From the NCBI GenBank assembly GCA_038326775.1, contig JBBQKJ010000004.1, positions 8,532-72,531 of the forward strand: a stretch of 64,000 nucleotides of DNA. Reading direction: 5' to 3'. Below are positions 1 to 64,000 of this stretch, piece by piece. The position numbers and the translations under genes were made by a program. Position 1 is the first letter of the stretch, and each line of letters starts with the position of its first letter. The notes beneath the pieces were generated by a model that saw only the letters and a list, made by a program, of their open reading frames with translations, was not told the DNA's origin and ran no database searches. This DNA comes from Candidatus Geothermincolia bacterium. GTDB lineage: Bacteria > Actinomycetota > Geothermincolia > Fen-727 > Anoxymicrobiaceae.

Positions 1-345
1 GCGAGCACCACGCTCACCGACCTTCGGAACAATTACTTCTCGGCTTACCACCTGCCCGCTTTCCCTGTCACCGACACGGGCAGGCTCGTCGGCATAGTGG
101 GCAGGGAGGACCTCGCGTCGGTGGCGCCCGCGGAGTGGGACATCCTGGACACCGGCCGCGTTGCCAGGCCGCTCGAGCCCGGCCAGGTCGTCGGGCCGGA
201 CACGACGCTTGACCACTTCATGCGGGGAGCGCTGTCGGGGCAGGAGTACGTCCTTGTGGCGGAGGGGGACGAGGTCAAAGGCATCGTGACCCGGGACGAG
301 CTGACTCGTTACATAGACACCCGGGTCAAGCTCGCGGGGCGCTGA
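1..345 (+). CDS. CBS-domain protein, C-terminal part (5' truncated; probably site-2 protease/CBS)
   Basis: Frame 1 is open from base 1: ...AFPVTDTGRLVGIVGREDL...VLVAEGDEVKGIVTRDEL, a tandem CBS pair pattern. Confidence 0.75.
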   Translation, partial: ASTTLTDLRNNYFSAYHLPAFPVTDTGRLVGIVGREDLASVAPAEWDILDTGRVARPLEPGQVVGPDTTLDHFMRGALSGQEYVLVAEGDEVKGIVTRDELTRYIDTRVKLAGR

Positions 346-355
346 GGCGGGGAGC

Positions 356-604
356 GTGGGAGTCATGGACATCCGGGTCAAGGTAGCGACAATCCTGCTG
401 GGGAAAGCGGTGCCGCCCCTCGAGCTTTCGAGCTTCGGGTTGGAGGTCCCCGTCGGCATGGACGTCGAAAGCCTGGTCGCGTCGCTCGGCATACCGGCGG
501 GCCTGGTGGGCTCGGTGACGGTTAACAACCGCCGCAGCCCCCTGGGACGGGTGCTGGCGCCGGGCGACACGGTGGCGATAATCCCGGCGATTTCCGGAGG
601 ATAG
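356..604 (+). CDS. MoaD/ThiS-family sulfur carrier (ubiquitin-like)
   Basis: ~80 aa beta-grasp pattern (VTVNNRR...LAPGDTVAIIPAISGG) ending in GG; adjacent to a ThiF-family gene. An alternative ATG lies at 365. Confidence 0.88.
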   Translation: MGVMDIRVKVATILLGKAVPPLELSSFGLEVPVGMDVESLVASLGIPAGLVGSVTVNNRRSPLGRVLAPGDTVAIIPAISGG

Positions 605-607
605 GAA

Positions 608-1471
608 ATGAAAGAAGCCGTGTTAGAGGCATTGCGCGAGGCTGCTGTGGACCGCCTCGAGGGAAGCACCACCTGCAGTTGCCTTTCCATGCGGGCAATT
701 CGTGAGATAGCCACCCACCTGGGCCTCCCATGCCGCGAGCTTGCGGCGATAGGGCTGGAGAACGGCTTCGTGCCCCTGCGCTACGTAAAGAACATCGGGA
801 CCCTCGGCCTCGAGGGCCAGGCCACGCTGCTGCGGTCGAAGGCCGTGGTGACAGGCTCGGGAGGCATCGGGGGCCAGGCGGCCGAACTGCTGGTGCGTAT
901 GGGTTTCGGCGCGGTTTCCCTCATCGACCCCGACGTCTTCGACGAGACCAACCTCAACCGGCAGAACTTCGCCTGCGGGGACGTCCTGGGGATGCCCAAG
1001 GTGGAGGTAGTGCGGGACCGCCTGCTCGAGATAGACCAGGACGTGGAGGTGACCGCCCACCGCCTGGCCGCGGACCGCGACAACCTGCCGGGCCTTCTCG
1101 AGGGGGCCGGAGTGGTGATCGACGCCCTCGACAACCTCGACGACCGGCTGCTCCTCCAGGAAGCGGCCGCGAAGCAGGGCGTCGTCATGGTGCACGGCGC
1201 GATAGCCGGCTCCTCGCTGCAGGTTACCACCATATACCCGGGCGACCCTGGGATAGCGAGCTTCGTGCCCCCGCGCGTGGGCACCGAGAAGACCCGGGGC
1301 ATCGAGGTGGAGACCGGCAACCCGGCGACGACCCCCGCTCTCGCCGCGGCCATCCAGGTGCAGGAGGCCGTAAAGGCCCTGCTGGGCAGGGAATCGACTC
1401 TGCGCGGAAAGATGCTCTACCTCGACCTGGAAGACTGGACGTTTGAATTTATCGAGCTGAGCGCACGCTAG
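608..1471 (+). CDS. ThiF/MoeB/HesA-family E1-like adenylyltransferase
   Basis: GSGGIGG nucleotide-binding loop, DPDVFDETNLNRQ motif, DALDN; 3 nt after the moaD-like gene. Confidence 0.92.
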   Translation: MKEAVLEALREAAVDRLEGSTTCSCLSMRAIREIATHLGLPCRELAAIGLENGFVPLRYVKNIGTLGLEGQATLLRSKAVVTGSGGIGGQAAELLVRMGFGAVSLIDPDVFDETNLNRQNFACGDVLGMPKVEVVRDRLLEIDQDVEVTAHRLAADRDNLPGLLEGAGVVIDALDNLDDRLLLQEAAAKQGVVMVHGAIAGSSLQVTTIYPGDPGIASFVPPRVGTEKTRGIEVETGNPATTPALAAAIQVQEAVKALLGRESTLRGKMLYLDLEDWTFEFIELSAR

Positions 1472-1760
1472 CCTCGCGGCTCTGCGGCTCGGAGCACGGC
1501 CTGCCGGCGCCCCCGCGGCGCTCCGCTCCCCGGTCGCGCAGCCATACCACCTGGCACTCATCGCCCTGGCGCTCATCGCCTTGCCCGCCTGCGTCTCGCT
1601 GCCCGGTGTCGAAACACCCGAGGCGCCCGCAGGTGAGGAAAAGCACCGCGAGCGAACACGCGCCGAGCGCCAGGGGCAGGACCCACCATGCACCCGCGGA
1701 CTCGAGCGAGCCAACCGATATCAGAAGTGTCACCGCGCTGATTCCCGTTATTGCCTTCAT
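1449..1760 (-). CDS. Hypothetical small membrane protein
   Basis: ATG at 1760; two hydrophobic stretches followed by a charged tail; fills an otherwise empty gap. No family recognised. Confidence 0.4.
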   Translation of the reverse strand: MKAITGISAVTLLISVGSLESAGAWWVLPLALGACSLAVLFLTCGRLGCFDTGQRDAGGQGDERQGDECQVVWLRDRGAERRGGAGRPCSEPQSREASVRSAR

Positions 1761-1818
1761 GGTACGTATCTTAGCAGGCGCCTGGTACATGAAAATCCGC
1801 CCACTACAGCGGTTCGCC

Positions 1819-1847
1819 TTGACGGTTTGCTTGTACTGCTATATGAT
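1819..1847 (+). promoter_or_regulatory. sigma70-type promoter of cpaB
   Basis: TTGACG-N17-TATGAT, 43 nt upstream of the ATG at 1891. Confidence 0.7.
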
Positions 1848-1890
1848 GTGATTGCACTGCCGGACCCTCTCCACTAAGCCATAGAGCGAT

Positions 1891-2565
1891 ATGAAGCTAA
1901 ATGAACTGATAAGGGCGCGTACCAGGCTGAATACGGCGGTGGGGGTGGTGTTCGCGATCGTCACCGGCCTGCTGCTCCTCGGCTATCTTTCGAGCCTGCT
2001 CAGAAGCGGCGGCGAGGGGCCCGTCCTCAGCATCCCCGTGGCCGGGGCCGACATAGAGACCGGCGCCGTCATCGGCGCCGAGATGATATCCACCGGTAAG
2101 GTCACCAGAAAGTACCTCGTGCCTGGCACCGTGAGGGTGCGGGAAGACATCACCGGCGCCCGGGCGCTCCGCTTCATCGGCAAGGGCGAGCCGTTCACAT
2201 CATCCTCCCTCGCCGGCCCCAACGGGGAGGGCACCCTGTCCGCGCGCATCCCGGCCAACTCGAGGGCCTACTCGCTGCAGCTTTCAAGCGGCTCCGGGGC
2301 GGGGCCCCTGCGGCCGGGAGACCGCCTCGACGTGCTTGCCACCACCGGCGACCCGCCGAAGACGGCCACCCTCCTTCGCGAGCGGCTCGTTCTGGACGTC
2401 ACCGGCGCCCGGGCGGCAGGTGAGGGGAGCGAGGCGGCGCAAGCCGCCCTCAACGTGACGCTCCTGGTCTCGCCGCAGGAGGCGGAGATGCTGGCGCAGG
2501 CCGAGTCCGTCGGGGAGATAGCCGTGTCTTTGTGCCCCATCGCACCGGCGGCGGGGCAGAGGTAG
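1891..2565 (+). CDS. cpaB: Flp pilus assembly protein CpaB/RcpC (SAF domain)
   Basis: N-terminal TM helix, SAF-like segment (VAGADIETGAVI...GARALRFIGKGEP), RAYSLQL, LRPGDRLDVLAT, VTLLVSPQEAEMLAQAESVGEIAVSL. Confidence 0.85.
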   Translation: MKLNELIRARTRLNTAVGVVFAIVTGLLLLGYLSSLLRSGGEGPVLSIPVAGADIETGAVIGAEMISTGKVTRKYLVPGTVRVREDITGARALRFIGKGEPFTSSSLAGPNGEGTLSARIPANSRAYSLQLSSGSGAGPLRPGDRLDVLATTGDPPKTATLLRERLVLDVTGARAAGEGSEAAQAALNVTLLVSPQEAEMLAQAESVGEIAVSLCPIAPAAGQR

Positions 2566-2573
2566 GAGGCGCT

Positions 2574-4052
2574 TCAGCTGAACGACTTGACGCGCTTGCC
2601 TAGGTTCTCGAAGTCAACGGCGGGCTTCATCACCCTTCCGTATATCGAGATGAGGTTGGGCGTGGCGAAATTGCTGCCCAGCACGATGACCACCGGCGAG
2701 TTGTACCCTCCGGCGATCTGGTCGTCCTGGACGACGTCCGCGCCCGCCAGTTCGGGCACAGACGCCTTGAGGCCGTCGATCCTGTCCCTGGCTTCCTTGC
2801 GGTAGATTATGGTGGTCTTCATGTGTGCCTGCTTAGCCACCCCTTCGAAGACCTTCTCGTGTCCCATCATCCTCAGCTCCTGGGCAACGGTCTGCACCAT
2901 CCAGGCGACCGCCTTTGTCCCGCCCAGCACGGTCACCACGTCGGCGTCCGGCCCGAAAAGCTCCTCTACCCTCCGCGAGTCGGGCGAGGCAAGCTTCGCC
3001 CTGAGCTCCGGCGATATCGAGGTGTTCAGCTTGACCTCGGAGGCCACCTGGGCCAGCAGCGGCATGTTCGCAACGAAGTAGCTGGCGCCGCCGATGGTCT
3101 TGGCGTCGCCAGGCACGGTCACGAACTGCGCGCTCTCGACCTTGAAGCCCCGGAGCTCCTCGGCAAGGTTCGTGAGCTGCCCCGCGCTGTAATCCATCTG
3201 GCAGGTCGAGGCGATGATGTCCACAAGCTGCTTGGCCTTCCATACGTCCTTCATGGTCTCGGCCTTGTGCATGAGCGCCTTGAGGAAAGCCTGCTGGCTC
3301 GTAATCCTGTCGATGTCGCCGCCGGGGAGCTTCCTGCTCCGCACGATCACCAGCGCCTGCTCGCCGTCGAGCATGAGGTCGCCCGAGGGCAGGTTGCCCG
3401 CGTGGGGGTCGTTGATGGGGGTGTTGAGGTGGATGGGCACCCCGCCGATGCTGTTGATTATCTTTTTGAAGCCGTCGAAGTTCATGCTGATGAAGTGGTG
3501 CACGTCTACGCCCAGCAGCGACTGGACGGCTTCGATGGCGCCCGACGGGCCGCCGAAAGCGTGCGCGGCGTTTATCTTGTTGGTGCCGCGGCCGGGAAGC
3601 TCAACCTTGGTGTCGCGCGGTATCGAGAGGACCACCGCCCTCTTGTCGCGCTCCTGCAGGCAGACCAGCATCATCACATCAGAGCGGCACCAGCCGCCTT
3701 CACCCTTGTTGCTGCCCTTGTCGCTGCCCATTATGAGCGTGTTGACGCTCTCGTCCGGGTTGGTCGAAAGGGTGGCGAGAGCCTTGGCGACCTCTTTCTT
3801 CTCGGTTCCCGAAGGCTGCCACTGCTTCTCTTTGAACGACAGGTAGACCCGCGCGCCGAGCTTGCCGATAGGCTTGGCGTAGTAGCCGGCCGCGCCACCC
3901 GCCGTCAGGCCGACCATGAAGAAGGCCGCGAACCAGACCCAGTTGTACGACCCGCGCCTTCGAGGCTGCTTACCTTTCGCGCGCTTTCTGAGGTCTTTTC
4001 GGCGCCCGCGCGCCTCCCGGTATGAAATGCCCTGCGTTGAGTGCTTTCCCAT
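2574..4052 (-). CDS. LCP (LytR-CpsA-Psr) cell-wall glycopolymer ligase with LytR_C-like C-terminal domain
   Basis: Basic N-terminus plus TM; LIMGSD, RSDVMML, SIPRDT, KINAAHAFGG, RSRK...DIDRITSQQ; C-terminal VVIVLGSNF. Confidence 0.93.
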   Translation of the reverse strand: MGKHSTQGISYREARGRRKDLRKRAKGKQPRRRGSYNWVWFAAFFMVGLTAGGAAGYYAKPIGKLGARVYLSFKEKQWQPSGTEKKEVAKALATLSTNPDESVNTLIMGSDKGSNKGEGGWCRSDVMMLVCLQERDKRAVVLSIPRDTKVELPGRGTNKINAAHAFGGPSGAIEAVQSLLGVDVHHFISMNFDGFKKIINSIGGVPIHLNTPINDPHAGNLPSGDLMLDGEQALVIVRSRKLPGGDIDRITSQQAFLKALMHKAETMKDVWKAKQLVDIIASTCQMDYSAGQLTNLAEELRGFKVESAQFVTVPGDAKTIGGASYFVANMPLLAQVASEVKLNTSISPELRAKLASPDSRRVEELFGPDADVVTVLGGTKAVAWMVQTVAQELRMMGHEKVFEGVAKQAHMKTTIIYRKEARDRIDGLKASVPELAGADVVQDDQIAGGYNSPVVIVLGSNFATPNLISIYGRVMKPAVDFENLGKRVKSFS

Positions 4053-4389
4053 TGTTCCTTATACGTTGCAGAAGACTCCAAAGCGCCTTCTATGTTAATC
4101 GTTAAGCCGGTACCCGGCAACTTCCTTCCCGCCCCGATGCCTGTGGCCCCGGCGTGTCTGCCCGCAATTATGGTAGAGACGACCCGGGCGGGCCGCGGGT
4201 TCTTCCGAATATCACCAGGAATCTATTTAATCAACATACGTTACATATTGAATAAAGAAGTTCATTTAAGAATTATTAGGTCATATATTCAACATAACCA
4301 ACTCTAATACATCCTATTAACAAGCGATTTTCCGGCATTTCAAGCCGTTCAAGCACTGGTTCTTGCCGCAAGTATTCTATAAAAACCTC

Positions 4390-4418
4390 TTGTCGCGCCC
4401 TATGTAGTGTGCTACGAT
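4390..4418 (+). promoter_or_regulatory. sigma70-type promoter with extended -10
   Basis: TTGTCG-N17-TACGAT with a TGn extension, upstream of the TTG start at 4469. Confidence 0.55.
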
Positions 4419-4468
4419 TCCATCAGTATCAATATATAGTGTTCCTCGAGAAGCACTGTGGGGTCGTT

Positions 4469-4935
4469 TTGGAGATTTTGCTGCTTCTGTTGCTGGTGGC
4501 AAGCGCGGGAGTGTTCTTCCTCCCGGACATCCTCAGGGAACGCACGCTCGACTCGCCCATCGACACCATATCGGATTTCAAGCGGGGGATGACAGTCTTG
4601 GCGGTCAGTACGCATAACTACGAGCCCGCGAGGGGCCAGTATTACGCGAGCGCGGGCGGACAGCCCGAGTCGTACGTGCGCCGCGGCAGTTATTCAGACC
4701 GGGACGACTCCTCCGACTCGGAGATCATGCCTTACCCGAGAAACAAGGTGCACGCCGAGATGGAGACACGCCGCAGCAGGATAATCGCGCTCCTCCTGGT
4801 TGTGACGCTCGCGACCGGGATAGCGGCCATCATCCCGGGTATCCGCTGGATAATCCCGGTGCACATCACCATGCTGCTGATACTGGCGATCTACATCGGG
4901 CTGGTGATCCTGCTCCCTAACTTCGAGAGGCGCCG

Positions 4936-4939
<4 letters not shown>
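4469..4939 (+). CDS. SepX/GlpR-like actinobacterial membrane protein
   Basis: N-terminal TM then LPDILR...[16 protein letters not shown], low-complexity linker, [10 protein letters not shown] plus two C-terminal TMs. TTG start at 4469 preferred over 4409. Confidence 0.6.
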
Positions 4940-7530
<2,591 letters not shown>

Positions 7531-7686
7531 TTCCTTTCGTCCTCCCGTTTGAACAAGTCACCGACCTATTCTTTATACAGGGAGGGAAGCCTGCCGGGCA
7601 AGTACTCCGCGCGGTCGGGAAGCCGGGCGGCGTATCGGCTACAATATGTTGCATGTGCTCAACCGGATTGGAAGAAGAGGCTCTTT

Positions 7687-9066
7687 ATGCCTGACGGCGC
7701 CGGCACGCCGAACCTCGCCGGCCAGATGGGCGACGTGAAGCAGCAGTTCGGGCTCCTGGTGCGCAACAGGAACTTCATGAAGCTCTTCTGGGGGCAGCTC
7801 GTCTCCAGCATGGGCGACTGGCTGACCACGCTTGCCCTGATGTCGCTGGTGTGGCGCATCACCGGCTCCTCGCTCGCCGTCGGCGGGATGGTAGCCTTCA
7901 GGGTGGTGCCCGCGCTTCTCTCAGGGCCCATCGCCGCCCACATCACCGACCGGGTCGACCGCCGAAAGCTGATGATCGGCTGTGACATCTCGCGCGGGGT
8001 CATCGTCCTCGCCGCGCCGTTCATGACAAGGGTGTGGGCGGTTTACGTCCTGCTGTTCTTCCTGGAGGGCACCAGCATTATCTGGCTCGCGGCGCGGGAC
8101 GCGAGCATCCCCAACCTGGTCGATGACGAACAGCTGACCATGGCAAACTCGCTCTCCATGGCGACCACTTACGGCGTGATACCTCTCGCGGCAATCCTTT
8201 TCACGTTCATCACCGTGCCCTCTCCGCTGACGCGCCTCTTCATAAGCGGGGGGTTCTTCGCCGGGCACCCGACGGCGTTCGCGTTCTTCATCGACTCGCT
8301 CACGTTCTTCATCTCGGCAACGTTCTTCTACCGGATGCACCTGCTCTCACCGAAAGACCACCTCGACATGGAGGAGGTCCCGAAGTTCGGCGAGTCCCTG
8401 ACGTTCGCGTGGAGGCACCCGTTCACCCGCTCGCTGATGCTCGGCGTCGCGGTCGGCTGCATGGGGGGCGGGAGCCTCTACGCTGTAGGCATCGGCTACG
8501 TCAAGGAGGTGCTGGGCGCCAGGAGCGACGCGGCGTTCGGCCTGCTGATGGCGCTGTTCGGGCTGGGGATGATAGCCGGGGTCGCCGCGCTGCAGCTGCT
8601 GGTCAAGCGCGAGGAGAAGCCGTGGATGCTGCGCATGGCCCTCGTCGTCCTGGGCGGCATCATGGTGGGGATGAGCTTCGTTCATGTCGCGGTGATGGCG
8701 TTCCTCCTGGCCGGGTTCTTCGGCGCGGCCTTCGGGATCCTGTTCGTGGTGGCGGTGACCATGATGCAGGAGCACGTCGACGACGCCGACCGCGGCAAGG
8801 CGTTCGCCGCTTTTCACGCGGTCTCGAGGATATTCCTCGTGGTCGGCGCGGGCCTGGCGGGCGCCATCGCCGGGCTGTTCGGGGTGAAAACCCTGCGCGT
8901 CTTCGGCGTAGCTTACCAGGTATATGGATACTCGGTGGCGCTCTTCGTGGCCGGTGTGATGATAGCCTCGGTATCGCTTGCGCCTTTCGGCGATAAGAAG
9001 GAGCGGATGCGCGACTACTTCGCAAGGGACAAGAACCCGGTGGCGGCCGAGCCCGGGGATTCCTGA
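7687..9066 (+). CDS. MFS transporter (DTE/MefA-like H+ antiporter)
   Basis: RNRNFMKLFWGQLVSSMGDW, motif A (AHITDRVDRRKLMIGCD), ~12 TMs. True start is ATG 7687; the upstream part of the 1277-aa ORF is antisense to clpB. Confidence 0.92.
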   Translation: MPDGAGTPNLAGQMGDVKQQFGLLVRNRNFMKLFWGQLVSSMGDWLTTLALMSLVWRITGSSLAVGGMVAFRVVPALLSGPIAAHITDRVDRRKLMIGCDISRGVIVLAAPFMTRVWAVYVLLFFLEGTSIIWLAARDASIPNLVDDEQLTMANSLSMATTYGVIPLAAILFTFITVPSPLTRLFISGGFFAGHPTAFAFFIDSLTFFISATFFYRMHLLSPKDHLDMEEVPKFGESLTFAWRHPFTRSLMLGVAVGCMGGGSLYAVGIGYVKEVLGARSDAAFGLLMALFGLGMIAGVAALQLLVKREEKPWMLRMALVVLGGIMVGMSFVHVAVMAFLLAGFFGAAFGILFVVAVTMMQEHVDDADRGKAFAAFHAVSRIFLVVGAGLAGAIAGLFGVKTLRVFGVAYQVYGYSVALFVAGVMIASVSLAPFGDKKERMRDYFARDKNPVAAEPGDS

Positions 9067-9105
9067 AAAGCGGCGCGGCGCGGGCCTTGACAGCCTGCGC
9101 GGCTC

Positions 9106-12100
9106 TTAGAACGAAGCGGGGCGCCCCCCGATGGTGTCCGTGCCCGCGGAGCGGTTGTCCCAGTACATGGACCTCTCCACTATCACGCCGTGCGCCGCCG
9201 TCAGGCTCTCGACCTTGATGCCCGCGCGGTCGTCGGTGATGTGTTCGGCCATGTCATACGTCCTGCGCGAGTTGGCCGGTACCGTGTCGGTGAACGTCTT
9301 GTTGCCGGTCCCGCTGTTGTTGAGGTAGGTCAGCCGCACCTTCACGGGTACGTCGTTGGGGTTCTGCACCAGCGTCCAGGTCTCGAACGTCCTCTCGAAG
9401 CCGTGGCCGCTCTGCCCGTCCGGCAGCCACCACTGCGAGGCCGGCGCGGACGCGCCGATCGAGTCGTGGCACGCTTCCCCAAGCCCTGCGTCCCAGTACA
9501 TGGCACGCTCGGCGATAACGGGCAGGTTGCTCCACACGCGGGTCGAGACGTCCACCCCCGGCAGGGCGTCGTTCACCCTCACTGTCCTGCGGCTGTTGGC
9601 CGGCACGGTCAGCGGCGGCTGTGCGAACTTCCCGCCCGGGGTCATGTAAGTCAGGGTGACCTGCGCGTCGGCCGGGTTCGGGTTCTGCACCAGCACGTAT
9701 GTTGTGAATCCCCACGCCGTCGAGCCCTCGGCCAGGTAGTAATCGGTGGCCGGGTCTGTCACGCCGATGGAGTTATGGCCCTCGCGCCTGTTGTTGCGGT
9801 ACATGGAGCGCTCGGGGATCACCGGCACGTCCGAGGCCACCTTGATGGAGGCGTCTTTCGCGCCGATGTCGTCGGCCATGTTGAAGCTCTTGCGCGAATG
9901 CGCCGGAACCGTCTTTTTTACCGTCTGCTGTCCCAGGCCGTCGGTCATGTAAGTTACCTGGCAGGTGGCGTCGGTCGCTCCCGGGTTCTGGATGAGCAGC
10001 CAGCACTCGAATCCCCAGGCCGAGGAACCCTCGGCCATGTACCACGTCGTTGCCGGGGCGGTCACCCCGATCGAGGAATGGCCCTCCGCTCCCGCGGCGC
10101 CTTCCCCACGCCAGTACATGGTGCGGTCGGCGGCGATGGTCTTCCCCTCGAGGCACTCCACCTTTGTCGAGAAGTCGGAGAGAAGTTCGTCCTCGTTCAT
10201 CGGGTTGATGGTCACCCGGCTCTCGGGCGGCATCTTGATGTTAGGCCTGCCCACCGGCCCGCCGGGCGTGTAGTAAGTGACCTTGACCGTCACCGCCTCG
10301 GCATTGGGATTGACGACGGAGATGTTTGTGTCGAACCCCCACGCCGTCGAGCCCTCGGCCAGGTACCACTTTGAAGATATCGACGGCGGTGGAGGCGGCG
10401 GCGGGGCTCCGACCGTGAACCCGTCTTTGAGCGGTATCGGAACCTCGGTAGCAGAGGTGACGCTCACGTCCCTCAGCCCCAGTTCGGCTCCGGGTTCCAC
10501 TCGGATCCGGGCTAAGACGTGCGTGTTGTCTACGACCCGCTGAGATCCTGGAACGATCGACACGCCCTCGCCCAGCGACACCACCGGCGTGGAATCGGTG
10601 AAATGCGTGTAGCCTCCTATTATCTGCGCGTCGAGGGTGTCCCCCGGGTTGCCCCATTCGGGAACGCACGCCTTCACGTACGGCGGGTCGGCGAAGATGA
10701 TAGTGCCGCTGTCGCCTACCGCCCATGCGTCGTTGGCGTCGAAGGCGAAGACGGCCCTCAGAGTATTGGTCGTCGGACTCGTCTGCGGTGTCCAGGTGGC
10801 GCCGTCGTAGAAGAGAATCGTGCCGGCTGCCCCCACCGCCCAGACGTGCGTGGCGTCGGCGGCGGAGACCCCCAGGAGGTTCTGCGTCGTTCCACTGGCC
10901 TGCGTCTGCCATGTCGTCCCACTGTTGTTCGTGTACCTGATGGTACCGCCGTCACCAACCGCCCAGGCAGTGGTAGTGTTGAGGGCTTTGACAGCCCGGA
11001 GGGTATTAGGGGTGTTGCTTGTCTGGGGGCTCCAGTTCGTGCCAGCGTTAGCCGTGTAAAGTATCGTTCCGGCGGCGCCCACCGCCCAGGCCGTTGTGGT
11101 GCTTGCGGCCGAAATGCCGTAGAGGGCGTTCGTATTGCTGGTCACCTGCTCCGTCCACGCGCTCCCGTTGTAGTAACGTACCCTGCCATTATCCTGGCCG
11201 GCCCAAACCCGATTGGCCGCCGCTGCCGCGATGCAGTAGAACGTGCGGCCGGTGACGGATATCGCCGAAGACCAGGCTGACCCACTCCACTTCCTTACCA
11301 GGCCGTTACATGAAGCCCAAGCGTTGGCTGAGTCGAAATATGCCAGTCCGTAGACCGTGTAGTTTCCGGCGTTCGAAGGGGTCCAGACTTCCCCGCCGTC
11401 CGCAGACATCTGCACGTTGCGGTAAGTTGCGCTCACATAAGCCCCTCCCGCCATCACGTTGTCCGCGTCGCGGCCGCTGACCGCGTTCAGGGCGCCCGTC
11501 GTGCCGCCTGTTCGCGGAGTCCAGGTGCCGCCCGTGTTGGTGCTGGTGAGCACCACCTCGTCGCCGGCGCAGTATATGGTCGTGGTGCTGCGCGCCCAGA
11601 CGTCGCAGATATCCGAGGTGGTGTTGCTCGTCTGCGGCGTCCAGCTAGAGCCGTTGTTAGTGCTGTACCGTATGTTGCCGTCCCATCCGACGACCCACAG
11701 CCGCGTCGAGCTGATCGCGCTGACGCTGGCGGGCCAGTACTCCCCGGTCATTATGGGGGTGTACGAGGCGCCGCCGTTGGTGGAGCGGAGCACCGTCCCG
11801 TCCCAGTCCACGACGAAGACGTTGCTCGCGCTGTACGCCGAGACCGCCATCGGCGCCCGGGTCGTGTCCCTCAGGCTCCAGGTGCTGCCGTTGTAGAAAA
11901 GCGTCCTGCCCGCGATGGGAAGCGGGGCCTGCCCCACGACCCAGACTGCGCTCGCGCTGTACGCGAACACGTCCATGAAGCCTCCGGTGTCGTAGTGCTG
12001 TTCGACGTGCCAGCCGCTGGCGTCCCTGTGCAGGACGAGCGCGTGGCTGAAGCCGTCGTAGCCCCCCACCGCGTAGACGTTCGTGTTGCTCAGCGCCGCG

Positions 12101-12507
12101 ACCCCCCAAAGGTCGTAGCCGTAGCCGGTGTCGGGCGCGGTCTCCGCGGTCCAGGTGGCGCCGCCGTTCGTCGTCCTGAGGATGGTCTTGCCCTCGCCGA
12201 CGGCCCAGACGTTGCTGGCGTCTATCGGGTCGACCCCGTAGAGGCTCGCGGTGGTGCCGCTCGCCTGCTCAACGAGCCTGGACCCGTTCCAGAGGATGAC
12301 CCTGCCGTATTCTCCGACCGACCAGACCGTGGAAGTGCTGAAGGCGGACGTGGAGAACATCAGGTGCCCTTTCGGCAAGGGGTTCTGCCAGACCCAGGTG
12401 TAGGTGCCACCCGTCGCCGCAGAGGCGGCGCCTGCCGAGACCAGTAGCGCCAGCAGTACCAGCATCACTGCCAGACCCGCGGCTGCGTTTCTGCTTATCC
12501 GGAACAT
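9106..12507 (-). CDS. Large secreted protein: YCF48/BNR-like beta-propeller repeats, IPT/TIG-like domain, Pro linker, four WYLAEG (DUF5719-type) repeats
   Basis: Signal peptide from ATG 12507 (SD GAGAGG); repeated W..Q.S.T...L..V units; PPPPPPP linker; four WY(L/M)AEG / WWLPDG...ER.MY(W) repeats at the C-terminus. Confidence 0.85.
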   Translation of the reverse strand: MFRISRNAAAGLAVMLVLLALLVSAGAASAATGGTYTWVWQNPLPKGHLMFSTSAFSTSTVWSVGEYGRVILWNGSRLVEQASGTTASLYGVDPIDASNVWAVGEGKTILRTTNGGATWTAETAPDTGYGYDLWGVAALSNTNVYAVGGYDGFSHALVLHRDASGWHVEQHYDTGGFMDVFAYSASAVWVVGQAPLPIAGRTLFYNGSTWSLRDTTRAPMAVSAYSASNVFVVDWDGTVLRSTNGGASYTPIMTGEYWPASVSAISSTRLWVVGWDGNIRYSTNNGSSWTPQTSNTTSDICDVWARSTTTIYCAGDEVVLTSTNTGGTWTPRTGGTTGALNAVSGRDADNVMAGGAYVSATYRNVQMSADGGEVWTPSNAGNYTVYGLAYFDSANAWASCNGLVRKWSGSAWSSAISVTGRTFYCIAAAAANRVWAGQDNGRVRYYNGSAWTEQVTSNTNALYGISAASTTTAWAVGAAGTILYTANAGTNWSPQTSNTPNTLRAVKALNTTTAWAVGDGGTIRYTNNSGTTWQTQASGTTQNLLGVSAADATHVWAVGAAGTILFYDGATWTPQTSPTTNTLRAVFAFDANDAWAVGDSGTIIFADPPYVKACVPEWGNPGDTLDAQIIGGYTHFTDSTPVVSLGEGVSIVPGSQRVVDNTHVLARIRVEPGAELGLRDVSVTSATEVPIPLKDGFTVGAPPPPPPPSISSKWYLAEGSTAWGFDTNISVVNPNAEAVTVKVTYYTPGGPVGRPNIKMPPESRVTINPMNEDELLSDFSTKVECLEGKTIAADRTMYWRGEGAAGAEGHSSIGVTAPATTWYMAEGSSAWGFECWLLIQNPGATDATCQVTYMTDGLGQQTVKKTVPAHSRKSFNMADDIGAKDASIKVASDVPVIPERSMYRNNRREGHNSIGVTDPATDYYLAEGSTAWGFTTYVLVQNPNPADAQVTLTYMTPGGKFAQPPLTVPANSRRTVRVNDALPGVDVSTRVWSNLPVIAERAMYWDAGLGEACHDSIGASAPASQWWLPDGQSGHGFERTFETWTLVQNPNDVPVKVRLTYLNNSGTGNKTFTDTVPANSRRTYDMAEHITDDRAGIKVESLTAAHGVIVERSMYWDNRSAGTDTIGGRPASF

Positions 12508-12635
12508 CTCCCAACCTCTCTCACGCGTCGTTTCTCCACACCATCCATAACGCCGGCGAAGGCCTCCGGGAGCCTTCATGCCACATCATTAACAGTATCG
12601 GCAACCAGCCTCAACCACGATAACCTCAAAAGCAG

Positions 12636-13811
12636 CTAGAACAGGCGTTCGGGGCGCCCGTTGGGGAGGTCGTCGGTGCCGTCCGGCGGCCTGCCGTCAG
12701 CCTGCGCCGTTTCTTCCTCGGTGGCGTCCACCTCCCGTACGCCGTGCGACTCGCGTTCCCTGTCTTCTATCTCGTCGGTCTCGGAGGCCGGCTGCCCGGA
12801 ACCCTCCGTTTCTTCCGGTACTGTAGATTCCCCATCTGTGTCCTCATCAACGGGAGCCTTGGCCTCTCCATCGCCTTTTTTCTTCCGTTTCCGGCGCAAC
12901 CACTTCAGCAGGATGACCAGAGCGGTGATAATGGCAACAAGCCCCAGCAATACAGCCAACCAGGACAATGGATACTGGTGGAAGGTGCCCTCTTTGGTCA
13001 CAGTTGTATCAAAGACATCCAGGCTGGGCCCGTACGAGACCTCGGCGCGCACCTTGTACGAGCCGAGCAGGGGTGGGTTGGGTAGCGTCGCGTCCAGGTA
13101 GCGGGTCGTTCCGGGTAGGACGGTTATTTCACCAAGCCGTACACTTCCGGTTCCCCATCCAAAGGTCGGGGCATAGGTCAGTTTTCCTTTGACAGTGAGA
13201 TGAACGTTTCCTTCGTTCTTGACGACCACACGTGCGTGAGTGACCCTCTTCGGCAGCCCCAGAACCTTGCGGCTCGGCCAGAACCAACTGCTCGTCACCG
13301 ACACCGACTCGATTTTCCCCTTGCGGACTATCTCTCCAGGTACCGTTACCAGAATGGTTGAGCCTATTCTCCCCCGCGCTTTGACCTCCCCTTCCCTGGT
13401 CGGTACCGTTTGCTCGAAGAATACTACTGCATAGTGGCCACCGGGTTCGGCGTCAGCGGGTACCGACAGGACGAACTTCTTACTCCCGGTTGTCCCCGCC
13501 GGCACCAGCAACTCAGGCGCTTCTGTACTGATCCATTTAGCGCAGGAGTATGTATAATGCCCGGGTTCCTTGAAAACGAAATCGTTATTGGATTTGATCA
13601 GATAATCCATGTTGTAGACCTTGAACACCTGATCGGCCGTCCCGGTGTTCCTTACATTTATGGCAAACTCCTGGTTGGTCCCGGGAATCACATTGAGCTC
13701 TATCTTCGAAGGGAACACTGCAACGTCAAAAGGGGCCTGGGCCACGCAGGCGGTGATCTCGAGTAGAAGCAAGAGGCTCGTAAGCACGACCAGAAGAAGG
13801 GGTCTCTTCAC
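12636..13811 (-). CDS. DUF916/DUF3324-like (WxL-interacting or PapD-like) membrane-anchored protein
   Basis: Signal peptide; VRNTG; VPADAEPGGHYAVVFFE; VKNEGNVHL; C-terminal TM followed by RRKRKKK and an acidic tail. Confidence 0.78.
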   Translation of the reverse strand: MKRPLLLVVLTSLLLLLEITACVAQAPFDVAVFPSKIELNVIPGTNQEFAINVRNTGTADQVFKVYNMDYLIKSNNDFVFKEPGHYTYSCAKWISTEAPELLVPAGTTGSKKFVLSVPADAEPGGHYAVVFFEQTVPTREGEVKARGRIGSTILVTVPGEIVRKGKIESVSVTSSWFWPSRKVLGLPKRVTHARVVVKNEGNVHLTVKGKLTYAPTFGWGTGSVRLGEITVLPGTTRYLDATLPNPPLLGSYKVRAEVSYGPSLDVFDTTVTKEGTFHQYPLSWLAVLLGLVAIITALVILLKWLRRKRKKKGDGEAKAPVDEDTDGESTVPEETEGSGQPASETDEIEDRERESHGVREVDATEEETAQADGRPPDGTDDLPNGRPERLF

Positions 13812-13824
13812 GCTATCTCTCCTA

Positions 13825-13860
13825 GAAAAGGAATCAAGAGGCTTTCACCTCTTGATTCCT
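13825..13860 (-). terminator. Intrinsic terminator between the major subunit gene and the DUF916-like gene
   Basis: Perfect 13-bp stem AGGAATCAAGAGG-TGAAAG-CCTCTTGATTCCT followed by TTTT on the minus strand. Confidence 0.8.
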
Positions 13861-13918
13861 TGCTGTTCTTCACATTCCTTCAAGGGGCGCATTTTGCGCC
13901 CAGGGGCCTTCGAAGAGA

Positions 13919-14449
13919 TTACGGATTCAAGACAGTGTACGTGTGTGTCGCAGTATAGCTGGCCGGCTGAATGTCCCAGTCGATGAGCAGCGAGTAACGC
14001 ACGTCCAGTGTCCGGTTTGCGCCCCTGAGGCCGTGGGCTAACTGTGTTCCAGGTGTGCTTGCGAATTCGGCGTAGCTACTCACATCCAAAGTAACACCGG
14101 TGCTAGCGCTCTCCCCTTGGAACTTGAAGTTCGCGCTGGGAATATTAAAGCCACCCCCGGAAAGGTCACCGCCCTTGGTGACACTCAGGTTCCAGGCCTT
14201 GTTGCTGTTCACGCGCAGGGACAGTACCTTTGACGTATCCGCAACGGGTGTGTCAACAGGCGCAAGATCACCGTAGGCGACCGGCGATCCTGAGGTGATG
14301 GTTAGCTGCGCGGTCGATGCTACCGCCGCCGTGACACCAACATTTTTGCTGTCGGTGTTGGCCGCGAACGACCCGGAGCCCATGAACGCCATGAACGCCG
14401 CTACCAGTATCACCCCGATCAGCGCCATCATCTTCATCCTCTTACTCAT
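13919..14449 (-). CDS. Secreted WxL/pilin-like beta-sandwich protein (putative major subunit)
   Basis: ATG 14449 with SD AAGGAGG; signal peptide ending GSGSFA; paralogous to 14693-15316 (NSNK.W, VTK.GDL, PSANF, YSL.I.W, Y.ATHTYT). Confidence 0.75.
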   Translation of the reverse strand: MSKRMKMMALIGVILVAAFMAFMGSGSFAANTDSKNVGVTAAVASTAQLTITSGSPVAYGDLAPVDTPVADTSKVLSLRVNSNKAWNLSVTKGGDLSGGGFNIPSANFKFQGESASTGVTLDVSSYAEFASTPGTQLAHGLRGANRTLDVRYSLLIDWDIQPASYTATHTYTVLNP

Positions 14450-14661
14450 TTTCTGCAACCTCCTTGACAGTCGGCCGGGTGCGTAGAAGTAAAATCTGAA
14501 AAGTGCGATTGATCCCCGAGCGCCCGGCCTGGGCGAACGATTCGCTCTATATATCGAGTTCGATGCTCCGTGGCTGAAGTCCTTGGGCATGCGAATGGAC
14601 GAATGGGGGAGGATTAGTAACAAATACGGGTGATACAGGAACGAATCCGCGAGCTCGAGGG

Positions 14662-14694
14662 GGTGGAAATCCGCCTTGAGGTGGAAATCCGCCT
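14662..14694. repeat. Tandem 15-bp direct repeat GGTGGAAATCCGCCT
   Basis: Identical copies at 14662-14676 and 14680-14694; partial GAATCCGC at 14643. Confidence 0.85.
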
Positions 14695-15316
14695 AGATCT
14701 GCAGCGCGGTGTACGTGTGGGTCGCCGAATAGGCGTCCGGCTCGAGCTCCCAGGGGATGGTCAGGCTGTAGTTGATAGTGGTGGCAAGGCCGCTTCCGCG
14801 GGTCCCCTCGGCTACGCGCACATTGGCGCCGAACTGGGTCCCGGCCGGGGCCTCGTATGCGGTCTTGCCGGCGGGCCCCGTAGCGGAGAACGTAAAGTTG
14901 GCGGAAGGGACCGTCTGCGCTCCGACTCGCAGGTCGCCGTCCTTGGTGACCAGTATCCTCCACGGCTTATTGCTGTTGATGGTGGCGGCTATGGACTGCG
15001 TGTAAGGCGCTTCTCTCGGCTGGAGCATCCCTCCACCGAAGTTTACCGTGGGCGTCGACATGGTCAGCTGAATGCTCGGTGGCGCCGCCGCCTGCCTGGC
15101 CTCGGAATCTTCCTGTGGGGTGGATCCCGCGTCCGGCACGGGAGCCGTCTCGGCGGGGGCGTCGACCTCCCGGGTGACGTTGCCCGCCGGCGCGCTGCTC
15201 ATCGGCGGTTCCGTCCCGGTCTGCGCGCGGACGAGCGCGCCGCAGCCGAGCAGCAGCCAGGCTCCCACCGTTATGACGGTACAAGCGACCAGGGCCGTTC
15301 TTGTCTTTTGTGGCAT
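14693..15316 (-). CDS. Secreted WxL/pilin-like protein with Pro/Ala/Glu linker (putative minor subunit)
   Basis: ATG 15316; signal peptide; low-complexity linker; C-terminal domain paralogous to 13919-14449. Confidence 0.72.
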   Translation of the reverse strand: MPQKTRTALVACTVITVGAWLLLGCGALVRAQTGTEPPMSSAPAGNVTREVDAPAETAPVPDAGSTPQEDSEARQAAAPPSIQLTMSTPTVNFGGGMLQPREAPYTQSIAATINSNKPWRILVTKDGDLRVGAQTVPSANFTFSATGPAGKTAYEAPAGTQFGANVRVAEGTRGSGLATTINYSLTIPWELEPDAYSATHTYTALQI

Positions 15317-15418
15317 CAGATGAAACCTCTGTCGGCGGGCTCCGGCCGGCGGCGGCAACAGGTCATCCAAGAGTCCGACAACGATTATATAACGATTGGG
15401 AGGGCCGGGCAGCCCCGG

Positions 15419-16180
15419 TTACTTGATGCCGAGCTTCTGCTTGACCGCCCGGAGGTAGGAATCGCTCACGCGCACCTCGGAGCTCTTGTCGTCCGCCATC
15501 ACGATGACCATGTTCTTCCGGGAGTCGCGGGTGAGCTTGAAGACGCGGTCTGTGTTGATGATGTAAGAGCGGTGCACGCGCATGAACCTGCCGGTCGGCT
15601 CGAGCCTCTCGTCGAGCTCGCCGATGCTGAAGCTGGTGAGGAACCTCCTGTTGCGCGTGTGAGCATAAGCGTACTTGCCGGACGCCTCGACGAAGTATAT
15701 CTGCTCGAGCGGGACCAGGTACGTGTCGTCGCCGATGCGGACCGAAAGCCGCTCGGGAGCGGAGCCGCTCGTTCGCGGCCCGGCCCCGGCTCCCACGTCC
15801 GCGCGCGCGAGTATCTTCCGGATTCGGGCCTCGAGTTCCAGGTTCTTGAACGGCTTGACCACGTAGTCGTCGGCGCCCTTCAGGCCCTGAACCACCACGG
15901 TCTCGTCGCCCACCGCGGAAAGGAACAGTATCGGCATCTCGCCGAGGGAGGGGCTTGAGCGGATTTCCCTCATGACGTCGAGCCCGCTCTTCCCGGGCAT
16001 CAAGACGTCAAGCACTATGAGGTCGGGGCGTTCCGCCTCCGCTATCCTGAGCCCATCGTTCGGGTCATCACAGACGGTCACCCGGAACCCGTCCATGGTA
16101 AGGATGGTATCGAGCAACTGGAGCATGTCGACATCGTCGTCTATGACCAGTAGATGGGGGACCCTTTCTTCCGCTGCCAC
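15419..16180 (-). CDS. Response regulator, REC + LytTR
   Basis: IDDD, LDVLMP, FLSA, KPF receiver motifs; YFVEASGKYAYAH and FMRVHRSYIIN LytTR motifs. Confidence 0.95.
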   Translation of the reverse strand: MAAEERVPHLLVIDDDVDMLQLLDTILTMDGFRVTVCDDPNDGLRIAEAERPDLIVLDVLMPGKSGLDVMREIRSSPSLGEMPILFLSAVGDETVVVQGLKGADDYVVKPFKNLELEARIRKILARADVGAGAGPRTSGSAPERLSVRIGDDTYLVPLEQIYFVEASGKYAYAHTRNRRFLTSFSIGELDERLEPTGRFMRVHRSYIINTDRVFKLTRDSRKNMVIVMADDKSSEVRVSDSYLRAVKQKLGIK

Positions 16181-16277
16181 AATGCACCGCCTTTGCCCTC
16201 ACTATTATATCAGCCGCCGTGCCGGGCTCCGCAACGCCGGAGCGCCCCTCAGGCCGCGCCGTCGCCAGGACCGGGTT

Positions 16278-16634
16278 TCACATCCCCGCTCGCGCGCGGG
16301 CCCGCCGGAAGCACTCGTCCATGTCGCAAGCGATCTCTGTCTCTGTCCACGAACCGAAGACCCTGGCCTGGCCCGATTCGTCCGGAAGGGCCCTGGCTTC
16401 GGCCCAGGCGAACGCCCGTATCTCTTCGGTCAGGCCTTCGGCCTCGTCGCCGGACAGCTTCCTCTCCATGTAGAGCATCGTGCGCGGGAAATGCTCCCCG
16501 AGAAGCGCGCTGAACTCCGCGAGCACGGCGGGGTCCACGGTGCCAAGTGACGCGTTCTTCATTATTGCGAGCTCGAGGGCCAGGAACCGTACGTAGCGAT
16601 CCCTCGCCTCCTCGCTCGGCCACGGCGCGGTCAA
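16278..16634 (-). CDS. Hypothetical protein (118 aa)
   Basis: TTG start at 16634 with SD GAGGGGAG; helical soluble composition; no family recognised. Confidence 0.55.
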   Translation of the reverse strand: MTAPWPSEEARDRYVRFLALELAIMKNASLGTVDPAVLAEFSALLGEHFPRTMLYMERKLSGDEAEGLTEEIRAFAWAEARALPDESGQARVFGSWTETEIACDMDECFRRARARAGM

Positions 16635-16822
16635 TGCCCCTCCCCTCAAGAGCGTGCAGGTAGAATGATAAAAGTCACCGCCCTTTATGATAGTACAAGC
16701 GCCCGGGTTCCGCACCGGGCCGCGGGCGCGGTTTTGAGAAACCCGCGTCAACTGGTGGGCTTGCGGGTCCGATTTGGTAGAATGAACGCAGGTTCGCGTC
16801 CTAGCCGTGGAAGGAGACTCCG

Positions 16823-17515
16823 ATGGCCGACACCGGTATCAAGCCCCAGAAAGAGATAAACAGGCTCAAGACCCTCATCAGGAAACTCGAAAGGGACAAG
16901 GACAGGATGTACCCCGAGTTGGGCCGGCTCACCTACGGGGAGTTCCTCGAAGGCAGGCTGAGCGACCCGGCTCTCGGCGAGTACTGCGAGCGCCTGAAAG
17001 CGATGGACGCCCAGGTGGGGGAGGCGAACGCGCAGGTAGCTGGCCTCCAGGCCCAGGTCCAGCAGATGAAGGCCGGCCCGCCTCCGCCTCAGCCAGCGGC
17101 CGCGGTCGCCTGCACTTCATGCGGGGCCGCCGTGACGCCGGGGTTGAAGTTCTGCGGGAACTGCGGGGCCGTGATGGCCGCCGGCGCGCCCTCACCCGGC
17201 GGGGGTCCGCCCTGCCCCTCGTGCGGCAGGCCTGTCGCTCCCGGAACGCGTTTCTGCGGCGAGTGCGGCCAGCCCGTTCCGGCCGTGCCTCCCTCCGCGC
17301 CCGTGCCGCCACCGCCACCGGCCGCGGCGCCACAACCTGTGCCGTCTCCCGCGCCCGCGCCGCCGCCTCCTCCGCCCGCTGCGCCCGTTCCCGCGCCCGC
17401 GCCGCCGCCCGCTGAGCCCGCGCCGACAGAGCCGGGGAAGTGCCCGGCCTGCGGGGCGCCGGTAGAGGAAGAGGGAGCCGCGTTCTGCGGCGAGTGCGGG
17501 GCCAGGATCGCCTGA
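16823..17515 (+). CDS. Coiled-coil plus triple zinc-ribbon (CxxC...FCxxCG) protein, Pro-rich
   Basis: SD GGAAGGAG; three CxxCG...FCxxCG modules separated by Pro/Ala linkers. Confidence 0.85.
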   Translation: MADTGIKPQKEINRLKTLIRKLERDKDRMYPELGRLTYGEFLEGRLSDPALGEYCERLKAMDAQVGEANAQVAGLQAQVQQMKAGPPPPQPAAAVACTSCGAAVTPGLKFCGNCGAVMAAGAPSPGGGPPCPSCGRPVAPGTRFCGECGQPVPAVPPSAPVPPPPPAAAPQPVPSPAPAPPPPPPAAPVPAPAPPPAEPAPTEPGKCPACGAPVEEEGAAFCGECGARIA

Positions 17516-17536
17516 CCGGGCAGAAGGAGTGGGCGC

Positions 17537-18511
17537 TTGAAGGTCCTGTTAACAGACGCGTCGGGAATGCTCGGAAGCTGCCTTGCCGCCCACCTGCTGG
17601 AGAGCGGTTTCAGCGTTCGCGCCCTCCTCGACCCGGCCGAAGAGGCGCCGTTGCTGAACGGCCTCCCCCTGGAGCGCGCGCCCGGCCGGGTGCTCGACCC
17701 CGAATCCGTTCAGGCCGCGCTCGAAGGCGCGCAGGCTGTCTTTCACTGCGCTTCGGCCGGCCGATACTGGCCTCTCCGCCCGGGCGCACTTCGCGCCGGA
17801 ACCGTTGAAGGCACCCGCAACGTGCTGGTGGCCATGTCGCGGGCCGGCATCGATAAGCTGGTACACCTGGGCTCCGCGTTCTCGTTCGGGGCCGGAACCC
17901 TCGAGGAGCCTGGAACGGAGGAGACCCCTTACGATGGGGAGAGGTTCGGCATGGCCTGCCTCGACTCGACGCGCGCCGCCCAGGAGCTGGTCATGCGGTA
18001 CGGCGAAAGCGGAAAGTTGCGCTGCGTGGTCATCAACCCGACCCTTATGATCGGGGCCGGCGCCGGCCCCGAGGAGCCCCTGACGGCGCTCCTGCGTTAT
18101 GCGTCCTCGGGGCACAAGGTTTTTCCCCCGGGCGGCGTGAACGCGGTCGCCGTCGCCGATGTGGCCGCGGCCGCCCTCAAGGCCCTCGGGCGCGGCCGGC
18201 CTGGGCACTGCTATATCGTCGGGGGAGAAAACGTGTCATACCGGGAGCTGCTGGCGAAGCTCGCCGCGGCGCTCGGGGTTCCCGCTCCGTCACGCGCCGC
18301 CGGCGGAACAGGGCTGATGGCCCGGGGCCTTACCGATTCCATCCGCGGGAGGCTGACCGGAGCCGTGCCCGCCATGACAGGCGGGCTGGCCCGCCTCGCC
18401 GCGGCCACGCTCTACTACAGCGGCGAGAAAGCGGCCGGCCAGCTGGAGTACGCACCCGGCCCGCTCGACCCGGCCATCGAATCGGCCTGCCACTGGCTCG
18501 AGAGGCGCTGA
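17537..18511 (+). CDS. HpnA/dihydroflavonol-reductase-like extended SDR with degenerate catalytic motifs
   Basis: AVFHCAS, VEGTRNVL, VVINPTLMIG, GRPGHCYIVGGEN; has TDASGMLG and CLDST where TGxxGxxG and YxxxK are expected. Confidence 0.85.
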   Translation: MKVLLTDASGMLGSCLAAHLLESGFSVRALLDPAEEAPLLNGLPLERAPGRVLDPESVQAALEGAQAVFHCASAGRYWPLRPGALRAGTVEGTRNVLVAMSRAGIDKLVHLGSAFSFGAGTLEEPGTEETPYDGERFGMACLDSTRAAQELVMRYGESGKLRCVVINPTLMIGAGAGPEEPLTALLRYASSGHKVFPPGGVNAVAVADVAAAALKALGRGRPGHCYIVGGENVSYRELLAKLAAALGVPAPSRAAGGTGLMARGLTDSIRGRLTGAVPAMTGGLARLAAATLYYSGEKAAGQLEYAPGPLDPAIESACHWLERR

Positions 18512-18643
18512 ACCCGCCGGGCCCCGACCCCACTTAGATGAATGTTAAGGCCTTGAGAACTGTGCTAACATCTCTGGCGGAGTCTCTGACCGGATTGTTT
18601 TCGTTGTATATAGCGCTTGACCGTGTCACGAAAGGAGCTTGCC

Positions 18644-19750
18644 ATGAGCAAGCAGCTCAAGCTCGTGCTGGTGGTCCTGCTGGCAGTCCTGACCGCGGCG
18701 TCCGGGGTCCTCTTCCTTGTCGCCGCGACCGCCGGGGGCACGGCTTATGACCCCGCAAAGGTCAGGCTCGACGTCAAGCTGATCACGCGTGAGGAGATAG
18801 TAACCGCCGCCTTTAAGACATACGGCGACGACACCCAGGACATGTGGGTGGCCAAGACCCTCATCAGGAACACCGGGAAGATGCCCGTCTACGACTTCAA
18901 GATATCGTACAAGGTGGGCGACCTTACCGACTGGACCAGCGGGGAGGAGTATCCGGAGATAAGGCCTCAGCAGACGGTGCGAGACTACTGCTGGCCGAAC
19001 CTGGACGAGGAGCGAATCAAGGCCATAACCACGAAGACCCCCGTCGAGCTGGTTATGAAGTACGAATACCGCGGCTTGAGCAAGCCGGTCCAGGACTTCC
19101 AGAAGTTGTTCCTGCTCGGCAGGAACGACTTTGTTTTTTCGAGCCTGCCGGAAAAGGACCGCCTCACCTTCGCCGATGACTTTGACAACTACCGGTTCAT
19201 AGCAGCGTTCATCACCCCTAACGAAAACACGACCAAGTCGTTCGCCAACACGATAGGCGGCGGGCTCGAGACGCGCGCCAGCGACGAAGACGCTCTGGAG
19301 GCGTTCCAGAGGTGCTTCGATGCCCTTCGAGCCCAGGGGGTCAAGTACATCATGGAGCCCGAGGCGTTCTGGGCGGGCTCGGCCGCACAGTACGTGCAGT
19401 ACCCCAGTGAGACAATAGAGCGAAAGTCAGGGACATGCCTCGACCTGGCCGTGGCAATGAGCGCGCTGATGGAGGCCATAGGGGTCAAGTCTTACGTGGC
19501 GCTCATACCCGGCCACGCGATACCGCTGGTCACGCTCCCCGAGAGCGGCGACCTCTACGCCATCGAGTCCACGTTCATCGATAAGGATTACGCGCTTGAC
19601 AAGCACGGTGACGCGGTCTCGCCCGAAGTGAGCTCAGACGAATGCATCTCGATTGCGAGCGACGAGATCAGCCAGGCGCAGGATGACGGACAGATAGTCA
19701 TGATCGACCCGGGCTACTGGTGGAAAGCGGGGGTGATGCCGGCGTGGTAA
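18644..19750 (+). CDS. Secreted transglutaminase-like Cys protease domain protein
   Basis: ATG 18644 with SD AAAGGAG; signal/TM; QYVQYPSETI...SGTCLD...PGHA...AIEST. Confidence 0.8.
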   Translation: MSKQLKLVLVVLLAVLTAASGVLFLVAATAGGTAYDPAKVRLDVKLITREEIVTAAFKTYGDDTQDMWVAKTLIRNTGKMPVYDFKISYKVGDLTDWTSGEEYPEIRPQQTVRDYCWPNLDEERIKAITTKTPVELVMKYEYRGLSKPVQDFQKLFLLGRNDFVFSSLPEKDRLTFADDFDNYRFIAAFITPNENTTKSFANTIGGGLETRASDEDALEAFQRCFDALRAQGVKYIMEPEAFWAGSAAQYVQYPSETIERKSGTCLDLAVAMSALMEAIGVKSYVALIPGHAIPLVTLPESGDLYAIESTFIDKDYALDKHGDAVSPEVSSDECISIASDEISQAQDDGQIVMIDPGYWWKAGVMPAW

Positions 19751-20610
19751 GAACAAAGAAAAAGCTCGGGATCGGCGTCGCGATATCGTTGTTCCTGCTC
19801 GCGACGCTCCTGCTGGCCGGCGCGGGCCTGGCCCGGGAGGCCGAGAAACCCACCATCAACGAGGTGTACAAGGTCACCATCAACGAAGTGGGCGACGGGC
19901 GCATCGTCGACACGATGAAGTACGGCAAGGACGACTACGCGGCCATAAAGAAGGTCGAGAAGAAAAACCGCGGCTTTCTGACCAGGAGGTTCAAAACCGA
20001 CGACAACACCGGCGAGCTGATCGACTTCAAGACCGACCTGGACGACTCGAGCCACTCGGTGGTTATCAACTACGACAAGCCCGGCTTCGCATACAACAAC
20101 AAGGGCGTGTTCGCCGTCTACGGCATGACCGAAAAACCCAAGGACAACAAGGGCAAGACTTTCACCTTCGAGGAGAAATCGACCATCAACAGCGAGTTTA
20201 CCCTCTTCACCGACCAGGTCATCCTTACAAAGACGATAATCGAGCTCCCCGAGGCCGCGAGCAACCCCCGCTACGACGCCGAGGAGAAAGCGATACTCTA
20301 CGACATGCCCCCGGCCGCCACGCAGCTCGGTTTCTTCAACGAGAACAAATGCCTTCTATCCGTGGTCTTCGGCCTGTTGACACTCGCGTTCGCGGGCGCG
20401 CTCGCCTTCGTCGCCAGGCGCAAGCCCACCGTGGCACCCGAGGCGGTTGGCACCCCGGTGACGGGCGGGCCCTCACTCGCGGCCGCGCCGCCACCAGTGC
20501 AACCGGAGGCCGGGGCGCCGGCAGGAGAAACACCGGGGTTCTGCAGAAAGTGCGGGGCGCCGATGGCTGAAGGGAAGACATTCTGCACCAAATGCGGGGC
20601 TCACGTCTAG
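19744..20610 (+). CDS. Exported-domain membrane protein with C-terminal cytoplasmic zinc ribbon
   Basis: Start overlaps the upstream stop; signal peptide, soluble domain, TM, Pro/Ala linker, FCRKCG...FCTKCG. Confidence 0.8.
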   Translation: MVRTKKKLGIGVAISLFLLATLLLAGAGLAREAEKPTINEVYKVTINEVGDGRIVDTMKYGKDDYAAIKKVEKKNRGFLTRRFKTDDNTGELIDFKTDLDDSSHSVVINYDKPGFAYNNKGVFAVYGMTEKPKDNKGKTFTFEEKSTINSEFTLFTDQVILTKTIIELPEAASNPRYDAEEKAILYDMPPAATQLGFFNENKCLLSVVFGLLTLAFAGALAFVARRKPTVAPEAVGTPVTGGPSLAAAPPPVQPEAGAPAGETPGFCRKCGAPMAEGKTFCTKCGAHV

Positions 20611-20711
20611 AACAGTGGGGCGGGGGCGTGTCCGGCTCCGGCCGCGCTGTCTTTCCCGGCTCGAGATGCGGCGTGGTGCGACAGTTTCATGATGAAGTTT
20701 CGTCAATACTC

Positions 20712-20740
20712 TTGACAATTATTGCCAGTTAGCATACAAT
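20712..20740 (+). promoter_or_regulatory. Consensus sigma70 promoter of veg
   Basis: TTGACA-N17-TACAAT; the -35 overlaps the inverted repeat GTCAA-tactc-TTGAC (20702-20716). Confidence 0.85.
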
Positions 20741-20785
20741 GATTTCGCCTCCTTTTTGCCCGTTTCGACGTTGGAAGGTGAAGAT

Positions 20786-21076
20786 TTGAGAAACTCCGAG
20801 CCACTGCAGATGAATGTCATGCAAAGAATCCGGGAAGACCTGAACGAGTGCGTCGGCGCCAGGCTGAAGGTCCGGGCCAACAAAGGACGCAAGATCGTCA
20901 TCGAGAACATGGCCGTCCTCGAGGAGACCTACCCGCATGTCTTCGTGGTGAGGGTAGAGGCCAAGGCCTCCCCCAGCCAGCGGGTATCCTACAGCTACGC
21001 CGATATTATCACCAAGACCGTGGAGCTCTCTCACCACGAGACCGACGAGGCCCTGTTCAACTGGCTCAACTCCTAG
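20786..21076 (+). CDS. veg: Veg family protein
   Basis: IREDLNECVGARLKVRANKGRK...LEETYPHVFVV...RVSYSYADIITKTVEL is the Veg signature; TTG start with SD GGAAGG. Confidence 0.9.
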   Translation: MRNSEPLQMNVMQRIREDLNECVGARLKVRANKGRKIVIENMAVLEETYPHVFVVRVEAKASPSQRVSYSYADIITKTVELSHHETDEALFNWLNS

Positions 21077-21094
21077 GAAAGACCGGTCGACCTC

Positions 21095-21130
21095 AGCGGC
21101 GCTCTCAACGGGCGCCGCTTTTCTTTTCTC
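21095..21130 (+). terminator. Intrinsic terminator after veg
   Basis: AGCGGCGCTC-TCAAC-GGGCGCCGCT followed by TTTTCTTTT. Confidence 0.85.
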
Positions 21131-21254
21131 TTTCCTTGACTGCCGCGGCCGGACATTTGCCCGGCTTTCCGCTCGCGGGATAGAATACAGCGGGCGCGAG
21201 CCGTCCATCGAGACTGCTCTGCCATCAATATACATTTGCGACAAGGAGGCGCCA

Positions 21255-22433
21255 GTGGAAAACGTGGTAATCGTGGCCGGAGCAAGGACGGCTTTCGGGA
21301 CGTTCGGCGGTTCGCTCAAGAACGTGACGCCGACCAGGCTGGCGACCGTGGTCGTCGAGGAAGTGCTCAGCCGGGCCGGGATATCGGGCGACAAGGTCGA
21401 CGAGGTGATCTTCGGGCAGGTCATCACGCGCACCGATGAGAACAACCTCGTCTCCCGCTGCGCCGCTCTGGCCGCGGGGATACCCGACGAGGTGCCCGCG
21501 CACTCGGTCATCCGCGGCTGCGGCTCGGGCATGCAGTCTATCTTCGCCGGCGCGCGGCAGATAATGCTCGGGGAGGACCAGGTCATCCTTGCCGGTGGAG
21601 TGGAGAACATGAGCATGGCCCCTTACCTCTCCCAGGACACTCGTTACGGCGCCAGGATGCGCGACTCGAAGCTCGTGGACAGTCTCTGGCAGGTCCTGCA
21701 CGACCCCCACACCGGGCAGATAATGGGACAGACAGCCGAGAACATCGCCGAGCGCCACGGCATCAAAAGGCAGGAGCAGGACGAGCACGCGTTTCGCTCA
21801 AACCAGAAGGCGCTGGAGGCCATCGCCGGGGGCAAGCTCAAACCCCAGATCGTCCCGATAGAGGTCAAGGACCGCAAGACCACCCGCGTTTTCGACACCG
21901 ATGAGCATCCAAAGGACACCACGCTCGAGCAACTGGGCAAGCTGCCCACGGCATTCAAGGAGGGAGGCTCGGTGACGGCCGGCAACGCCTCCGGTATAAA
22001 TGACGGCGCCTCCGCCGTCGTCCTGATGTCTGAGTCGCGCGCCAGGGCCGAAGGGCTCACTCCGCTGGCCAGGATAGTCTCCTTCGCCGCCGCCGGCTGC
22101 CCCCCCGAGTACATGGGTTACGGGCCGGTGCCCTCCTCCAAGAAGGCCCTGGAGCGCGCCGGGATGAAGGTCGACGACATAGAGTTGTGGGAGATAAACG
22201 AGGCGTTTTCCGCCCAGTACCTTTACTGCGAGCGCGAGTTGGGTGTCGACCCGGACAGGACCAACATCTGGGGCGGGGCCGTCGCCTTCGGCCACCCGGT
22301 CGGGGCGACCGGCAACAGGCTGGTCATCACCATGATAGAGGCGCTGAGGGACCGCGACGCGACGGTGGGCCTCTCCACGATGTGCATAGGCGGCGGGCAG
22401 GGCACCGCCATAATACTCGAGCGCCTGAGCTGA
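21255..22433 (+). CDS. Acetyl-CoA C-acyltransferase (thiolase)
   Basis: RGCGSGM catalytic Cys, TAGNASGINDGA, EINEAF, GHPVGATG, MCIGGGQG. Confidence 0.96.
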   Translation: MENVVIVAGARTAFGTFGGSLKNVTPTRLATVVVEEVLSRAGISGDKVDEVIFGQVITRTDENNLVSRCAALAAGIPDEVPAHSVIRGCGSGMQSIFAGARQIMLGEDQVILAGGVENMSMAPYLSQDTRYGARMRDSKLVDSLWQVLHDPHTGQIMGQTAENIAERHGIKRQEQDEHAFRSNQKALEAIAGGKLKPQIVPIEVKDRKTTRVFDTDEHPKDTTLEQLGKLPTAFKEGGSVTAGNASGINDGASAVVLMSESRARAEGLTPLARIVSFAAAGCPPEYMGYGPVPSSKKALERAGMKVDDIELWEINEAFSAQYLYCERELGVDPDRTNIWGGAVAFGHPVGATGNRLVITMIEALRDRDATVGLSTMCIGGGQGTAIILERLS

Positions 22434-22434
22434 C

Positions 22435-22531
22435 ATTCATCCTGGGGTCAGACACCATGACATGAATTTGCAGCTGCCTTCGGATGTTTCGGATAGTAAT
22501 TCATGTCATGGTGCCTGACCCCAGGATGAAT
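22435..22531. repeat. REPIN-like 34-bp inverted repeat (1 mismatch) with 29-nt spacer
   Basis: ATTCATCCTGGGGTCAGACACCATGACATGAATT (22435-22468) versus 22498-22531; fills the gap between two convergent genes. Confidence 0.9.
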
Positions 22532-24705
22532 TAGTGCCCTAACGCTTTCTCGACATCGCTGACCGCGCTGACGAGTGCCGCCAGGTCGTCTTCGGAAGGC
22601 TCCCTGGCGAAGCGCACCCTGTTGAACAGGCCCGCCGCCCGCGCGGTTAGGTTCAGCCCCAGGCGCCGGTCCGCCTCGCGTCCGTACTCCACCGGGGCCT
22701 GCGAGGGCCTCCTCGGCACGCCAGCCAGCTCCAGCGCCTCGGCCATGCGGGCAAACGCCCGGTAAGCCGTCTCGCGCGGGCCGGCATCACGGCCTGGACC
22801 GGCGGGCGCCCTCGCGTTCGGCGGCTTCTTCCGCTTCAGGAGAGCGGCGGCGGCGAGGAGGGCCGCGAGCCCCAGCAGCCAGGGCCAGAACCTGCTGAAG
22901 AATGCCGCTGTTCCGTCCACCGCCCACTTCGCAGCGTTCCATATTGCTCTGCGGTAACCTGCGGGAAAGACGCGCGACAGCGTTCGGCCGATGCTTCGCA
23001 GGAGCGTGAAGCCGGCCCACGTGGTGTTCCTCTGCTGAAGGGTGAACGGCTCGGACCAGCCGGGCGTGGGGTCGAAAGGCACCCACCCGAACACCGGAAA
23101 GTAGACCTCGACCCACGCGTGCGCGTCTCGCCCGCTCACCTCGTAATACCCGGTAAGGGCGTTGAACTCTCCGCTGTCGAACCCCACCGCGACCCTGGCC
23201 GGGATGCCCAGTGTCCTGCACATGACCGCCATCGTGGTCGCGAAGTGCTCGCAGAAACCCTTCTTCGCGTCGAATAGGAAGAACTCCGCGGTGTTCTGGT
23301 CGTTGCCCTGGCGCGGCGTGTCGAGGTCGTACGGGAAGTTGGCCTTGAGGTATTCGGATATGGCGTTGACCTTGTCGTAATCGGTCGCCAGGCCCACCGT
23401 GACCTGCCGGGCCAGATCTGCCACCAGTGGAGACATCTCCGGCAGCTGGAGGAACCTCTCGCGAAGCCCCTCCGGGTAGGCGCCCCTGGCCTCCCTGAGC
23501 ATGTCCGGCCCCACGTCGCTCACAGCTGAGACGACCGTGTAGATGAGCCCGGGGTCGAGCTGCATCGGCGTGAGCACCGTCAGAAGGGAATCGACCTTCA
23601 GCACCCTGGTGGGGAAGAAGACGTCGGCGGGGGCGTAAGCGGCGAAGAGGGTGTTGGGCAGCTTACTCTCTATGTAGAATGTCTGTACCAACTCCCTGGT
23701 CGCGAACCTGCCCGGCTCGCCGGGGTAACCGACCGTGAGCGGCAGCGAATCCGAGTTGATCTCCTCCAACGCCTTCTTTGTGTCCGTGTTCTCCCACCCG
23801 TTGCCCAGGAAACGGTCGAAAGCGGTGGACCTCCAGTAGGCCGGCTCCGAGCTCCTGACCTTCATCACCGTTTCGTCCGCGGGGACTCCCCTGACCCTCA
23901 GGTCCATGAACTTGTTGAAGCCGAAGTAGGCCCTGGAGTTGAACGGCAGCGGTCTCGACGGGAACTTGTCGGGAAAGTCCTTGTAGCCCGGGTTCCTTAT
24001 GAGCGCGTTGAAATCCCTCGGCATCGAGCTCGAGCGGGAGACGGGAAGGCTGTAGGAGTTGAAGCCTGGCAGGCGCGGCAGAGCCATGAAGAACGCGAGC
24101 GCCAGGGGCACCAGCACCACGCAGGTCAGGGCGAGCCTGACCCCGGGCGGCCTGCCGGTCCCGACCGCGGAGATGTCGGCCCGGGACCGCACCGCGGAGC
24201 GGTGGCCCAGAGATAGCGCTGTCAGCCCGCAGATGAAGAACGGGACGATGAGGTAAAGGAAGCCGTTGGAGATGCTGAGCGAGCCGGCGAACGCTATCAA
24301 CACCGTGGCGCTTACCAGTGCGAAGTCGAGGTCGCGGCGCGCCGGCAGGTCGAACGAATGCAGGACCTGCAGCCAGAGGAAAAGCTTCACCAGCGGGTAC
24401 CGCATGTCGTTGACCGATCCTCCAAGGTCCGTCCAGAAGAGCGCGAAGACCACCAGGAGCAGGACGCTCAGGATCATCTTGAGCAGCAGGTTGTCGCGGT
24501 TGCGCGAACGGTAGGAGAGGTACGAGCCGGCGACCACGCCCGCCATCACCGCGGCGCCGGAGAGCAGGCCGACCGCCCCGTACCTTACCGCGGCCAGAAC
24601 GCTGATGAGCACAGTGACGGCAACCGACACCCTGAAGCTCTTCGAGTCTTCGGGGGTGTCGGCCCGGTTTATGACGCGGTAATACTCAATGGCTCGCTTA
24701 AACAT
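22531..24705 (-). CDS. Membrane transglutaminase-like protein (DUF3488/TgpA-type + DUF4129)
   Basis: N-terminal TM bundle; YWRSTAFDRF; GFCEHFA...ARVAVGF...DAHAWVEVYFPVFGWVPFDPTPG catalytic triad. Confidence 0.93.
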   Translation of the reverse strand: MFKRAIEYYRVINRADTPEDSKSFRVSVAVTVLISVLAAVRYGAVGLLSGAAVMAGVVAGSYLSYRSRNRDNLLLKMILSVLLLVVFALFWTDLGGSVNDMRYPLVKLFLWLQVLHSFDLPARRDLDFALVSATVLIAFAGSLSISNGFLYLIVPFFICGLTALSLGHRSAVRSRADISAVGTGRPPGVRLALTCVVLVPLALAFFMALPRLPGFNSYSLPVSRSSSMPRDFNALIRNPGYKDFPDKFPSRPLPFNSRAYFGFNKFMDLRVRGVPADETVMKVRSSEPAYWRSTAFDRFLGNGWENTDTKKALEEINSDSLPLTVGYPGEPGRFATRELVQTFYIESKLPNTLFAAYAPADVFFPTRVLKVDSLLTVLTPMQLDPGLIYTVVSAVSDVGPDMLREARGAYPEGLRERFLQLPEMSPLVADLARQVTVGLATDYDKVNAISEYLKANFPYDLDTPRQGNDQNTAEFFLFDAKKGFCEHFATTMAVMCRTLGIPARVAVGFDSGEFNALTGYYEVSGRDAHAWVEVYFPVFGWVPFDPTPGWSEPFTLQQRNTTWAGFTLLRSIGRTLSRVFPAGYRRAIWNAAKWAVDGTAAFFSRFWPWLLGLAALLAAAALLKRKKPPNARAPAGPGRDAGPRETAYRAFARMAEALELAGVPRRPSQAPVEYGREADRRLGLNLTARAAGLFNRVRFAREPSEDDLAALVSAVSDVEKALGH

Positions 24706-26015
24706 GCGCCTATCTCCTGGCCGCTAGTCATCACGAAAAGGTTGACGCGGCGAGACGCCACCTTCTCAAGCCCTGCCACCTCCAGCAGGGAATCGCCCGT
24801 ATCCCAGCCTTCGGCGTACGACCTGTCGAATACCACCACCAGCGTGGCGCCCTCGACATCGGGGACGGCCTCAATGACAGCGGCCAGGGAATCGCCCCGG
24901 GCGTTGGTGACGACGGCGACGGTCGAGCCGGGGACCAGCGCCGACCTGACGTGAGACATCGCCTCTTCCAGGCCGTTCCCGCCCACGGCGCTTTCCGGCC
25001 ACTGGTACGGCGTGTAGGCGGCGAGCGCTTCCAGCCCTTCGTAGAGAGTGGCATCCCGGAGCACCTCGAAATCGCCGTCTCGCGGCACGATCAGGCGAGG
25101 CTTGCTCCCCATCGCCTCGTAGTAGTTCAGTATGGACGCGGCACACCTCAGCCCGTCCTCGAGGCTGTTGCACTCGGCGTCGCCGTGGGCCGGTTCGCCG
25201 AGCAGGACCACGAGCCCCGCGAACGGTCGGAACTCCTGCTGGTATTCCTTTACTATCAGCTCGCCCTGCCTGGCGCTCGACCTCCAGTGTATGTGCTTCA
25301 GCGAGTCGCCCCTTACGTACTCGCGGATGCCGTAATAGTCCTGCCCGATGCCCTTGCGGGACCACTCGAACGAATCAAGAGGCGCGGCCATGCCGCGTGG
25401 CTCGAACGGGAAACTGGCCAGGGGAAACACCCCCGGATAGACGACGAGCGGGGCTTCGACGCGGAACGTGCGCGAGGACTCCGCGGCGCCGAAGACTCCG
25501 CCGGAGCTCACCTTGATGTCGGCTTCCCGGTACACGCCGCGCCGGGGAGCGGTCATCTCGTAGGCGACCTCCACCGCAGTGCCTAGCGCCACCCTCTCGA
25601 CGGCGACGGTCCGGGAGTGCTCGCGGCCTTTCCTGTCCCCTGGACCCCTACGCGGCGTCGCGCCGGTCGCGGCGAGCTCCCTCATCTCGGCGCGGTGCTC
25701 TCGCGCTGACTCGGCGAACCTCCTCCTGGCGGGGCGCTCGAAGGCCATGTCCGTTATCGACAGGAAATACCTGGTGAGCCTGCCGCTGTTGCCTATGCTC
25801 AGTTTGACCCGGAAAGGTTCGCCCTCGAACACCTCCGAGCGGCACTCCCTCGATATCTCGAGGCGGCGGTTGGCCAGACGGCCGGACAGCGCCCCCGCAA
25901 CCACCAGGGAGAACAGAACGCTCGCCACGAGGTAAAGCCAGCCGGATTTGATGGTCGCGGCGACGAGGAGTAAGGCCACCGCGACGAGTGTCGTTACCAG
26001 GGCCCGGCGCTTCAA
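24669..26015 (-). CDS. DUF58 domain protein
   Basis: YYGIREYVRGDSLKHIHWRSSARQGELIVKEYQ; lies between moxR and the transglutaminase gene. Confidence 0.93.
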   Translation of the reverse strand: MKRRALVTTLVAVALLLVAATIKSGWLYLVASVLFSLVVAGALSGRLANRRLEISRECRSEVFEGEPFRVKLSIGNSGRLTRYFLSITDMAFERPARRRFAESAREHRAEMRELAATGATPRRGPGDRKGREHSRTVAVERVALGTAVEVAYEMTAPRRGVYREADIKVSSGGVFGAAESSRTFRVEAPLVVYPGVFPLASFPFEPRGMAAPLDSFEWSRKGIGQDYYGIREYVRGDSLKHIHWRSSARQGELIVKEYQQEFRPFAGLVVLLGEPAHGDAECNSLEDGLRCAASILNYYEAMGSKPRLIVPRDGDFEVLRDATLYEGLEALAAYTPYQWPESAVGGNGLEEAMSHVRSALVPGSTVAVVTNARGDSLAAVIEAVPDVEGATLVVVFDRSYAEGWDTGDSLLEVAGLEKVASRRVNLFVMTSGQEIGACLSEPLSITAS

Positions 26016-26983
26016 GTCTCCTCGCCCCGGAGCTCGGCGACCTCAACCGGGACGGGGACCCCGTCGAGCACCTCGGCCATTATCCCCGCCGCGTCCCGCA
26101 GCGAGGTCCGGGCGCGCTCCCTGGTAACGAAGCGGTGAGGCAAAACGCGGCAGGCCATCTCCTTGACGTCGTCGGGGGTCACGTAGTCGCGCCCGTCGAG
26201 AAGCGCCGAAGCCTGCGAGCTGCGCACCAGAGCGAGGCTCCCGCGGGGGCTCGAGCCCAGCAGGAGAGCGCTGTGGTTCCGGGTGGCGTGGACTATCGAC
26301 ACCGCGTAGTCAAGCAGGTCGGCCTCGACGTGCACCTCTTTCACGGCCGCCTGCAGCTCCCTGACGTCGGCGACGCTCAACACCGGCTCCAGGGTGTCGA
26401 TGGGATGCCTTACCATCTGGTCGGCGGCGATCTCCTTCTCGGTCTGGATGGAGGGATAACCGAGGCCCACCGAGATCATGAACCTGTCGCGCTGGCCCTC
26501 CGGCAGCGGGTAGGTCCCGTAGAACTCGATGGGATTCTGGGTCGCTATCACGAAGAACGGCTCGGGCAGCATGTGTGTCTGGCCGTCGACGGTCACCTGG
26601 TGCTCTTCCATCGCTTCAAGGAGGCTCGACTGCGTCCTTGGCGTGGTTCGGTTGATCTCGTCTATGAGCACGATGTTCGCGAATATCGGCCCTGGCTGGA
26701 AATCGAACTCGCCGGTCCTCTGGTCGTAGACGGACACCCCGGTCACGTCGGACGGGAGTAGGTCCGGGGTAAACTGTATGCGCTGGAAGGAAGCGTCTAT
26801 CGAGCGGGCGAGTGCCCTGGCCAGCATGGTCTTGCCCACCCCGGGGACGTCTTCTATGAGGAGCTGGCCGTTACAGATGAGCGCGGTAACGGCGAGCTCG
26901 ACGGTCTGGCTCTTGCCCTTTATTACTCTCTCGATGCTGGCACAAAGGGCCCGTGCCTTGCTCTGCGCTTCAATACGGTTCAT
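26012..26983 (-). CDS. MoxR-family AAA+ ATPase
   Basis: EDVPGVGKT, RIQFTPDLLPSD, DEINRTTPRTQSSLLEAM, ATQNPIE; ATG 26983. Confidence 0.95.
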   Translation of the reverse strand: MNRIEAQSKARALCASIERVIKGKSQTVELAVTALICNGQLLIEDVPGVGKTMLARALARSIDASFQRIQFTPDLLPSDVTGVSVYDQRTGEFDFQPGPIFANIVLIDEINRTTPRTQSSLLEAMEEHQVTVDGQTHMLPEPFFVIATQNPIEFYGTYPLPEGQRDRFMISVGLGYPSIQTEKEIAADQMVRHPIDTLEPVLSVADVRELQAAVKEVHVEADLLDYAVSIVHATRNHSALLLGSSPRGSLALVRSSQASALLDGRDYVTPDDVKEMACRVLPHRFVTRERARTSLRDAAGIMAEVLDGVPVPVEVAELRGEET

Positions 26984-27168
26984 TTCACCTTCATAATCGT
27001 CCAGGACGCGCCCCAGCCGTAGGGCAACATGAATATTAGCAGAGCAGGGCGGGGCGGTCATTGCTTTCGGTCACGTGCGCTCCGCGCCCGGGTTGGGTTA
27101 GACTTCAGATGAGAGTCGGTCAACCCGTTCGTCATTATCGAGGACCTTGACTCCAGGGAGGGTCGCAC

Positions 27169-27864
27169 GTGAGGCCTGACAGGCGGCCGTTCAAGGTCTG
27201 CGACAGGGTCTACCAGGTGGGCGGCCCGGAGCTTTCCCACGGGCAGGACTGCTGCGTCTACCTGGTCGACGGCGGCGGCCCGCTGGCGCTTATCGACAGC
27301 GGCTGTGGCCCCGGCTACAAGGCGATACTCGCCAATATCATCCGCCTCGGCTTCGAACCCGAGAGGCTCGAGACGCTGCTGCTGACCCACTGCCATATCG
27401 ACCACGTGGGCGCCGCGGGTTTTTTTCGGGCGGAGTACGGCGTTCAGCTCGTTGCGCACGAGAGGGACTGCCCGCCATGCGAGTCGGGCGACCGGCTCAT
27501 GACCGCGGCGTTCCTCTACGAGGTCAAGTTCGAGCCGCTGGCCATCGATCGGAGGCTGACGGGAGACGAGGAGGACCTCGCGGTCGGTGACCTGGTGCTG
27601 AAGACCCTTCTGGCCCCCGGCCATACGCCGGGCTCGCTCGCGGCCTACATCGATATCAATGGAACCCGGGTTCTATTCGGGCAGGACATCCACGGCCCGT
27701 TCCACCCCGACCTGGGGTCCGACATCGGTGCCTGGCGCCTCTCCATGGACCGGCTGCTCGCCCTCGAGGCTGACATTCTCTGCGAGGGGCACTTCGGCGT
27801 CTACAGCCCGGCCGCCGCGGTCCGCGACTACATCGAGGGCTACCTCGACCGCTTCCGCCGGTAA
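27169..27864 (+). CDS. Metallo-beta-lactamase fold hydrolase
   Basis: THCHIDH (HxHxDH), PGHTPGS, GQD, CEGH. Confidence 0.92.
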   Translation: MRPDRRPFKVCDRVYQVGGPELSHGQDCCVYLVDGGGPLALIDSGCGPGYKAILANIIRLGFEPERLETLLLTHCHIDHVGAAGFFRAEYGVQLVAHERDCPPCESGDRLMTAAFLYEVKFEPLAIDRRLTGDEEDLAVGDLVLKTLLAPGHTPGSLAAYIDINGTRVLFGQDIHGPFHPDLGSDIGAWRLSMDRLLALEADILCEGHFGVYSPAAAVRDYIEGYLDRFRR

Positions 27865-27930
27865 GGAAATGCACAATATGTTGTTGGAATAGCGAGAGCT
27901 GCATACCACATATGGATTTCGGGTTGCCCA

Positions 27931-27988
27931 TTGACGTTTATATCGAACCGATATATACTTGCCGGGAATATATCGATTTGATATATCG
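27931..27988 (+). promoter_or_regulatory. Promoter with tandem palindromic operators (putative PadR sites)
   Basis: TTGACG-N17-TATACT (27931-27959); TATATCG-aac-CGATATA (27939-27955) and TATATCG-att-TGATATA (27969-27985). Confidence 0.85.
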
Positions 27989-28012
27989 ACCAGCCGGGCC
28001 TGATGAAAGGCT

Positions 28013-28609
28013 GTGAAAGTGCTCGAAATAGCGATACTCGGCCTCCTCAAGGAGAGGCCGATGCACGGATACGAGCTGAAGAAGAGGCTCTCATATATGC
28101 TGGGCCACTTCTGGACTGTCAGCTACGGGTCACTTTATCCCGCGCTGAAGCGGCTCGAAAAGTCCGGTGCCATCGAACGAGCATACTCCGTCAAGGAGAA
28201 GACCAGGAATCGCAACGTATTCCGCGTCACCCCCAGGGGCGAGATTTCCTTCATGCGCATGCTCACCGAGAACGTGACGGTCGCATCGCTCGCCGACACC
28301 GAGAAGTTCGACCTGAGGATGGCGTTCTTCCAGTACCTGGACCCCGAGACAAGGCTCCGCCTGCTGGAGATGAGGCGTGGGCTCCTGGAGGAACAGGTTG
28401 AGAAGTTTAAGGCCTACCGCTCCACCAACAAGGATGAGGACCTGTACCGCACGGGCCTGATGAGGCACAAGGTAAGCCAGGTCAAGAGCGATATCAGGTG
28501 GCTGGACCGCCTGATGGTCCACGAGAGGGAGACCATCGGGAAGCGCGACGGCACAACCGAGAGAAAGATAGAGATGGAAGCTACCGGGGGACAGGTTTCC
28601 GCGGTATAG
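28013..28609 (+). CDS. PadR-family transcriptional regulator (Rv0047c-like, upstream of ino1)
   Basis: [18 protein letters not shown]...[13 protein letters not shown]. Confidence 0.93.
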
Positions 28610-28656
28610 ATTCGACCTTAACCCCGCTGGGGTTGGCGGCAAGGAGGCAAAGACAA

Positions 28657-29802
28657 ATGGCAGAAGTCAGGGTTGCGATAGTGGGAGCCGGCAACTGCGC
28701 TTCGTCCCTCGTGCAGGGGATCGAGTACTACCGCGACGCGCGTGAAGGGGACCAGGTCCCCGGGCTCATGCACGTGAATATCGGGCCTTACCACGTAAGC
28801 GACGTGAAATTCGTGGCGGCGTTCGACGTCGACGCGAGCAAGGTAGGAAAGGACCTCTCCGAGGCTGTCTTCGAGGAGCCGAACAACACCTTCAAGTTTT
28901 CCAAGGTGCCTCCCCTGGGGGTGAAGGTTATGCGCGGCCCGAGCCTGGACGGGCTCGGGAAATACTACCGCGAGACCATAACCGAGAGCAGCGACCCGGT
29001 GGTCGACGTCTCGGAGACTCTTATCGACACTGGAGCCCAGGTGCTTATCAACTACCTCCCGGTCGGCAGCGAGGACGCCACCCGATTCTACGTGAGCGAG
29101 GCCATGGAGGCCGGGTGCGGCGTTGTAAACTGCATCCCGGTCTTCATCGCAAAAGAGGAGATGTGGCAGGGCAAGTTCCGCAAGGTCGGCCTCCCGATCG
29201 TGGGGGATGACATCAAGAGCCAGGTGGGCGCCACCATCGTACACCGCGTGCTGGCCAAACTTTTCAACGACAGGGGCGTAACGCTCGAGCGCACCAGCCA
29301 GCTCAACGTGGGTGGTAACATGGACTTTAAGAACATGCTCGAGCGTGAGCGGCTCGAGTCTAAGAAGATCTCCAAAACCAACTCCGTGATATCTCAGATC
29401 GACCACAAGATGGAAAGCGGCTCCATCCACATCGGCCCGTCCGACTACGTGTCTTGGCTCACCGACCGGAAGTGGGCCTACATCCGATGCGAGGGCAAAG
29501 CGTTCGGCGACGTCCCGCTCAACATCGAGTTCAAGATGGAGGTCTGGGACTCGCCCAACTCCGCCGGTATCGTCATCGACGCGCTGCGCTGCTGCAAGCT
29601 CGCAATGGACCGCGGCCTCTCGGGCGCGCTCATGGGCCCGTCCGCATACTTCATGAAGTCTCCTCCGGTCCAGTTCTCCGACAACGATGCGCGCGACATG
29701 GTCGAGGCGTTCATCCGGGGCGAGAGCGGGGGCCTCATGACCACCGCCGAGATGGGCAACGGCAAGGAGCTCGAGGAGCTAAAGAACCCGGTCAACGATT
29801 GA
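28657..29802 (+). CDS. ino1: myo-inositol-1-phosphate synthase
   Basis: [41 protein letters not shown]; ATG 28657 with SD AAGGAGG. Confidence 0.97.
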
Positions 29803-29852
29803 GAGTTCCGCGTGGGGCTTCGCGCCACATCCCTGGATAGCAGGGGGCCGCT

Positions 29853-30092
29853 TTGGAACACCGCGTCATCGCACATAGCGGCTGCAGCTACTCCGAGGTT
29901 CCCCTCGAGTTCTTCATCGACCAGGAGCGCCACGTCGTCTCGCGGGTAGAAGCATCCTGGCTCGAGGAGTCCAAAGGGATGGAAGGGATGACTCGCCAGG
30001 TGTGGCGTGTTGTGGACCGGGACGGCGGGCGTTTCAGGCTCACCCGCCACAAGGTATCAGACTCCTGGGAGATAGCCGAAGACCGCGCCTGA
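29853..30092 (+). CDS. DUF6504-like small beta protein
   Basis: HSG.SY.EVPLEF...V...W......WRV......FRL......W pattern. Confidence 0.6.
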   Translation: MEHRVIAHSGCSYSEVPLEFFIDQERHVVSRVEASWLEESKGMEGMTRQVWRVVDRDGGRFRLTRHKVSDSWEIAEDRA

Positions 30093-30095
30093 ACC

Positions 30096-30554
30096 TCAAT
30101 CACCCATCTTGAGGACCATGCAGGTGGACAGCCCCTTGGCCACCAGGCGGTCTCCCTCTGTGACATCCACCTCGCAAACGGCTATCCTGCTCCCCTTCTG
30201 AACGACCCTGCCCCGCGCCTCGAGCAACCCCTCGACAACCGCCGAGCAGAAGTTCAGCTTAAGCTCGATGGTGACAGGCCTCTCACTGTGTTTCTCGAGA
30301 AGCGTTTCGAGCGCGACGCCCGCCGCCGCGTCAGCGAGCGATGTTATTGCGCCTCCGTGGACGATACCGCCGACGTTCAGAAGGTGCTTGCCGGCGGGCA
30401 TCTCGAACGTTGCCCAGCCGGGGCCGAGGCCCGTCACCTCGAGGCCCAGCAGCTGGTAGTAAGGCGAGTTGTCGACACGCTGGCGGACAATATCCCGGTA
30501 GCGCTCTTCCTCCTCGGGGCCCGCGGCCTCCCACAGCCTGGCGTCGGGTTCCAT
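30096..30554 (-). CDS. PaaI-family thioesterase
   Basis: LLNVGGIVHGGAITSLADAAAG...VTIELKLNF; ATG 30554. Confidence 0.9.
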   Translation of the reverse strand: MEPDARLWEAAGPEEEERYRDIVRQRVDNSPYYQLLGLEVTGLGPGWATFEMPAGKHLLNVGGIVHGGAITSLADAAAGVALETLLEKHSERPVTIELKLNFCSAVVEGLLEARGRVVQKGSRIAVCEVDVTEGDRLVAKGLSTCMVLKMGD

Positions 30555-30559
30555 CGCCA

Positions 30560-31504
30560 CTACCTGTTCTCCCTGAACCAGGCGATGACGTCGTCGAGGC
30601 CCGCCTCCAGCTCCACCTCCGGCGCCCAACCGAGCATGCTCATGGCCTTGGAGATATCGGGCTTCCTCTGCAGCGGGTCGTCCACCGGCAGGTTCTGAAA
30701 AACCATCTCTGAGGACGAGGCCACCTTCCTCCTTATGCGTCCGGCGACGTCTATCACCCTCATCTCGTTGGGGTTACCGAGATTGATGACCTCCCCACCC
30801 GCCTCGGCGCTGGACATCGCCAGCACCAGGCCGCGGGCCATGTCGCTGACGTGGCAGAAGCTCCTGGTCTGGCCGCCGTCGCCGTAGATAGTGAGGGGCT
30901 CGCCGTCGAGCGCCTGGCAGACGAAGTTGGGTATCACCCTGCCGTCGTTCACCCTCATCCGCGTGCCGTAGGTGTTGAATATCCTGACGATGACGACCTC
31001 GACCTGGTGCTCTCGCTCGTAGGCTTTGCAGAGCGCCTCGGAGAACCGCTTTCCCTCGTCGTAGCAGGAACGGGGCCCAACCGGGTTCACGTGCCCGAAG
31101 TAGTCCTCGCGCTGAGGGGTCACCTGGGGGTCGCCGTAGACCTCCGAGGTCGAGGCCATGAGCATTCGGCAGCCGGTCCGGCGCGCGAGCTCGAGGCAAT
31201 TCATGGTGCCGAGAGAGTTGGCGCGCATGGTCTCCACCTGCATAGCGTAGTAATCGACCGGGCTCGCGGGGCTCGCCAGGTGAAAGACGCAGTCCACCTC
31301 GTAATCGAGCGGCTCGCAGGCGTCCCGCTCCTCCAGCGAGAACCCGGGGTCTTTGAGCGCGCTGGAGATATTGTCTCGGTGCCCGGTGGACATGTTGTCC
31401 AGGCATATAACGCTCGATCCTCTTTCGAGCAGCGCGTCGCAGAGGTGCGAGCCGATGAACCCAGCCCCTCCTGTCACGAGCGCGCGTTTGCCCGAATTGA
31501 CCAT
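30560..31504 (-). CDS. UDP-glucuronate decarboxylase-like NAD-dependent epimerase (SDR)
   Basis: VTGGAGFIGSHL, HLASPASP, STSEVYGDP, GPRSCYDEGKR, RIFNTYG. Confidence 0.93.
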   Translation of the reverse strand: MVNSGKRALVTGGAGFIGSHLCDALLERGSSVICLDNMSTGHRDNISSALKDPGFSLEERDACEPLDYEVDCVFHLASPASPVDYYAMQVETMRANSLGTMNCLELARRTGCRMLMASTSEVYGDPQVTPQREDYFGHVNPVGPRSCYDEGKRFSEALCKAYEREHQVEVVIVRIFNTYGTRMRVNDGRVIPNFVCQALDGEPLTIYGDGGQTRSFCHVSDMARGLVLAMSSAEAGGEVINLGNPNEMRVIDVAGRIRRKVASSSEMVFQNLPVDDPLQRKPDISKAMSMLGWAPEVELEAGLDDVIAWFRENR

Positions 31505-31613
31505 GTCTCGTCCCTCCTCCCGTCTCGGTGGTCCGGGCCGATGCCTGAAGCTTCCTGTGCGCAACGTGTATCAACTTAACTTAAATGAAAGGTTTTGTCA
31601 CCCGGGAGCCGAT

Positions 31614-31633
31614 GGAACGGCGCGCGCCGTTCC
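31614..31633. repeat. Perfect 20-bp palindrome in a divergent promoter region
   Basis: GGAACGGCGC|GCGCCGTTCC. Confidence 0.8.
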
Positions 31634-31665
31634 GCGGCCGGCACCTGTGGTAGAATACTCGCGGT

Positions 31666-32946
31666 ATGAAAGTAACCTCTCCTGAGAGGAAAAACCCAGA
31701 AGTTATTGGAACGCTGCTGGCGGCGCTGACGCTGGCGGCGCTTCTGCCGTTGTCCATCACGGCGTTCATGGTCATCTACATCCGCGCGCGGCGCCGAGGT
31801 ATCAGCTTGATAACAGGCGCGCCTCGGCCGCTCGAGCGCACTCCCGGGGTCAAGACCATGTCGGAGGTCATGGGCCTCCTTAGGGAAGTGCCGTTTCGCA
31901 GCAGGGTTCCGACGCGCCTGGCCTTGGCCGCCTACGCTCTGCTGGACGCTGTGCCCTGTGCGCTCAACGCGGTTCGCGCGACAGCGGGTCTCATTTACCC
32001 GTACCCGGACGTTTTCGAGCCGTTGATGATCGATTCGCGGGACGGCACGCCTGTTTGCGGCCTGCTGGCGGTTCGGCCAGAAGCGGTCGAGAGGCCGGCG
32101 CTCATCTTCGTGCACGGGCTCTTCGGCAGCAAGAACTCCTACGGGATACACCAGCTCGCGCTTAAGGCATACTACGATTGGGGCTTCAACGTGTTCGCGA
32201 TGGACTTGCGAAACTTCGGCGACTCGGGACGATTCTCGGAAGCCCCCACGAGCTGGGGTTACCGGGAGTCAGACGACATCATCGCGGTCGCGGAGTACCT
32301 CGAGTCGACCGACCGCGTGAGCACCGTGGGGATATGCGGGGTCAGCATGGGAGCCGCATCTGCCCTCCTGGCGGCCGGGAGGTCGAGGATCGACAGGCCG
32401 CTGTCGGGGGGCGTGGTGGCCCTGAACGGTTACGCGGACGCCGGGAGGCAGCTGGAGTACCTCTGTGCCCTCCCCGGCTTCTCGCCGGAGGCGATGGCCA
32501 ACTGGTTCTTTTTCCGCCTCCTCCTGGGCATGAAGACCCTCGCCGGCGGGCCGAGGCTGTTCACCGACCTGCGCAAGTACAACCGCGAGGTTACCGCCCA
32601 GTACTACGAGCTCGCCGAAAGCGACGTCTTCAACAAGGCAAGCCCGGTCGAGACGGTCGGAGAGGTGGAGGTCCCCTGCCTCATCGTCCATGCGCTCGAC
32701 GACGGCGTCGTGCCGGTCGACGAAGCTTACGACCTGCTGGCGGCCGCGATAGACAACCCGATGGTCGACTCTCTTATCGTGCCCTCCGGCGGCCACGCCC
32801 TGTACCAGATAACCAGCCCCGGGTGGTTCAACAAAGTCGTAGAGACGTTCTTCACCTACTGGGCGGAGTTCGGCTCGCGCCCCGGCCAGCGGACGGGCCG
32901 GGCCGGAAACGAGGGGACGGAGTCGTTCGGCAATTCGGACAACTGA
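31666..32946 (+). CDS. Alpha/beta hydrolase (YheT-like) with N-terminal TM
   Basis: VHGLFG, GVSMG nucleophile elbow, DDGVV, GGH. Confidence 0.88.
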   Translation: MKVTSPERKNPEVIGTLLAALTLAALLPLSITAFMVIYIRARRRGISLITGAPRPLERTPGVKTMSEVMGLLREVPFRSRVPTRLALAAYALLDAVPCALNAVRATAGLIYPYPDVFEPLMIDSRDGTPVCGLLAVRPEAVERPALIFVHGLFGSKNSYGIHQLALKAYYDWGFNVFAMDLRNFGDSGRFSEAPTSWGYRESDDIIAVAEYLESTDRVSTVGICGVSMGAASALLAAGRSRIDRPLSGGVVALNGYADAGRQLEYLCALPGFSPEAMANWFFFRLLLGMKTLAGGPRLFTDLRKYNREVTAQYYELAESDVFNKASPVETVGEVEVPCLIVHALDDGVVPVDEAYDLLAAAIDNPMVDSLIVPSGGHALYQITSPGWFNKVVETFFTYWAEFGSRPGQRTGRAGNEGTESFGNSDN

Positions 32947-33015
32947 CGCTTGGAGGCAAGCGCCCGCCGCGGTGCCCGGCAACGGGGTCGGCGGGCTGGA
33001 CAGATGGAGGTTGAG

Positions 33016-33810
33016 ATGACGCTGAAATCCATGGAGATACCGGCCGGCCTCGATGTCATGGAGGACGGCAAGCCGTTCTTCTTCGAGGGCGGGAAAACGG
33101 GAGTCCTGCTGATACACGGTTTCACCGGGACCACCTCGAGCATGAAGCCGATGGGCGAGTACCTCTCCGCCAGGGGCCTGACCGTTCTCGGGCCCAGGCT
33201 CCCCGGCCACGGGACGGACGTAAAGGACCAGGGACGCTTCACCTACAACGACTGGATAGCCACTGCCGAGACGGCCCTCGCCGAACTCCAGGGCATGTGC
33301 GACACGGTTTTCGTTTCAGGCCTCTCGATGGGAGGGACGCTCACCCTGTACATGGGTGAGCAGCACTCCGATACCCTGGCTGGCGTCATGCCCATCAGCG
33401 CCCCGGCGGTGCGCCTGGCGCAGGGCGCCCAGAACGGGCTGCTGAAGCTTATCCCGGTGCTCAAGCATGTCATGAAGACGTTCCCGGGGCCCGGCAACGA
33501 CCTCAAGGACCCCGGGGTCACAGAGGTGGCATACGAGAAGCTGAACACCAGCGCGCTTCACGAGCTTACCAGGCTCATCAAGTACGTCGACAGCAACCTG
33601 GGCAGGATAACCGTCCCGATCAGGATATTTCATTCGCGTGACGACCACGTCGTCCCGCCGGAGAACGCGCCGTACATCTACGAGCACGTCAGCTCTACGG
33701 ATAAGGACCTCGTGTGGCTCGACAACTCCTACCACGTCTGCACCCTGGACTTCGACAAAGAGAAGATATTCGAGACTAGCTACAACTTCATCCAGGGCAT
33801 CGCCGGTTGA
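33016..33810 (+). CDS. Carboxylesterase / monoacylglycerol lipase-like alpha/beta hydrolase
   Basis: LIHGFTG, PRLPGHGT, GLSMGG, DHVV, SYHVCTLD; ATG 33016 with SD GGAGG. Confidence 0.92.
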   Translation: MTLKSMEIPAGLDVMEDGKPFFFEGGKTGVLLIHGFTGTTSSMKPMGEYLSARGLTVLGPRLPGHGTDVKDQGRFTYNDWIATAETALAELQGMCDTVFVSGLSMGGTLTLYMGEQHSDTLAGVMPISAPAVRLAQGAQNGLLKLIPVLKHVMKTFPGPGNDLKDPGVTEVAYEKLNTSALHELTRLIKYVDSNLGRITVPIRIFHSRDDHVVPPENAPYIYEHVSSTDKDLVWLDNSYHVCTLDFDKEKIFETSYNFIQGIAG

Positions 33811-33898
33811 GCCGAGCCCGGCACACTGCCGGCGCCTCCCCCCGTTCAAGCCATTCACGGCGGCGCGGCCAGGCCTCGCAGCTAGCAGTAAACCGCTT

Positions 33899-35341
33899 AT
33901 GGGAATAAAGTCACGCTTCCGGAACATGAACGAGCTGCAGAGGAACACCTGGCTGACGGCCGTTGCCCTCTTCGGGGAGACCGTGCTGCTGTTCATCTGC
34001 ATATTCAGGGTGTCAAACGCCACTGCCCTGGTGATCCTGGGCGGCGCAGGCGTGGTCGTTTTCGTTTCGATGGTCACGTCCAGCTACTGGCGCTTCCTGG
34101 TGCTGGCCGCGGTCGTCGGGGCACTGGCGCTCGAACTCGTGCTCCGGGACGAGGGAAGCGCCCTCTATGTGTTTTCCGTCCTTGCCCGGTTCACGGTCGC
34201 CGGCCTGCTCATCACCTTCTTCGCCGCGATGCTTACCGACCTGGCCCACAAGATATATGACAACGTCCAGCACCTTGCCGCCCGTCGCAAGGCGGACGCC
34301 GCCAAGTTGAGCAGGTGGCTGGAGCGCGGAAACGCCCTTCTGTCGCTCATGACCGCCATGAGCACCGAGAACCGGCTCCAGGATATCTTCACGGTGGGGC
34401 TCGAGGAGGCCCGGAAGGCCTTCGACGCCGACTCCGGGCTCATCTACAGCGTGGACCGGGAGACCGGGCGGCTGTCCATAACGGGTTCGTTCGGCTACAG
34501 CACTGACATCCTGGACAAGATGAAGCGGAAGTGGGAGACGCGCGGGGATATTTCCTCATGCCTGGCGTGCAGCAGCATGGCGGCGGTCGAAGTCGATAAC
34601 CTCGCCACTGATAAGAAGTGCGAGAACCTGAAGAAGGTCGAATCGGGCTCAAGCATTTGCCTGCCCGTCACCAGCGGCGACTCGCTATGGGGGATCCTGC
34701 ACCTGCGCAGGGGGAGCCCCGGAGCCTTTTCGAAAGAGGACATGCAGCTCGCCCAGGCAATCACCTACCAGTTCGGGCTGGTGATGCATAGATCGTCTCT
34801 CTTCGAGCAGGTCAACCTGCTCGCCGTTACAGACCCCCTCACCGGGCTTTACAACTACAGGCAACTCGTCCACGACATGGAAAGGGAGATAGTCAGGTCC
34901 AGGCGTTACCGGCATCCGTTCTCTTTCATAATGGCCGATGTCGACTTCTTCAAGCAGATTAACGACGCCAGCGGCCACCTAGCCGGCGACGCGGTGCTGC
35001 GCGAGGTGGCAAGGGTCTTTGAAGCAGGCAGCCGCGAGGTGGACCGTGTCTATCGCTACGCGGGCGACGAGTTCTCGATACTGCTGCCCGAGACTGACGG
35101 GCCCGAGGCGCTTGAGCTAGCCGAAAAGCTCCGGCGTGAGATCGCCGGGATGTCTATGGTCGTTGTGGATGAGCCAGGGCCGCTGAAGATAACCATGAGC
35201 GCCGGCGTGGCCTCCTTCACGCGTGACAGCCTGGAGATGAAGGACCTGGTCGCCTCGGCCGACGAGGCCCTCTACGACGCCAAGCGCAGCGGCCGCAACC
35301 GCACCGTGGCTCACCCCGGCCATGAGACGAAAAAAGCCTGA
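33899..35341 (+). CDS. Membrane GAF-GGDEF diguanylate cyclase
   Basis: Four TMs, GAF, TDPLTG, RxxD I-site (REVD), AGDEF variant A-site. Confidence 0.9.
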   Translation: MGIKSRFRNMNELQRNTWLTAVALFGETVLLFICIFRVSNATALVILGGAGVVVFVSMVTSSYWRFLVLAAVVGALALELVLRDEGSALYVFSVLARFTVAGLLITFFAAMLTDLAHKIYDNVQHLAARRKADAAKLSRWLERGNALLSLMTAMSTENRLQDIFTVGLEEARKAFDADSGLIYSVDRETGRLSITGSFGYSTDILDKMKRKWETRGDISSCLACSSMAAVEVDNLATDKKCENLKKVESGSSICLPVTSGDSLWGILHLRRGSPGAFSKEDMQLAQAITYQFGLVMHRSSLFEQVNLLAVTDPLTGLYNYRQLVHDMEREIVRSRRYRHPFSFIMADVDFFKQINDASGHLAGDAVLREVARVFEAGSREVDRVYRYAGDEFSILLPETDGPEALELAEKLRREIAGMSMVVVDEPGPLKITMSAGVASFTRDSLEMKDLVASADEALYDAKRSGRNRTVAHPGHETKKA

Positions 35342-35354
35342 CCACGATCGAAGA

Positions 35355-36452
35355 TCACCTTATGGCGAGAGTTTCCTCTACGGGCAGCCCCATCTGCTTG
35401 GCCATCAGTATAAAGTCGTGGGGCTGGTTCGACCCCTTTAACGCGGTCTGGAAGTCGATGAGGCCGTCGGCGTAGAGCGACACCAGCGATTGGTTGAAGG
35501 TCTGCATCCCGTAGAACTCGCCGTCGGCGATTATCTCTCGCATGACGGCCGTGGGCTCCTCGTTGAGGAGGCACTCCGCAAGCCTCCCGTTCATGACCAT
35601 GACCTCGACCGCGGGCACTCGCCCGGTGGTATCGCAGCGCGGCAGAAGCCTCTGGCTGATGACGCCGCCGAGGGTGCTGGTGAGGGTTATCCTGACCTGC
35701 TTCTGCTGCTGGGGCGGGAAGAAGTCGATCATTCGGTTGACGGTCTCTGTGGTGTCCTGGGTGTGGAAAGTCGAGAGCACCAGGTGCCCGGTCATTGCGA
35801 TGTTCATGGCCGAGGTGACCGTCTCCACGTCCCTCATCTCACCCACCAGTATGACGTCCGGGTCCTGGCGCGTGATATGGCGCAGCGCCTCGCGGTAAGA
35901 ATCGGTGTCGGTGCCTATCTCCCTCTGGTGGACGATGCACTTCTTGTCCACGTGGAGTATCTCGATCGGGTCCTCGACCGTGATGATGTTCAACCTCTGG
36001 TTCTCGTTCAGCCAGTCGACCATCGAGGCGAGGGTAGTCGTCTTACCGCTGCCGGTCGGCCCGGTGATGAGCACAAGTCCGCGGACCTCATCCGCCAGCC
36101 GCTTCATGATCGGAGGCAGGCCCAGCTCGTCGAAGGTCGGAATCTTCTTTGTGAGCACGCGGCGCAAGGCAATTCCTATGGTGCCGCGCTGCTTGAACAC
36201 GTTTGCCCTGAAACGCCCCAACCCCGCCACGCTGTACGCGAAGTCGGACTCGTTGGTGTCGTGGAAAGCCCTGGCCTGCTTCTCGTCCATCAGCGAGAAG
36301 GCGACCTCGACGACTTCGGTCGGTGAGAGCCTGGGGAAGTCGGCCTCGTAGAGAATGCCGTCAACCCTCAGATATGGCGGGCTGCCGGCTTTGATGTGTA
36401 TATCGGAAGCTTTCTGCTCGACCGCTATCGCCAGGAGCGCATTGATGTCCAA
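35355..36452 (-). CDS. pilT: PilT/PilU-family twitching motility ATPase
   Basis: ASDIHI, RFRANVFKQRG, GPTGSGKTTT, EDPIE, QDPDVILVGEMRD, GHLVLSTFH, GMQTFNQSL. Confidence 0.92.
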   Translation of the reverse strand: MDINALLAIAVEQKASDIHIKAGSPPYLRVDGILYEADFPRLSPTEVVEVAFSLMDEKQARAFHDTNESDFAYSVAGLGRFRANVFKQRGTIGIALRRVLTKKIPTFDELGLPPIMKRLADEVRGLVLITGPTGSGKTTTLASMVDWLNENQRLNIITVEDPIEILHVDKKCIVHQREIGTDTDSYREALRHITRQDPDVILVGEMRDVETVTSAMNIAMTGHLVLSTFHTQDTTETVNRMIDFFPPQQQKQVRITLTSTLGGVISQRLLPRCDTTGRVPAVEVMVMNGRLAECLLNEEPTAVMREIIADGEFYGMQTFNQSLVSLYADGLIDFQTALKGSNQPHDFILMAKQMGLPVEETLAIR

Positions 36453-36523
36453 CTCTACCGCCTTTCAATGACCGCCACTCGCTGTAAAGAATCAATCGGA
36501 CCAAACAGCGCCGAGCCTTGAGC

Positions 36524-37561
36524 CTAGGCAAGGCCCTGAAGGCGCGCCGCCTCCCTGACCACCTCGCCCGCCCGGTCCGCGTGAGCGGTCGGTTCGGGCC
36601 GTTCGTCCCTGCCCGGAACATCAATTCCGGCGAGCCCCGCGACCGTCTGCACTATGGAACGGGCCTGAGCGTTCAGGTCATAACCACCCTCCAGAGTCGC
36701 CAGGAGCCTGCCATCGCAACATTCCTCCGCCAGGCCCACCAGGTAGTCTGTCATCTTCCGGTACGAGAGGTCGGCAAGGCGCATCGAGCACAGCAGGTCG
36801 CTTTCGTGGCTGTCGTACCCGGCCGAGACCATCACGAAATCCGGGGCGAACCTGCGTCCCGCGGGAAGTATCACCTGCTCGAACGCCTCTAAGTAATACT
36901 CCTCCCCCGTGCCGTTCGGGAACGGAAAGTTGATGGTGGAACCTTTGCCCTCTTTGTAGCCAACCTCGTCCACCCAACCCGTGCCCGGGTAGTGAGGATG
37001 CTGGTGCAGCGACACGTAGAGCACGGCCGGGTCGTCGTAGAAAGCGTCCTGGGTGCCGTTGCCATGGTGGGCGTCCCAGTCGAGTATCATCACCCGCGCC
37101 AGGCCCTTCCTCGATATCGCATATCGCGCCGCAATAGCGATGTTGTTGAAGATGCAGAAACCCATCCCCCGCATCGGGAGGGCGTGGTGGCCGGGTGGCC
37201 GGACCAGGCAAAAAGCCCTCTTGAAGCTGCCATCCAGGCACCCGTCCACGCTGTCGAGGAGCGCACCGGCGGCCTTGAGAGCGGCATCGTACGTCTTGGC
37301 GGAGAGCGCGGTGTCCATGTCGAGGTGGCCCCCGCCGGAAGCGGCCATCCTCTGGACCTGCTCGATGTAGCCGCGCGTGTGCACGAGCTCTATCTCCTCG
37401 ACCGTCGCGTCCCTGGGGGTTCTAACCTCCACCAACTCCAGCAGGCCTGACCCCTCGAGGGCCTTCATTGCGACCGGAAGCCTCTCCGGCTTCTCCGGGT
37501 GTCCGTGACCGGTCTTGTGCTCCTCGAAAATCGGGTCGAAAAAGATTACGGCTTCAGACAT
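36524..37561 (-). CDS. Histone deacetylase-family (Zn-dependent) protein
   Basis: HPEKPER, PPGHHA, GFCIFNN, DWDAHHGNGTQ, AGYD, EGGY. Confidence 0.95.
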   Translation of the reverse strand: MSEAVIFFDPIFEEHKTGHGHPEKPERLPVAMKALEGSGLLELVEVRTPRDATVEEIELVHTRGYIEQVQRMAASGGGHLDMDTALSAKTYDAALKAAGALLDSVDGCLDGSFKRAFCLVRPPGHHALPMRGMGFCIFNNIAIAARYAISRKGLARVMILDWDAHHGNGTQDAFYDDPAVLYVSLHQHPHYPGTGWVDEVGYKEGKGSTINFPFPNGTGEEYYLEAFEQVILPAGRRFAPDFVMVSAGYDSHESDLLCSMRLADLSYRKMTDYLVGLAEECCDGRLLATLEGGYDLNAQARSIVQTVAGLAGIDVPGRDERPEPTAHADRAGEVVREAARLQGLA

Positions 37562-37591
37562 GCTAACCACCCTTTTCGCCGCTTTAGATAA

Positions 37592-37615
37592 TAAAGGCCC
37601 CTTCCGGGGCCTTTA
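37592..37615. terminator. Bidirectional intrinsic terminator after the NlpC/P60 gene
   Basis: TAAAGGCCCC-TTCC-GGGGCCTTTA with A/T flanks. Confidence 0.8.
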
Positions 37616-37644
37616 ATAAAACTTTAACCTGGCTTAACCGCGGC

Positions 37645-38628
37645 CTACGGCCTGACCGCCCCACAGAAATTACTGCGCGAAGCCAGCGAGGTCACTTTCA
37701 CCACGTCGCCGGTCTGCGGGGCGTGTATGAACTCGCCGCCTCCGACATATAGCCCCACGTGGCCCCAGCCCCGGAAGCCGAGGATATCGCCAGCGGCAAG
37801 CTCGCTCACGCTTACAGCAACCCCGCAGTTGGCCTGCGCGTAGGAACTGTGGGAGATGGATATTCCCGCGCCCACCCTGTAGCAGTACATGGTAAGGCCG
37901 GAGCAGTCGAAGCTGTTCGGACCCGCGGCACCCCACACGTACGGCTTGCCGAGCTGGTCGTAAGCCACCCCCACCACGCCGCCGTTGGGCGCTCCGGGCG
38001 GCCTGGTCCTGCGGGCCGTCGGGTCGTAAGACGGGGTGCTGCGCCTGGTGCCGGACGAGCTCGACTCGGTGGCGCGGCGCGCCATGGCCGAGCGTATCTC
38101 TTCCTCGACGTTTGAGAGCTTGCCCTTGGCGTTGGAGAGCTCGCTTTCGACGTTAGCCTTTGCCGAGGAAATCTCCTGCCTGGCGGACTCCTGCGCGGAC
38201 TTCTGCTCCTGGAGGGAGGCCCTGGCCTCCTCCAGCTTCGCCTTGGCGTCTTTGACCTGGCGCACCAGAAGGGCGTCCCTCTGTCCGACCTTCTTGACCA
38301 GGTCAAGCCCGACCAGGAACTCGTCGAAGTCGCCGGCGTTCACCACGACCCCCACGAAATTGCTGTGCTGGTTTACGTACATCGCCCGTACGCGGCTGTT
38401 GAGCCTGGACTTATTGACCGAGAGTTCCTGCTCGGCAGCGGTCAGATTCTCCTTGTTCTCCACTATCTGCGAGCGGGTCTGCTCGAGCTTCGAGCAAGCG
38501 AAGTTATAACGCTCTACCGCGTCCTCCATCTTCTGCTGCAGCCTCTCCACATCTTTCTTCGCGTCTGTCCTGCGCTGCTCCGTTGGCTGCGGGAGCGCGG
38601 CCGGAGCCAGTGTCAGGACAAGCATCAC
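37645..38628 (-). CDS. Coiled-coil NlpC/P60 peptidoglycan endopeptidase (RipA/CwlO-like)
   Basis: Long coiled coil; YVWGAAGPNSFDCSGL, GHVGLY, FIHAP (Cys-His-His). Start codon uncertain. Confidence 0.93.
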   Translation of the reverse strand: MMLVLTLAPAALPQPTEQRRTDAKKDVERLQQKMEDAVERYNFACSKLEQTRSQIVENKENLTAAEQELSVNKSRLNSRVRAMYVNQHSNFVGVVVNAGDFDEFLVGLDLVKKVGQRDALLVRQVKDAKAKLEEARASLQEQKSAQESARQEISSAKANVESELSNAKGKLSNVEEEIRSAMARRATESSSSGTRRSTPSYDPTARRTRPPGAPNGGVVGVAYDQLGKPYVWGAAGPNSFDCSGLTMYCYRVGAGISISHSSYAQANCGVAVSVSELAAGDILGFRGWGHVGLYVGGGEFIHAPQTGDVVKVTSLASRSNFCGAVRP

Positions 38629-39040
38629 GATCAGTGCAGCCCCCAGGAGAATCTCCGTTCTTGGCCTTTTCGAAAAGATGCTATCAAACCCCCGCTTTCT
38701 TCTGCTTCTTTCAGCCGTCTGTCTTCTTGCCGAACCCGGGTATCATGCTAAGAAATGGTTTTCAGTTCAACATTCTTTGTTTTCTGCGATTCGCAAATCA
38801 GCCCGAATTCTAACACAGCGGGCTCTCATCTTCAAACGCAACCCTTCAACTAATAGACAACTTCGACCCCGGCGGCGCCCCGCCCTTTCGGCCCCGCCCC
38901 ACCAGCCCTTCACTCCCTTTGCACACGAAGCAAAGGAAACGCCCGACCGTGGGGTGAATCTATATATTGAGGTTCATGGTTGAAATCGCGTCAAAATGTG
39001 CGTTCTTTGCCATTCGGGTGACGGCAAGAGGAGAGACGGT

Positions 39041-41053
39041 TTGCACAGGGAAGAGATCGTGTACCCGTTCACTGCGGTGGTGAGGCAGGAGCAGGTCAAG
39101 CATGCGCTCCTGCTCAACGCAGTCAGCCACGAGGTCGGCGGCGTTCTCATCAGGGGGCACCGCGGGACCGCGAAGTCCACCCTCGCCAGGGCCGCCGCCT
39201 ACCTTCTCCCGGAGATAGAGGTCGTGACCGATTGCCCCTTCTCATGCGACCCGGCCGACATGGAGTCCCTTTGCGCCAATTGCTCCGGAACGCTGGCGAT
39301 GGATGGGGCGCTCCCGTCCAGCAGGACACGCATGAAGATCGTGACCCTGCCGCTCAACGCCACGGAAGAGATGGTGGTGGGCACACTCGACTTCGAGAAA
39401 GCGCTGCGGCATGGTGTGAAGAGCTTCGAGCCCGGCATCCTGGCGCGGGCAAACCGCTCCATTCTCTACGTGGACGAGGTCAACCTCCTGGAGGACCACC
39501 TGGTCGACGTGCTGCTCGACTCGGCAGCCATGGGGGTCAACGTGGTCGAGCGCGAGGGCATCTCCTTCCGGCACGGGGCCCACTTCATCCTGGTGGGGAC
39601 CATGAACCCGGAGGAGGGCGACCTGAGGCCCCAGCTCGAGGACCGCTTCGGCCTCTGCGCCGAGGTCGACCCGGAGGTGGGCGCCGCGGACCGGGCCGAG
39701 ATACTGAGACGCAACCTCCAGTTCAGGAAGAACCCGGTGGAGTTCGAGTCCAGGTGGCACACCTCCCAGGAGGCGCTGCGCTGCAGGCTGGTCGTCGCGC
39801 GCGAGGCATACCCCACCGTAGAGGCCCCGGACGAGGTCCTGGACGTTGTGGCCAGGCTTGTCGAGAAAGCCAGGGCAGACGGGCACCGTGCCGACATAGC
39901 GATGCTTTACGCCGCCAGGGCCCTGGCCGCCCTGGAGGGACAGGAGCAGGTGTGCGTCGAGCACCTCGAACGCGTGGCGAGCCTGGCGCTCAACCACCGC
40001 ATACGCCGGGCGCCGGCAGGCACCGGTAACGGGCGCAAACGCGATATTCCTTCGCTTATGCACGAGGTCCTGGAGCGACCGGCAGCGGTCCCGGTCGCTT
40101 ACTCTTGCAAGGCCGAGGGCACGACCCGAGGCAAGGAGGAAGCCCCGACCGCGGAACGCAAGGCGCGGGCCAGGCAGCGGCCGCCCGACACCACAGCGGC
40201 CTTCGAGGAGACGAGCCTGCCGGACCGCGAGGCCAACGGCACAACCCCGGGCAAGCGAGGAAAGCAGGCCGACGCCTCCAGGGGCCGCTACTGCCGCAGC
40301 GTTGCACCCGCCGCCTCAAGCCGGCCCTTCGCCCGAGGGGACATCGCGATAGACGCTACGCTCCGGGCCGCCGCGACGCGGGGCTGCAACCCCGGTAACG
40401 GGCTGGACGTGCTCCCCGAAGACATCCGGGTCAAGCTTCGCAGAAGGAAGTGCGGGGCCTCTATAGTGTTCGTCGTGGACGCGAGCGCGTCGATGGGCGC
40501 GATGCAGCGCCTTGAGGCGGCGAGGCAGGCGATAATGTCGCTGCTGGTCGAGGCCTATCAGAAGCGCGACAGGGTGGGCCTGGTAGTCTTCAAGGACGAC
40601 GCGGCGCAGCTGGTGCTGAGCCCCACCTCCAGTAAGGCGCTGGCCGCCCGCCTGTTAACAGAACTCTCCCCGGGAGGGACCACGCCCCTGTCGCACGGGC
40701 TGTCGCTCGGCTGCAGGGTCCTCGAGAGGGAGCTGTCGCGCACCCCTCGCCCGTTCCCGGTCCTGGTGTTGATCTCGGACGGTGGCGGAAACGTGACAAT
40801 GGGTTCCTCCGACCCGATGAGCGAGGCGCTGGGGATCGCGCGCGAGATCCGCGAGCGGGGCACGAGCTCCGTAATCCTGGACAGCGCCCCTTACACCATG
40901 ATACCGGGCAAGCCCAGCTCGGCCTGGAGGCTTGCGGAAGCCATGGGAGGGGCCTACTACCCGGCCTTCAACCTGAGCGGCGAATCCATCCTGGACAAGG
41001 TCGACAGGTCGATCGCGCGCGAGCCGGTCGGAGCCCCCCACTCCACCCACTGA
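39041..41053 (+). CDS. Fused ChlI/ChlD-like chelatase subunit (AAA+ plus VWA)
   Basis: YPFTAVV, GHRGTAKS, LYVDEVNLL, GTMNPEEG; MIDAS DASAS...T...SDG; TTG start at 39041 with SD GAGGAG. Confidence 0.92.
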   Translation: MHREEIVYPFTAVVRQEQVKHALLLNAVSHEVGGVLIRGHRGTAKSTLARAAAYLLPEIEVVTDCPFSCDPADMESLCANCSGTLAMDGALPSSRTRMKIVTLPLNATEEMVVGTLDFEKALRHGVKSFEPGILARANRSILYVDEVNLLEDHLVDVLLDSAAMGVNVVEREGISFRHGAHFILVGTMNPEEGDLRPQLEDRFGLCAEVDPEVGAADRAEILRRNLQFRKNPVEFESRWHTSQEALRCRLVVAREAYPTVEAPDEVLDVVARLVEKARADGHRADIAMLYAARALAALEGQEQVCVEHLERVASLALNHRIRRAPAGTGNGRKRDIPSLMHEVLERPAAVPVAYSCKAEGTTRGKEEAPTAERKARARQRPPDTTAAFEETSLPDREANGTTPGKRGKQADASRGRYCRSVAPAASSRPFARGDIAIDATLRAAATRGCNPGNGLDVLPEDIRVKLRRRKCGASIVFVVDASASMGAMQRLEAARQAIMSLLVEAYQKRDRVGLVVFKDDAAQLVLSPTSSKALAARLLTELSPGGTTPLSHGLSLGCRVLERELSRTPRPFPVLVLISDGGGNVTMGSSDPMSEALGIAREIRERGTSSVILDSAPYTMIPGKPSSAWRLAEAMGGAYYPAFNLSGESILDKVDRSIAREPVGAPHSTH

Positions 41054-41132
41054 GAGTCCTCCGAACCCGGCGTCCCGTCGCGTCAGAAGAAACAGTTCGC
41101 GGGAGTTATTCACTGACTCGGGAAGAAAACAT

Positions 41133-41161
41133 TTGCCACGCCCGGTGCGTTCAAATAAAAT
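41133..41161 (+). promoter_or_regulatory. sigma70-type promoter
   Basis: TTGCCA-N17-TAAAAT. Confidence 0.6.
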
Positions 41162-41212
41162 CTATGCGTCCGTACAGAACGTGCGAGCGACCGTCCTCTC
41201 GAAGGGACCGCC

Positions 41213-41695
41213 ATGATAGTCGCGACCAAGCTGATCAGGATTATCGAGAAGAACTCGGACATCATCGCCGACAAGTGGGTTGACGAGGTCACAACGTCGC
41301 CTTACACGCGCTCTTACTGGAACGTCTCCCGGGAGGATCTGCAGGAGCGCGCGGCGAGCATTTGCCAGCGCATCGGGTATTTCCTGGGCAAGCGGCTTCC
41401 CCGGGAGAGGCTCGCGTCTTTTTACCGAAGGGTCGGCCAGGCCCGCAGGGCGCAGGGGTACGAGTTGGAAGAGGTGGTCATGGCCCTCCTTCTCCTCAAG
41501 CGCCAGATATGGTTGTTCGTGATGCAGGAGGGCTTTCTGAACATCAACCTGGAGCTCTATCAGGGCCTCGAGCTGAACAACCGGGTCGTGCTCTACTTCG
41601 ACCGCGCTATATACTTCGTTGCCCAGGCCTTCTCGGAAGAAGACCAGTTGGAAGCGGCTGCCAGGGCAGGGGGCGCCAGGGAATCCGGCGACTGA
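41213..41695 (+). CDS. Stand-alone RsbRD-N-like (globin-like helical) protein
   Basis: IIADKW...GQARRAQGYELEEVVMALLLLKRQIW...FDRAIYFVAQAF pattern. Confidence 0.7.
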   Translation: MIVATKLIRIIEKNSDIIADKWVDEVTTSPYTRSYWNVSREDLQERAASICQRIGYFLGKRLPRERLASFYRRVGQARRAQGYELEEVVMALLLLKRQIWLFVMQEGFLNINLELYQGLELNNRVVLYFDRAIYFVAQAFSEEDQLEAAARAGGARESGD

Positions 41696-41700
41696 GCTCC

Positions 41701-42345
41701 TCACTCGACGGGTTGCTCCTTGAGCCTCCTCGCCTTGCCAATGCGCACCACTATCGCTTGAAGCTTTCCGTCGGGACCCTTTCGCGCCAGCACCTGCACC
41801 TGCTCGCCGGTTTTCAGCTCGGCGGCCTTGCCGCCACCAGCTCCGGCGGCGCCCGCTCCGGCTCCGAGGTACCTGGTATCTGCGGCTACGCTGACAGTCT
41901 GGTCGCCGCCGGGTGTCTCGACCGTCACGTTGCCGTCCTGGACCGCTCGGACCGTGCCCGTGATGAGGCTCGCCTCGCCACTATCGAGCATTTCGGCGAC
42001 CCGCTCGCGAACCTTCCTGCCCGGCAATATTCCCGCGCCTGGCCCCTGCCCGGCTCCGAACCTCTCGGCGCTCCTTGTGCCTATGAGCGGCCGGTTGTCC
42101 GCGCTTTGGTTCCCGATCGTGTAGCCGAGCGCCAACGATGAGGCAATGACAATGATCGCCAGGATGGCGATGCCGATGAACAGTAAGGCCTTCTGGTTCC
42201 TCTCGTACGCGCCGCCGTCGCGCCCGCCTCGGGGATGGGCGGGTGGAGGCGCGCACTCCACCGCGGTTGCTTCGACGGCTTCGTCCGTTGTCGGTGCGAC
42301 CGCGCCCTCGTCGGGCGCCCCGCCCTGCTGCTTGCTCTCGCTCAC
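41701..42345 (-). CDS. Membrane-anchored DUF5666-like OB-fold protein
   Basis: GTG start at 42345 with SD AAGGAG; TM; ITGTVRAVQDGNVTVET...TVSVAADTRY...LKTGEQVQV. Confidence 0.7.
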   Translation of the reverse strand: MSESKQQGGAPDEGAVAPTTDEAVEATAVECAPPPAHPRGGRDGGAYERNQKALLFIGIAILAIIVIASSLALGYTIGNQSADNRPLIGTRSAERFGAGQGPGAGILPGRKVRERVAEMLDSGEASLITGTVRAVQDGNVTVETPGGDQTVSVAADTRYLGAGAGAAGAGGGKAAELKTGEQVQVLARKGPDGKLQAIVVRIGKARRLKEQPVE

Positions 42346-42416
42346 AGAAATCAAGCTCCTTTTCTTTCTTACGGCATGCCAACTCGGTACTGACCGCTCC
42401 AAGTATCGAGGACGCC

Positions 42417-42455
42417 CGTTAATCTTCTTTTGCCATCGTGTTAAATTGCTGTTAA
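42417..42455 (-). promoter_or_regulatory. In-phase TTAAC(A/G) direct repeats (OmpR/PhoB-type site candidate)
   Basis: TGTTAA at 42439 and 42450 (11-bp period) and CGTTAA at 42417 (22 bp further). Confidence 0.55.
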
Positions 42456-42520
42456 TTCTGAAACGCCGGATTGCAGGAGGCATTGCCTCGGACATAGCCC
42501 TTGATTGGGGATGCGGCGCT

Positions 42521-42549
42521 TTGACAGGCCGGTGGCTATGATAGATAAT
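42521..42549 (+). promoter_or_regulatory. sigma70-type promoter of the second LytTR regulator
   Basis: TTGACA-N17-GATAAT, implying a ~140-nt leader. Confidence 0.65.
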
Positions 42550-42698
42550 CCAAACACGACCGTTGTGGCGGGGACGTCCGAAAGGGCCTCGGGCAGAGCG
42601 GTTTCACCGGATAGCGGCTAATTCGCCTGAGAAGCAAACGATGCTGTGACAAAGTTTGCCCGAAGGGCAGCGGATCCGTTGAACCGCAAAGGGGAGAG

Positions 42699-43442
42699 AT
42701 GAACGCAGAAAAACTGAAGGTGCTCGTTGTCGAAGACGAACCGCTCATAAGCGAGATGATAACCAAGAGCCTGCGGCTCGAGGGATACGTTGTAGAGTCG
42801 GCCGCCACCGGCGAGGAGGGCCTCAAGAAGGTCAAGGAGACTAACCCCGACCTGGTTCTGCTCGATGTCCTGCTTCCCAAGATAGACGGCTGGGAAGTCC
42901 TCACCCGCCTTCGCGACAGCAAAGAGAGCAGAAGCCTTCCAATAATCATGCTGACGGCCCTCGCCGACGAGAAGTCGAAGGTGCAGGGGCTTCGCGGAGG
43001 CGCGGACGACTATGTTACCAAGCCGTTCAGCGCGCTCGAGTTGATGGCCCGGGTCGAGGCGGTTTTGAAGCGCGCGCGCGCGCAAAGGCCCGCCCATCGA
43101 GACGCCGCCATGCCCCAGATACCGGCGCGCAAGGGCGAGAAGATATACCTGGTGAACGTGGACGACATCAACTTCATAAGCATCCAGAGGGAGTACACCT
43201 ACCTTCATACCGACAGCGACCGCTTTCTGACCAACCACACCCTGGCCGAGCTCGAGAGGATGCTTGACCCCCTCAAGTTCTTCCGCGCCCACAGGGGTTA
43301 CCTGGTCAACCTGCAGAAGGTCAAGGCAATCACACGCATAGGGTCCTCCTCCTACGAGTTGACCATGAACGACCCAGGCCAGAGCAAAATACCCATGAGT
43401 CGTCGCCAGAGCTCGGAATTGAAAAAAACATTGAACATGTAG
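42699..43442 (+). CDS. Response regulator, REC + LytTR (paralog of 15419-16180)
   Basis: VEDE, LDVLLP, MLTA, KPF; FFRAHRGYLVN; IPMSRR. Confidence 0.95.
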   Translation: MNAEKLKVLVVEDEPLISEMITKSLRLEGYVVESAATGEEGLKKVKETNPDLVLLDVLLPKIDGWEVLTRLRDSKESRSLPIIMLTALADEKSKVQGLRGGADDYVTKPFSALELMARVEAVLKRARAQRPAHRDAAMPQIPARKGEKIYLVNVDDINFISIQREYTYLHTDSDRFLTNHTLAELERMLDPLKFFRAHRGYLVNLQKVKAITRIGSSSYELTMNDPGQSKIPMSRRQSSELKKTLNM

Positions 43443-43523
43443 CTCTATCTTTGTTCAGTATCCCCGCTTATCCACCAATTACGCTGTTTACCCGTCTCTT
43501 TCGCCCGCAAACTGGTATTTCCA

Positions 43524-43552
43524 TTGATTCTTCCCCGTCCCGGGACCAAAAT
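43524..43552 (+). promoter_or_regulatory. Candidate promoter for the structured RNA
   Basis: TTGATT-N17-CAAAAT, placing a TSS near 43559. Confidence 0.45.
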
Positions 43553-43567
43553 GGTATCAGAGGTACC

Positions 43568-43923
43568 GCTTCTCATCCGACAGGCAGCCGGAAAGCCCGG
43601 CTTAGCCGGGAGAATCGGTTGCCAGTACCAAGTTCGGACAACCGGGTACAGCTCAGGGTTAAAGTATTTGGACCATCCAAATATCCCCAAGAGTTGCCGC
43701 ATTAGGTCTGATACGCCGATCTTGATCGGGACCCGGTTCCAAGGCCCGGTTGTCCTCTCCCCAACGCCAAGGTAGCTGTTTGTCGTTTGCTTATTAGGCT
43801 CCTTGCCTACCCCCATCGTGGAGTGTTACTTGTTTGACCTGGTGTGGCGATGGCGGGTTTATTCTCCTTTGTGTGTGACGATGGGGACCTGCCGCCTTAT
43901 GGCGCCGGAAGGTGATGAGAAGC
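43568..43923 (+). ncRNA. Candidate structured non-coding RNA of unknown family (~356 nt)
   Basis: 10-bp closing stem (43568-77/43914-23) plus nested stems of 11, 9, 8, 8, 6 and 6 bp; G-U pairs favour the plus strand; no credible CDS. Confidence 0.6.
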
Positions 43924-44021
43924 ATCCCTGAAGCACACCATGTTCAAGCTCGCGGCCGGCTCGCTCAAGTTATGAGAACGAAACCGGCCGCCTGAAGTTA
44001 CAGCCTGCCGGGCGTGAGCCC

Positions 44022-44207
44022 TCAGACCTTTATCACGATGCGGTGCTCGAGGAACGTTATCTCCTCGAGGGTGCCGTCGAACTCCTTCTTCTCTCCGAGG
44101 ATGTCGGTAACGCTGATACGGCCGGCCTCGCTCTCGACCAGGACGGCGTCCTCCATGACCAGCCGGTCGCCTTCACCGTCTCGCAGGTAAACGTTCGATT
44201 CGCACAA
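44022..44207 (-). CDS. cooT: CooT-family nickel-binding protein
   Basis: MCESNVYL...VMEDAV...DILGEKK...ITFLEHRIVI; TTG start at 44207 with SD GGGAGG. Confidence 0.88.
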   Translation of the reverse strand: MCESNVYLRDGEGDRLVMEDAVLVESEAGRISVTDILGEKKEFDGTLEEITFLEHRIVIKV

Positions 44208-44279
44208 GTCAATCCCTCCCAGGTCGTACGACGTTGTTCGGAGATTACATTGTAATAGATTTGCGGGGCGCGGCGGCAC

Positions 44280-45242
44280 TCATGCCGCCCGCTTCTCCTT
44301 CGTACGCCTCTTGAGAAGGTAGTAGATGCCCAGCCCGACGAGCGCCAGGATCAATATGTAGATGAGCGCGTTGCCCAGGAAGATGATGACGGCGTTCAGG
44401 CCATCCACCACCCCGTGAAGCCCATCCTTAAGCGCGTCCACGAAGCCCCAACCCTCATCGGTATCGCCGCCGCTTGCCCCGGGCTCTGTCATCGTGACCT
44501 GGACGGTCGAGTAGTAGACATGGTTGTCGAGGTAGTTCTTACGGCCGGTGAGCTCCTCTATCTGGCCCTGGATGACCGAAAGCTCCCTCTGCACCGAGAT
44601 AGCTTCCTCGATGGTCGTCGCCCTGGCCATCAGCGCGAGGTAAACCGATTCCTGGCTCTTGAGGTTCCTGACGCGGCTCTCCAGGTCCACGTACTCCTCG
44701 GTGACGTCCTGCGCCTGCTCCGTGACAGCGGTCACCTCGCCGAGCTCCCTGAGCTGCTCCATGACCTTGCCGAACGAATCGTTCGGCACCCTCAGCGTCA
44801 CCGTGCCGCCGGTGATGCTGCCGTTGGAGGAGTTTGAGCGTGAGTCCGAGATGAGGCCGCCCGCGCCCTCGGCTATGAGCTGGACCCTGGCGTACTTATC
44901 GTTGAACGAGCCCTGCTTTATCTCGATGGAGACCGCGCCTGTCTTTATGACCTTCGCCTCCGTCTTCGGGGCCGGCTGGACCTGGGTCCTTGTCCCTGAC
45001 ACCTGGCCCGCCTGGGCGTTCTGGCCGCTGGTGGACTCGGGGCTCGCGGCGTCCTTCTGCTCCACGTCGCCCCTGTAGCCCGCGACCTCCTGTTTCAGCC
45101 CCTCGTTAGGTTGCGCGGTCTCAGGTCCCCTGCGCCGGCCAACGGTAAGGCCGATCGCCATGAGGACCAGCAAGGCCACCAGGACAAGGCACCCGACGGC
45201 AACCCCTTTCTTCAGGCCCTTGAGCTTCCGCTTCTCGTCCAC
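44280..45242 (-). CDS. DUF4349 domain protein
   Basis: KVIKTG.V.I, GGLISDS, TLRVP, QDVTEEYVDLESR, IEELTGRKNYL; N- and C-terminal TMs; GTG 45242. Confidence 0.9.
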   Translation of the reverse strand: MDEKRKLKGLKKGVAVGCLVLVALLVLMAIGLTVGRRRGPETAQPNEGLKQEVAGYRGDVEQKDAASPESTSGQNAQAGQVSGTRTQVQPAPKTEAKVIKTGAVSIEIKQGSFNDKYARVQLIAEGAGGLISDSRSNSSNGSITGGTVTLRVPNDSFGKVMEQLRELGEVTAVTEQAQDVTEEYVDLESRVRNLKSQESVYLALMARATTIEEAISVQRELSVIQGQIEELTGRKNYLDNHVYYSTVQVTMTEPGASGGDTDEGWGFVDALKDGLHGVVDGLNAVIIFLGNALIYILILALVGLGIYYLLKRRTKEKRAA

Positions 45243-45360
45243 TGTGACCTCCCTGGCAGCATTGACAAATATCAACCTTATGACGCGTTGGCCCGCAGGA
45301 CGGTTCCAGGGGCGTCTTTGCTATAATAGAGGTGGAATTCGTGCGCTTGCGGAGAGATCT

Positions 45361-46290
45361 TTGGAACAGAACCCAATCGCTCTTGACAGCATCAAGAAGT
45401 CTTATCGAAGCGGCCTCAGGAGAAAACGCAGGGTCGCTGTCGATGGCCTGTCTCTCGAGGTCAACCCGGGCGACATCTTCGGCCTTCTGGGGCCGAACGG
45501 CGCCGGCAAGACGACCACCATAAAAATCCTGCTGGGCATCGTATTCCCTGACGGCGGTGAGGGCTCCCTGCTGGGGCACCCGCTGGGCGCAAGGGAGGCG
45601 CACGCGAGGCTTGGGTTTCTCCCCGAGCAGCCGTACTTCTACGGCTTTCTCACCGCCGAGAAAGGCCTCGAGCTCTACGGCAAGTTCTTCGGCTTACGCG
45701 GGCCGCTCCTCAAAGACAGGTCGAGGGAGCTCCTGGACATGGTTGGGCTCGAGCGCGACTCCCACCTCACCCTGGACAAGTACTCAAAGGGCATGCTGCA
45801 GCGCTTCGGAATAGCGCAGGCTTTGCTCAACGATCCCGAACTGGTGATTATGGACGAGCCCTCCAGCGGCCTCGACCCGGTCGGCCAGAAGGAGGTCAGG
45901 GACATCCTCCTGCACCTCAAGGAGCAGGGCAAGACCATCTTCCTCTCGAGCCACCAGCTATCCGAGGTCGAGAACATCTGTGACAGCGTTACCATCGTGA
46001 ACCTGGGGCGTTCGGTGAAGGAAGGCAGGCTCGCCGACCTGCTTTCCGTTGAAGGCCTGACCAGGATAGTTCTCAGGGGCGGCGGCCCGGCGGCGCTCGA
46101 GGCGCTCGAGCCGCTGGCCAGCAGCATCGCGACGCTCGACGGCGACACGGTGCTCCAAGTGGAGGAGCCCGGGGTGTTCCCGGTGCTCGAGGCAGCCCGG
46201 GGCCTCGGCATGGAGCTGGTACGGGTCGAGCCATACCACCTGTCCCTGGAAGAGCTCTTCCTGCAGACCATAAGGGAGACTGCACCTTGA
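45361..46290 (+). CDS. ABC transporter ATP-binding protein (PilH-like)
   Basis: GPNGAGKTT, YSKGMLQR, MDEPSSGLDP, SSHQL; TTG 45361 with SD GGAGAG. Confidence 0.93.
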   Translation: MEQNPIALDSIKKSYRSGLRRKRRVAVDGLSLEVNPGDIFGLLGPNGAGKTTTIKILLGIVFPDGGEGSLLGHPLGAREAHARLGFLPEQPYFYGFLTAEKGLELYGKFFGLRGPLLKDRSRELLDMVGLERDSHLTLDKYSKGMLQRFGIAQALLNDPELVIMDEPSSGLDPVGQKEVRDILLHLKEQGKTIFLSSHQLSEVENICDSVTIVNLGRSVKEGRLADLLSVEGLTRIVLRGGGPAALEALEPLASSIATLDGDTVLQVEEPGVFPVLEAARGLGMELVRVEPYHLSLEELFLQTIRETAP

Positions 46291-47054
46291 GGAACGTTTT
46301 CTCTCTCGCCCTCAGCGTCATAAAGGACGCGGCAAGACGCAAGGTGTTCTACGTGGTCTTCCTTTTCGGCCTGGCGGTGGTGGCCCTGTCCCCGCTCCTG
46401 CCGACGTTCGAGCTGGGCGCCAGGGCGCAGTTTCTAAGAGACATATCGTTGAGCCTCATCTCCCTGTTCGGGGTCGTGCTGGCCGTTATCCTGTCGGTAG
46501 GCCAGCTTCCAGGGGAGGTCGAAAAGAGGACCATCTACAACATTCTCTCCAAGCCGGTCAGCAGGCTGCAGTACGTGGCGGGCAAGTACCTGGGAATACT
46601 GGCGGCCCTCGCGGCCATCCTCTTTATCATGGGTCTGGAGATACTGCTGCTGATCTACGTGCGGTTGCATGTCTTCACCCCGATCGTCTTCGAAGGCGTC
46701 TTCGCGGTCTTCCTTGAGAGCGCCCTCATCGCGGCGTTCTGCCTGGCCCTGTCGACTTTCGCGACCGTGCCGGTCAACGCTTTCGCATCGGTGCTTTTCT
46801 ACGTTCTGTGCCACGTTAAGACCGGCTTTCTGCACCAGTCGCTTGTCGAGGGGACCAGCGGGGTGGTGAAGGTCTTCGCCTGGGGGTTCTATTACCTGAT
46901 CCCCAACCTCGAGAACTTCAACCTCTCCCTGAAGGTCGGCTACGGGGGAGGCGCTTCCGCGGCGGTCATGCTGCGCATCACCGGCTACGCGGGCCTGTTC
47001 ATCTCCGTGTTCCTGGTCGCGGGCTACCTGGTGTTCCGGCGGAAGGACCTGTGA
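46287..47054 (+). CDS. ABC-2 permease (PilI-like)
   Basis: Six TMs; EVEKRTIYNILSKPVSRLQYVAGKYLG; IPNLENFN. Confidence 0.9.
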   Translation: MRNVFSLALSVIKDAARRKVFYVVFLFGLAVVALSPLLPTFELGARAQFLRDISLSLISLFGVVLAVILSVGQLPGEVEKRTIYNILSKPVSRLQYVAGKYLGILAALAAILFIMGLEILLLIYVRLHVFTPIVFEGVFAVFLESALIAAFCLALSTFATVPVNAFASVLFYVLCHVKTGFLHQSLVEGTSGVVKVFAWGFYYLIPNLENFNLSLKVGYGGGASAAVMLRITGYAGLFISVFLVAGYLVFRRKDL

Positions 47055-47716
47055 TGAAGGCCCTGCGCGATTCGAGGGGCAGGCAGGTTTCCACCTGGAT
47101 GGCGCTCCTGGTCGTGGCGGTGCTTATCGCCGGCGCCGTCTTACTCCAGTACTCGCTGGACGCCTCGGGCGAATCCAGGGCCGGCTGGGACGACAGCTCG
47201 CCGTTCGACAGCGCGCGCTCCCTGCTGGATATCCTGGGCGGCCTCAGGCAGTCGGTGGCGGCGAACCTCTGGACGAAGACGGACGATGTCTTTCACGAGT
47301 ATCTGGGTGGCAGTATCTGGAAAGAGAAGGCCATCTTCCCGTATTACTGGCTGATAACCAGGCTGGACCCTCACTTCTCCATGGCCTACGGTTTCGCGAG
47401 CTGGGTGCTGGCCCGCTTCGGCAACGTGGACAAGGGGTATGCGCTCGCGCTCGAGGGTTTGCGGTACAACCCCGATTCACCGCAGCTGCAGGAAAACCTC
47501 GCTTCCATATACTTCTTTTTCAAGAAGGACCCCAGGAAGGCGCGCTACCACATCTTGAAGGCGATCGATCTCACCGGCGACGAGCAGCAAAAAATGGTCT
47601 ACAGGAATTTCCTTGCCACCGTCGATAAGGTCATCGCCGGCAAGAAGAAGATACCCGAAGTGTCGAGCCTGCAGGACCTCGACAAACACAATGAGGGTCA
47701 CCATCACGAAGAATAA
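47051..47716 (+). CDS. TM plus TPR-like accessory protein (PilG/XapA-like)
   Basis: ITRLDPHFSMAYGFASWVL...LEGLRYNP helical repeats; 4-nt overlaps join the operon. Confidence 0.7.
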   Translation: MMKALRDSRGRQVSTWMALLVVAVLIAGAVLLQYSLDASGESRAGWDDSSPFDSARSLLDILGGLRQSVAANLWTKTDDVFHEYLGGSIWKEKAIFPYYWLITRLDPHFSMAYGFASWVLARFGNVDKGYALALEGLRYNPDSPQLQENLASIYFFFKKDPRKARYHILKAIDLTGDEQQKMVYRNFLATVDKVIAGKKKIPEVSSLQDLDKHNEGHHHEE

Positions 47717-47739
47717 TCGGGGTCAGATCTGACCCCGAT
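47716..47739. repeat. Perfect 24-bp palindrome, REP-like (GGGGTCAGA core)
   Basis: ATCGGGGTCAGA|TCTGACCCCGAT between convergent stop codons. Confidence 0.85.
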
Positions 47740-49130
47740 CAATAGCGCATGTACGAGTCCATGGCGGCGGCGGCTACCTTGCCGGCCCCCATCGCCTCGA
47801 TGACGGTCGCCGAGCCGGTGACGATATCGCCGCCCGCGTACACGCCGGGAAGGCTTGTGGCGAACGTCTCCGGGTCGACCTCGATGTAGCCACGCCTGTC
47901 GAGCTTCAGGCCCTCCGTGGTCGAGGGGAGCAGCGGGTTCGCGCGGGTGCCTATGGCCATCACCATGACGGTGCAGCCCAGCTCGAAGTACTCCCCTTCT
48001 ATCGGCACCGGTCGGCGCCTGCCCGATTCGTCGGGCTCGCCGAGCTCCATGCGCTGGCATACCATGCCCTTGATGCGGCCGTCTTCGCCGAGAACCTCGA
48101 CCGGGTTGGTAAGCATGTGAAAGACGATGCCCTCCTCCTCTCCGTGGTCGACCTCCTCGACCCGGGCGGGCATCTCCACACGCGACCGGCGATAGACGAT
48201 GTGGACCTCGTCGGCGCCCATGCGCAGCGCGGTGCGCGCCGAGTCCATGGCCACGTTGCCTCCGCCGACGACGACGACTTTTCCTCCCCTCTTGACTGGC
48301 GTGTCGTACTCCGGGAAGCTCCGGGCGAGCATCAGGTTGCTTCGCGTCAGGAATTCATTCGCGGAGTAGACACCGTTGAGATTCTCACCGGGTATGCCCA
48401 TGAAGCTCGGTAGGCCGGCGCCGATGCCGACGAAGACCGACCTGTACTCCTCGAGGAGTTCACCGACGGTGGCGGTCCTTCCCACAACGCAGTCAAGCAC
48501 TATCTCAACGCGCATCTGCTCGAGGTTGCCCACCTCGCGGTCAACCACCCACTGTGGGAGGCGGAACTCGGGGATGCCGTAGGTCAGCACGCCTCCCGCC
48601 ACGTGCAGAGCCTCGAACACCGTGACCCTGTGGCCCCTCCTGGCAAGCTCGGCCGCCGCCGTCAGTCCCGCGGGCCCTGAGCCGACTACAGCCGCGGCAA
48701 GCCCGGTGCCCGGCGCGCGGGCGGGGACCCCTTGGCCACCCTTATCGGCCTCCCAGTCCGCCACGAACCTCTCGAGCTTGCCGATAGCCAGGGGGTCGCC
48801 CTTCTTGCCAAGGATGCACTTCTCCTCGCACTGCGACTCCTGGGGGCAGACCCGGCCGCACACACCGGGCAGGAGGTTGTCCTGCTTGATGGTGGCCACC
48901 GCCTTTTCGACTGCGCCCTGGCTGACCTCCTCGACGAACTTCGGTATGTCGATGTTGACGGGGCAGCCGTCAACGCAGGTTGCCTTCTTGCACTGCAGGC
49001 ACCGGGTCGCCTCCGCCTGCGCCTCGGTGAGGTCGTAACCGAGCGCCACCTCGCCGAAGGTCTTGATGCGCTCGGAGGGCTCCCGCCTCCTTACCGGCAC
49101 CCGGTGGGGGATGAAACGCTTCTTCGCCAA
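47739..49130 (-). CDS. NADPH-dependent glutamate synthase small-subunit-like / NfnB(SudA)-like oxidoreductase
   Basis: RCLQC....CVDGCPV, CGRVCPQESQCE.KC, GSGPAGL, GGGNVAMD, AGGDIVTG. Confidence 0.92.
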   Translation of the reverse strand: MAKKRFIPHRVPVRRREPSERIKTFGEVALGYDLTEAQAEATRCLQCKKATCVDGCPVNIDIPKFVEEVSQGAVEKAVATIKQDNLLPGVCGRVCPQESQCEEKCILGKKGDPLAIGKLERFVADWEADKGGQGVPARAPGTGLAAAVVGSGPAGLTAAAELARRGHRVTVFEALHVAGGVLTYGIPEFRLPQWVVDREVGNLEQMRVEIVLDCVVGRTATVGELLEEYRSVFVGIGAGLPSFMGIPGENLNGVYSANEFLTRSNLMLARSFPEYDTPVKRGGKVVVVGGGNVAMDSARTALRMGADEVHIVYRRSRVEMPARVEEVDHGEEEGIVFHMLTNPVEVLGEDGRIKGMVCQRMELGEPDESGRRRPVPIEGEYFELGCTVMVMAIGTRANPLLPSTTEGLKLDRRGYIEVDPETFATSLPGVYAGGDIVTGSATVIEAMGAGKVAAAAMDSYMRY

Positions 49131-49174
49131 TCTTGCTCTCCCTGGATGTTTCGCGCTTCTGCGGTCGCGCGGGC

Positions 49175-49663
49175 TTAAAGCCGCTCTCGAGTCACTGTCT
49201 CCACCAGTGCGGTGGCGACCGCGAGGATCCCCTCACCCGCGCCGGTGAACCCCATTCCTTCCGTGGTCGTCCCCTTAACGGAAACCGCCCCGGGCTCCAG
49301 GGCGAGCGCGCCCGCGATGCTGTTCACCATGCGGTCGCGGTAAGGGGCAACGCGCGGCGCCTCGCAGACCACAACCGCGTCGACGTTGACAACCCGGTAG
49401 CTCCGCGAGCGGACCTCCTCGAGGACACTGCGCAGCAGATCGAGGCTCGAGGCGTCCCTGTATGCCGGGTCACTATCGGGGAACATCTCGCCTATGTCGC
49501 CCGCCCCGCAGGCCCCGAGCAGCGCGTCCATGATTGCATGGAGCAGCACATCGGCATCCGAGTGCCCGGCGAGGCCCTTCTCGCATTCTATCTCGACGCC
49601 GCCGAGGAAAAGTCTCCCGCCTGCTTCGAAGCGATGCGCGTCGATCCCTATGCCGGTCCTCAA
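49175..49663 (-). CDS. ispF: 2-C-methyl-D-erythritol 2,4-cyclodiphosphate synthase
   Basis: GIGIDAH, GHSDADVLLHAIMDALLGA, GDIG, KGTTTEGMGF. Confidence 0.97.
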   Translation of the reverse strand: MRTGIGIDAHRFEAGGRLFLGGVEIECEKGLAGHSDADVLLHAIMDALLGACGAGDIGEMFPDSDPAYRDASSLDLLRSVLEEVRSRSYRVVNVDAVVVCEAPRVAPYRDRMVNSIAGALALEPGAVSVKGTTTEGMGFTGAGEGILAVATALVETVTRERL

Positions 49664-50349
49664 CCCCCGCTCCTCTCGAGCAATATTGCCCGCGCCCGGG
49701 CAAGGTCCTCGCCATACGTCACTTTGATGTTGTCGCGGCTCCCATCGATGACCACTACGCGGCCGCCGATCCTCTCCACCAGCGAGGCGTCGTCGGTCCC
49801 CTCGAAGCGGTCGCGCTCGGCGGCGGCGTGCGCTTCCCTGAGTGCGTCGATCCTGAACGCCTGCGGCGTCTGGACAGCCACCAGCCGCTCCCTGTCAAGG
49901 GTGGCGGTTACGGTGAGGCCATCAACCTCCTTCACGGTATCGGTGACCGCCAGGGCGGTGATGACCCCGTCGGCCCCCTCCGGGACCTCGCAGGCTCTCT
50001 GGACCAGTTCCGCGGTCACCAGGGGCCGCGCGGCGTCGTGCACGACCACCACACCCGACCTGCTTTCAATCGCCCGCAAGCCGCGCCCGACCGACTCCCG
50101 CCGCGTCGCGCCGCCCTCCACGGTGGCGCTTAGCTTCGTGATGCCGAGCCGGTGCAACCGTCCGACAGCCCAGTCTCCGATACGCTCCCGCGGGACCACC
50201 AGCACCATGGACTCGATCGATGGGGCTGCCTCGAAAGCCTCGAGCGAATAAAGGAAAAGCGGCTTGCCCGAAAGCTCGAGCTCGAACTTCGGGATGGGGC
50301 TCCCCAGGCGGATCCCGCGGCCCCCCGCGGCGATGATCGCGAAGGCCAC
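49660..50349 (-). CDS. ispD: 2-C-methyl-D-erythritol 4-phosphate cytidylyltransferase
   Basis: AAGGRGIRLG...PK, VHDAARP, VQTPQAF, TDDASL, NIKVT. Confidence 0.96.
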   Translation of the reverse strand: MAFAIIAAGGRGIRLGSPIPKFELELSGKPLFLYSLEAFEAAPSIESMVLVVPRERIGDWAVGRLHRLGITKLSATVEGGATRRESVGRGLRAIESRSGVVVVHDAARPLVTAELVQRACEVPEGADGVITALAVTDTVKEVDGLTVTATLDRERLVAVQTPQAFRIDALREAHAAAERDRFEGTDDASLVERIGGRVVVIDGSRDNIKVTYGEDLARARAILLERSGG

Positions 50350-50351
50350 GC

Positions 50352-51413
50352 CTAGCCCTCCTCTGGGTCACCCTTGAGGTCGGTGAAAATCATCTTGCCG
50401 GCGGGTGTCTGCAGCACGCTGGTGGCAATGACCGCGACCTCGCTGCCTATCTTCTTCCTGCCGTGCTCGACCACCACCATCGTGCCGTCATCGAGATAAC
50501 CCACACCTTGCCCCGGTTCCTTGCCCTCCCGGATTATCTTGACGATCATCTCCTCGCCGGCCAGCACCACGGGTTTGAGCGCGCTCGCGAGCTTGTTGAT
50601 GTTCAGGATCTGCACTCCCTGCAGCTCGGCCACCTTGTTGAGGTTGAAGTCGTTGGTCACCAGTGGCATGCCGCTGACCTTTGAGAAGGCGGTGAGCTTG
50701 GTGTCCACCCCTACGATCTCGGGAAAGTCCTCGTCCGTCACTTCGATCTTAACGTTATCGAGGCGTTGGAGGGTATTGAGCACGTCCAGCCCCCGGCGGC
50801 CGCGGCTCCTTTTTAGGGCGTCCGCCGAATCGGCCACCGACTGGAGCTCCTCAAGGACGAATCGAGGCACGACCATGGTGCCGTCCAGGAAACCGGCCTT
50901 TGCGATGTCGACCACACGGCCGTCGATGATAACGCTGGTGTCCAGTAACCGCTTGCCTGCTCCTTCCCGGGGCTGGCTCGAGTGCTGCGCCAGCCCGAAC
51001 ACCCCCGAAAGCTCCGACCTCTTTATGTAGGCCAGGCGAGCCCCCGCGAAGCCGCATAAGAGGAAGAGCGCGAGGGAAACGACGTACCCCGGCATGCCGA
51101 AGCGGAAGAGGGCGATGGAGGGCAGCAGGGCGGTGAGAAAACCGATCAGCGTTCCACCTATGCTGAAGACCATGTCCGCGCCTGTTGCCCCGAAGGCCAT
51201 TGCCTCCAGGCCTCCCAGCGCGCTAGCGGTGTACCTGCCCAGCACGCCCCCGAGAACGTATCCGATGAGGAGCCCGAGTATGATGCTTACGATGATTGCC
51301 AACGCCTGCTGTGGGTTCCTCAGAATGTAGTTCTCGTTGAGCAGGACCGCGGTCCTGTATCCGCCGTATGAGCATAGAAGCATGCTCAACAGGCGAACGA
51401 CGACAACTACCAC
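50352..51413 (-). CDS. PIN/TRAM domain membrane protein (YacL-like)
   Basis: Four TMs, LLDTSVIIDGR, RGRRGLD, TNDFNL, GKEPGQGVGYLDDGTMVVV. Confidence 0.95.
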   Translation of the reverse strand: MVVVVVRLLSMLLCSYGGYRTAVLLNENYILRNPQQALAIIVSIILGLLIGYVLGGVLGRYTASALGGLEAMAFGATGADMVFSIGGTLIGFLTALLPSIALFRFGMPGYVVSLALFLLCGFAGARLAYIKRSELSGVFGLAQHSSQPREGAGKRLLDTSVIIDGRVVDIAKAGFLDGTMVVPRFVLEELQSVADSADALKRSRGRRGLDVLNTLQRLDNVKIEVTDEDFPEIVGVDTKLTAFSKVSGMPLVTNDFNLNKVAELQGVQILNINKLASALKPVVLAGEEMIVKIIREGKEPGQGVGYLDDGTMVVVEHGRKKIGSEVAVIATSVLQTPAGKMIFTDLKGDPEEG

Positions 51414-51473
51414 CTAATGGACCTCCTTGTATTTGCCCGTGCCGCACAAAGGCGATGGAGGCAGACAGGTCTA

Positions 51474-51965
51474 TTACCTCTGCGAGAATACCTCTTCCAA
51501 CATGCTTGTAGCTTTCTCGCTGTTTATGTTCAGCACGTAGACGATCTCGCTCAAGAGTATCTGCCGCGCCTGGCTCAGCATCCTTTTTTCGCCGGTGGAC
51601 AACCCCTTCTCGAGCTCGCGTATGGACAGGTTGCGCACGACCTCGGCGACCTGGTAAACGTCTCCACTGCGTATCTTCTCGCGGTTGTTCTTGTAGCGGT
51701 GGTTCCAATTAGTGGGCATCTGGCTCTGCTCCTGGTTGAGGACCTCGAAGACAGACTTCACCTCGCGCCTGGGGATCACGCTGCGGAGGCCGACCTCCTC
51801 GGTACTGCGCTCGGGAACTGTTATCCTCAAGTCACCCCCGCAGAGGCTCAAGATGAAATACTTGGTCTTTTCACCCTCGATGGTCTTTGTCTCAACCCCC
51901 TCGACTACACCTGCGCCGTGATGTGGATAAACAACCTTGTCTCCAACGTTGAACACTTTCAACAT
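51474..51965 (-). CDS. carD: CarD-family transcription factor
   Basis: FNVGDKVVYPHHGAG, NWNHRY, LSTGEKRML. Confidence 0.95.
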   Translation of the reverse strand: MLKVFNVGDKVVYPHHGAGVVEGVETKTIEGEKTKYFILSLCGGDLRITVPERSTEEVGLRSVIPRREVKSVFEVLNQEQSQMPTNWNHRYKNNREKIRSGDVYQVAEVVRNLSIRELEKGLSTGEKRMLSQARQILLSEIVYVLNINSEKATSMLEEVFSQR

Positions 51966-52111
51966 CTCCCTTTCCGGGCTCCAAGCCGGTTCCTGGCGTC
52001 GCGGCTTGTGGTCAAGCGTCCTTATCTCGGGGGAATCTTCGTATTTGGCTGTTGGTGCGCAAGCGTGTCGCGATCAAAACTCATCAATGCCCTGCACGGG
52101 GAAGCCCTGAA

Positions 52112-52140
52112 ATAGTACCACAACGAGTCCCAAGGGGCAA
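52112..52140 (-). promoter_or_regulatory. Promoter of the carD operon
   Basis: TTGCCC-N17-TACTAT with TG extension on the minus strand. Confidence 0.6.
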
Positions 52141-52164
52141 GAATGCCTGTATTATAAGGATTTC

Positions 52165-52193
52165 TTGACACTTTAGCGCCGATGAAAATATAA
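52165..52193 (+). promoter_or_regulatory. Perfect consensus sigma70 promoter
   Basis: TTGACA-N17-TATAAT, upstream of 52244. Confidence 0.85.
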
Positions 52194-52243
52194 TGACTGC
52201 GCTATCAGAAACGGTGCTCAACAACCTCAGGGGCGGGGTTTAG

Positions 52244-52648
52244 ATGACAAGAGAACTTGAGCAGACCTGTAACGAATTTCAGAAAACTGTGTCGCTGCAC
52301 CTGATCCGGCATCGCAGCATCCTCGACGTGATGACCAAGTATCAGGACGCCTGTTCGAGGGTCAACCGCGCGCTCGCCAAGTCGGTCACCTCATGTGGGT
52401 GCCTCAGGATCGATGCCGCGAAGCAGGACCTTCCCGCGGACACCTCCTTGAGCGAGATGAGCGAGTACGTCAAATCCCATCTCGAGGGCCACCTCTGCCC
52501 CAACTGCGCCGAGGTCATCGAGGAAGAGATGGGCAAGTCGCTCTTCTTCCTCGCCGCCATCTGCACCCTTACCGGCATCGACCTCCACGAGATCATCAAG
52601 AACGAGAACGACCGTATCTCCACGCTGGGCTTCTACAGCCTCACCTGA
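52244..52648 (+). CDS. Conserved hypothetical Cys-containing helical protein (Clostridia-type gene found between disA and carD)
   Basis: IRHRSILDVMTK...SVTSCGC...LCPNCAEVIEEEMG...LFFLAAIC; position and opposite orientation as recalled for clostridial genomes. Confidence 0.8.
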   Translation: MTRELEQTCNEFQKTVSLHLIRHRSILDVMTKYQDACSRVNRALAKSVTSCGCLRIDAAKQDLPADTSLSEMSEYVKSHLEGHLCPNCAEVIEEEMGKSLFFLAAICTLTGIDLHEIIKNENDRISTLGFYSLT

Positions 52649-52812
52649 CTATAACATCTCGCGTCAGGTCAGTTTTCTGCGTTATTCTCCAGCCGCCCCT
52701 TTGGGCTGGGGCAGGCACCACACTGACTCATGGGTAGGGCTCGGGACGCCTTTCGCCAGGGACACGCGTGAAATGGACGTTCCGGCGACACTTAATCCGA
52801 AAAGAATCCGGC

Positions 52813-53387
52813 ATGGTTAACCACGACCAGTTCATCAAGAAGTATCACCAGGCCGTGGTCATGGCCACCAGGAACCAGCTCGAGAAAGTCAAGCCGAAGA
52901 TCGCCTCCGAGTGGATCAAGCAGTGGATGGGCGAACTCGGGGAAAGATAACCGACCAGGAGGAGTTTCGCGCCAGGTTCGAGGAATTCCTGACAGACGAA
53001 CTGGGCTTCGCGGACACCACAAAGGTGAGCATCAGCAGCGGCGAGTTGACCATCGACGTTGGCGGCTGCGCCATCTGCCACGGCAACGAGATGCTGAGGC
53101 AGGCCGGGGAGCCAGCCATGTGCCCGATCCTTGCAACAGGCCTTACAGCGATATCAAGGGTCCTCGGCAAGAACGCCACGCTCCCGGGCGCCGACGAGGA
53201 AGGCAAACCCGTCGGCTTCTTTTTCGAGGGCGAGGGGTGCTTTTTTCCGAAGCCTTTCTGTGCCCAGAGGGCGAGGGGTGCTTCGATTTGCGAGCCTTAC
53301 GGACCTTCGAGGGCGAGGGGTGCTTCGATTTGCGAGCCTTACAGAGCTTCCATCCGCCGGCCGCGTTCACCCATCAAGCGGAGCTAG
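52813..53387 (+). pseudogene. Frameshifted V4R-like Cys-motif protein
   Basis: MVNHDQFIKK...GELG(ER*) in one frame continues as GKITDQEEF...GCAICHGN...MCPI in the -1 frame (break ~52935-52950); the 3' end runs into repeats. Confidence 0.7.
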
Positions 53388-53416
53388 CGAGCAAATCGAA
53401 ACACCCCGAGCCCCCC
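53226..53416. repeat. BIME/REP-like cluster: three tandem ~42-bp units plus one inverted copy
   Basis: GAGGGCGAGGGGTGCTTCGATTTGCGAGCCTTAC at 53267 and 53309, degenerate at 53226; inverted copy at 53388-53416. Confidence 0.88.
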
Positions 53417-54508
53417 CTACAGGTAGCCCTCCATTATGATGGACTCGGAGATGCGGTCCAGCCCTTCTTTGATGGCGAGCGCCCTCCGCTCTCCCACGCC
53501 ATCGACCTCGTCCAGCAAGGCCGGGGAGGCGCGCATCACGTTCTTGAGGTTCTCGAACCGCGCGACGACTTTATCCACCACGGATGGCGGGATGCGGGGA
53601 GTTATCATCGAGAGCATCCGGTAGCCGCGCGTGCGCACGAGCTTGTTCATGAGCTCGAGGGAGCTGCGGTAGCCGAGGGCCTTGGCGACGGATGCTTCAT
53701 CCATCAGGTCGTCCCCGGGTATGTTGCCCAGGTCGCCCGCCACTTCCTCCACACCCCTCTCGTCGCGGGGAACGTAATAGTCGCTGATCAATAGCCTTCC
53801 GAGCCTCTTCACCCCGACCATCAGCTCGTTGAGCTGGAGCCCCACCAGCCTTCCGTCCTTGCCGAGCTCGCTTGCCTGGAACCTTATCTCGTCGGCTATT
53901 CGCGCGACCATCTCGCTTCTCTGGACGACCCTGACCACGTCTTTCAGGGTGACCATGTCCTCTATCTCGAGAGTGTTGAGGTGGCCGTACTCCTTGTCCA
54001 GCCTGGCCCGGTAACGGCTAAGGGTCTGCAGGGCCTGGTCGGCCTTGGCCAGCACCAGGGGAATGCTCTCGAGTGTGAAGTGCTCGTTGTCCACGTATAT
54101 GGAGACAGTGTTCATCTTCTCCGATATCGCTATGACGACCGCGCTCTTGTGTCCTTTGGCGACCCGCTCGGCGGTGCGGTGGCGGGTGCCCGCCTCGTGG
54201 GTCGGTATCGACGGGTCCGGCACCAGGTGGACGTTGGACCAGTTGATGGTCTTCCGGTCTCTGCTGAGGACCACCGCGCCGTCCATCTTGGCAAGCTCGA
54301 ACAGCCGCGGAGCGGTGAACTCACAGTTGATGTTGAACCCGCCGGTCATTATGGGCCGGAGCTCACCCATGTTGCCTATTACTATGAGCGCGCCGGTGCC
54401 GGTGTTGAGTATCCTGTCGATGGCCTCACGCAACTCGGTGCCCGGAGCCACCTGCTCGAGCACCCCGATGAGAATCTCCTGCTTTTCCTTCTGCGAATCC
54501 GCGCGCAT
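53417..54508 (-). CDS. disA: DNA integrity scanning diadenylate cyclase DisA
   Basis: VAPGTELREAI, ELAKMDGA, GTRHRTAER, C-terminal HhH (LDEVDGVGERRA); ATG 54508. Confidence 0.96.
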   Translation of the reverse strand: MRADSQKEKQEILIGVLEQVAPGTELREAIDRILNTGTGALIVIGNMGELRPIMTGGFNINCEFTAPRLFELAKMDGAVVLSRDRKTINWSNVHLVPDPSIPTHEAGTRHRTAERVAKGHKSAVVIAISEKMNTVSIYVDNEHFTLESIPLVLAKADQALQTLSRYRARLDKEYGHLNTLEIEDMVTLKDVVRVVQRSEMVARIADEIRFQASELGKDGRLVGLQLNELMVGVKRLGRLLISDYYVPRDERGVEEVAGDLGNIPGDDLMDEASVAKALGYRSSLELMNKLVRTRGYRMLSMITPRIPPSVVDKVVARFENLKNVMRASPALLDEVDGVGERRALAIKEGLDRISESIIMEGYL

Positions 54509-54573
54509 GCCGCTCCCCGTTAAAAAGAACCACCAGGCTCGCCTGAATAATAACACGCCTGCGGGCGCGCTTG

Positions 54574-54610
54574 AAAAGAAACCGGGCCTCCGTTTCAGAA
54601 GCCCGGCTTC
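54574..54610 (-). terminator. Intrinsic terminator after clpC
   Basis: GAAGCCGGGCTTC-TGAAACG-GAGGCCCGGTTTC followed by TTTT on the minus strand. Confidence 0.75.
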
Positions 54611-54629
54611 ACCCTTGATCTGAGCGATT

Positions 54630-57098
54630 CTAGTTGTTGGCTCCCACCGGGGCCGTAACGGCGGCCTCTTCCCTTACCTCGAACTCGAGCCTTCCCTCTT
54701 CCTCGCTGACCATGATCACGTGGCCGCCGGTGAACTCGCCGCGAAGAATCGCTTCGGAGACGGGGTTCTCTATCAGGCGGGTGATGGCCCGCCTGAGCGG
54801 CCTGGCACCGAGAGAGGGGTCGAAGCCCTCCTTGACCAGGACGTCCTTGGCAGCTTCGCTGACCTCGAGCTTGATGTCCTGGTCGGCGAGCTGCTCGCGC
54901 ACGCGGTCGAGCAGGAGTTCGGCGATCGTCTTGACCTCCTCGATGGAAAGCTCGTGGAAGACTATGACGTCGTCTATGCGGTTGAGCAGCTCCGGGCGGA
55001 ATGTCCGCTTGAGCTCGCTTATGACTTTCTCCTTCATGTCTCCGTAGCCGAGCGCGCCCCCCTCGCTCGCCACCTTGAACCCCAGCGGCGCCGCGTTGTG
55101 GATCTCGCGGGTCCCGAGGTTGGACGTCATTATTATGATGGTGTTGCGGAAGTCGACCTGGTGGCCCTGGGAGTCGGTCAGCCGGCCGTCCTCGAGTATC
55201 TGCAGCAGGACGTTGAACACGTCATAGTGCGCCTTTTCTATCTCGTCGAGCAGCACCACCGAAAACGGCTTGCGCCTGACGGCCTCGGTCAGCTGGCCAC
55301 CCTCCTCGTGCCCGACGTACCCCGGGGGCGAGCCCACCAGGCGGGAGACGGAGTGCTTCTCCATGTACTCGGACATGTCTATCTGGAGCAGGGAGTCCTC
55401 GTTGCCGAACAGGAACTCGGCAAGGGTGCGCGCCAACTCGGTCTTGCCCACGCCGGAGGGGCCCAGGAATATGAACGAGCCGCCGGGCCTGCGCGGGTCT
55501 TTGAGGCCTGCCCGCGTGCGCCTGAGAGCCTGGGCGATGGCGATGACCGCCTCGTCCTGGCTTATGACGCGCTTGTGAAGCTCGTCTTCCATGCGCAGCA
55601 GCTTCTCGCTCTCGGCCTCGGTCAGCTGGTAGACGGGAATGCCCGTCCACGACGAGAGTATCTCGGTTATGCTCTCGTCGGTGACCTGTAGCTGGTGGCT
55701 CTGGTGGGGGACCTTCCAGTCTTTCTCGCTCTCGGCTATGTCGAGGATCGCATCCTGCTCTCTGTCGCGTATCTCCGCGGCCTTCTCGAAGTCTTGAGAG
55801 GCTATGGCCGCCTGCTTTTCCTGGCGCAGCTTCTGGAGGGCTTCCTCCTGCTCGCGTACGTCGGGTGGCGCCGTCATCGCCCGCATGCGCAGCCGGCTGG
55901 CCGCCTCGTCGATGAGGTCTATGGCCTTGTCGGGCAGGAACCGGTCGGAGATATATCGCTGGGCCAACCGCGCGGCGGCGACTATGGCGCCGTCGGTTAT
56001 CTGCACCTTGTGGTGCGCCTCGTAGCGGTCGCGAAGCCCCCGGAGGATATCGATGGTGTGCTCGACGGTCGGCTCGTCGACCGTTATCGGCTGGAACCTG
56101 CGCTCGAGTGCCGCGTCTCGCTCGAGGTACTTGCGGTACTCGTCCATGGTGGTGGCGCCGATGGTCTGGAGCTCACCCCTGGCCAGCGCCGGCTTGAGGA
56201 TGCTCGCGGCGTCTATCGCGCCCTCGGCGGCCCCCGCCCCGACGAGGTTGTGCAGCTCGTCGATGAAGAGGATGATGTCGCCGCGTCCGCGTATCTCTTT
56301 AATGACCTTCTTGAGCCGCTCCTCGAAGTCACCCCTGTAACGCGAGCCGGCGACCAGCGCGCCGAGATCGAGCGTATAGAGGTGCTTGCCACGGAGCATC
56401 TCCGGGACCTCGTTGGAGGAGATGGCCTGCGCGAGGCCTTCGACAATGGCGGTCTTGCCGACGCCGGGCTCGCCGACCAGCACAGGGTTGTTCTTGGTCC
56501 GGCGGGAGAGAACCTGCATGACCCGCTCGGTCTCCTTCTCGCGGCCTATGACCGGGTCCAGCTTGTTCTGCGATGCCAGCTCGGTCAGGTTGCGCCCGAA
56601 CTGGTCGAGCATGAGCGCCCCCTGGCCGCCCTCGCCGCCGGAGAGCTCTCCGGGCGCCGAACCGCTGCCGGACAGGCTCTTCAGCACCTGGTTGCGCAGC
56701 CGCTCGAGGTCGACCCCGAGCTTTACCAGCACCTTGGCCGCCACGCCCTCACCCTCGCGGATGAGGCCCAGGAGGATGTGCTCGGTGCCGATGTAGTTAT
56801 GGCCCAGCTGCAGTGCCTCGCGCAGCGAGAGCTCCAGCACCTTCTTTGCCCGAGGGGTGAAGGGGATGTGGCCGCTGGGCGCGCTCGAGCCCCGGCCGAT
56901 CACCTCGACGACCTGACCGCGAACTGCGTCGAGGTTTACCTGGAAAGCCTCGAGAGCTTTGGCCGCGATGCCCTCCCCCTCCTGGATCAGGCCCAGTAGA
57001 AGATGCTCGGTGCCTATATAGTTATGGTTGAGCTTTCTGGCCTCTTCCTGTGCCAGGACCACGACCCTTCTTGCGCTATCTGAAAATCTCTGGAACAA
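54630..57098 (-). CDS. clpC: ATP-dependent Clp protease ATP-binding subunit ClpC
   Basis: Tandem Clp-N repeats (GTEH twice), [11 protein letters not shown] motif ([11 protein letters not shown]), [11 protein letters not shown] ClpP-binding loop. Confidence 0.98.
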
Positions 57099-57169
57099 CC
57101 TTCATCCCTCCCATCCTTAATGTATGCCACATCGCTTGCAAACGCGCAACCCCCATTTGGGTCGAGTCC

Positions 57170-58225
57170 CTAGAGGTCGAGCATGCGCCTCACGTGGACC
57201 GCCCGCTCGCTCTCGATGTCTTCGCTTTCCGTTTTCCCGCCCGTGAGCTCCTTCAGGTGGGAGGGCCCCGCCCCCACGCCCACCTCCAGGATGTTGAAAT
57301 CCTCTATGGGGATGATCTCCATGTCCACCCCCAGCTTCACCATCGACACAAGCTCGAGCGCCTCGAAGAAACCCACGCGCCTCGCCCGCTCAATGATACC
57401 CAGCGCCCGGTAGACACGGTCCGCAAGGTCGAGCGGCGACTCACGGAGCATCATCTTCCTGGCGGTCCTCTCGTTGTCGACGACCTGGCGCACTATCCTG
57501 TCCATGTTCTCGACGATGAACTCCTCAGTATGCCCCAGGGTCTGGCGGTTCGATATCTGGAACAGGTTCCCGGCCACCCCCGAACCCTCGCCGTAGAGGC
57601 CGCGGACGTAGACTCCCGCCTGGCCCAGTGCCGATATCGTGCGTGCTATCTCACCGCTGGCCACGAGCGCCGGCAGGTGGAGCAGGGCCGATACCCGCAA
57701 GCCCGTCCCGACGTTGCTGGGACATGGGGTAAGGTACCCCAGCCTCTGGTCAAAGGAGTACTGCACCTCGCTCTCGATGCTGTTATCAATTTTATCGGCG
57801 GCGCGCCAGGCTTCCATGAACTGGGCTCCGGGGAGGATGGATTGCATCCTGACGTGGTCCTCCTCGTTCACAGTGACGCTCCGCCCATCGCTCCAGCACA
57901 GTGCCACCGCCCTCCCGCCGGGTCTCTCCCCGAACGACTGGCTGGTGAGGTGCTCCTCCGCCATGGAAGCGAGCTCGTCGCCCGAGAGCTCCTCGGCGAA
58001 CCGTATGTCCCAGTCGCGCTCGCTCGCCACCTTCCTGGAGACCGCTTCCAGCACCATGCCCCGGGCCCGCTCCAGGTCCTCCTCGTCCCCGGAGGTCGGG
58101 AACCGGAGCCCTTCGATATTGCGGGCCAGCCGGGCGCGGCTGGACAGGACCATGGGGTAGCTCGGCCCCCTGGTCCTGAGCCAGGAGGGGCTATTCTTTG
58201 GGGCCTTACTCCTGCTCACCTTCAC
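57170..58225 (-). CDS. mcsB: Protein-arginine kinase McsB
   Basis: LSSRARLARN, VNEEDH, GYLTPCPSNVGTGLR, RGLYGEGS, QISNRQTLG. Confidence 0.95.
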   Translation of the reverse strand: MKVSRSKAPKNSPSWLRTRGPSYPMVLSSRARLARNIEGLRFPTSGDEEDLERARGMVLEAVSRKVASERDWDIRFAEELSGDELASMAEEHLTSQSFGERPGGRAVALCWSDGRSVTVNEEDHVRMQSILPGAQFMEAWRAADKIDNSIESEVQYSFDQRLGYLTPCPSNVGTGLRVSALLHLPALVASGEIARTISALGQAGVYVRGLYGEGSGVAGNLFQISNRQTLGHTEEFIVENMDRIVRQVVDNERTARKMMLRESPLDLADRVYRALGIIERARRVGFFEALELVSMVKLGVDMEIIPIEDFNILEVGVGAGPSHLKELTGGKTESEDIESERAVHVRRMLDL

Positions 58226-58748
58226 TCACTTTCCTGTCAAGCCTGTCCTCTATCTCGCGAATCTGGTCCCTGACCGCGGCGGCGGCCTCGTACTCCTCCC
58301 GGGAGACTTGATGCTCAAGGTCCTTTTCCAGTTCCATCAGCCGCTTGCGCAACCGGGCCCCACGGGAGACCTTCCCGGGCATCTTGCCCACGTGCTCCTC
58401 GGCCTCCTGGAACTCGATGATGACCTGCCTCAGCGGCTCGCCGAACGCCTCGTAGCACCCCGGGCACCCCAGGAAGCCCATCTTCTGAAAGTCATTGAAA
58501 GAAGTACCGCACGGCTCGCAGGCCAGCAGCTTGCAGGAGAGCACGTCCTCTACCAGGCGCTCCTCGATGCCCTGGAGCCCGGATAATATCTGCGGCAGGA
58601 AGGCGAGCAGGTTCGCCGCCTCTGTGGTCTCCTCCATCCGTGCCGCGCACTCCTCGCAGAGCTGCACCTTGGAGACCTCGTTACCCGAGATCTTGGTCAG
58701 GAAGACCGTCGCGATATTCTTCTTGCACTCGTCACAAAATATATTCAT
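58206..58748 (-). CDS. mcsA: McsA activator (CxxC zinc motifs plus UVR domain)
   Basis: CDEC...LCEEC, CEPC...LGCPGCY, HVGKMP, EEYEAAAAVRDQI; ATG 58748. Confidence 0.93.
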   Translation of the reverse strand: MNIFCDECKKNIATVFLTKISGNEVSKVQLCEECAARMEETTEAANLLAFLPQILSGLQGIEERLVEDVLSCKLLACEPCGTSFNDFQKMGFLGCPGCYEAFGEPLRQVIIEFQEAEEHVGKMPGKVSRGARLRKRLMELEKDLEHQVSREEYEAAAAVRDQIREIEDRLDRKVSEGEQE

Positions 58749-58896
58749 CAGCGCTCCCGCCGCGTCGCCCGCGGCCGTATGTGCCTTCATACTATAACGA
58801 ATGACGCATACCGGTGATGATATCTGTCAATGGGTCGGAGGATGGCGTTCCACTCCAACAGCCGTCGTCCTTGATAACCAGTTCGACGCCGGGGAA

Positions 58897-60426
58897 TTAT
58901 GACCTACCCTGCGTGGGCCGCAGGTGGGGGAATATGATCACGTCCCTGATATTCTGAGAGCCGGTCGCCAGCATGATGAGCCTGTCTATGCCCACGCCCA
59001 GGCCTCCGGCGGGGGGCATGCCGTACTCCAGCGCGGCGAGGTAGTCCTCGTCGACCGGGTGCGCCTCTTCGTCGCCCCCGGCCCTCTTGAGGGCCTGGGC
59101 CTCGAAACGCTCACGCTGGTCCATGGGGTCGGCGAGTTCCGAGAAGGCGTTCGCGATCTCCTGCCCCGCTATCAGTATCTCGAAACGCTCTGTGAAGCCG
59201 GGAGAGGTCGGGCTCCTGCGGGCAAGCGGGGATATCTCCTCGGGGTATTCGAGGACGAATGTGGGTTGGATGAGCTTTGGCTCCACCAGCTTTTCGTACA
59301 GCTCGGCGATTATCCAACCCGGGCCGGCGCCCGCTGGGACCTCGACGTCGCTCTGCTCGGCGACGGACCTCAGCCGGTCGGCGCCCATGGAAAGGTCCAC
59401 GTCGAGGCCCGCGTACTCCGAGAGGGACTCGAGCATGGTCACCTCTTTCCAGGGCGGCGCGAGTGAGATGCTGCTGCCCGCGTACTCTATCTCGGTCGTG
59501 CCGGCAACGAACAGGATGGCCGCGGTTATCAGCTCCTGAAGAAGCTCCATCATGTAGCGGTAATCGACGAAAGCCACGTATGCCTCGAGCATGGTGAACT
59601 CCGGGTTGTGGCGCGAGCTTATCCCCTCGTTGCGGAAGTTGCGGTTCAGCTCGTAGACTTTATCGTAACCTCCCACGAGCAGCCTCTTCAGGTAAAGCTC
59701 GGGGGCGATGCGCAAGTAAAGGTCCATGCCCAGTGCGTTGTGGTGGGTGACGAACGGGCGTGCCACAGCACCGCCCGGCACCTGCTGCAGCATGGGCGTC
59801 TCGACCTCGAGGAAGCCTCGCTCGTCGAGGAAACGCCTGATTTCACGGACGGCCCCGGACCTCGCCTCGAGCACGCGCCGGGCATCTTCGTTCATAATAA
59901 GGTCAAGGTAGCGCTGGCGGTACCTCTGCTCGCGGTCCTTGAGTCCGTGCCATTTCTCCGGCAGCGGTCGAAGCGACTTGGAGAGCAGTTGGTATGACTC
60001 GACCGATACCGACAGCTCGCCCCGGCGCGACCTCAATACCTCGCCGGTGGCCCCTATCCAGTCGCCGATATCCAGGTCGTTGAACTCCTGGTAAAGCCCC
60101 TCACCCAGCAGGTCCTGGCGAAGCATGAGCTGTATCCTTCCCGAGGAGTCCTGGAGGTCCGCAAAAGTGGCCTTGCCATGCTCGCGCCTGCCCACCAGGC
60201 GGCCTGCCACGACCGCCTTCTCACCAGAACCGGCCCCGGGCTCGAGCCCGTGGTGCTTTTCGTGGAGGCCCGCGGAGAGCGTGATGTCACCGGGATTCGC
60301 GTAGCGCGGCTTGTACGGCTCGCCACCCGCCTCGATGATCTTCCGGAGCTTGGCGTGTCGCACCCGAACGAGCTCGCCCTCCGGCTCCCCTGCTCTTTGA
60401 GCATCGTCGTCAGCCATTTTGAACAA
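58897..60426 (-). CDS. lysS: Lysine--tRNA ligase (class II)
   Basis: RYRQRYLDLI, LRIAPELYLKRL, FRNEG...HNPEFTMLE, EYGMPPAGGLGVGIDRL. Confidence 0.98.
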   Translation of the reverse strand: MFKMADDDAQRAGEPEGELVRVRHAKLRKIIEAGGEPYKPRYANPGDITLSAGLHEKHHGLEPGAGSGEKAVVAGRLVGRREHGKATFADLQDSSGRIQLMLRQDLLGEGLYQEFNDLDIGDWIGATGEVLRSRRGELSVSVESYQLLSKSLRPLPEKWHGLKDREQRYRQRYLDLIMNEDARRVLEARSGAVREIRRFLDERGFLEVETPMLQQVPGGAVARPFVTHHNALGMDLYLRIAPELYLKRLLVGGYDKVYELNRNFRNEGISSRHNPEFTMLEAYVAFVDYRYMMELLQELITAAILFVAGTTEIEYAGSSISLAPPWKEVTMLESLSEYAGLDVDLSMGADRLRSVAEQSDVEVPAGAGPGWIIAELYEKLVEPKLIQPTFVLEYPEEISPLARRSPTSPGFTERFEILIAGQEIANAFSELADPMDQRERFEAQALKRAGGDEEAHPVDEDYLAALEYGMPPAGGLGVGIDRLIMLATGSQNIRDVIIFPHLRPTQGRS

Positions 60427-60475
60427 ACCTCCGCGGGAGAAATAGAGGATAGCACTACCGGGATCCGGCCCGATC

Positions 60476-60991
60476 TTACTTCTTGATGGAGAGGACGCGG
60501 TATTTGATCTCGCCGGCGGGGGCGCTCACAACCGCCACTTCGTTGACCTTCAGCCCCATGAGGGCCCGGCCTACCGGGCTCTCGAAAGAAATCATCTGGT
60601 TGTCCGGGTTAGCCTCGGCGGAACCGACTATCCGGTAGGAGCGCTTCTTGCTCGAGCCCACCGGCTTTATCTCCACCAGGGAGCCTATGCCAACCTCCTT
60701 GGTCTTGACCTGGCGCAGGTCGATGATCCGGGCCCTGGCAATCATTGTCTCGATCTTGACTATGCGGCTCTCGACGCGGGCCTGCTCGTTCTTTGCGTCG
60801 TCGTATTCGGAGTTCTCCGAGATGTCGCCGTAGCTGATAGCGTTCTTAAGGCGCTCGGCCACCTCCCGGCGCTTGACGTTCTTGAGATCGGCCAGTTCCT
60901 CCGTCAACTTCTTGTGGCCTTCCTCCGTCAGGAAGACCTCACCGTTCATCGCCTGGTCGGGCAATTCCATCGTTTCACCCCAATAAAACAA
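60476..60991 (-). CDS. greA: Transcription elongation factor GreA
   Basis: GDISENSEYDDAKNEQ, ISFESPVGRALMG. Confidence 0.97.
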   Translation of the reverse strand: MFYWGETMELPDQAMNGEVFLTEEGHKKLTEELADLKNVKRREVAERLKNAISYGDISENSEYDDAKNEQARVESRIVKIETMIARARIIDLRQVKTKEVGIGSLVEIKPVGSSKKRSYRIVGSAEANPDNQMISFESPVGRALMGLKVNEVAVVSAPAGEIKYRVLSIKK

Positions 60992-61127
60992 GACGCTGCC
61001 GTACTGAACGACAGTTGCTTCCCTCTGTTATCGCCGTGGCATTGGCGAATATTATAGCACGGCAAATAACATTTGCAAGGAGATTATCGGCGGGGGCCGG
61101 CCCGGGCTTTAGCGGGCCGAAATCACC

Positions 61128-63680
61128 TCAGAACGCCGAGGCGACCGAGTTGCGTCCGGTCTGTTTCGCCGCGTACAGGGCGAGGTCGGCCTGGTGCACC
61201 ATGGTGGTCTCCTCCTCGCAGTCCCTGGGGAAGGAAGCGACCCCCAAGCTGACGGTTACGCTCCCGCCTGGTACCTTCTCCTCCCCGGCAAAATGGAAGT
61301 CCGCCACGGCGCGCCGCACCTTCTCCGCCACCAACACGGCCTCGTCGGAGTCGGTCTCGGGTAGCACAACGCAGAACTCGTCGCCTCCATAACGGAACAC
61401 CTTGTCGGCGTCCCTGGTGCTGGAGTCGATGATGGAGGCTGTCTGCGAGAGGACCACGTCCCCCTGCTGGTGGCCCAGCGTGTCGTTGCAAGCCTTGAGG
61501 TTGTCCAGGTCGACCATGAGGAAAGAGACCGGCCTCCTGTAGCGTCGCGCCCTGCTGACCTCCTCGGAGAGGACAAACCCCAGTTGCCGCACGTTGAAAA
61601 CCCCCGTCAGGGGATCGGTAATAGCGAGCCTTTTGATCTCCTCGAAAAGTAAGGCGCGCTGGAGCGCGAGCCCCACCTGGTCGGCGAAGGCCATCGCAAG
61701 CTGCTGGTCCTCCTCCCCGAAAGCGTCCGGACGCTCACTGCGCACGTGGAGGACCCCCAGGGTCCTGCCCTCCGACTGCATGCCCACGCACATGACCGAG
61801 CCCCGGCCTATCCTTGCGAGGGTGCGGCAGGCGACCTTCGTGCTCGCCAGGTCGTCCACTCCGATGAGCCGCCCTTCAGAGACCGTCCAGCAATCCTCCA
61901 CCCTGGGATAAGGCGGAGAGCCAAGGCGCGCGAGGACGTCTTCACCGTAGCCGAACGACTCCACGCAGCGCATGGTGCCGTCCTTCTCGTCGATCCGGTA
62001 AATAAGCCCGAAGGTACAGTCGAACAAGTGGCGCATGCTGTCGAGCGTCAACCTCATGATTGTCGGCAGGTCGGCGGTGGAGCCGATCGCGTTCGTGAGC
62101 TGCACCAGGCTGGCCAACTGGGTGGCGTCCGCCTTTATCCTCTCGTGAAGGCGGGCGTTTATTACGGCGAGGGCCACCTCGTTCGCCACAAGGGTGAGCT
62201 GGGCCGCCTGGGACTCGTCGAACTCCCCCGGCTCCGTGTCGGTCGCGCACAGCAGGCCGCCGATCGCGCCGTGCATGTAAAAGGGCGCCATCAGCACGGC
62301 GCCCGCCGACCTGATGAAGTCGGGCAGAGCCCAGTTCGCGGCGGGGCTGCTCAAGCACATCGCGGGCGGCCTCTGCGCGAGGTTGTACATCTCCTCGAAC
62401 TCGCCCAGCTCGATGCCGCCATCCGGCGGGAAGGTGGTCCGCCTGGCCCCTCCCCCTATCATCAGCTTCGGGACAAGGTACGCCCGGCGCTCATCAAGCA
62501 GGAAGGCGGCGCAGCCGGACGCCCCCGTGTTCCTGGCCGCCAGCCTGCAGGCGTTCTCCAGGACCTGGCCTAGCTCCAGTGTCGAGCCCAGCTCGCGGCT
62601 TGCCCGGTAGAGCGTGTCGGCCTCGCTCCTCTTGCGCTGCTCTTCGGCGTAGCGCATGGTGTTCTCGAGGCCGGCCGCAGCCTGGGCCAGAATCGCTTTG
62701 CATATCCGCAACTCGCGCTGCGAGAAGGGGCGCCTTCCGCCGCGCCTCTCGACGGTCACTATGCCCTTGACCTCGTCGCGGATGGTTATGGGTAGGACCA
62801 TCAGGGCGCGCGGCGTGCGCTCTTCCGTCCCCTCGGAGTCGAGCGGCCGCTCGCCATGGGCGTCGTCCACCAGGAACGGCTCTCGTGTCTCCACCACGCG
62901 GCTTGCGACGTTGTCCGCCTTCAGGTCCAACTTGCCGGCCAGGAGCTTCCCCATGGCGGCATTGTCTCTCTCGGTAGTGCTCTTCGGCGCAGCCCACCGG
63001 CCGTCCGAGCTGACCAGGAAGGCGGTGCAGCGCCCGAGGCCGGTGGCTTCGCTGATGCCCTCGACCACCGTGCTCAGAAGCTCGTCCATCTCCAGCGTTG
63101 CGCCGATGGCGGCGGCTATGCGCGAGAGGATACGTGCTTCGTTCCGCCCCCGCCGCTCGCTCTCTGTGAGGTAGGCGGACACGCCGGCGATCGTCCACAT
63201 CAGGACCAGGCGGACCATTGCGTCGGCTATTATCGCCTTCTTTACAGCGGGGCCGTACCCGGCGAATATCGTCACAAGGTAAAGCGCCGTGAAACCCAGG
63301 GCGGCTATCGCGGCCGGCTTGTACCCGAAGCGCGCGGCGATGACTATGACCAGCACCGTGAGGATCCAGAACGCCTCGGGGATGAACCTGGGCCAGACAA
63401 GCAGGATTGCAAGCACCAGGCCGGCGTCAATGGCGGCGGTGATGTTTGCGACCTGGGCCGCGGCTCTCCGCGAGATCGAGCGGGCCCTCAGGTAGATCAC
63501 GGTCATGACTCCGCTGAAGAGAAAAGTGCCCAGCACGATCAGGAGCCTTGTTGCGAAGGAGATCTCCTGCCTGGGAAATAGCGGGAGGAGCACGAACGGG
63601 CAGATGAGGATGCAGATCGCCCACTGTGCGACCATCGCAAGGTCTTCGTTCGTGAACTGCCTCTTCACTCGCTCCCCCAT
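61128..63680 (-). CDS. Membrane triple-GAF GGDEF diguanylate cyclase
   Basis: ~6 TMs, three GAF repeats, TDPLTG, RDAD I-site, intact GGDEF. Confidence 0.93.
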   Translation of the reverse strand: MGERVKRQFTNEDLAMVAQWAICILICPFVLLPLFPRQEISFATRLLIVLGTFLFSGVMTVIYLRARSISRRAAAQVANITAAIDAGLVLAILLVWPRFIPEAFWILTVLVIVIAARFGYKPAAIAALGFTALYLVTIFAGYGPAVKKAIIADAMVRLVLMWTIAGVSAYLTESERRGRNEARILSRIAAAIGATLEMDELLSTVVEGISEATGLGRCTAFLVSSDGRWAAPKSTTERDNAAMGKLLAGKLDLKADNVASRVVETREPFLVDDAHGERPLDSEGTEERTPRALMVLPITIRDEVKGIVTVERRGGRRPFSQRELRICKAILAQAAAGLENTMRYAEEQRKRSEADTLYRASRELGSTLELGQVLENACRLAARNTGASGCAAFLLDERRAYLVPKLMIGGGARRTTFPPDGGIELGEFEEMYNLAQRPPAMCLSSPAANWALPDFIRSAGAVLMAPFYMHGAIGGLLCATDTEPGEFDESQAAQLTLVANEVALAVINARLHERIKADATQLASLVQLTNAIGSTADLPTIMRLTLDSMRHLFDCTFGLIYRIDEKDGTMRCVESFGYGEDVLARLGSPPYPRVEDCWTVSEGRLIGVDDLASTKVACRTLARIGRGSVMCVGMQSEGRTLGVLHVRSERPDAFGEEDQQLAMAFADQVGLALQRALLFEEIKRLAITDPLTGVFNVRQLGFVLSEEVSRARRYRRPVSFLMVDLDNLKACNDTLGHQQGDVVLSQTASIIDSSTRDADKVFRYGGDEFCVVLPETDSDEAVLVAEKVRRAVADFHFAGEEKVPGGSVTVSLGVASFPRDCEEETTMVHQADLALYAAKQTGRNSVASAF

Positions 63681-63689
63681 TCCGCTGCC

Positions 63690-64000
63690 TCAGGGCACCA
63701 CCTTGCCTAGAGGTATCTCCAGGATGCCCGTTGCGCCGCTAGCCTTGAGCCGGGGGATGAGTTCGGCAAGGCTTTTCTTCTCCACCACTGTCTCGACGGC
63801 GAACCCGCCATCGGCCAACGGGCTGACCGTGGGGGAGCGCAGGGCCGGGAGTATCTCGAGCACCGCGTCCCTCTCGGCCGAGCCCACGTTCAACTTGAGC
63901 AGGACCTTGCCGCGCGCCTCGAGGGCCGAGAGAAGAAGGGTGCGCACCTCGTCCATCAGCCTGCGCCTCAGCGGGTCGGCGTAACTCTCGCGGTTGGCTA
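63690..64000 (-). CDS. hisG: ATP phosphoribosyltransferase, long form (5' truncated)
   Basis: Open to the window end: ANRESYADP...ALEARGKVLLKLNV...LPALRSPTVSPL...GATGILEIPLGKVVP. Confidence 0.9.
   Translation of the reverse strand, partial: ANRESYADPLRRRLMDEVRTLLLSALEARGKVLLKLNVGSAERDAVLEILPALRSPTVSPLADGGFAVETVVEKKSLAELIPRLKASGATGILEIPLGKVVP

Follow-up and report, generated by a model that had tools for sequence, protein, structure and literature searches.

What is encoded in the 579-bp gap (43443-44021) that separates a gene for a LytTR-type response regulator from a cooT-like gene in the window, i.e. the whole 64,000-nucleotide stretch of Candidatus Geothermincolia DNA analysed here? These organisms are anaerobic Actinomycetota that have not been cultivated but are widespread in peat, permafrost, sediments and the subsurface, and to our knowledge almost nothing is known of their gene regulation. 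The initial annotation of the sequence had predicted that the gap lacks a credible coding sequence and specifies a new class of non-coding RNA, about 356 nt long and provided with its own promoter. The gap does hold a structured non-coding plus-strand RNA transcribed from its own conserved promoter (Table 1), and of the earlier proposal the new class and the promoter stand, the RNA being conserved with covariation and abundant in many metatranscriptomes; the size and the architecture do not stand, as the RNA is about 215 nt long.

The RNA gene and its promoter

More than 25 orthologous loci delimit the RNA on the plus strand, in line with the expectation that it would be conserved in relatives. 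In every one of them the regulator gene is the immediate upstream neighbour, ending at a constant spacing of about 241 nt before the core, and the element keeps this place across regulator proteins of 55-95% identity, down to the 55% extreme. In Candidatus Geothermincolia (Actinomycetota) the RNA gene is single-copy and syntenic, and its place is always directly downstream of the regulator gene. The regulator homologues carry the names Ca. Anoxymicrobiaceae or Actinomycetota, and a search of genome contigs with the regulator protein returned generic receiver-domain relatives only. By Pfam, the neighbours at the locus are the LytTR regulator, CooT, DUF4349 and DUF5666 proteins. The cooT-like gene is syntenic in relatives at a variable distance (158-3300 nt), and the genes next after the window RNA are on the minus strand in all loci examined. 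Mechanically called open reading frames of 83-123 aa exist in the gap, but a conserved reading frame is absent, as had been predicted: the lengths of the orthologous RNAs (213-225 nt) differ by non-multiples of 3.

Table 1. Features of the locus in window coordinates
Feature	Position	Strand	Basis or remark
LytTR-type response-regulator gene	42699-43442	+	Pfam Response_reg and LytTR domains
Terminator-like hairpin of the regulator gene, TGAACA ... TGTTCA	43432-43457	+	inverted repeat kept in alignment of 25 regions
Three conserved blocks CCGCTTATCC, ACGCTGTTTACC, CCCGCAAACTGG	43464-43515	+	phylogenetic footprint
Promoter: -35 TTGATT (43524-29), 17-nt spacer, -10 CAAAAT (43547-52)	43524-43552	+	conserved
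RNA, about 215 nt	43559-43774	+	conserved block, RNA contigs and plus-strand fold
5' leader AGAGGUACCGCUUCUCAUCCGACA, invariant	43559-43582	+	invariant columns; contains the 5' strand of the closing helix claimed earlier
Domain I, hairpin variable in length and sequence	43583-43623	+	outer helix with 2 compensatory pairs
Module common to the short-form family, closed by P1 (43636-46/43745-55)	43636-43755	+	
Candidate pseudoknot, CAGCUC.GGG (43649-58) with CCC..GAGUUG (43686-96)	43649-43696	+	always complementary, never varies
P2 stem (43664-74/43705-14), presents the apical loop	43664-43714	+	97.5% paired, 2 compensatory pairs (long forms)
30-nt loop AUCCAAAUAUCCCCAAGAGUUGCCGCAUUA, invariant	43675-43704	+	zero changes across relatives
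P3 hairpin CCGAUC/GAUCGG	43716-43729	+	2 compensatory pairs
Pyrimidine tail UCUCCCC	43756-43762	+	directly after P1; common to short forms (CCUUCCCC / CCUCUCCCC)
Not part of the RNA: domains III and IV, 3' strand of the closing helix, pseudoknot partner, hairpin 43952-91	43775-44021	.	
cooT-like gene	44022-44207	-	Pfam CooT; converges on the RNA gene; TTG at 44207 taken as start codon

In the alignment of 25 intergenic regions, most relatives have a T-run behind the terminator-like hairpin, and no RNA contig reads through from the regulator gene into the RNA. The RNA's own promoter, which is of the sigma-70 type, had been predicted as TTGATT-N17-CAAAAT; it is conserved as TTGA(A/T)n-N17-cATAAT in 25 loci, with an invariant TTGA in the -35 box and cATAAT as the -10 box of the relatives. 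A consensus promoter scan of the sequence did not pick up this promoter. The transcription start, placed earlier about 9 nt before the supposed closing helix, i.e. near 43559, agrees with the first base of RNA contigs, 43566/43567, which is 14-15 nt from the -10 box. The ends actually observed are thus 43566/67 and about 43774, and we place the primary 5' terminus near 43559-60. The three conserved blocks lie just upstream of the -35 box, about 20 nt apart. Sites of LytTR regulators are paired 9-bp repeats about 21 bp apart; the blocks do not fit a published LytTR consensus. Judging by their conservation and position, they are candidate activator sites, possibly for the LytTR regulator itself.

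The anticipated plus-strand transcript is present as a discrete RNA among metatranscriptome contigs, which span only 43566/7 to 43753, 43762 or 43786. The library adapter is joined directly at 43567 and 11 nt after 43762, and its orientation at both ends fits a plus-strand RNA. The RNA occurs in 18 runs labelled as RNA, whose sources are ice, freshwater, soil, peat and sediment; in one peat run it reaches a depth of 94.6, where cooT has 3.4 and the regulator gene 0. Its 3' end, as observed, is some 18-20 nt beyond P1 and has no U-run, a point against the reading preferred below. In one relative the stretch 43548-43786 has a single change, located in a hairpin loop, whereas in the flanks roughly every 15 nt bear 1 change, and the RNA is more conserved than the adjoining protein gene. 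This pattern of substitution indicates that the RNA gene is under purifying selection.

Fold of the RNA

In the initial annotation, a 10-bp helix (43568-77/43914-23) closed a single multi-domain RNA of about 356 nt. All the helices that it listed are present in the sequence, the closing helix is perfect in the window, and the 436-nt region folds better than shuffles (z = -3.5), as had been supposed. However, the 3' strand of the closing helix, GATGAGAAGC, is missing in 24 of the 24 other orthologous loci, whereas its 5' strand is invariant; conservation ends at about 43765, and the RNA contigs end between 43753 and 43786. Neither conservation nor the abundant transcript extends to domains III and IV, the pseudoknot or the last hairpin. 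As the stretch 43559-43774 gives z = -3.61 (-1.60 on the minus strand) versus -1.74 for 43775-44021, where the fold is no better than that of shuffles, the folding signal is located in the former. The ~356-nt model is refuted as a conserved feature, and we attach next to no credence to it. The region 43775-44021 is probably the 3' region of cooT together with a small repeat of its own; the organism A assembly contains a second copy of 43797-43834.

The fold of the RNA starts with a 5' hairpin, continues with a hairpin that varies and closes with a branched module; its ends are unpaired. Across the long forms, as we call the full-length RNAs, 97% of the cells are paired and 8 pairs show compensatory change, a result equalled by 0 of 500 shuffles. 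The small 5' hairpin (43559-64/43568-73) is found in the minimum free energy folds of the window RNA and of loci L093, L139 and L181. Domain I is deleted in L093; its outer helix (43583-90/43616-23) is supported by compensatory changes, and so are the 11-bp helix P1, which is 100% paired and has 2 compensatory pairs, and the CCGATC/GATCGG hairpin P3, all of them helices of the initial annotation. The hairpin TATTTGGA/TCCAAATA (43665-72/43676-83), also proposed there, lacks compensatory changes and is disrupted in both L093 and L181; with its rejection the covarying P2 stem takes its place. P2 covaries in 48 short forms (see below) as well, with frequent G-U pairs, and the most constrained stretch of the loop that it presents is GUUGCCGCAUU. 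The candidate CAGCTC/GAGTTG pairing, which never varies, would be possible as a pseudoknot only. Thermodynamically, a nested fold that buries the loop is preferred (-84.1 vs -76.1 kcal/mol). RNAalifold run on the long forms gave the nested fold of the initial annotation; the central hairpin of this fold was rejected on covariation. In the model-R string of the pairing comparison two small helices were one column off register and their low pairing is artefactual, the comparison of the two central stems being unaffected.

A recurrent loop module and the known RNA families

The 3' two-thirds of the RNA correspond to a module of about 100 nt that recurs more than 100 times in metagenomes as a short form, with a loop and tail identical to those of the long form. 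A search with a 20-mer of the loop retrieved 2 viral contigs besides more than 120 loci in metagenomes, and a shorter sub-pattern added a third viral contig. The covariance model R1, built from the short forms, gave 113 matches and recovers the window RNA at 43663-43715 (E = 6.5e-9). As the short forms were retrieved by an exact core match their apparent invariance is inflated, though 8 copies were found independently; the copies found by the model without an exact core retain GUUGCCGCAUU. The stems of the short forms are 82% paired, against 27-46% in slid controls; RNAalifold gave no structure on a MAFFT alignment of short forms, in which the stems were misaligned, so that the consensus was taken from constrained single-sequence folds. 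A k-turn in the internal loop fits one short-form subfamily and not another.

Where the promoters of short forms are complete, the predicted start lies 2-4 nt before P1, and the downstream ORF is more often co-oriented with the module (33) than opposite to it (13). Most copies precede co-oriented genes of an accessory or defence type; the genes behind the short forms include those for ApeA-HEPN, KAP NTPase and AAA_15/21 proteins, with no common metabolic theme. A lysin-like label for phage ORFs behind the motif was dropped for want of PHROG support, and a tmRNA-like tag or mini-ORF in the loop (UUG CCG CAU stop) was rejected, being neither universal nor provided with ribosome-binding spacing. 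Single genomes contain several copies, which precede genes of various kinds; as many as 4 core copies occur on one 35-kb contig, and a tRNA gene and an IS21 transposase gene are among the neighbours of some copies. Beyond the motif borders the copies cease to resemble each other, and a search for a longer unit common to them found none.

The whole element, as distinct from this core, has one copy in the window and one in the organism A assembly. The latter contains the long form and no short form, so a pure decoy role for the leader copies is not general. Long and short forms are present at similar depth in run X9, the one hint that they may belong to one genome, and the long form alone in run X6, and among metagenome contigs the two were never seen together on one contig. 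RNA support for the short forms is thin: the peat runs on locus L095 cover the long-form core only, and the depth at L094 is an uninformative 2-3.

The forecast that the RNA is not a known Rfam class is borne out. Rfam 15 (4227 models, including RNase P, tmRNA, SRP, 6S, Ms1, raiA, OLE, ROOL, GOLLD, HEARO and riboswitches) has 0 matches in the whole window at the gathering threshold; at E values up to 10, the region 43350-44100 gives one chance snoRNA match outside the element, and five short-form loci give a tRNA and one chance match only. A literature search found nothing relevant, and the core sequence is in no paper searched. By sequence comparison the RNA thus appears to belong to a family not yet described. 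Several specific identities were also considered. A cobalamin or NiCo riboswitch, an idea raised by GGGGACCUGCCGCC and by the nickel protein CooT next door, has no Rfam support. For 6S RNA a rod-like fold with paired ends and a large central bubble is expected, whereas a branched module with unpaired ends is seen. Omega RNA, bridge RNA and retron RNA were rejected, no gene for TnpB, IscB, an IS110 recombinase or a reverse transcriptase adjoining the RNA.

Possible function and relation to known systems

We infer that this RNA has a regulatory role in trans and that a conserved partner is bound by its invariant loop. In the fuller version of this reading, to which we give an even chance, a stable and abundant RNA of about 215 nt from an undescribed family uses its invariant loop to dock that partner, with the short forms as leader copies and the long form acting in trans. 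Its functional heart would be the P1 and P2 stems, which hold out the invariant 30-nt loop, followed by the pyrimidine-rich tail, and the loop would dock one conserved cellular partner, either protein or RNA. In the leader copies, binding of the partner might set the expression of the gene behind, probably through a switch in which the purine-rich strand before the 3' half of P1 (GGAAGG/GGGAG) pairs with the tail (CCUUCC/CUCUCC). The long form, with no gene behind it, would act in trans by occupying or titrating the partner or, alternatively, through the action of its C-rich loop and tail on other RNAs, and its level may be set by the neighbouring regulator.

Some of the same observations would be accommodated by a base-pairing small RNA of the RNAIII, VR-RNA or RsaE kind, switched on by the LytTR regulator. 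The LytTR gene adjoins the RNA in every locus, spaced conserved blocks precede the -35 box, and the abundant RNA, with its own promoter, has two unpaired C-rich stretches, UAUCCCCAAG in the loop and CUCUCCCC in the tail, that could pair with G-rich ribosome-binding sites, the short forms then being sibling small RNAs. LytTR regulators that drive regulatory RNAs are established, namely AgrA with RNAIII and VirR with VR-RNA. However, 30 invariant bases far exceed the needs of a seed, the promoter appears strong and constitutive, and the short forms are mostly leader-like, before co-oriented genes. A scan of the start regions of the window (64 kb) for targets of the loop and tail remained at chance level, with a 9-mer plus GGGG inside a GGDEF gene as its best result, and we hold this mechanism, including the pairing with ribosome-binding sites, to be unlikely. 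The leader-like short forms might also be sensors, the module being a riboswitch-like aptamer that recognises an ion or small molecule; each leader copy would then control the gene that follows it, and the window copy would be an orphan with a terminated product that builds up. High abundance is common among terminated riboswitch leaders. Such a sensor fits the covarying stems around conserved unpaired nucleotides, the position of the module at the predicted transcription start of its promoters, its several copies per genome before varied genes, and the capacity of the purine-rich strand before the P1 3' half to pair alternatively with the pyrimidine tail. It is made improbable by the lack of a metabolic theme among the downstream genes, by a conserved part that is one long contiguous loop instead of junction nucleotides, and by the absence of a plus-strand gene behind the window copy in any locus.

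A different view of the multiple copies would be that the 30-mer with its inverted repeats spreads as a mobile, MITE-like repeat or as a DNA-level recombination or protein site, the RNA being incidental. The core is indeed multi-copy in metagenomes, up to the 4 copies of the 35-kb contig, some copies neighbour tRNA and IS21 transposase genes, and phage contigs contain it too. Yet the stems covary without a fixed terminal sequence, the G-U pairs work on one strand only, similarity ends at the motif borders, the promoter stands at a fixed distance and the RNA is abundant. The initial annotation had itself named a MITE as its alternative; at the window locus, where the copy is single and syntenic and the claimed terminal inverted repeat unconserved, that alternative is rejected. 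We regard the mobile-repeat reading as highly improbable in general and as largely refuted at the window locus.

The preferred reading, a loop module used by leader copies and by a trans-acting long form, has partial parallels in trans RNAs that carry the protein-binding element of the mRNA leaders with which they compete, such as EutX/Rli55 of Enterococcus and Listeria and, more loosely, GlmY/GlmZ and CsrB. As in EutX/Rli55, one element is found both in 5' leaders and in a stand-alone abundant RNA beside a response-regulator gene; unlike there, the regulator is of the DNA-binding LytTR type and not ANTAR, one assembly has the stand-alone form only, and there is no similarity in sequence or structure. 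With RNAIII (agr, AgrA) and VR-RNA (VirR) the RNA shares the tie to a LytTR regulator, an own promoter with spaced blocks, unpaired C-rich stretches and a length of a few hundred nt, but it is not homologous to them, its gene follows the regulator gene in a tail-to-head arrangement, a partner of the agr or VirS kind is not in view, and the RNA contains no peptide frame. Orphan or multi-copy leader motifs of the riboswitch type, such as c-di-GMP-I (GEMM), are likewise promoter-proximal modules of about 100 nt with covarying stems, occurring in several copies before unrelated genes and in phage DNA; here, in contrast, there is no Rfam match, a single 30-nt apical loop is conserved, and the window copy is not a leader. 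The window RNA does not lie in the 5' untranslated region of a co-oriented gene, whereas the short forms are mostly so placed. Like 6C/B11 RNA of Actinomycetota and RsaE/RoxS of Firmicutes, it is a Gram-positive small RNA that exposes runs of C, but it differs from these in fold and length, and their Rfam models do not match it.

A strongly conserved and previously undescribed RNA element, probably one of gene control, is present in this lineage, and its RNA is so abundant that even small metatranscriptomes, from five habitat kinds, yield it as assembled contigs. The loop, the two stems and the one neighbouring regulator offer a concrete, testable handle, and the element would join the few RNA elements that serve in cis as well as in trans. 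The presence of the same 30-base loop at the start of transcripts of defence-type and other accessory genes and in phage DNA points to an undescribed regulatory circuit. It is conceivable, although distinctly unlikely, that the loop module is a new shared control element through which one conserved host factor is linked to the host RNA, to phage genes and to the leaders of accessory and defence genes that move horizontally. If this were so, the abundant long RNA would set the free amount of a shared host factor, and mobile genes and phages would carry the loop so as to plug into or hijack host control. In a bolder version, the LytTR regulator or the CooT-like protein would be the RNA-binding partner, which would be a new activity for these folds.

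Locus, promoter and extent of the RNA gene

The 579-bp gap at window 43443-44021 separates two convergent genes, for a response regulator and a cooT-like protein, in DNA from a metagenome-assembled genome; sequencing runs from sediment, aquatic settings, permafrost and soil contain near-identical DNA. Homologues of the regulator are named Candidatus Anoxymicrobiaceae, Ca. Anoxymicrobium japonicum and Actinomycetota, and on these names the lineage is assigned to the Actinomycetota, class Candidatus Geothermincolia. The mechanical ORFs in the gap are 83-123 aa long; no reading frame is kept among the orthologous copies, because their lengths differ by non-multiples of three, in agreement with the initial annotation, which saw no credible coding sequence here. 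Nor did Rfam 15 contradict its failure to recognize a known class: the whole 64-kb window contains no family at gathering score and lacks tRNAs, riboswitches and all other known RNAs, and a search of the gap region with E up to 10 gave a single chance match outside the element.

The order of the upstream elements was taken from an alignment of 25 intergenic regions (see table). Promoter and leader are conserved throughout it, and therefore the promoter and start at ~43559 proposed earlier are supported; a generic promoter scanner missed the window promoter because this copy has only 8/12 consensus matches. A conserved hairpin (TGAACAtgtag ... TGTTCA) includes the stop codon of the LytTR gene and in most relatives has a T-run behind it, suggesting a putative intrinsic terminator that overlaps the gene end.

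Features of the locus (window positions)
Feature	Position	Strand	Basis
Response regulator gene, receiver and LytTR domains	42699-43442	plus	
Terminator-like hairpin of regulator gene, TGAACA/TGTTCA	43432-57	plus	25-region alignment
Three conserved blocks ~20 nt apart	43464-43515	plus	25-region alignment
-35 box TTGA(A/T)n; window TTGATT	43524-29	plus	25-region alignment
-10 box cATAAT, after 17-nt spacer; window CAAAAT	43547-52	plus	25-region alignment
Invariant leader AGAGGTACCGCTTCTCATCCGACAG	3' of -10 box	plus	25-region alignment
Domain I outer helix	43583-90/43616-23	plus	pair count, 20 long forms
P1	43636-46/43745-55	plus	pair count, 20 long forms
Possible pseudoknot	43649-58/43686-96	plus	in counted model
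P2	43664-74/43705-14	plus	pair count, 20 long forms
P3	43716-20/43725-29	plus	pair count, 20 long forms
cooT-like gene	listed as ORF 44022-44279, read as 44022-44207	minus	

Eighteen RNA-labelled runs contain the sequence, their sources being ice, freshwater, soil, peat and sediment, and their contigs span only 43566/43567 to 43753, 43762 or 43786. Contig depth for the RNA is 94.6 in a peat run where cooT has 3.4 and the regulator gene 0. Library adapter lies directly 5' of 43567 in one contig and 11 nt past 43762 in another; both orientations fit plus-strand RNA, provided that the library type is the usual stranded one, the assembled contigs themselves carrying no direction. The contigs start 7-8 nt inside the predicted start, which may reflect processing, or 5'-end loss in library making, during which extreme 5' ends can be lost. 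The RNA is non-coding, plus-strand and abundant, with discrete limits and a conserved promoter.

The initial annotation had envisaged a ~356-nt RNA in which a 10-bp helix (43568-77/43914-23) encloses four domains. All of its helices can be found in the sequence. GATGAGAAGC, the 3' strand of the closing helix, occurs in 0/24 other loci, against an invariant 5' partner; in folding, a small 5' hairpin of the leader (43559-64/43568-73) takes up part of that 5' strand. Domain IV is restricted to the window and the relative closest to it. Across eight aligned, diverse orthologous loci, conservation spans from the -35 box (TTGA, 43524) to CCTCTCCCC (~43763) and no further 3'. A relative with a 19.9-kb contig has one change in 43548-43786, within a hairpin loop, and ~1 change per 15 nt in the flanking intergenic DNA and gene ends, with 43787-44034 replaced by unalignable sequence. 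The folding excess expected over dinucleotide shuffles was found for the 436-nt stretch (z ~ -3.5, both strands) and for 43559-43774 (z = -3.61 on the plus strand, -1.60 on the minus), the remaining 43775-44021 reaching only -1.74. As conservation, RNA contig limits and folding z-scores coincide, the gene is ~215 nt long, not 356, and comprises the proposed 5' strand, domain I and domain II; the larger model is largely excluded for this locus.

The region assigned to domain IV (43797-43890) is a separate small repeat. A second copy of 43797-43834, with 3 differences, lies on another 2-kb contig of the assembly termed organism A and again in run X9; the closest relative, L173, has a shortened version at the equivalent position, and more distant orthologous loci have none.

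A covarying module with an invariant loop

Depth over the 34-nt stretch 43670-43703 is in ten-fold excess in some metagenomes, where its flanks are unrelated. A scan of collections with the 20-mer ATATCCCCAAGAGTTGCCGC recovered 2 viral contigs and at least 120 metagenome loci, and a shorter sub-pattern a third viral contig. Copies of the core, which lies in the invariant 30-nt apical loop at 43675-43704, occur in two contexts: long forms, which are orthologues of the window RNA, and short forms of ~100 nt, gathered by exact match to the core. The latter consist of an outer stem P1 (9-14 bp), an asymmetric internal loop, an inner stem P2 (6-10 bp), the conserved loop and a pyrimidine tail (CCUUCCCC or CCUCUCCCC). 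Each has a full promoter (TTGACC-N17-TAACCT, or extended TGnTATAAT), with transcription predicted to start 2-4 nt 5' of P1, and likeness between copies is limited to ~ -50 to +70 around the core. Among the matches listed, one 35-kb contig carries up to four copies.

P1 and P2 are paired in 82% of the cells across 48 short forms, versus 27-46% with slid partners, and 43 cells are changed on both sides versus 25 in shuffles (0/500 as high). The numerous G-U pairs function on this strand only, which, like the plus-strand bias in folding, upholds the strand-specificity first read from such pairs. R1, a covariance model built from the short forms, gave 113 matches in 713 kb, including all long forms and eight extra copies without the exact 20-mer; GUUGCCGCAUU is kept in all eight and offers the least biased view of the most constrained part. 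An Rfam search of the short forms matched no family, and the core sequence was not found in the literature searched.

A count of base pairs in 20 long forms gave a model that is 97% paired, with compensatory changes at 8 pairs and 0/500 shuffles as good. It includes the outer helix of domain I and, from domain II as initially drawn, the 11-bp helix (P1) and P3. The inner hairpin 43665-72/43676-83, a competitor of P2, did not survive: compensatory changes are absent from it, and it is disrupted in L093 and L181, where the 5'-strand changes are compensated in the 43712-14 partner, as P2 predicts. Folding energy alone favours the nested fold of the earlier type, at -84.1 kcal/mol versus -76.1 with P1 and P2 enforced. 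Both folds may therefore exist; P2 is the stem retained by evolution.

Some short forms (L088, L112 at 353-465, L175) carry an 11-nt partial duplication within the loop, GCATTGGAGTTGCCAAGG, so the loop tolerates insertion after GCAUU. In one subfamily (L094, L110, L112, L142, L156, L164 and others) a second conserved non-coding segment of ~110 nt, TTTGTGCTTACAGGACATAACCACCAGCGCG ... GGTAGTTATGT ... GTTGGAGGAGGCA, lies ~10-130 nt past the tail, ahead of unrelated genes and with stem potential of its own; an Rfam search of it in L112 gave no match.

Genomic contexts of the two forms

The element has one copy within the 64-kb window. In all long-form loci with enough flank (L127 is unclear) the regulator gene end lies a constant ~241 nt from the core, at regulator protein identities of 55-95%; a regulator homologue at 48% identity sits in another gene context without the RNA. 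The long form is therefore linked to the regulator gene and better conserved than that gene. The alternative of a MITE, or any mobile or DNA-level repeat, is largely excluded for this single-copy, syntenic locus. On its 3' side cooT follows on the minus strand, 158 to 3300 nt away, and inserted genes, where present, are also on the minus strand; hence in loci with enough flank the long form is never a 5' leader.

By contrast, the long ORF behind a short form is co-oriented in 33 cases versus 13 opposite, among the matches listed, and the same module opens many other transcription units, phage ones included. Products comprise an ApeA-like HEPN protein, a KAP NTPase, AAA_15/AAA_21 ATPases, a SET-domain protein and methyltransferases and, by sequence inspection only, a large methylase-like protein, an IS21 transposase, lipoproteins and membrane proteins. 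Behind each of the three viral copies lies an ORF of unknown function, these ORFs being homologous. L102 (1825-1897 and 3748-5458) and L150 show three short-form copies, one degenerate, within 2 kb, 3' of a tRNA gene, a layout typical of an integrated island. Large DUF5719 proteins with FYFAEGT...ERPMYF repeats are encoded in the window (9106-12579, minus), in L093 (10097-13135, minus) and by ORFs behind the short forms L121 and L151, a recurrence that hints at both forms in one lineage.

Functional considerations

Covarying stems present an invariant loop, in fixed linkage to a LytTR regulator gene in the long form. We infer that one conserved partner would dock at the loop; in leaders, whether it is bound might be signalled on to the gene behind. 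In one short-form subfamily the tail (CCUUCC, ACUCCC) is, by inspection, a match for a purine-rich strand before the P1 3' half (GGAAGG, GGGAGU), which looks like a candidate alternative hairpin excluding P1. The stand-alone long form would act in trans, at a level that the neighbouring regulator would determine. The known systems that come nearest resemble it in logic only: EutX/Rli55, a separate RNA that reportedly carries the leader element of eut genes and titrates the eut response regulator, and RNAIII and VR-RNA, which are LytTR-driven RNAs. A simple decoy model is disfavoured because the organism A assembly has the long form without a short form; in run X9 both occur at similar depth, and among the matches listed they never share a contig.

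Two rivals to a docking loop are a riboswitch-like sensor and a small RNA that base-pairs via its C-rich loop and tail. The window also encodes two GAF-GGDEF diguanylate cyclases (33638-35341, plus; 61128-63680, minus); a stretch inside the second (~61590-61611) complements GUUGCCGCA and the CCCC of the loop, at a chance expectation of ~1 match of that length in this much sequence.

The feature is real and, as the initial annotation had supposed, a new RNA family by every test applied. Regulator-linked small RNAs and promoter-proximal RNA motifs are already known kinds; what is unusual is that one module serves alone, in leaders and in phages and has an exceptionally long invariant loop.
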